Of a DNA stretch of 64,000 bases, positions 1-64,000 are shown piece by piece; position 1 is the first letter of the stretch; every line of letters begins with the position of its first letter. Source of the stretch: Octopus sinensis (Eukaryota); assembly GCF_006345805.1 (NCBI RefSeq), contig NC_043004.1, forward strand, positions 3,782,001 to 3,846,000, in the 5' to 3' direction. The position numbers and the translations under genes were made by a program. The notes below the pieces were generated by a model, which had not been told where the DNA came from, made no database searches, and was given only the letters and a program-made list of their open reading frames with translations.

Positions 1-87
1 CATGGACAATGAAACCCACCCCGCCACGCCCTGCCCTGCCCCCACACGTCTCCGTAAAACCCAGAAGCATGTCATGTTTCTACTTAC

Positions 88-202
88 TCTTCACTGGCAA
101 AATCTTCATCATAGTCATCATCATCATCATCATCATCCTCAGTCGTAGTCGTGTTGGTGGTGGTAGTGGTAATATTGTTCTTGTCACTTCCAGAAGCTTC
201 CA
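88..202 (-). CDS. Internal coding exon of an unidentified minus-strand host gene (V-EASGSDKNNITTTTTNTTTTEDDDDDDDDYDEDFASE-E/D)
   Basis: Acceptor tttttttttcctcttcag| and donor GA|gtaagt; 115 nt, phase 1 to phase 2, open frame. The phase matches the upstream 45-nt exon, which ends TTT G|. Confidence 0.8.
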
Positions 203-448
203 CTGAAGAGGAAAAAAAAAAATTTTATTTCAACAGATTTAATTTGAGAAATGGATCAAAGTAGAAATCTATAAAACTCTCAATAACTCGATTTGTGATC
301 AATATAGATGCTGTAAGAATTAATCATCAATAACCACAGATGCTCTAAGAATCGAGTTGGCAAATGTGTCCAGTGGTCAATAGGTTAATCCAGGAAAACT
401 AAAAACGGACAGAAACAAGTACCAAACAGCAGCAGCAGCAGTGTGTTT

Positions 449-705
449 CATCATCATCATCATTTAACATCCATTTTCCATGCTGGCATAGGTTGGACAG
501 TTTGACTGAGGTCTGGAGAGCCAGCAGCTGCACCAGGCCCCAATCTGATCTGGCAAGGTTTCTACAGCTGGATGCCCTTCTTAACGCCAACCACTCCAAG
601 AGTGTAGTGGGTGCTTTTTACGTGCCACCAGCACAGGAGCCAGTCAGGCGGACCTGGCATCGACCACATTTGGATGGTGCTTTTTACGTGCCACCAGCAC
701 AGGAG
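449..705 (-). mobile_element. 3' UTR/tail of RTE-type LINE (or derived SINE) ending in (ATG)n
   Basis: Same sequence as the 3' UTR that follows the RTE ORF at 16670-17737, in reverse orientation, with a (CAT)n tail. Confidence 0.8.
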
Positions 706-717
706 CTTTCCCATGCA

Positions 718-1320
718 TGGTCAATGAGGGAGAACAACCAGAGCACAGCAACCAGCTGAATGGAGAGAAACTCAATGAAGTGGACACCTTCAAGTACTTA
801 GGGTTCACTTTGACCAAGGATAGCAACTCTCACAAACAGATAACAACAAAACTCAATTTAGCTTCTGCTGCCATGATGAAGTTAAATGCCATATGGAAAA
901 GCAATTCCATTAGGTTTTGCAACAAGGCTCAAAGAGTACAAGTCCCTGATGACGTTGATCCTTCTGGGGGTGGGGGAGAGAGCCGGACCCTTACAGCTGA
1001 CATGGAGAGAAGGATTCAGGAATTTGTGCCCAAGTGCTTCAAAAGGCTGCAACACATCCCGTGTACACAGTGCACAAAATGAATAGTTTTGTCAGGCAGC
1101 CAGTCGATAAATACTCTGTCAAAGAGGAGCCACTCCCTGTGCAGACAGAAAGACAAAAGCTTGCCTGGCACAATCATGTATCCTGCCACAACTCTCAGTC
1201 CAAAACCATCCTTCAAGGCACAGCTGAGGGAGGTGGGGGTGAAAGAGAGGCAGACAGAGAAAACCCTGGTCTGAGAACATCAACAACTGGAAAGGTCACA
1301 ACAGTGTGACTCTGCTGTGA
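718..1320 (+). mobile_element. Degenerate RTE-clade LINE, RT C-terminal fragment
   Basis: LNGEKLNEVDTFKYLG...AAMMKLNAIWKSNSI, then frameshifted ...RQKLAWHNHVSCHNSQSKTILQGTAEGG, typical of the RTE RT thumb. Confidence 0.8.
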
Positions 1321-1726
1321 ATGACAAGAGGACAGAAACCAAATGAGAAAGCATTTTCAAGGGCACCCCAATGACTGGCAGCACCAGATAAACGAACTTG
1401 ATGAGAATGAGGACTTATTTTATCAATCACTTTTTACTGGACTACATAGTTATGGGGACGTAAACAAACTAACACTGCAGATACATACATATACACAATG
1501 GGCTTCCACACAGTCACAATCTACCAAATTCACTCACAAGGCATGCAAAACACGGGTTTTGCCACACATCTTTACAATGATCCCAATTTGTGATTCTTGT
1601 GCAAAATAAAGAATTGAATCTTATTGCTACAACAACAACAACAACTTAACATTTCCAAACAAAAGAAAACAAGAAAATTACTATTTTTAAATCTGACAAC
1701 GAGAGATATTCGGCAACAGTACTTTG

Positions 1727-2141
1727 GAGTAAAGATTATTTTGCCAACATAACATGGCAGTCCTGGTTTAGGACGAATGTTGCTGTAATTTAGCCCCAGG
1801 AGACATCATCTCCAGCTGGCTATACATTTCTGGGTTATTTCTGAGCTATTTCATAATTTCTGGGTTATTTACAGGTTATTTCGTAATTTCTGGGTTATTT
1901 ACAGGTTATTTCGTAATTTCTGGGTTATTTACGGGCTATTTTGTGATTTCTGGGCTATTTCGCGACATACAGATATTGTTTTGAGCTGAGAGAGTGTGCT
2001 AGATTCCCTTGTTCAAAAATATAAGGACAAAGATCATGTCATATAGCCAGCTGGAGACGATGTCTCTCCTGGGGCTAAATTACAGCAACATTCATCCTAA
2101 ACCAGGACTGCCATATTTTGTTGGCAAAATAATCTTTACTC
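1727..2141. mobile_element. Foldback MITE, copy 1, with its internal left arm replaced by a 30-bp tandem array
   Basis: About 100-bp TIRs (gagtaaagattattttgccaac...gttggcaaaataatctttactc); homologous to 16146-16541. Confidence 0.85.
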
Positions 2142-2459
2142 AAAAGAATACCAGATGAAATATTCTTGTGGTTCATTTCATCATTTCTACATTCTAAGTT
2201 CAAAGCCCACCACAAACAACTTTGCTTCCAGAGTTCATGAAACAAGTCATTGGTTGAGGTCAATTTAATCAACTCTACTCACACATCACCCTCCATTATA
2301 TATCTGTAGTCTTGCATTAGTCTAAGAAGCCATCAAGGTTGTGTGAAGATCTCACTGAGATCTTGAAGTTCCACCAGGAAAGGAAAATGAGAGTGGAGAG
2401 GGAAGTATTACCCCCACCCTCGCCCCACTGAATTTGTGAAAAGATGGGTGACTGAGGCA

Positions 2460-3527
2460 AAAATGTAGGCTGTGTGGTAAGTAGCTTGCTTACCAACCAA
2501 ATGGTTCCGGGTTCAGTCCCGCTGCGTGGCACCTTGGGCAAGTGTCTTCTACCATAGCCTCGGGCCGACCAAAGCCTTGTGAGTGAATTTGGTAGAGGAA
2601 ACTGATAGAAGCCCGTCGTACATATCTCTCTATATATAAACGGCAGTCTGTGTGTCTGTCAATTGTACCCTCACCCTGACCACAGCTTTCAACCGATTCT
2701 GATGAAACTTGACACACACATAGCCCAATGTCATAATTCAAAACTAACACAGCGAAAATTTTGAAAAGTTCCCCCAGTTCTGAAAAGAATCGATAAATTC
2801 GACATGGGGTCGAGAATCTAAGCTTTTTATATGCAAAAAAGCAGGCAGCAATGTGAGTGACAACAACGAAAAAATCAAAAGTGACCAAACTGAACAAACG
2901 AATGGAAAAGGTATTTTGGTGCACACGACAAAAGCAGTTTATAATAAACCAAGAGTTTGCAAGTAGCGTCCGAGGACCCTTAAGGTACATCAAAAATTTA
3001 AGGTTTGGGGTGGTAGTTATAAAAAAAGTTTAAACAAAAAAAGTATTCGAATAACTTGCGGCTGCAGCAGCTATTAGCAGAAGTTGGGGGTAAAGTCTGG
3101 AATGTAATTTCTTCCTGGTAGGAATTGGTTGGGTTGAATTATCGATAGCTGTTTGATAGTTATTTGAGAGTGAAGAGAAGACATTGCAACCTACACATGC
3201 GCCTTCGTTCCCTAGAGGGAAAGGACTAGATTGGGATTAGTCGTTGCCTACTAGGGGCTCTTACATACCCGGGCAACGCCGGGCTATGCTGCTAGTGTAT
3301 ATATATATGTGTGTGTGTGTGTATATGTTTGTGTGCCTGTGTTTGTTCCCCAACATCGCTTGACAACCGATGCTGGTGTGTTTACGTACCCATAACTTAG
3401 CAGTTCGGCAAAAGAGACCAATAGAATAAGTACTAGGCCTACAAAGAATAAGTCCTTGGGTCGATTTGCTCGACTAAAGGCAGTGCTCCAGCATGGCCAC
3501 AGTCAAATGACTGAAACAAGTAAAAGA

Positions 3528-3530
<3 letters not shown>
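2460..3530 (+). mobile_element. tRNA-headed SINE (family A), split by a Helitron at 2625-3295
   Basis: A/B-box-like head (ggctgtgtggtaag...ggttcagtccc). The body resumes at 3296 and ends ...gactgaaacaagtaaaagag(ag)n. Uninterrupted relatives at 36965-37335, 53305-53660 and 8375-8742. Confidence 0.85.
2625..3295 (+). mobile_element. Non-autonomous Helitron (about 670 bp)
   Basis: 5' A|TCtctctatatataaa; 3' hairpin CCCGG-gcaacg-CCGGG (3268-3283), then CTAG|T 8 nt later; AT target site, no TSD. Confidence 0.85.
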
Positions 3531-3568
<38 letters not shown>

Positions 3569-3917
3569 TGACTCTTAACAGAGTAACCCTGGATCTGTGG
3601 GGTTCCTTGATTGCCCCCAGCTGGAGTTTCTGCATCTTTCATACTATCAGATATTTTGTAATGCTAAGTAGACTTTTATCCCATTTCACTGTCTCTTCCA
3701 TTCCTTTATGTAAATCCCCCTTACACAATTTGTTGTCTGTTCTTGTCAGGTCCCCACCATCTATTCCGCTGGGGCTAATAAAAGAAATTATCATTTGGCT
3801 AATTTAGTTAGCAGGTATTTTATCTTGAGGTTTGGTGACAACAAGTCTCCTCAAATCACTGCCAGTCTTTTAAGTAGTAGTCTGGCTGTTGTGCCAAGTG
3901 AACATCATCATCATCAA

Positions 3918-3960
<43 letters not shown>

Positions 3961-4175
3961 AAGGCAGTGAGTTGGCAGAATTGTTAGCGCACTAGACAAA
4001 ATGCTTAGCGGTATTCCACCTGTTGCGACATTCTGAGTTCAAATTCTGCCGAGGTCTACTTCGCCTTTCATCCTTTCAGGGCCAATAAGATCGGTACCAG
4101 TTGAACACTGGGGTCGATGTAATCAACTAGTCCCCTTCCTCAAAATGGCTGCCCTCGTGGTAAAATTTGAAACCA
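3961..4175 (+). mobile_element. tRNA-headed SINE (family B; central gccgaggtc...ctttcatcctt domain resembling Meta/CORE-type SINE cores)
   Basis: Head aaggcagtgagttggcagaa, B-box-like gagttcaaattc; relatives at 43530-43727 and 50610-51009. Confidence 0.75.
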
Positions 4176-4183
4176 TCATTATA

Positions 4184-4216
<33 letters not shown>

Positions 4217-4577
4217 TCAACAATCATATATATTTATTGTATATTTTCATTACATAACCAAGTATAGCTCTGTGTGTGTGTGTGTGTGTGTCTTGTCATG
4301 CTATTTTCTCAATGTCACATACAAGTCATGGTATTTGGGGCTTTATATTTGTCTGCAATGCTTTTTATCATTCTCAAGGCGCCTCTTATTACAGAAATAA
4401 CACTTCCACCCCTCCACCTATCCTGGTTGTCTCTATTTCTAGCTCTTCATATTCAAAGACATTTCCATATTAGTCATTCATTAGAACCAATTTGTCAATC
4501 AACCGACATTACTTCTCCTGCTCGTATCTAACAACGATACCTGAGAAGCAATTTAACTTAATTCTCCCAGTCTCTGT

Positions 4578-4581
<4 letters not shown>

Positions 4582-4609
<28 letters not shown>

Positions 4610-5040
4610 GTTTAACGTCCTTTTTCCATGCTAGCATAGGTTGAACGGTTCGATCGGGGTCTGGGAAGCCATGGAGGCTGCACCAGGCTCTAGTCTGATT
4701 TGGCAGTGTTTCTACAGCTGGATGCCCTTCCTAACGCCAACCACTCCGTGAGTGTAGTGGGTGTTTTTTACATGCCACCAGCACAGGGGCCAGAGCAGAC
4801 TGGCAAACAGCTATGATCGGTTGGTGCTTTTACGTGTCACCAACACGGACGCCCGTCAGGTGGCGCTGGCATCTGCCACGTTCGGATGATGCTTTTTATG
4901 TGTCATCAGCACGGGTGTCTTAACTACAATTTCCATTTGATTTTTATTTTGATGGTGATGTACTTGACTCAATAGGTCTCCTCAAGAACAGCGGGTCACG
5001 CTACGATCCAAGGTTAGCACAGCAGGCCGTCCTGCGAGCC
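4582..5040 (-). mobile_element. RTE LINE 3' UTR
   Basis: Reverse complement matches 17300-17737; (CAT)n tail. Confidence 0.8.
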
Positions 5041-5489
5041 ATACAATTATTATTACTATTATTATTATTATTTATGCTCTAGTGTGTGCATACTGAAGAG
5101 CGTGTATAAAATGAAATCAAATATATAATCTGTTATACACACAACACTTCCATTGTCTGTCAGACAATTTGCCGATAAATATTTTCTACCCACACCCTCT
5201 CCCTACCCTACATATCGATCACCACCACCCCAGCCACTCCTAATATCTCTCGCCATCACTTGCTACAGTCACTTCCACCGCATCTCTAAACATCTTTCCC
5301 CATCACACTCTTATGAAACATCCCCGCCTTTGTACCACTTATATTCTTCCCAAGTATCCCCTCTATAGTAAGACATCCATCTTTCTCCCTCCATTATATT
5401 CTAACCTCTCAACCAGCACAAAGCCACCTCCCTCGGTTCCACTCTCTCTCTCAGCTTTGTTTTGTGAGTTACTTGATAACCCCACTGGT

Positions 5490-5681
5490 GTTGGTGCCAT
5501 GTAAAAAGCATCAGTGCTGGTGCCACATAAAAGGCACCCTGTACACTCCGTAAAGTGGTTGGCACTAGGAAGGGCATCCAGCTGTGGAAACCATGACAAA
5601 ACAGACAACAGAGCCAACTCCAGAGTCCAACCATCCGACCCATGCCAGCATGGAACATGGACATTAAATGATGATGGTGAT
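5490..5681 (+). mobile_element. RTE LINE 3' UTR fragment
   Basis: ggaagggcatccagctgt...ccatgccagcatggaacatggacattaaatgatgatg tail. Confidence 0.75.
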
Positions 5682-5686
5682 GATAT

Positions 5687-5724
<38 letters not shown>

Positions 5725-5872
5725 ACACACCAGAGTAAGCACATAAATGTGAAACAAGGTAGGAAAAAAATAGTACTCGAATACCAGAGGTAGAGTAATA
5801 TGCTTTATCATTAAAGATGCAAAAACATCGATGTTTTTGCAGCTTTAATAATAAAGTGGCAATGAGTATAGT

Positions 5873-6120
5873 GAAGGATCAGCCTTCAGCCCCCTCTTAT
5901 TCATCATAGTCCACCAGGCAATAACAGAGGAATCCAAGACAGGTTGCCCCTGGAAGCTCCTCTATGCTGATGACCTGGCCCTCATAGCAGAATCACTGCC
6001 AGAACTAGAGAAGAAATTTCAGGTGTGGAAGCAAGGTTTAGAATCAAAGGGTCATAGAGTCAATGTTTCAAAGACCAAAGTTCTAAGTAGGAAGGCGAAT
6101 ACATCACACACTCCTTCAGG
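5873..6120 (+). mobile_element. RTE LINE reverse transcriptase core fragment
   Basis: GSAFSPLLFIIV...CPWKLLYADDLALIAESLPELEKKFQVWKQGLESKGHRVNVSKTKVL (YADD motif). Confidence 0.85.
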
Positions 6121-6996
6121 CTGGAGGGTATATCAGCCAAAACGTTGTGCTAACAACAAACAAGATGAGGACAAATATCCGTCAAATGTAAATAATGTAA
6201 ATAATGTGAATAATCTTTTATTGATATGAATGAAAATAAGAATGTACCACAGGCTATTAAGCTTTGTTAAAATGTTACCATCATGGCCATACTGTAGCAG
6301 AATAATATTATCAATGCATTTGGAAGGGCATCCAGCTGTAAAATCTATGCTAAAAACTGACCTCGCCTGTGCTGGTGCCACATAAAATGCACTCAGTCCA
6401 CTCTGCAGCGTGGTTGGTGCTAGGAAGAGCATCCAGCCATAAAAACCTTGCCAGCTCCTGTCAAACTGTCCAACCCATGCCAGCATGGAAAACAGACGTT
6501 AAATTATAATGATGATGTCTTTGGTTTCATTCCATATTCAGGATTATTTACTTCCTGACATAATAATTAAAATAACAACTGTCAAAGCAGAAGAGGAAAA
6601 TGTGTCACAAAGAATATAGTTTTCAAAGATTCTACATGTTGTCTCCTAACACAGACCCTTCAGTCCTATCCATGAGGATTTTATTCCGTCTCAAATATCA
6701 AACTCTTCAGAAAAACAAATACATTTTCTAGTTGTCTATGATATTGCAACAATCTTACAGTCTTCAAAATAACTAAAGAATGTTCAAAGAACTGCTAGTT
6801 GTTATTAGCATTGTCCCAGTACTGAAGACTGAGTGTTTGGATCCCTTTGCACCCCATTCCTAACAATATCCCCTTCTAATTCCCATTGCATCAGTTTCTG
6901 TCACATAAACTGGAAGAATTTGTCTCAAATCATTCAACAAATGAGAAGCATCAACTGTCAGAAGAGACGAAAATAATTTCAGAAATGGTAACTTAC

Positions 6997-7041
6997 CAAA
7001 CTTGAGATCAACAACTTTTTTGTTGAGGTTCGTTAAGGGAT
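6997..7041 (-). CDS. 45-nt internal coding exon (D-PLTNLNKKVVDLKF-), same gene
   Basis: Acceptor tttctttcag| and donor TTTG|gtaagt. Only the phase-1 frame is open; the other two contain stops. It joins in frame to the exons on both sides. Confidence 0.8.
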
Positions 7042-7786
7042 CTGAAAGAAATTAGGAGTGAGTTTGAGAATTCAACAATTAAACATTCAACAACAATTAT
7101 TATCAAATGATGCCAGATTTTTAGGAGCCAATATAAGTCAACGTATTTCTCTACACTAAATATAAACAGTAATTAAGAGAAGAATAATTTACAGAAGATG
7201 CCAGCACAAGAGTCTGTCTTTAGATTCCATCAGTAGATTCCATTTCTTCACAGATTTATACTTAAAATGTTAAAATGTTACCATCATGGCCATACTGTAA
7301 CGGAATAATATTATCAATGCATTTGGAAGGGCATCCAGCTGTAAAATCTTTGCTAAAACTGTCAGTCAGTCTATATATATATACATACATACATACATAC
7401 ATACATACACAGACACACACACATTCATATACATCAGGCTTCTACACAATTCCCATCTCCCCAATTTCACTGGAAGAAAAGATTCTACAAAGGTGCCAAA
7501 CAATAGGATTGAACTCAGGAACATAAATTTGTGAAAAATACTTCTAGAGTACACAATCAGGTGTTACATACATCAGAGGAAATAACTGGTGGTCTTCATT
7601 GGGAAAGAAAAAATTGGTGAAAATTGGTGGCAACAAAATGAATTCATTGTCTGTGAGGAAAGGTGAAGACTGAGGGTTCAAGCACTCTTCACATTTCTCC
7701 GAAGGGCCTCGCTCTTAAACCTTAAGGTTCCTCCCCACATGGCACACGAACCACCCTCCTCCCTTATTTCACCAAATAAAACTTAC

Positions 7787-7911
7787 CTTTGTTAAGGATT
7801 TCGTTGTTTTCTTTGGTAGAATTTGATAATTTAGGCACAAATGTTACAGGTTTAGCTTGGAAAAGGGTACAGTCATCAGCAGCAGTAGTTTTCTGGCCCC
7901 AGTTGGTATCC
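7787..7911 (-). CDS. Internal coding exon (DTNWGQKTTAADDCTLFQAKPVTFVPKLSNSTKENNEILNK-), same gene
   Basis: Acceptor tgttttgtgtttag| and donor AAAG|gtaagt; 125 nt, phase 2 to phase 1, open; lies within supplied ORF 7764..7967. Confidence 0.8.
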
Positions 7912-8374
7912 CTAAACACAAAACATAATATATATATATATTTGTATGTATATACATATATACACACAAATCATCATCATCATCATTACCATCATTTTAA
8001 CAAACACTTCCCTATGTTCGTACAGGTTGAACAAAGTTTGCTGAGGCAGATTTTCATCAACTCAAAAACATGGAATTAAATTCTCAGCCAAAATAATTTC
8101 TGGATTAGGAATTTTTTTTTTTTTTTTTTACATAAACGGCATCACCTTTACAGAGAAAGGAAAAATCAGATCGTGAGGCATTCATGCCCTTCTCAAAGCA
8201 ACAGAAGCAAAACAAAATAATAACATCCTGAAATAAAAATTGAATCCCAGACTGATCTTAAGAACTTTTAAAATATGAACCATTGTGGAAGCCCTTAAGA
8301 CATTTTAAGGGTCAAGGTTTAAGGTCTGAATAGGTTTTTAGGGACTAATATTCTTTTATTTGTTACAGTAATTT

Positions 8375-8742
8375 GACTGTGGCCATGCTGGAGCACCACC
8401 TTTAGTCGAGCAAATCGAGCCCAGGACTTATTCTTTGTAAGCCTAGTACTTATTCTATCGTTCTCTTTTGCCGAACCACTAAGTTATGAGGATTGTAAAC
8501 ACACCAGCATCGGTTGTCAAGCGATGTTGGGGGGACAAACACAGACACACAAACATATACACACACATACATATACATATATATATACATATATACGACG
8601 GACTTCTTTCAGTTTCTGTCTACCAAATCCACTCACAAGGCTTTGGTTGGCCCAAGGCTATAGTAGAAGACACTTGCCCAAGGTGCCACGCAGTGGGACT
8701 GGACCCGGAACCATGTGGTTGGTAAGCAAGCTACTTACCACA
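8375..8742 (-). mobile_element. tRNA-headed SINE family A
   Basis: Reverse complement of the 2460/3296-3530 element, with an internal TA/CA microsatellite. Confidence 0.85.
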
Positions 8743-8971
8743 TATGCACTCTTACGCCTACAATTACTTAATACTTAATTTCTTCTTCAAAATAAGAGAC
8801 TGACACAAGACAAGTGTCTCCTCTCAAAGACGTGTGGGGAGGGGGGAGGGGAATACTATGATGGTTATGATGGTAGTGGTATGGAGGTTGTAGTATGAGA
8901 CGTGAGAGCTTGAATGGATTAAAACCTGCAGGATTTTAAATCAAAATTGAAAATATTGGAAGTTATCTAAC

Positions 8972-9106
8972 CTTACAGATCCACTGAGCCCCACCACCAC
9001 CACCAGTGAAGGACTGACCAACAAAATTAGACATGGTAGAGTTTGAACTCACTATGAAGAGGATCAAAACTAAACACTGTAAACTCTTCCGTTGTCACAA
9101 GTTTGC
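8972..9106 (-). CDS. Candidate upstream exon (5'UTR plus possible start) of the same gene; reading frame unresolved
   Basis: Branch-point/acceptor cctaactttcttctcag| at 9107; two overlapping donors (TCT|gtaagg at 8977, AAG|gttaga at 8972); accATG at 9034 gives MSNFVGQSFTGGGGGAQWI. Neither donor puts that ATG in phase 2 with the next exon. Confidence 0.35.
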
Positions 9107-10642
9107 CTGAGAAGAAAGTTAGGTTTGGCCGGATTTGAACCCAACATGCAGTGGATGACAAAACTAAACACAATAAAAGCAAAGAATTTATATTTAAAAG
9201 AGAAAAAAAAATACAATGAAGAAACAAAAAATATAAATAAGATTTTTCTGAATTTGCTCTTTAAAAAAAAAAAAAAAGAGAAACTTTGCAAAGACAGAGC
9301 CGAGGAAGATTGCACACATTTACAAAGTGAAGAATTGTGAGTGAAGTCAATTATTGTTTGTCTTTTGTTTGTCAATGTTTATACAGCGAGATTAAGTAAT
9401 TTGGGAGCAGAACAAGGCGAGATTCAATAGATATTGGGATGCACTCCAACTTAATGTTACAACCATAACAATAACAACATAAACAGCCTCCACACTTTCT
9501 CTCTATACAGGATGTTGCAATGGGCGGCGCAGTGAAAAAAAAAAGGCAAGATTTCAAAATTCAACCCCCCACCACCATCACCACCACCACCACAACAACA
9601 GCAACACCCAAACATTAAATTACAAAGAACAAAAAAAAAAGTTCCATTCAGGAGGAGGAGAAGGAAGAGGAGGGTTTATGGAAAATAATACATTAAACTT
9701 ACACAAGAAATATTGCTGAGATCAGACTCAACACAAAGCAAGTCTTTTTTCTTGTGTTGTTGGTTGTTGTTTTTTATAATTTTTTTTTTTAAAACCCTCC
9801 ACCACCACCACCACCACTGCCATGTACACTTCTGTGCTACATTGAAAATAACACAGAAAATACAAGTAAAATTTAACACTGCAAAATATCCATCCATTGG
9901 AAATACTTGAAATAAAAATATAGCCAAGTAATTTCGGGATATTTTTTTTTCCCTGTTTGTTCTACATTTTTTTTTCAGTCCATTATAAACAAAAAAAAAA
10001 AAAATAACACCAAAGAAAATGAACAAAAATAAATTTTAAACCATTGAAAATTTATCTAAAACTAAAACTAAAATAAAAAATAAGTAAAAATAAATAAAAT
10101 AAGTTTATTGAAAAAAAAAAAAAAAAAGAAAGAAAGGAAGGAAAAAAAGAAGTGAAATCAAAACTAAACAGAGTCGGCAGTTCCATGATTTAGATGCAAG
10201 AACAGGAACGGTGTTTAGCTATGCAAGTTTGAGAAGAGTCACCCAAGCAGACTGGCTTCTCTGTAACTGCTTTGCTAGGCCTCGTGTTGACTGTTGATTC
10301 TGAATACAAGCCTGACACGATGCCAGAAGATGTGAGCTGTGTGACGCTGGAGAAGCAAATGATGCGTGGCGCTGTGAGCAAGCGATTCGCATGACGAGTT
10401 CGACGCACAACTGATGTTGCCAAGACGATTACCGCCTCCTAATTCCAATATTTCCACAGTTTTCTCTTAATGTCCACAGTTTTGTTTACTCCATTAACTA
10501 GTCATTCTGGACATTTCTCCATGCTCTCTCTCACTCTCTCTCTCTGACACACACACACACACACACATTTAGTTTACACAACACACGTACACACAAACAG
10601 TAGCATACAAGCTTACAAATAAAATGAATGACAACAATGTGT

Positions 10643-10685
<43 letters not shown>

Positions 10686-11069
10686 CACATATGGACACAC
10701 AGACACACATGCACACACACACACATGTCCCCTATAAATACATATATCTGTACATTACACATATATATATCTATTATTTAATATTGATTTCCCTTTGATT
10801 AGCTTCCTAACAACAACAAGAACAACAACAAGCACCGAGATGTTTCTAGTGATTTTTAAAGAGGAGAAACCAAAAAAAAAACCCAAAAGAAAAACCAAAA
10901 AAAAAAAAAACCAACAAAAAAAAACAGAGGAAAAGAAACAAGAGAAGAATAGAAGAGGGAGGAGAAGAGGAGGGAAAGAAAGGAAAATAATGCCAAAGTA
11001 TAACAAACTTCAAAGAAACCAATTTAATGGCAAAAAGTAGAAAAATACAAAAGGTTTTATTAAAATACA

Positions 11070-11100
<31 letters not shown>

Positions 11101-11154
11101 ATATCTATATATACAATGTATATATGTATATATATACATATATGTATGTATATA

Positions 11155-11236
<82 letters not shown>

Positions 11237-11248
11237 TGTATGTATATA

Positions 11249-11282
<34 letters not shown>

Positions 11283-11528
11283 GCACAGCATTGGAAATGG
11301 ATGGCTATGAGGGGGGGGAGGAGGGTTAAAGATAAATAAATAGAAAGTTTGGTAGGAGGGAGGGGGTGAGAAAATTTATTAAACTGGAAAGTGTAGCGAG
11401 GAGAGAAGAGAAGAGAAGTCGCCATGAGAGAAGAGAACGGGAGATAATGGAAGAGAATGGAATATGTTGTGTTGTGTTGTGATATGATATAATAATAAGA
11501 GAAACACATATAGATAACAACAACAGTA

Positions 11529-11561
<33 letters not shown>

Positions 11562-11581
11562 GTAGTAGTAATAATAATAAT

Positions 11582-11646
<65 letters not shown>

Positions 11647-11778
11647 TGATGATGATGATGATGATAATAATAATAAGCTGAAGAAGAGACGGAACTCGTG
11701 AGAAAGTGATTAATGTTAAGTCCGGAAAAATTAAGTCTGAAACAAGAATAGAATTGGTGTGTGTGTGTGTCTGTGTGT

Positions 11779-11809
<31 letters not shown>

Positions 11810-37393: not shown

Positions 37394-39994
37394 TTTTTGT
37401 TCTGTCAAGTGCATACTTGTTGCAAAGTGTCCAATGGACAAGCCTAGCTATACTGTCATGGCGTCTCTTATATTCCTTCTGGGCTAGTGGAGTGCATTGG
37501 CTGGTAACATGCCATACGGTTTCACCGTTTTTTCCACAGATTCTGCGCTTATCACTTTCTGATGTGTTGTCTGTTCTGTATTTTATGTAGTTTGTTCTTA
37601 ATGCCTGCTCTTAGGTAGCACAGATTAGAGCCTCTTTTTCCGGTTTTAGATCACTTTTAGTCATCCACAGCCATCTTTTTTCTCTGTCTTATCTTCAACA
37701 ACCCTATGAAATTGACCATGCATTCTTTTCTTTACCCACCTATTTTCAGTTTCATTCGTATTCAATTTCTTATATTGTGCTTTACCTTTGCAATCTTTTA
37801 TCCTACACAAGCCTGACCTTACTTCTAACAATAGCGGTTCTGTGGCATTTTTACATACTATGCTATGTTGTTTTCGTCTGCTCTAATGCTGTGTTCGCGT
37901 CCAATCAGTCGTCTACCCTCCTCTTTTTCTTGGTACATACAGTCTGCATGTGTCACTTTTTGGGTGGAGCGACCCATATCTAGTAAGCAACTTCCTTGTC
38001 TTTCTGTCTAAGCTGTTTAGTTCGTCTACTGTCCATGCGATTATCCCTGCTCCATATCTAAGGAGTGAAACTGCCCAGGTGTTGATAGCTTCGATCTTAT
38101 TCCGTCCATTTAATTTCGACTTAAGGATCAGTCTCAGTCTGCGTAAGTACTCCATCTTAAATTTTTCTGTCATTTCCTTCTCCATTAATTCATCCATTTC
38201 CAAAATCCCCAAGTACTTATAGCCCGTCTCTTCTATCTGCTTCCTACGACGGTATCGTTAGTCCGTCCATACATTTCATTTTGCCTCTTTTCAGTACTAA
38301 CACGCCACACTTTCTCAGTTCGAACTCCATTCTGATATCAGCACTGAACGTATACACCGTATCAACCAGGAAAATGACTTGGGCTTCACCTTCACCATAA
38401 AGTTTGAGGTCATCCATGAATAACAAATGATTGACTTTTTGCTGACGGCTTTTGAATACATACCCAGCTTTCGCTTTCCTCAGAATCAGTGTTAGTGGTA
38501 TCAAGCCCAGTACAAAGATCAGTGGGGACAGGCAGTCCTCTTGGAAGATGCCCCTCCTAATTTCTACTGTCCCTAAACTTCTTCCGTATGCTGTCAGGTC
38601 CGTCCTCCAATTCGCCATACTTTTTCCAAGCAATCGCTCAAAATTCGATGCAATCCCAAACAGGTTCATATACCCCATTATCCAAGAATGTGGGATCATA
38701 TCGTACACCTTACGATAGTCGATCCATGACATGGCTAAGTTACTTTTCCTCCTCCTGCAGTCTCTGAATACAGTTTTATCTATCAGGAGTTGATCCTTGG
38801 TACCTCCGCATTTACGCTTACAACCCTTCTGCTCATGTAGCAGGACTCCATATTTTCTAGATGTTCGTACATTGACTCTGCGAGTATTCCAGTCAATAAC
38901 TTCCACATAAGTGGCAAACAGGATATCGGCCTGTAATTGTCTACCATATTGCTTTTTTCGATGTTTTTCAGGCACAGCATTGTCCTACCCAATGTCAACC
39001 ACTCTGGTGTTACTTGGTCGGCATTTAACAAGGTGTTGAATTGTGCAGCTATTCGTGCATGACATTCACCAAATCTTTTGATCCAGTAATCTTGAACTCC
39101 ATCTGGTCCCAGGGCCTTCCAGATGCCCATTTTTTTTTTGCTGATTTTCTTCACTTCTCTAACTGAAATGACTAGTTCTGCCTGTTTTGGACCGACTACT
39201 GTTTGTTTCAGTTCTTGCAACCATTCAGCATCCTTCTTGTACTCCTTGTCTTTGCTCCAGATGTCACTCCAAAACCTTTGACTTTCAATGTTATCTGGTA
39301 TCAACTTTTCATCTGTACACCCGCCATTTATTTCTTTGTACAATCTCTTCTGATCTATTCTGAATAACCTATTCTGGTGCTAACCTTTCATTCTTTGGTC
39401 GTATCTTACCATCATTGCTTTGTTTGCAACGAGGCGCTGTTTCAGTTCCTCCACTACTACTTTCAGGCCCTTTCTTTCAATATTATACTTCCTTTTCAGC
39501 GCCCTGTATTTTTGTTCACTTTTAAGCTCACCTTTCTATTTTCGGTCTAACACAGAGATTTCCTTCGAGATTTTCTGCGACCATGAGATTGAGAATAGGA
39601 AGCCAGACATAGTCTTAATTGAGAAAGAAAACAAACTATGCTGGATCATAGATATAGCATGTCCAGCTGACAACAAGGTATGCGATAAGGAAGAAAGAAA
39701 AGTCGAGAGATATGACAGGTTAGCTTGGGAAGTTAAGCAGTTGTGGTCGATGAAAAAGGTCGCAGTAGTACCAATAATTGTCGGAGCCCTGGGAATAGTG
39801 AGCAAAAATCTCGAGAAGTACGTGGAATAAATAGGGGTTTCAATAAGAGTGGAGCACTTGTAGAAAACAGCACTGCTTGGAACCGCTCGAATACTCCGGA
39901 AGGTACTCGAAAAATAAGAGGTGTTACCTTAGTTCACTGGTAGTGAACAGCTGACACTGTAGTACATCTCCAGCATTAGAAACTGTACAAAGGC
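37392..39994. mobile_element. R4/Dong-like non-LTR retrotransposon with an inverted 5' body (minus, 37392-~39568) and a forward 3' end (plus, ~39568-39994)
   Basis: Minus strand: [43 protein letters not shown]-like thumb, CRIC..ETVWHVTSQC, RHD. Plus strand: RKPDIVL..IIDIACP..KVERY..LLGTARILRKVL, 3' UTR and (AAC/AAT)n. (TAA)n on both sides. Confidence 0.9.
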
Positions 39995-40021
39995 AATAAC
40001 AACAACAACAACAACAACAAC

Positions 40022-40064
<43 letters not shown>

Positions 40065-41337
40065 TAATAATAATAAGTACTGGGGGTCGATTCGTTCGAC
40101 TAAAATTCTTCAAGGTGGTGCCCCAGCATGGCCGCAGTCAAATGACTGACACTAGAAAAAATATAAAATGAAAGAAAAACGTACGTCTCATGAAGCCAAA
40201 GTAATTCAGTTCCAGGTGTTAGTTTGATGCAGGTAACTACTTAACCTACCTCCACCCTACGAAGAGCGAATACTTAACGCATCACCTCTTCATCTTAGTT
40301 ACCGACCCAACCTTTGGCATGTGACTTTAACCAAGTTTAGCTGTCTGTTCGTCGTGATTCCTTTTTACCTTCGTGGATGCCAGTTGAAATTATTTTTATA
40401 TTCCGATTTCTAGTTTTATTTTCTATGTTCTCATATTGATTTCTCCGTCCATGTGCAAGTTTGCGCATGTCTACAAATGCAGGTAGATTTTTCAATTTAA
40501 TAAATGACACTCATATCTAAAACCAAAGACATCCAAGTATGTAAATATGCACACGCACAAGTCGAAACGTTACAAGTGCAGTGACTGACCGTCTTTATAG
40601 GGGTGGCCAAATAAATATCAATTCTGGGTGGTGAACTAGTGAAACTGTGAGGGCCTCTGAGAGAATGTCTTGTGGCATTAGTTTTGGTTCGTTTATGTTC
40701 TCGATTTAAATTCTCCACCGACTAATTTGGGTGGTAGACTTAATCCGTCGCGGGGCTTAACACCAACACTTGATCTTTGGGTGCTAAGTATGTAAAGAGC
40801 CGGAACAAACACCGGCAAGCATTTTGTCCGCAGCCATAATGCAACTCCGAACCCTTTATTAACAAACAGATAACCGCCATAATAATTATATTTTCGTCAT
40901 CTCAGCAGGAGAGGAAGGAAGGATTTGAACCGAGAACAGAAAGTGCCGAAACGAATGTCACAATGTAAATTTTTCCCGACGCTTTAGCGAGACTGCATGG
41001 CTGGGGTCGATCGTTCGTTATCTTAATGCAATTTACTCGACTACAAACAGCAACAACAACAACAACAACAAATCGGTTGAAAAAAAAAACGTAATTGCAA
41101 AGGAAGTTGTGCTTATCGGAATTATCATAATCAATAGTTCATTATTTTCAGGGAGAAATAAATCAATAATAAAAAAATAATAATGATAATAAAGTAGTGA
41201 AATAACAAAATAATAATAAAATAATGAAATTGAAATTCTGATTATTTAATAAGAATTCTATACTTTAAATGGAAATATTTGCACTTAAGACTTTGGAATT
41301 AAAAAACGAACAGGAAAACATTAACAATTACAATTAA

Positions 41338-41381
<44 letters not shown>

Positions 41382-41399
41382 TGCATAAGTACGTACATA

Positions 41400-41520
41400 C
41401 ATACATACAAAAATATCCTGTTGTTGATGTTGAAATTCCAATGAAGGAGCCTTGGATCTAGGTTAGAAACCGGTTCTTTCTCTATTGGCAAGAAATCTTG
41501 ATATAAACTGAATATTGACA
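41400..41520. mobile_element. Short interspersed repeat fragment embedded in (TACA)n
   Basis: Non-repetitive 120-bp island between (TACA)n tracts that resembles a LINE 3' tail; family not assigned. Confidence 0.4.
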
Positions 41521-42176
41521 TACATACATACATAAATACATACATACATACATACATAAATACATACATACATACATACATACATACATAAATACATACA
41601 TACATACATACATACATACATACATACATACATACATACATACATACATACATACATTAAACATCCAGGAAAAAGAGAATATCTATAGCGAATTACTGCG
41701 CCACTTACAGCTCCTGCACCTTGACTATAAATTCTCATAGATGCATTAGGATATGTACCTTCAGATTTACACAAAACCCTAGAAATTCTAGATTTTTCGA
41801 AGAAAAATAAAACAAAAACAAAAAAGAACTGACGCAGATTTTCCAAATCCAACGTATTAGTGGCACAGTGAAGATTTGTGAGTCATTCCTAAAATTCTTC
41901 TTCTGAGATTCTTTAGATGAAGAGATGCATACACTTGGGTGTGTGTATCGACAGTTCAACCAACACACCAACTCAACCACACATTCACAAACACCGGGAT
42001 CTCAACTGAAAAAGTCTTGTCGTGTTGTTAGCGATCGGCTTGAATTCTCTCAAGAAGAACTTAAATAAAGCTCGAAGTAAAAACATACATTTATACACAT
42101 CTGTTTGGTCTCATTTATAGCTTTTAATATATAACGACAGAAACATTAAATTAAAGGCCCTCTAAATACTTTTCGT

Positions 42177-42690
42177 GGAGGCGCGTGGCTTACTGGTTAG
42201 AGTGTCAGCATCATGATCGTAAGATTGTGGTTTCGATTCCTGGACCGGGTGACGCATTGTGTTCTTGAGCAAAACACTTCATTTCACGTTGCTCCAGTCC
42301 ACTCAGTTGGCAAAAATGAGTAGCGCTGCGATGGACTGGCGTCCCGTCCAGTTAGGGAACACATACGCCATTGAAACCGGGAAACTGGGCCATGAGTCTG
42401 ACTAGGCTTTAAAAGGGCGCATTTATTTAGTAGAAGCGCGAGGCTTAGTGGTTAGGGTTTCAGCACCATGATCGTATGATTGTGGTTTCGATTCCTGGAC
42501 CAGGCGACGGATTGTGCTCTTGGACAAAACACTTCATTTCACATTGCTCCACTCCACTCAGTTGGCAAAAATGAGTAACGCTGCGATGGACTGGCTTCCC
42601 GTCCAGCTGGGGAACACATACGCCATAGAAACCGGGAAACCGGGCCCCTGAGCCTGGCTAGGCTTTAAAAGGGCGCATTTATTTTATTTC
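42177..42690 (+). mobile_element. Head-to-tail dimer of a tRNA-headed SINE with a V-SINE-like domain
   Basis: Two ~252-bp units (42177-42428, 42431-42690), each with ggtttcgattcc B box, gctgcgatggactggcgtcccgtccag and tail ctttaaaagggcgcatttattt. Confidence 0.85.
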
Positions 42691-42828
42691 AATACTTTTC
42701 AGTTGATATTTCTCAACGCCTTTGTTTTTACAGGTGAAAGGCTCACAACTATTTGAAAGTTTTGGTTATGTCTGAGAAGACCACAGAGCTGGAACTTCGT
42801 GGTTACTGTCAAACTTTTTCCTTGTCAC

Positions 42829-42892
<64 letters not shown>

Positions 42893-42895
<3 letters not shown>

Positions 42896-43440
42896 GCCCT
42901 GATGCAGTACCAGGCGTTGGCTCGCATGGCTTCTGATTGGAAGTGTTATCATGTACATTGTTTTGTCTTGGTATAAAAAATGGGCTACAGCAAATATTCT
43001 TCTCAATATCACAGATTTGCTTGTCAGTTGTTTGACCTTAACCAGTTGGCCATGTTCCTTAGTGGCTGACGATATGTGCATCTCTGATCACGAGCAGAAG
43101 TAGTGGGAGAGCATCACAGCCATGTGTTGAGAGGGATTCTTTGGGGTTTGAATAATTTACCTCTGGAAACATGGGTGTTTCATTCAACATCCTTAAACAA
43201 CCCTTATTCAGGGACCTTTTGAGCGGGATGGGTTACTCGACCAGAAGAAAATTCTATCTGGGCCCCACCTGCAAGGTCATGTGCTATTTATCTTCATATA
43301 AGCTCACCATGTCGAGCACATATGGTTGTGATGCATGTGCCTGGTGTACCCTTATCAGACGGGTAGTCGTGATGGGTATGCTGAGCCTTGTATATTTTAC
43401 CCCAGTGTCACTTTGATGGCATGTACTGCTCTCTCACTCA
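42893..43440 (+). mobile_element. Unclassified ~550-bp interspersed repeat flanked by (TAA)n
   Basis: Homologous to 22602-23043 and to the split remnant at 19225-19258/20561-20599; no ORF, no TIR. Confidence 0.8.
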
Positions 43441-43449
43441 ATAATAATA

Positions 43450-43484
<35 letters not shown>

Positions 43485-43529
43485 TAATAATAATAACAAC
43501 AACAACAACAACAACAATAATAATAATAC

Positions 43530-43727
43530 TTTCTATTACAGGCAGTATGCATGAAATTTTTGGGGAGGGATGTAGGTAGATTACATCGATCCCCATCGTG
43601 TAATTGGTACTTATTTCATTGGCCGCGAAAGGATGAAAGGCTAAGTCGACCTTGGTGGAATTTGAACTCAGAACGTATTTTACCGCCGCCGCCCGGTACA
43701 CTAACGATTCTGCCAGCTGGCCCCTTA
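43530..43727 (-). mobile_element. SINE family B
   Basis: aaaggatgaaaggctaagtcgacc...gaatttgaactcagaacg, reverse complement of the 3961-4175 type. Confidence 0.75.
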
Positions 43728-44552
43728 AACACGGCAATGATATTGGTAGTAATATAAAGAACACTTCCATTGAAACAAATGGAAATGCGATGCTTCCTCC
43801 GCATACATACACGAACACACACACACACACATACACACACGGACACATACACATACGCACACAAGCAGACGCAGACGTGCGCACACATACATGCACACAC
43901 ACATATACGTAGACGCAGACGCGCGTGCATTCACACGCATACACACACACATGCACACACATACACACACTCAGCCGCACATACACACACTCAGCCGCAC
44001 ATACACACACACACGCAGACTCATACGCACACGTACACGCACATACACACGCAGACACACACACACACATACACACGCAAACACAAACGCACACGCACAC
44101 ACACACACACACGCACAATTACGCATAAAACGAAAACGAGCTGATAGAGATAGCTGAGAGTGGCCGGTGACACATATTTGAACAGCAAAGATGAATATGG
44201 GTCTATCAAATAATATACAAAATACATTATTGAATTATTAGAAATGTCTTCGCTCCCGGGGAGCTAACTCAAGAATCATGAATCCTCCAAAATTGACTTG
44301 CCATTTAAGAAAAGGATTTTGATTATTTGAAGAGACGAAGACAGCTGTAGACACGTTTCTTCCTCAAAAAGCGTCATCAGCACAACAAATATATATTATT
44401 GTACTAACACTTTACACTTTAAAAAGCAAATACACTCTCTTCACTGAGTTAACAAAACATCATCTCTTTTTGTCTGTCTGTCTCTCCCTCCCTTTCTATG
44501 TGTGTCTGTATATTTAATGTATGGCATAGCATTATATAGATGAAAGTGTTGG

Positions 44553-44616
<64 letters not shown>

Positions 44617-45164
44617 ACATAAAAAAAGGACATACGTATATATGTGTACCTATGTTTACGTACATACACATATACACAGAAATGTTGATATAAAACAATT
44701 TAATTTCCTGCTCATCGCCTCCCCCCGCACCACCACCACCACCGCTCACTGGGTGACTAATTGACACTTAACAATCAACAGTATCGCTCACTGCTACCAA
44801 GCGAAGGACATCAAAGCTATTGATTTCAAAGGATGAGGAAATGAGAGTTATACAGTTGCCGTTTTCTTCAAGAGTATCAACAGAGAAATGGCTTCTGACT
44901 GTAATCGATTATTACGGCCATTGACATAGCTGTGTGGTTATGCTGTCCCTTTGTAATCTCGCTGTTCTGGCATCACTGCACGTCGCCACGCATTTCTATC
45001 TTCTAGAATAGGCTGCGATTGTTGCAGTAGTTACTTAGGAGTAAAATTTGGTTGATGGAAACTACGCAAAGCCCAGTTATATAGGCATCTCTGATGAGGC
45101 CCAAATAAGGAGCGAGAACCGAAATCTGTTCTTTTGTTTTTCACACACACACACACTCACACAA

Positions 45165-45197
<33 letters not shown>

Positions 45198-45290
45198 TGC
45201 ATACATGGTGGCTGTCCCCTCGTTATCGAGTATGGCCATTGCACAATGCTTAATCAATGTTATTATCGTGCAATGCCTGTGCAAGAACAT

Positions 45291-45322
<32 letters not shown>

Positions 45323-46262
45323 CATACATACATACATACATACATACATACATACATACATACATACATACATACATACATACATACATACATACATACA
45401 GGCACACGCACACATGGGCAAGCACAAGCTACGGGATTTCTGATAATTCAAGAATTCATTTTGTATGTTATTTGCTATACCCATATTCATTTTTGCAATT
45501 CAAATACGTGTCACCGGCCACTCTGTGCTATTTCTGTGAGTTCATTTTCTCATTTACTGAGAAATAATTAATTTTGCCATATGTGTATGTTTGCTACGTA
45601 GTTTTACATATACATTATATCTTGATACTGTCTGAGATTCCCGTTCACATCCCGCTGATATTAAACCGTTAAATACTACAGTATGTGAATTAGAAGCTTC
45701 AATTCTCTGGAGCTACGGTATTTGGTGTGTGTATGTCTAGTACAGAGGTTTGCATATGGATGGATGGATGGATGTGCGCAAATTAGCCGAGTCGTTAGAG
45801 TGTATGATGGAATGTCTTGTGGTATTTGTTCTGATTCGATTCTCTGCGCCTTGAGATCAAATCCCTCTAAGGTCAAATTTAATTTTCCTCCTTTCAGAGT
45901 TGATAAAGAAAGTACGAGTCCAGGACGATGGACCGGAAGACGAATTGTTCGAACATTGGACTGGATCTCCTTCTGTTTCCGTTCCTGTTTCTATACATTC
46001 TGCGATGAAATTCCGCCCCGTCACCATAAAACAATGTAAAGCATTTCTGTCAGGAGTTATAACCGACAGATTGTATTAGAACTTAGAAGTAAACAATGGA
46101 AACTTAGTCTTAGTCTGAAAAGATTTACCCCACCCCTTACACACACATATATACACATAGACAAATATATATTCATATATACATACACGGGTCTCAAACC
46201 ATTCCTTTGTTTTTGTTTTTTTTCTATAACTTATCATTGTTTCGACGTCTATTTATAATGTA

Positions 46263-46459
46263 TTAATTCATTACCAGTCTCTTAATTACGGGTGAAAAAT
46301 CGTTCTGTTTCACTGCTCGTTCGTAAGACTTTTCTAGGGGAAGAACTGTGTCGTCATCAATTTCACTGCGTATGGCCCGTTGATCTAATCCTCTTGAAAG
46401 GATTTTCATCAACTGTTCGTCACGGTTTGACACATCCATCGAACTTCTTTTACCATTTC
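46263..46459 (-). CDS. Coding exon (G)NGKRSSMDVSNRDEQLMKILSRGLDQRAIRSEIDDDTVLPLEKSYERAVKQNDFSPVIKRLVMN*; probable C-terminal exon of a GGNG/excitatory peptide (CCHamide-related) precursor
   Basis: Strong acceptor tttttcttctatttcag| followed by a phase-1 G|GA AAT GGT AAA AGA (G-N-G-K-R: amidation Gly plus dibasic site). Non-repetitive 197-nt open frame in TE-poor DNA, with an acidic spacer and a second KR. Confidence 0.6.
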
Positions 46460-49171
46460 CTGAAATAGAAGAAAAATATATATAGATGTATAAATAAATA
46501 CAGAAAAAGAACAATGCGGTCAAAATCTATGGAAACTGGCGCTAATGAAGAAAACCTTACATTATCAATTTGCCTGTAAGAAATAGCAACCAAATCCTCT
46601 AAAAATCACACCATATCTTCTTCAGAAAGATCAGGCATATTGGATAATGTTCTCTGAAATGCATTATAACTAAGAGATGGTCACGAATGGAACGCTGGTT
46701 GTCATCATTAACATATCCGATCAGAGATGGACTGGAGCTAAAACAATAATAACAAGATCAACAACATAATAGGCAAATGAAGCATGGACGCCCTTTGTGG
46801 TTACTTGATTTGCCTGAAATAACAGTCAAATCTTCCACTAACCAAACTCCAACGGTCTTTAAGTCCTTAAACGTTTTAAATAAATATACAAAGTAATCCT
46901 CGCTGGAAAAAGTCAATGATGTGATTTCACCGCGTGTTATCTCTCCGTGGACAGAAAAAGGAATCTATTTCACTAATCTCGCTGAAAGATCGTCCATTTT
47001 CCGTCTACTTTTTACAGCGTTACTAAAATGCATATGTATTAAAAAATTATATACCTTATGTTTCAAATAATCTAAAATAAATTCCACCGTTTCGTGCACT
47101 ATACTTAAGCCCTTCCTCCCGATATATATATATATATATACCGTCTTGCCCCTCTAACTGGTAATTAACATCATGATTTAAAGTCTTCTCCTACCCAACC
47201 TCTTTTTATAGACAGTTACTTATATCCAACTGACTACTCCTAATGTCTTATTTCCTCCCTAAGTAAAAGGGATACATATGATAATATTCATGACCGTACC
47301 TAGCCATGAGCTATCAACTCACTCTTGTCTTATATTCGAAATAGACACAGCCTTCTTGTTTTAGATTTAGTAGTTGATAAAGAGATAAATGAGTTAGAAA
47401 TGAATTACAATCCCTTACAATACTATGACCCCAATAGTCTTCATGTGATTCTTGGAAGTGTAGTCTATTCTTAGCTACAATAACGACAACATGAATTTCT
47501 TCCACATTCTTGCTCTGTTAAAATATTTGAGAAAAATTATATTAATGTGTCCTACATGTTAAAATTCTATTTATTTATTTGTGCAGCTGAAGATGGTATT
47601 GTATTTAAATTGATGTAATGATTGCATTAATCAATTAAATGGAGCCGCTTGAAACGGTCGTACTGCATCACTACTTGATATCCTGTTGCTTATTTTGATT
47701 ATATATATATATATATTTAATGTATAGAACGTAACGATACGAGCTAATAACAATCTCTTGCATAGTTGACGCGGGTTTAGACAGATTTTTCTAACATACC
47801 TTGTGCCTCTGCACGATCTTTGGGCTCTGAGCACATGGTATATTCAATTTACAAATCAGGAGACTGGTATAAAAGGAATCACGAGAAAAAAAAACGAGAA
47901 GAAGGTAGATGCAAATTGTGGAAGGGTGAATAAAAGCATCAAAAGAATGAAAATGTCCCTTTTGACCGCAAATCCACAATTAAGCTAGTTGTAGAATAAT
48001 TCCTCGGAAAGGGGTCCAAAGTCTGCAAGATGGCTGCTCAGTCCGGTGAGGGTGGTGTCTCCTAGTTTGCTAAAAGAAATTTGTCCATATGTTTGCATTT
48101 GCTGGAAATTTTGGATCTGGAATTCAGTAGTGATGTGGGATTCTTAGCTCTAAAAGGAATATATGACCTTTCAGCTTCGCCTAAGTTGCATTTCTTAGAT
48201 CCATGCCATGCGTGGCAATCCAGTTTCGTGGGTTAACTTTTGTCGATATGCCAATGAAGTTTGAAGAATAACTCCACATATATGTTCTTAGAAATTCTAG
48301 ACAACACATCAACGCGACACACATTAACGAATTCAAACAGACGTACATATATAAATACATTAGGTTATACAGTTTATTAGTTTCGTGAGCTTTGAAAATG
48401 ACAAAAAGTGAAACTATCTCCATTAATCGATGCGAAAGTATAAAAACCATGTTCTGCGGGTCAGACACGGTGTTAACTGAACAATTTCCTTGACATAATG
48501 AATGATTAACTTTATTTGCATATTTTTATTTCTGTTGGCGACTTCTTCAATAATTTTCTCTTTGATCACTTGTAATTTCAGAAATGATTGCGCACCTTAG
48601 TTGACTGTCTGCCACTCTACAAATAACGTTTGTCATATTAAAACCGATATAAATTTTGATTCTTACCTTAAAAAGGTGATACATTATTTTCATTATTTAT
48701 GCTATTTCTTTACAAACCTTTCCCACCCCCAAAGAAGAAGCCCGGTGGTTTCTTTACGAGAGCAGAAAAGTTGTTAGAAAGTTAGACTACACATCAATAA
48801 AATTTAAGACTAAAGTGCCGGGGCACGTAGACAAGAAATGAGATGAATTAATAATATACGCACAAACACTCATAAACAGACTCATAAAAACAGTCACACG
48901 CACGTATATGTGCACATATATAGTATGTATATGTGTGTGTGTATATATATAAATATATAAATATATGTATGCATATATATATGTATGTATATATGTTTGT
49001 ATATATGTATGTATGTATATATACATATATATCTGTTTGTATATATGTATGTATGTATATACATATATATATGTATATATATATATATATGTATGTATAT
49101 ATGTATGTATGTATATACATATATATATGTATATATATATGTATATATATATGTATGTATGTGTGTGTGTG

Positions 49172-49206
<35 letters not shown>

Positions 49207-49351
49207 CATCTATGAGTGTATGCAAACGTGTATATATTCATACAACAATAAACTGCTTCCGTCCGAACTTCTGTACGGCGCACACACAGATTTTCAAATT
49301 GCTGCTGTAAAGTGTAGAAGTGGGTCACTTACATCAACCAATCGAATCACA

Positions 49352-49474
<123 letters not shown>

Positions 49475-50609
49475 CGCACACATACATAAAACGTCGCACG
49501 ATTGTAGAAAGGGCTCGAACTAGACAGGCTAAATCTTATTGATTTCTTTCCGAGACTAAATGAGAATTAGACAGCAAGGTATAGATGATTGGGAACAAAC
49601 CATCCCAGTGTAACAATCAGTACACTATAATAGCAATCAAAAATAAAAATACTGTGAATGACTGGTATATTTTAAAGCTAAACAAAAGACACAGATCTGG
49701 GAAACAAATCTTGAATATAAAAAAGAAAAAACTATAAAAATTGGTGGGTTACTGAGAGTTAAAGGAAATCGCTTTCGTTATTTTATTATCAATTTCAGCT
49801 CGAAAGCTGCGGCCATTCTGGGGCTACACTTTCACTACTTGAAACCGCCTCTGATATGTGGCATTTGGTTGTGAGAGAGTCTGATGCTGTTACTGAAATG
49901 GAGGAAATGAGTTTTGTAACAAGCAAACAAGAACAGTGGCGAATTAAAATAAAGGGGTTTTGATAATACTAATAAAGTGTAAAGGAATCAAATGTGGGTT
50001 CTGGAAACTAAATTGTCCTTTGTATGTAAGAGGGACAGCTTTAAAGGGGAGGTAATTAACACAGTAAGTTACCCTGTGGCGAAGAATCAGTTTCCAAACA
50101 GTTTTTCGAAGTTCCAAAGGGGCAGATAAAAAATGGAATGGTTAAAAAAAGATAAAAACTAAAAATAAATGATCTATTTGGGAATTTCTGTGTCAGGGAA
50201 GCTGTTGTATTTCTATTCTTCTAAAAACCATTTGATGAATAGGCGACGCCGGGTGGGGTTGTGTATCGCTCGCTGTAATTATTAAAAGCAACCCGAATAC
50301 GGTTTAGACATGAATAGGCTAATCTTATTAAGACTGTAATTAATGATAATTAATGAATGTGCATGTGTGCGCGCGTGTATATATATATATATATACACCT
50401 TATTTCACAATATGCTACAGGTTGTAGTTCACAATATGCTACAGTATATAGAATGGCTCACTTCGAAGTTTACATCAAATATTTACACCGTTCTTCTAAT
50501 ATATTACGGGTTCCTGTGGTCCCTAAATCCATTTCATGCTATGCTGAACGTCCTCGAAGAACAACGTTTTTATTGTTTATACTTAAGGACGTACTAAACC
50601 ACTGGTATT

Positions 50610-51009
50610 CTTTTCTACTCTAGGCACAAGGCCCGAACTTTTGGAGGTGGGGGCCAGTCGATTAGATCGACCCCAGTACTCAACTGATACTTGATTTATT
50701 GACCCCGATAGGATGAAAGGTAAAAATCGACCTCGGCGGGATTTGAACTCAGAACGTAACGGCAGACGAAATACCTATTTCTTTACTACCCACAAGGGGC
50801 TAAACACAGAGAGGACAAACAAGGACAGACAAACGGATTAAGTCCATTATATTGACCCCAGTGCGTAACTGGTACTTATTTAATCGACCCCGAAAGGATG
50901 AAAGCCAAAGTCGACCTCGGCGGAATTTGAACTCAGAACGTAGCGGCAAACGAAATACCGCTAAGTATTTCGCCCGGCGCATTAACGTTTCTGTCAACTC
51001 GCCGCCTTT
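50610..51009 (-). mobile_element. Composite or nested pair of family B SINEs
   Basis: Core gaaaggatgaaag..gacctcggcgg..tttgaactcagaacgta..gaaatac occurs twice (about 50700-50775 and 50890-50958). Confidence 0.85.
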
Positions 51010-51567
51010 TATCTCTTTTTAATAACAATATTCAGTCGACATAACGAAATATAGGCTTTTTGCCTCGACATTATGTAGTCGCCAGGGCGTTGCCAGGGCG
51101 TCGCCAGGGCGCCGTCAGGCGATAATGGGAGGGCTAGTGTTGTACCACTTGTGAGTAAATCTCGGTATTAGTACATCATCTGCCTCATCAGTAACCAATG
51201 GTAATTTATGCAGTTATGCGGGAGATTGCTAAATCTCTGTCGATAAGCTTAGCACCATGCAGTGGGCCTTTGCTGAGATGAGGTAAGGCATTAGCATTAG
51301 AATTAGTTCAAAAATTCTATCCGATGATTTAGAGCCTGTCATCTAACCCTGGCGTCAAAAGTGTTTCCACTCTAACATTCAGTAATTTTATCCGCCAAAA
51401 GAAAAAAATTGTCCGTTTCCTTGGTTTTGTTTTTATGTTTTCGTTTCTCATTGTGTTCGACGTTTTTTTGGTGTCCTGTACTCATATATGTATGTATATG
51501 TACATATAGATGTAGGTACGCACATATATGTATGCATATATGCATATGTTTTATTCATTATTTTGTT

Positions 51568-51616
<49 letters not shown>

Positions 51617-51626
51617 TATATATATA

Positions 51627-51880
51627 TAGGAAGAGTTCACGAAAAAAAAACAAAAGACGAAGACAGGTGGTGTACAAAACAAACAGATGTATTAGTATAA
51701 CGCTCAGGAATTGAAAAACTCTTTTACGTTTCGAGCCTACGCTCTTCTACAGAAAGGGACACAGAAAAAAAAAACAAGAAAAGAAAAAAAAATGTGTGTA
51801 GTGGCTAACGATCTATCATGGTGACTGCCGGACAGAAGGGCCACACAGGAGAGTGACGAAGTAGGGGAGATAACAAAGTA
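51627..51880 (-). mobile_element. Solo Penelope-type pseudo-LTR with a variant hammerhead motif (51721-51756)
   Basis: Homologous to 17748-18000; cttt-CTGTAGA-agagc gtag gctc-GAAA-cgta-aaag. Confidence 0.7.
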
Positions 51881-51909
51881 AAGATGACCCACCAAAAATA
51901 TATATTACT

Positions 51910-52215
51910 GGCACCCCGTCGGCTACGACGACGAGTGTTCCAGTTCATCCGATCAACGGAAGGTGTTGCTCGTGAAATTAACGTTCAAAGTGACTGAGAA
52001 CTCAACAAATACGCGTAACCTTAACGTAGTTCTCAGCGTGAAACAGAATACGACAAGGTTGACTCCTTTAAAATACAGGCGCAACACATTTCTGTCAGCT
52101 GAGAGGACTGGAGCAATGTGAAATGAAGTGTCTTGCTTAAGGATTCAACGCGCCGCCAGGAATCGAGCTCACAACCTTACGATCATGAGCCGAAAATCCC
52201 TAACCATTAAGTCAC
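51910..52215 (-). mobile_element. tRNA-headed SINE (family D)
   Basis: Minus strand ggtgacttaatggttaggg...gagctcgattcctgg, core agcaagacacttcatttcacattgctccagt shared with 42177, different 3' domain. Confidence 0.75.
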
Positions 52216-52235
52216 CTACCTCCCCACCTCTTTCT

Positions 52236-52290
<55 letters not shown>

Positions 52291-52294
52291 TCAC

Positions 52295-52413
<119 letters not shown>

Positions 52414-53304
52414 ATACACATACATACATACATACATACATACACACGCATATGGCAACTCATCTAAACTTTGTATTTTAGCTTTAGCATCGCCAGTAAT
52501 CTTCCCATGAGCTTGGTTGGTGCCATCATTAAAAGCTAATTCATGTTCCCAGACTTCTATGTCGTGGTAGAACGCGAATAATAAGCATTCGCTTATTATC
52601 ATGCGGTGCAATGTAGAAAACATCTTCATTAGTTCTGCCCTCTGTTACAAAATCTTGAATAAAGTGCAATAAATAATCACTCTGTCTTTTTTTAGGGTAC
52701 GTATAATGATAAAGAATTTTCTCAGTTGGGGAAGCTTTCTGATTTCTACTGCTTCTCTTGTCCACAGCAGCAATTTGCCGTTCCTGTTTAACAAATTCCC
52801 TCTTTTACTGGCTGCTTCGTCATTAACGACATCATGAATGCAAGTGTTTTTTAAAACTCGTAGTTCTTTTTCCAAGTAATAAAATTAATAACCTGAAGTA
52901 AAATATCTCGGTTTCCCTTTGGATATAGAGCATGTATTCAAAGGATCATTTTATCTCTTTCGTGTATTCTCTGTTTCCAATGGTAAGGAATTTCAGTTTA
53001 TTTACTAAGGTTCATTTGGAAACACTTCAAAAAACAGATAAAATGAGGGAATAATCTCACCGAAGACGCCATCACCTTACAAACTTTGCTACGTATGCCT
53101 ATACTTTCCTTAAGCCCCCCCCCCACTTATTTATATCCAGTTTACACTTCCACCATCCCAGCTCTCACTCTCCATATTTACTGCTCTCTCTTAACCTACT
53201 TCTGTCTACATCAAATCTCTATTCTCCGTCTCCCTTCTCAGCTTCCCTTTTACAAGCACAAGATGCAGACAGAAAATAAATAAATTTTCAAATGCTTGAG
53301 GTGA

Positions 53305-53660
53305 ATATGGCTGTGTGGTTAAGAAGCCACACGTTTCACAACCACGTCGTTGTGGGTTCAATCCTGCTGCGGGACACTTTGGCTAAGTGTCTTCTACCAT
53401 AGCCCCAGGTCGACTAAAGCCTTGTGAGTGGATGAGTGGATTTAGTAGACGAAAACTGTGTAGAAGCCTGTCGTGTGTGTGTGTGTTCTCCTCCAGTGCT
53501 TGACAACCGATGTTACTCTGTTTACGTCCGCAATTTAGTGATTCAGAAAAAAATATAGTGAATAAGTATCAGTCTTTATAAATATGCATTGCGGTCGATT
53601 TGTCCTACTAAAACCCTTCAAAGCGGTGCAGTCTAATGACAGAAACAAGTAAAAAATGAT
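53305..53660 (+). mobile_element. tRNA-headed SINE family A
   Basis: ggctgtgtggttaag...gggttcaatcc...taaagccttgtgagtgga...gcttgacaaccgatg. Confidence 0.8.
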
Positions 53661-53662
53661 AC

Positions 53663-53724
<62 letters not shown>

Positions 53725-55651
53725 TGTGTGCGTTAATATATGCACAAAGCTCCTTTAGAGACTGCTTGTTAAAAATAAAACCTGCTCCAAATAATATGAC
53801 ATAGCGGCGTTTTGGTTTAATTTAGTCTTTTCAGTGACAGACAACGGCTTAATCTTTTGGAGCTCGCTAGGAACTTCTGAATCAACAAGCAAAACATTTG
53901 ATTTGCTCATGTGTACGAAAGGCTTTCCAGCTCGAAATTAAATCTGTGAAATTCACACGAACAAGCGAAGATAATGATGTTTATATGCACACTCGAATGA
54001 AGATCGGTATTTTGTTTTGAAGAACAATTATCAGGATGAAAAATTTTCGACTCTCCGCTCCAGTCTATGAATCCCTACTCTGCGGTCCTTCCAAAGTCTA
54101 TTGCCAGCCAAGTAGGATATTGTGAATGCTGTTTCAGTTCCTGGACATCCAATCTCTGCTGAAAGTACCGTACATTGCCAACCTCGTGTTTCACGTGATT
54201 CCCAAAGTCCCTTATATCTTAAGCCCTTCATTCATTTTCCCACTCCATGTTGCCATCTCAAAGCACTACCAACCCGACAAATGTCTCCATCAAGTCATAC
54301 CACGGACAGGGTATTACTTCGTTATTGCAGTAAGGCTTCAGAACACAGTTTTTCTTTCAAGTCAGCTCCCAGCTTCTAGTCTTTGACACTCGACGGAAAT
54401 CGGAGTCTCGGATTTCCTTTTTCTCTCATATTACATTCTCTCGCCTTCCCCTCCCCCCACCATTTGAAACTAATGACTGAATCTTGATTATCATTGAATT
54501 TATGTTGCTGCATATTTTTGTGCATCAGTAATTCTACACAACAATTATGCTCTGCAAGGAATGAATGTAATCCGAATGAAGATTTCTCTAAAACATCGCT
54601 AATTTTTATCTGAGGCAACATATTGCTAGATTCCACTGAGGTATGTTCATTGGGGAGATTTTGGTAGAATCGGATGCTGGGTATTAAGAGATGCAATAAT
54701 ATGAATTCATATATTTAAAGACAAAGATTTGAAAAGATTTTGACAATCTTCATTTGGTTCAGAAATGTTGATTAACTAAGAATTGTTGCATTAAAACATT
54801 GCAGAAGATGGTTCCAGTAGAGTTCCATAAAATGCGCAACAGATTAAAAAAAAGGATTCTAAAATATCTTTGTATTCTTATATTTTCTGGAAAACATTAA
54901 AAACATACTCTGTACTCAAGTTGTTGTTTTTTCTCCATTGCAAAATTTGTGTAAATAATATTCTTAAAATTTATTTCTGTCAGAAACTAAAAAGAACCAA
55001 TTTATTGCATTGGACAGAGTGCCGAAATAAATGAAGATGGTGAACAAGGCTGAAATTTTGACAGGTAGTGGTATCTTGTGTCTAATTTCAGATATCATTG
55101 TCTTCCAGGAACCGAGATGTTGATTTATTTCTCTAGAGGAGATGAGCCTAGTTCCTTAATAGAGATTCAAATGAATTAGGGTCTTTTGTTGCGATGGAGA
55201 AACGAGCGTATATCAACACATTCCGAATAACTTGGATGCGTCGCGTAAATGTGTCAAAGAGTATGTTAGTTAGTTAGTTAGTTAGTTAGTTAATCGTATT
55301 CAATCGTGTTGGGTGTTTGAATCTTCCTTTTCCGGTTCTCTTCCGTTTGTCGGTAATTTTTGTGCCCGGTTTGCGTCTCTCAGTCAGAAACGGACTCTGA
55401 AACCTCCTTGGTATCTATTCTCTTTCATGCAGGGAGACTGTTTGTTAAGAAGCCCACATGGTCCATAAATCATGCATTTTTCTCGTATGATAAAAGTAGA
55501 CATTTTTCAAAATTAAAATTTACTCTCAGCCAGTTTGTTGTAATAAATAGCGCAAACAGATATTTTCTGCTACCAAATGACCATTTATAGTAATCATAAA
55601 GATATAATCTTAATTATTTACATGACGGATATTTGTCCTCATCTTGTTGTT

Positions 55652-55697
55652 AACACAACGTTTCGGCTGATATATCCTTCAGCCTTCATTAGGTGTC
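55652..55697 (-). ncRNA. Minimal type I hammerhead motif with a G5A core change, in a Penelope-type terminal repeat (55620-55720)
   Basis: gacac-CTAATGA-a-ggctga aggatata tcagcc-GAAA-CGTT-gtgtt; stems I and II fully paired, palindromic ACGT stem III. Confidence 0.65.
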
Positions 55698-56731
55698 TTG
55701 GAGAAATTTCGAAACTGGGTCTCGAATAATACTATTATTATTACTATATTATTACTATTATTATTATTTAAGTCATGCCTGGAAAAGAAGTCGGAATCTT
55801 GGGGTTAATAGACCACGCTCTTAACCACTACACCATATGTCCGTGGGCAATTATGGAGTGAATTTTGGGCTTATAAATCTAATATTTTCCTATCCTTCCT
55901 TAATACTGGTTTCCATATGCTATTCCACTCGGTCTGCTTAGGAGGTTGTTGTGTCCTAACATATGTGCTGCTTCTTTTAGTTTTCCAGTGGTGTTCTCCA
56001 TTATTTTAACTTCATCCCACAGGGGACATAGAACTATATAATCTTAATGTAATTGATTCGTAGAACACATCTAGACCGATTATTATCAGTTAAGGGCTAC
56101 GTAGGAATCAAAGGTTTTTATTTATTTATTGGGTTTCAGATTTCCAAAGGAGAGTTCTTCATAAAAGAAGCAAAGTGTTTTCTAACGTCTAATGTTGATA
56201 TTCATAGAAAGTTAAAGGGTTTCTATCGTTTAGCCACAGGTCAGCCACCATCGAGCTGTCTTAACATGAAATCTATTCCAGGTATGGGAATCTTGTTTTT
56301 TCTTTTTATACTCACGGTACGCATAACAACACTATCCGCTGTATACTTCTATTTTTGAAGAAGGTAGGATGTGGATTGAGGGAAATTCGGCGGCTATTTC
56401 TAATAGGCTAGATAACCACGTACAGATAATTCTTCATTATTATATACAATAGCCTTAAACACGCTTATCATTCTAATATACCAAGATGTATGCCGCGTAT
56501 TTAAAATCAAATATTTCTATAGAGCTTTGAATTACTGCAACCTCTTCCTCCTCTCCAAAAAAGAAAAAAAAAAGAATCGTTTCTTATTGAGATCTAAATT
56601 CCCCAAAGCAGAAATATGGAATATTTTGGCGAAAAGGAAGTTTCAAGAACTACTCAATAGATTTCTAAGCTGAATGAATGGGAAACAATCTATAACACAC
56701 ATACACATGCATGTGCATGTGCATATATAAG

Positions 56732-56802
<71 letters not shown>

Positions 56803-56873
56803 TATATATATGTATATATATATAATATATATAAGTACATGTAAGTGTATGCATGTATCTACACACACACCAC

Positions 56874-56948
<75 letters not shown>

Positions 56949-57599
56949 ATACATATACACACATCTTTATATGTACGCGTGTGTATATAGATATAAACAC
57001 ATATACATATGAGAGTTTGTGTGTGTGTGTACAATTATTCTGTGTGTGTCTCTACTTCAAAAATGTTTTATATCCAGAGTTTGTTAACAATCCAGCTGTA
57101 CTTCCAACTACAGTGGCGTAGTGGCGTCGCTATTTTGACCGCTTCTGTACGGGGAACCCAATCGACCGACAAATGACTTAAACACAACATTCCTTCCACT
57201 ACAGAATATAAAGATATAAAGCGGCGGCCATGTTGCGGTCTGACAACCTGTACATTATATGCTACGCCAGTGGTGACTCAACATCCATCTTTTGTCATTC
57301 GTCTGCTCTAAATATAGAATCGCACGTACATACGTCGAAGCATGCATACACACATGCTCAAATATCGATCTTTCAAAACGATAACTGAGAATGTGTGTGT
57401 GTGTGCTTCTGCATGTATTTACATGGATTCATACACAAGAGTATGTATGTATATATTTTGCGTGTCTTCTTAAGGCAATATGTATGTGGTTGCTAAGGGG
57501 GACCTGCATTTTCTCTCTCAATATCTAGCCTTGCTTTTGCACGAAATTTAAAATTTAACCATACAGAAATATATACATACACTGCATTTATGCATATAT

Positions 57600-58225
57600 A
57601 CAAAACTATATACAAACGATACTATTGTTTGATCGCAGTTGAATACATCCATCCATCCATACATATATACATACATACATACATGCATACATACATACAT
57701 ACATACATACATACATACATACATACATACATACATGCATACATAAATAAATAAATACATACATACATACATACATAAATAAATACATCCATCCATCCAT
57801 CCATCCATCCATCCATACATACATACATAAATAAATACATACATACATACCTAAATAAATACATACATACATGCATGCATGCATACATACATATATATAT
57901 ATATATATAATATATATATATATACACACGTATATATAATAAATATAGATGTTTATGGGTGCATGTATATATGTAAGTACTTTTGTGTGTGTGTGTGTGT
58001 GGTGTGTGTGTGTATATATATATATATATATGCACACACACATGCACACACATACACGCACACACATATATGTACATACACGCATCTCCCTGTCTCTGTA
58101 CACTCACACACACAAATGACTGCATACATACTCTGATGGGCGCACACATGCATATATACACAACATACGTATCTACATTCGGCTTGTGTGCGCATGCGTA
58201 TGTGTGTGTGTGTGTGTGTGTGTGC
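57600..58225. repeat. Compound microsatellite block (TACA, TCCA, TA, TG)
   Basis: Directly visible. Similar blocks at 11060-12410, 34430-35280, 48900-49470 and 61200-61830. Confidence 0.95.
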
Positions 58226-58540
58226 GTTTAAATTTTTTGCGTCTGTTCTTGAGACAATACATCTATTTGTCTGTTTGCTTAGGTAGGTTCTCTGGATTTC
58301 TCTCTTTCGCTTCTTTGCATCTGGAGAGTCAGAATATCGTCGATGTTCGAAAATCTTAATTATAATCGTTTGCCTGATTAATCTTTTGAGAATATCCTGC
58401 GTCGCCTGGGCAGGTGATTTTCAGAAAGCAGACATTCAGAGATTGGAGGGAAACAACGAAAAAAAAAAAAGTCACAGTAACAAAAGAGTTCAAATGTATG
58501 CGCATGGTTTTGTGTTTGTGTGTGTGGTGTGTGTGTGGTG

Positions 58541-58571
<31 letters not shown>

Positions 58572-58681
58572 TGTGTGTGTGTGTAGTGAAAGAGGCGGTA
58601 TTAATACCAAAAGGTAATATTTATCTTCCACTTAAAGTGTTATAACACAACTTCCACTTGAGTGGAAAATAAATATTACCT

Positions 58682-58748
<67 letters not shown>

Positions 58749-58833
58749 GTGTGTATGTGCATAAATATGCATTTATACATATATATATATTATATATATA
58801 TATGTATAAATGCATATTTATGCACATACACAC

Positions 58834-58879
<46 letters not shown>

Positions 58880-58907
58880 TTTTATATATGTATATAAAAG
58901 TTTGTGC

Positions 58908-58941
<34 letters not shown>

Positions 58942-59938
58942 GCACAAACTATATATATATATATATATATTTGTATGTGCACGTATGTTTGTGTGTGTAT
59001 GTCTGTGTGTGTGTGGTTGTGTGTGTGTGTTTGTGCGTGTGCGCGCGTCCTGGGTTTGATAAACCGTTCAACAACCCACAAACACTGTTGACTTCACTTA
59101 AACATTATTTGCCGTACGATGTCAAAATTTTCGTCGCTCGAAACTGCGAACTGGTCACAGGTAAGATTACACCGTATATCACAGGTATATAGACTGAAAC
59201 TTTTCGGGGAAAGAGAAAACTTGCTTAAATCGATACTGAACTGTTAACTCATATTTTGTTTTAACGACCCCATGATGACAGCGTTCGACCTCGGTCGGAT
59301 TTGAAACAAGAATGTAGAGTGACACAACCAAAAGCCAATAATAATATTTGACAGCAGCGCAAAACACCACATTTTGTAAGATAGAAATAAACTATTGCTT
59401 GTATTACACTCCATTTTCTGCATAGATATGGAATCAAAAAGTACAAACCATGCACACCTACATTAAAGATCTTTTGACAATCCGTTATGTAATTATGCAG
59501 ATGGCAACATCACTGCATCAGTGATTAATAAAACAACAGACCGACGAATTTATTCTTCGTTAAATGCTCTTCACTTCTAATTCGAGTACGCAACAAACAT
59601 TTTTGTTTTCACAGTTATTCTTGGTATAATAATTAATTACGCATTTCGTACAGATCTTTTAGAATCATTCAATTGTGTGCTTAGAGGTTTTGCTGACGTT
59701 TTTAACTTTTTATATTCTTGGATAATCTCCTTGATTATTTCTAGCATCTTGGATTCCACGAAAGAAAACTCATCCAATAAGTCATCCATTTATTCTATAC
59801 AAAGATGGTGGGAAAAAGCACTCTTCAAATGTCTATTATTTCGCGAACTACGACTTAAGGAGAATGGTTATTTCATTTATTACAGTAAAACAATGACTTG
59901 CTTTTGGCATGAAGACTGTAAAAGCAAACAAGATCTCT

Positions 59939-60001
<63 letters not shown>

Positions 60002-60237
60002 CTATCTACACACCTATAAATATATATTTATATAGAAACTCATACGTACATATGCACGTTTGTATATATACTCATATATGTTTGAATATATTTGTGTGTA
60101 TATGGTTGTCAACATATATATAAATATATATACATATATATCGTATGTATAGTATGTATATATATGTATATATATGTATGTATGTATATTATATATATTA
60201 TATATATCATATATATAATATATATATAGGTATATTA

Positions 60238-60268
<31 letters not shown>

Positions 60269-60497
60269 ATTATATAAAAGGGCTTAGTCAAATAAATTAC
60301 TGTGCCACATACTGAACTCATTAGAAATAGCAGCTAAAAAAACTTTTTTAAAACTATCTATATATATATATATAGGCATACACACGTATGTATGTATGTA
60401 TGCATCTACATCACCAATATAATAATTATTATAATACACCTGTAAGGTATGCCGTTCTTCAATCATTCTTTGTTTCGAATAGATAGATAGATAGATT

Positions 60498-60582
<85 letters not shown>

Positions 60583-61432
60583 GTATGTAGATAGATAATA
60601 TAGAGAGAGAGATTAGAGGAATACTTTTTGTCCACTGACTAGTAGCAAGGAAACCATTGAGTGTAGAAATTGTAAAAGTACAAAGACCACGAAATTGCAG
60701 TATTCAAGATGTGGGGCATAAACGTGAAAACAATACGTTATAATTGGGGTATTAAGCATGATAAAAACATATGAACAAAAACGTAAAAGTTATACCTGGA
60801 CCCTCAATATTACATACTGTCCCCACAATAATAGCTCTGCTAGGACTAGCTAATAAAGACATTATTAGCTAGATAAATACATTATCACTTCCATTCAACC
60901 TAACAACATTGAACTTCAGTTCTCGCTTACGAATAATGGCGGTTCACGTCAATGTGAATTTCCATGCACTGTTAAAGACCAAGTTCCGTATGCAACATTT
61001 CATACTTTGTCCGTAACAGAAGATTCCTGCCAATGTAACTTGGGTATAACTGACGTAGAAGATACCCTTCCGAAAGATTAACCATTTCTCCTCCGAACCT
61101 TTTCTCTCTTCTCTTCTCATTCTTCTCTCTAACTCCGTCTAAATACAAAATTACCCAGGATAAATCATATATCCAAATTTAGCATTAATTTGACAAGATG
61201 TCAAAAGTCATTTCTACATACATCCATACAGATATACATACATAAATGCATATATATATATACATTACATACATATGTATATATACGTGTATGTATATAT
61301 ATATATACATACATATATTTACATATATATAAATATATGCATACATACGTATATATATGCACACACAAGCACACATACACCCACGCCTACCACTGCATAT
61401 ATTATTATTGTTATTATGTTATTATTATTACA

Positions 61433-61520
<88 letters not shown>

Positions 61521-61564
61521 GACATATAGAGAGACAGATCTACATGCACACACACACACCATAT

Positions 61565-61613
<49 letters not shown>

Positions 61614-61674
61614 TCATACATACATACATACATACATACATACATACATACAGATAGGTAGATAGAGAGAAAAC

Positions 61675-61712
<38 letters not shown>

Positions 61713-61726
61713 TTAGAGAGATAAAC

Positions 61727-61831
<105 letters not shown>

Positions 61832-62220
61832 TAGAGGGAGGGAGAGAAACTCTTTCACACACATTCATTTCTGAAAAAAAAGAAATTATTAAATAGTAAG
61901 TTATTTTTTTACTTAAATTGACAGCATTTTTGCTAAGTAATATATTATGAACTTTAATATTTGAAGCTGTTTGATTGATAACATCATTATCAAAGTAAAA
62001 TTATCGGAGCAGAGGAAAAAATCTCTGATCAAATATTTTGCACCCCATCAATAAAAATTTTATCTTTATTATGTTTTCGAATTAAAAGTAAGCAATTATC
62101 TATTTATTTACATTTTTTAATATACTAAAATCACCAGAGAAATTTTCCAGTAATAATAATAATAATGATGATGATGATGATGATGATGATAATAATAATA
62201 ACAACAACAACAACAATAAA

Positions 62221-62282
<62 letters not shown>

Positions 62283-62292
62283 TAATAATAAT

Positions 62293-62539
62293 AATTCCTA
62301 TCATAGTAGGTGCATTAGGCATGATAAAAAATATTCAGACAAATACATAGCAAAAACATCAGGACTTACAAACACATATAACATACAGAAAATTGCACTA
62401 CTAGGCACTGCACACATCCTACGCAGAACACTTTCCATACAATAACCATCAGAGCATCACAACAAATCACAGCACATACCTAAGGCACACAGAGCTGCGC
62501 TCGGTAGTGAAGTGAAAGCACGCTATAAAAATAAAACTA

Positions 62540-62550
<11 letters not shown>
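62293..62550 (+). mobile_element. R4/Dong-like 3' end between (AAT)n tracts
   Basis: IPIIVGALGMIK...QKIALLGTAHILRRTLSIQ* plus 3' UTR. Confidence 0.8.
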
Positions 62551-62580
<30 letters not shown>

Positions 62581-62581
<1 letters not shown>

Positions 62582-63212
62582 TAGCGCCTGACCATAAACA
62601 ACTATTAAAACAAAATAATGAAAACAGGCCTCAACACCAAATGCAGAATGTGCAACCAACACAATGAGACAGTTGACCACATCATCTTTGGCTGTCGAAT
62701 CCTTGGCAAACCTGAATATATATACAGACACGACCGAGTAAGTAATTATATCCATTGGACAATATACCAACACGACAACGTAAAAACAAAAAAATGCTAT
62801 AAACATGTGCCAAACAAGGTGCAAGACAACGACCAGGCCCCAATCATCTGGGAGATGCCGGTTCAAACTGACAAAGAAATAAATGTTAATCCCCCAGACA
62901 TAGTAATCAAGCATTGTGAAAAACACACCTGCTTACTGATAGATATAGCACTCCCTTCTGACCAAAATGTTGCTCAAAATGAAGTGTAGAAATTGTCAAA
63001 GTACAAAGACCACGAAATTGCAGTATTCAAGATGTGGGGCATAAACGTGAAAACAATACCAGTTATAACTGGGGTATTAAGCATGATAAAAAGATATGAA
63101 CAAAAACGTAAAAGTTTTACCTGGACCCTCAATATTACACACTGTCCCCACAATAATAGCTCTGCTAGGACTAGCTAATAAAGACATTATTAGCTAGATA
63201 AAGACATTATCA
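62581..63212 (+). mobile_element. Degenerate R4/Dong-like CCHC plus REL endonuclease fragment
   Basis: CRMCNQHNETVDHIIFGC...RHD...PDIVIK...LLIDIALP...*KLSKYKD...VKTIPVITG. Confidence 0.8.
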
Positions 63213-63291
63213 ATTCAATAATACAACTTAAACAATCCACAAGACACACTCTATATAGTAAATATCCAATAAAATCAACAACCACCACAAC

Positions 63292-63700
63292 ATGTACTCT
63301 ACAGGGCGGATACCCAACAAGAGCTCAACTCGCATTATACACACAACACACAATACAAACACTAATAGAAACTGCAACCAAAATCTTGGAGACGATGAAA
63401 ATGTCAGCTATGATGGATCCAACAGGAAGGAGAATTCAAGGAATAAATACTACCAAAAGTTTTTTAAAATACGGTCGTCTGGATTTTCAGCTCACGACAA
63501 GCATATCGATCGCATCATCTTTGCAATGCCTATCCTCCCACTCACACTTGGCATTCTGAACTGGTCAATGCTAGAGGTCAGCGGGACAGACATACGAATT
63601 CATAAGCTGCACGGTGATATTGGAAAACTTAGCTTCAATGGAGATGTAGACAGGCTATAATTCCCATGCGATTATAGACTGGACAGCAATGCGACCAGAA
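63292..63700 (+). mobile_element. Old R4-like RT thumb fragment
   Basis: ...FAMPILPLTLGILNWS...FNGDVDRL*, resembling the thumb at 37913-38212. Confidence 0.55.
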
Positions 63701-64000
63701 GAATACGGCAGAAAGACAGCATCTATGGACCATCGATAATAAGTGAACAAGTCAAGTGCCCAAGATAAACTCTCAGCTTCAGACATAATTATTTAAGATA
63801 CGACCAACCCGCCTGGATTAGGGTAGGGTTAAACTTAGAGATTCTTGAGCAAGGAATACAACTTGTTAATTACTATGCTGCAAATGGCCAAGATATCGGG
63901 GACAATAAGAATCTGTTAGGAATTCTTAAGATTTAAAGAACGATGAACAAAACAAGATGCTTTCATTCACAACCTCGATATCAAGAAGGAGGCCAGTCAA

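Follow-up and report, generated by a model that had tools for sequence, protein, structure and literature searches.

A four-exon gene across the window boundary

The window analysed here, which is the whole stretch of 64,000 nt of Octopus sinensis DNA, carries on its minus strand the third and fourth exons of the gene LOC115214755. Positions 34495-64000 (29.5 kb) are 100% identical to the O. sinensis CM016866.1 locus (GCA_006345805.1) that encodes XP_029639638.1, a protein of 107 aa with the database label "uncharacterized protein", and exons 3 and 4 of the window translate exactly to this protein. Its layout is a signal peptide, followed by AKCSRHNLHACLGGN-G-KR and then by a spacer. The features are listed below in the order of the gene.

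About 52.9 kb past base 64000: exon 1, 64 nt coding, carrying the signal peptide MSLRLSLFLLSAVILLSIANA and base 1 of Ala22
About 21.2 kb past base 64000: exon 2, a micro-exon of 39 nt, carrying the remainder of Ala22, KCSRHNLHACLG and base 1 of Gly35
46460..46480, minus strand: 3′ splice site of intron 2, a polypyrimidine tract and AG, tatatttttcttctatttcag, ending at 46460
46275..46459, minus strand: exon 3 of LOC115214755, 185 nt, entry phase 1, exit phase 0, an exact match to XP_029639638.1
46446..46457, minus strand: AAT GGT AAA AGA, read as N-G-K-R (Asn36, Gly37, Lys38-Arg39), from the sequence and a 13-sequence alignment
46278..46283, minus strand: second dibasic pair, AAG AGA, the KR in VIKRL, from the sequence and with YKRL as the Argonauta equivalent
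46263..46274, minus strand: 5′ splice site of intron 3, gtaatg, with the read-through codons VMN and a stop (TAA at 46265-46263)
36531..46274, minus strand: intron 3, 9.7 kb, phase 0
36495..36530, minus strand: coding part of exon 4, 36 nt, identical (100%) to the Octopus proteins over residues 97-107
36402..36415, minus strand: two AATAAA polyadenylation signals, beginning 80 and 88 nt past the exon-4 stop codon

Read on the minus strand from 46480 to 46263, the sequence around exon 3 runs tatatttttcttctatttcag/GA AAT GGT AAA AGA AGT TCG ... AAG AGA CTG gta atg aat taa (a slash marks a junction here and below), and the GA that opens the exon at 46459 completes a phase-1 Gly codon. The split-Gly frame translates as (G)NGKRSSMDVSNRDEQLMKILSRGLDQRAIRSEIDDDTVLPLEKSYERAVKQNDFSPVIKRLVMN up to the stop, and the remaining two frames are stop-rich. 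Exon 3 codes for the final two bases of Gly35, NGKR and the linker SSMDVSNRDEQLMKILSRGLDQRAIRSEIDDDTVLPLEKSYERAVKQNDFSPVIKRL, in which Asn36 is the predicted amidated C-terminal residue, Gly37 the predicted amide donor and Lys38-Arg39 the predicted prohormone-convertase site, and the second KR, in VIKRL, is a possible secondary cleavage site. The annotated O. sinensis protein matches this translation exactly, and that of O. vulgaris matches it with 97% identity. The initial annotation had described a strong acceptor, a phase-1 G/GA giving (G)NGKR, a spacer of acidic character, a second KR and a stop, and all of them are present on the minus strand; the stop is the TAA in the same frame, and the spacer is mildly acidic, with 11 acidic and 8 basic residues among its 54 and a pI of 4.65. 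It had taken the segment for exon 2 and for the C-terminal exon of its gene, whereas in the gene models it is exon 3 of 4 and the stop lies within intron 3.

The coding lengths of the four exons (64 + 39 + 185 + 36) sum to 324 nt, which equals 107 codons and the stop, and the three introns are in phases 1, 1 and 0, respectively. The same four-exon product was found in four independently annotated octopod genomes, those of O. sinensis, O. bimaculoides, O. vulgaris and Argonauta hians, whose models of the gene were predicted computationally and bear the labels "uncharacterized" or "hypothetical". Upstream coding sequence had been expected beyond base 64000, across an intron longer than 17 kb, and this was borne out by an intron 2 of ~38.8 kb; the single first exon expected there gave way to two, one for the signal peptide and one of 39 nt. 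The gene models join exon 3 to MSLRLSLFLLSAVILLSIANA/AKCSRHNLHACLG, which supply the signal peptide and the two cysteines, and the peptide-core residues that exon 2 contributes are AKCSRHNLHACLG with the opening base of Gly35. The signal peptide has an Arg4, a hydrophobic core of 14 residues and A-N-A at positions -3 to -1, and a cleavage site following Ala21 is predicted by rule only. XP_029639638.1 reads MSLRLSLFLLSAVILLSIANA/AKCSRHNLHACLGGNGKR..., and the peptide lies directly behind this predicted signal peptide. In O. vulgaris, exon 1 is preceded by a TATA-like box. A second peptide (...ANAGKCS) read from the O. vulgaris exon-1 read-through was rejected, as the frame contains only the gtaagtgc donor and meets a stop within seven codons.

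Exon 4 reads GCG AAA ATC ATT TTG TCT GAA GAA TCG CAG AAC TGA, which translates as AKIILSEESQN and a stop, and its acceptor is tttctttcag. Judged from the alignment, it completes the C-terminal segment, which is alignable with the L/K/R-rich C-terminal segment of other precursors. Exon 3 might instead be the terminal exon of a two-exon gene, with translation ending at TAA 46263 to give ...VIKRLVMN; the frame is indeed open through the donor with the stop three codons on, and an intron-retaining or alternatively polyadenylated isoform is possible. However, CTG/gtaatg at 46275/46274 is a good splice donor, so the VMN codons and the TAA are intron read-through and non-coding, and at the equivalent site Argonauta keeps a donor in AAG AGA TTG/gtaata, behind which the read-through is long and unrelated to VMN. 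The gene models splice to the fourth exon in all four octopods, the KRL/A junction and the tail behind it are kept between Octopus and Argonauta (AKIILSEESQN vs ARETLNEDLQYY), and chiton, scallop and limpet have a phase-0 intron past a Leu in the C-terminal segment. The 300 nt past the read-through stop contain neither AATAAA nor ATTAAA, whereas the stop of exon 4 has two AATAAA behind it; this pair is consistent with a terminal exon, although it is weak evidence alone in AT-rich DNA. Moreover, the upstream coding sequence occupies two exons and not one. Termination within exon 3 is thus very unlikely, and exon 4 is taken below as the last exon of the gene.

Intron 3 holds a fragment of a retroelement that bears a reverse transcriptase (38244-38975). 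No tRNAs were found in the window, and its long ORFs are microsatellite translations or transposon remnants.

Assignment to the EP/GGNG/GGNamide family

The segment 46459-46275 is very probably exon 3 of the octopod ortholog, a four-exon gene, of the lophotrochozoan excitatory-peptide (EP)/GGNG/GGNamide precursor, the counterpart of arthropod CCHamide, in a family that also includes Thais TEP-1/2. The family features are a single peptide directly behind the signal peptide, two Cys, and Gly-Gly or Gly-Ala ahead of the amidated residue, which is Asn in all spiralians; an aromatic residue and often a His between the Cys is a "common feature" with no strict requirement (PMC6617912). The octopus precursor has every one of these features except the aromatic ring residue.

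Profile searches pointed to the same family. A mixed profile was built from the octopus protein and three published GGNamide peptides, namely Aplysia apEP/CCHa, given as KCHGRWAIHACFGGN-NH2 in PMC12969411, scallop GKCRGRWSIHACLGGNamide (PMC5996578) and oyster SKCKGPWANHMCFGGNamide (PMC4200219). Run against 5.8 billion sequences, it picked up another 29 proteins, the lowest E being 3e-5. All 29 are molluscan or annelid precursors with a signal peptide followed by KCxGxW..H.CxGGNGKRS; among them are a Patella protein and three, Charonia GGNG-2, Deroceras ggng 2 and the Hirudo LEP precursor, that had been named by their depositors. Beyond octopods, an octopod-only profile matched only GGNG/EP precursors, weakly (E 0.5-10). 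When four octopod sequences were compared with 20 canonical precursors by hhalign, a probability of 98.2% and an E of 5.7e-14 were obtained over 37 columns, which run from the Ala/Gly preceding K-C through GGNGKRS to the linker motif LMKILSRG / LLRxiLL. In the 13-sequence alignment, M1, C24, H30, C32, G34, G35, N36, G37, K38, R39 and S40 are invariant, and K23 and L51 are nearly so. The GGNG/excitatory-peptide (CCHamide-family) identity proposed in the initial annotation for this coding exon is borne out by these matches.

Other searches returned less. HMMER against 1.84 billion representatives gave a family match to Argonauta alone, a repetitive GKR-rich match (P0032) being discarded as unrelated. 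Neither the octopus protein nor the canonical Patella, Deroceras-like and Charonia precursors matched the Pfam-A family CCHa1_2 (PF27941), and in the precomputed Pfam table a CCHa1_2 match, a weak one, was listed for the Patella protein only. No decapodiform (squid, cuttlefish) or Nautilus ortholog was found with the octopod-only profile, nor did the mixed profile or the HMMER search bring up a decapodiform protein, and the three annotated Octopus proteomes yielded no second EP protein of the canonical, Trp-containing type. Because of the latter result, the gene is most simply the sole ortholog and not a paralog, although a second micro-exon EP gene may have been overlooked in octopus.

The orthologs stand in the databases as unnamed entries: O. 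sinensis LOC115214755, O. bimaculoides LOC106868263 (XP_014768932.1), O. vulgaris CAI9727000.1 and Argonauta GAB1603730.1. The 107-aa O. vulgaris entry is a "hypothetical predicted protein", whose 90% cluster includes XP_029639638.1 and XP_014768932.1. No paper on the octopus peptide, its LOC identifiers or its accessions was found in the literature searched. A Sepia officinalis GGNG/GGNamide (Zatylny-Gaudin et al. 2016) is an entry in Table 1 of PMC6617912, and since the literature searched reports no other cephalopod member, it is presumably the decapodiform ortholog. The EP/GGNG family is well known, and the octopus gene is a divergent, previously unnamed addition to it; LOC115214755 and its octopod orthologs can now be named EP/GGNamide (CCHamide-type) precursor.

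The intron layout of the gene is common to Octopus, Argonauta, the limpet Patella caerulea, the chiton Liolophura sinensis and the scallop Argopecten irradians. In all of them the first intron is phase 1 and lies right ahead of the K-C codons, the next, likewise phase 1, splits the second Gly of GGN, and the last is phase 0 and lies past a Leu of the C-terminal segment; the exon downstream of the GGN intron starts G/Gx AAY GGN AAR MGN in all five species examined. The earlier proposal of an intron within the final Gly codon of the mature peptide is therefore correct, and the split extends to chiton, limpet, scallop and Argonauta. These shared phases across four molluscan classes are independent evidence of orthology, read from gene structure. 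The phase-1 intron inside GGN also offers a handy marker for annotating the EP gene in other molluscs.

Compared with molluscan and annelid EP, the octopus gene is alike in carrying one peptide copy right behind the signal peptide, in its four exons with phases 1, 1 and 0, in the initial K-C and the terminal H-x-C-x-G-G-N-G-K-R-S, in the L..(I/L)L motif of the linker and in the L/K/R-rich C-terminal segment. It differs in having (R/K)-(H/K)-N-(L/M), in a 7-residue ring, where the others have a Gly-x-Trp-(A/S)-(I/N) core, in its shorter precursor (107 aa vs 103-178 aa for the molluscan and annelid precursors), and in that its C-terminal segment contains a dibasic KR. With arthropod CCHamide-1/-2 it shares a predicted cyclic amidated peptide at or near the N-terminus of a small precursor, a His two residues ahead of the second Cys, and Gly-(Gly/Ala) ahead of the amidated residue, which is Asn as in spiralians and not His as in the arthropod peptides. 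No arthropod protein was matched directly, by sequence or by profile, in the octopus searches; EP and CCHamide are considered orthologous via their receptors (PMC6617912, PMC12969411).

The peptide also resembles elevenin, which is likewise a disulfide-ring peptide present once behind the signal peptide of a small protostome precursor (scallop elevenin, L11, is RPKIGRRFCAHYPFAPRCLGVAA; PMC5996578) and is considered distantly related to CCHamide and GGNG (PMC5627052). Unlike elevenin, which is non-amidated and has no GGN-G-KR, the octopus peptide carries the GGN-G-KR ending. An elevenin identity was ruled out by the G-K-R amidation signal, the GGN motif and the profile matches, all of which are GGNG precursors.

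The octopod ring and selection on the precursor

The octopod ring follows the motif KC[STN][RK][HK]N[LM]H[AV]C and has neither Gly nor Trp. Between the cysteines C24 and C32 there are seven residues in octopods vs eight in the other lophotrochozoans retrieved, and eight is also the number given for Aplysia and "other lophotrochozoans" in PMC12969411. The Gly and the Trp do not vary among the 20 canonical sequences aligned, and each of the 31 non-octopod precursors retrieved has both, whereas Trp, Phe and Tyr are absent from the ring in all four octopod sequences, which keep the His ahead of the second Cys (H30). The micro-exon that carries the peptide measures 42 nt in limpet, chiton and scallop and 39 nt in Octopus and Argonauta, and octopods have therefore lost exactly one ring codon.

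These changes contradict the initial annotation in one respect, as the KCxGxWAxHAC motif that it expected upstream is absent. Its observation that the window holds no W-A-x-H-A-C exon was reproduced, since regular expressions for W[AS]xH[AST]C, CxGxW and similar patterns found none in six frames; the search found no upstream peptide exon because that exon lies outside the window and has no Trp. More generally, motif or BLAST searches for canonical GGNG would miss this gene because of the codon deletion, the Trp loss, the 39-nt micro-exon and the 30-40-kb introns.

The O. bimaculoides ortholog has 96% identity over its full length, and in O. vulgaris 184 of the 185 bases of exon 3 are identical (99.5%), compared with ~93% in the 1-kb flanks. 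Between O. sinensis and Argonauta hians, with a protein identity of 50%, exon 3 has a dN of 0.27 and a dS of 1.08, giving a dN/dS of 0.25, and purifying selection therefore acts on the linker as well as on the peptide.

As the octopod ring has no aromatic residue, Gly or Trp and is one residue shorter, the peptide need not be active at the canonical receptor. The octopod EP ligand may lie off the canonical pharmacophore and may have evolved jointly with an altered receptor pocket, moved to another receptor or gained a new role (e.g. secreted/salivary), which we consider unlikely; if true, the cephalopod lineage would offer a case of ligand-receptor remodelling that can be dated. The gene could also be EP-derived with a changed function, acting at a new receptor or as a salivary/venom peptide that mimics prey peptides. 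The smaller ring, the loss of the Gly and Trp found in every non-octopod precursor retrieved and the variation of the ring residues among octopods (SRHNL, NRHNM, TKKNL) agree with such a change, and recruitment of GGNamide genes into venom has occurred in cone snails (PMC13542836). However, the three annotated Octopus proteomes gave no EP-like protein other than the product of this gene, an EP-type receptor is retained, and the gene has the four-exon structure of the endogenous mollusc gene with no duplication seen. The linker dN/dS is likewise typical of a conserved prohormone. In addition, a 2026 cephalopod salivary-gland toxin screen that applied 33 molluscan neuropeptide models, one of them for GGNG, reported mimics of stanniocalcin, luqin, myosuppressin, tachykinin and neurotensin and no GGNG mimics. 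A changed function is accordingly quite improbable, and the reading as an endogenous EP/GGNG precursor is retained.

That exon 3 is merely open by chance, or is a pseudo-exon annotated in error, in repeat-rich non-coding DNA, as the microsatellites and transposon remnants of the window and the "hypothetical" or "uncharacterized" labels of the products might suggest, has next to no probability and is already refuted by the comparative sequence data: the Argonauta protein with its identical splice positions, the low dN/dS, an exon more conserved than its flanks, the profile match to the 20 canonical precursors and the intron phases common to four molluscan classes.

Predicted processing, receptor and role

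What is established about prohormone processing, together with the Aplysia peptide, validated by mass spectrometry (PMC12969411), leads us to infer the following steps. Signal peptidase would cleave past Ala21 (A-N-A), and a prohormone convertase would cleave past Lys38-Arg39; a carboxypeptidase would then trim the KR, peptidylglycine alpha-amidating monooxygenase would turn Gly37 into the C-terminal amide, and a Cys24-Cys32 disulfide would close the ring. In O. sinensis these steps would yield AKCSRHNLHACLGGN-NH2, for which a monoisotopic mass of 1576.746 Da was calculated, and the predicted products of O. bimaculoides and Argonauta are AKCNRHNMHACLGGN-NH2 and VKCTKKNLHVCLGGN-NH2, respectively.

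The Aplysia EP system signals satiation and the insect counterpart regulates feeding, and for this reason the octopus peptide is a plausible entry point to feeding control; by analogy, its role is probably that of a brain-gut or myoactive peptide. It would act on an octopus GPCR of the EP/CCHamide type, which is gastrin-releasing-peptide-receptor-like and belongs with the GRP/NMB/endothelin-receptor-related GPCRs. In the supplementary tree of PMC6617912, O. bimaculoides XP_014782347.1 ("gastrin-releasing peptide receptor-like") clusters with molluscan EP/CCHamide receptors, and a GPCR of this type is a likely candidate receptor for the octopus peptide. The predicted AKCSRHNLHACLGGN-NH2 gives a test ligand for this orphan octopus gastrin-releasing-peptide-receptor-like GPCR. 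Finally, the KR in VIKRL may free another C-terminal peptide from the same precursor.

Repeats, spurious reading frames and the assembly gap

Most of the long ORFs in the window are due to dense CA/TA/CATA microsatellites, which occur at the positions listed here and at many other places, and one such microsatellite lies just ~70 nt downstream of the donor region of exon 3 of the peptide gene. Spurious ORFs of ~190 aa also result from long arrays with an 8-nt period, which read MYVCMYVC... in translation and sit within a ~2-kb block that is directly duplicated (94% identity, spacing 1958 nt; 20134-20433 vs 22092-22391). This block adjoins an assembly gap, both flanks of which are highly repetitive, and may reflect a genuine tandem duplication or have arisen through misassembly.

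Repeats and assembly gap (window coordinates)
46135-46200, also for example 45192-45440, 48787-49489 and 56711-59192: CA/TA/CATA microsatellites
18899-18998: assembly gap, 100 N in a row
19408-19973 and from 21417 onward: long arrays, 8-nt period

Mobile-element remnants in and beside the peptide gene

Intron 3 of the peptide gene contains a reverse transcriptase fragment of a retroelement, which lies on the gene's own strand and has an adjoining ORF, and two mariner/Mos1-type transposase remnants are located downstream of the gene.

Mobile-element features (window coordinates)
38244-38975, minus strand: retroelement fragment, reverse transcriptase (RVT_1, E 5e-12)
38783-39343, minus strand: ORF adjoining the RVT_1 fragment
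32476-33294, plus strand: mariner/Mos1-type remnant 1 (HTH_48 and the DDE part of Transposase_1, E 2e-23)
29331-29846, minus strand: mariner/Mos1-type remnant 2 (HTH_48 N-terminus only)

Observations outside the window

P0032, a 795-aa protein that does not come from the window, matched the query solely via its GKR-flanked repeats and was discarded as unrelated. It is composed of ~30 tandem ...NLQTIAQEIQALIDGVTTAIGSGKR... units with GKR between them, and by appearance looks like a multi-copy amidated-peptide precursor.

In the O. vulgaris locus sequence carrying exon 1 of the peptide gene (L001), a TATA-like box, tctataaatatt, is present upstream of this exon within the region 9800-10000, ~55 nt 5′ of the ATG, and is immediately preceded on its 5′ side by a long (GT)n tract. 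The intron following exon 1 in the same sequence carries a very long (TA)n tract.
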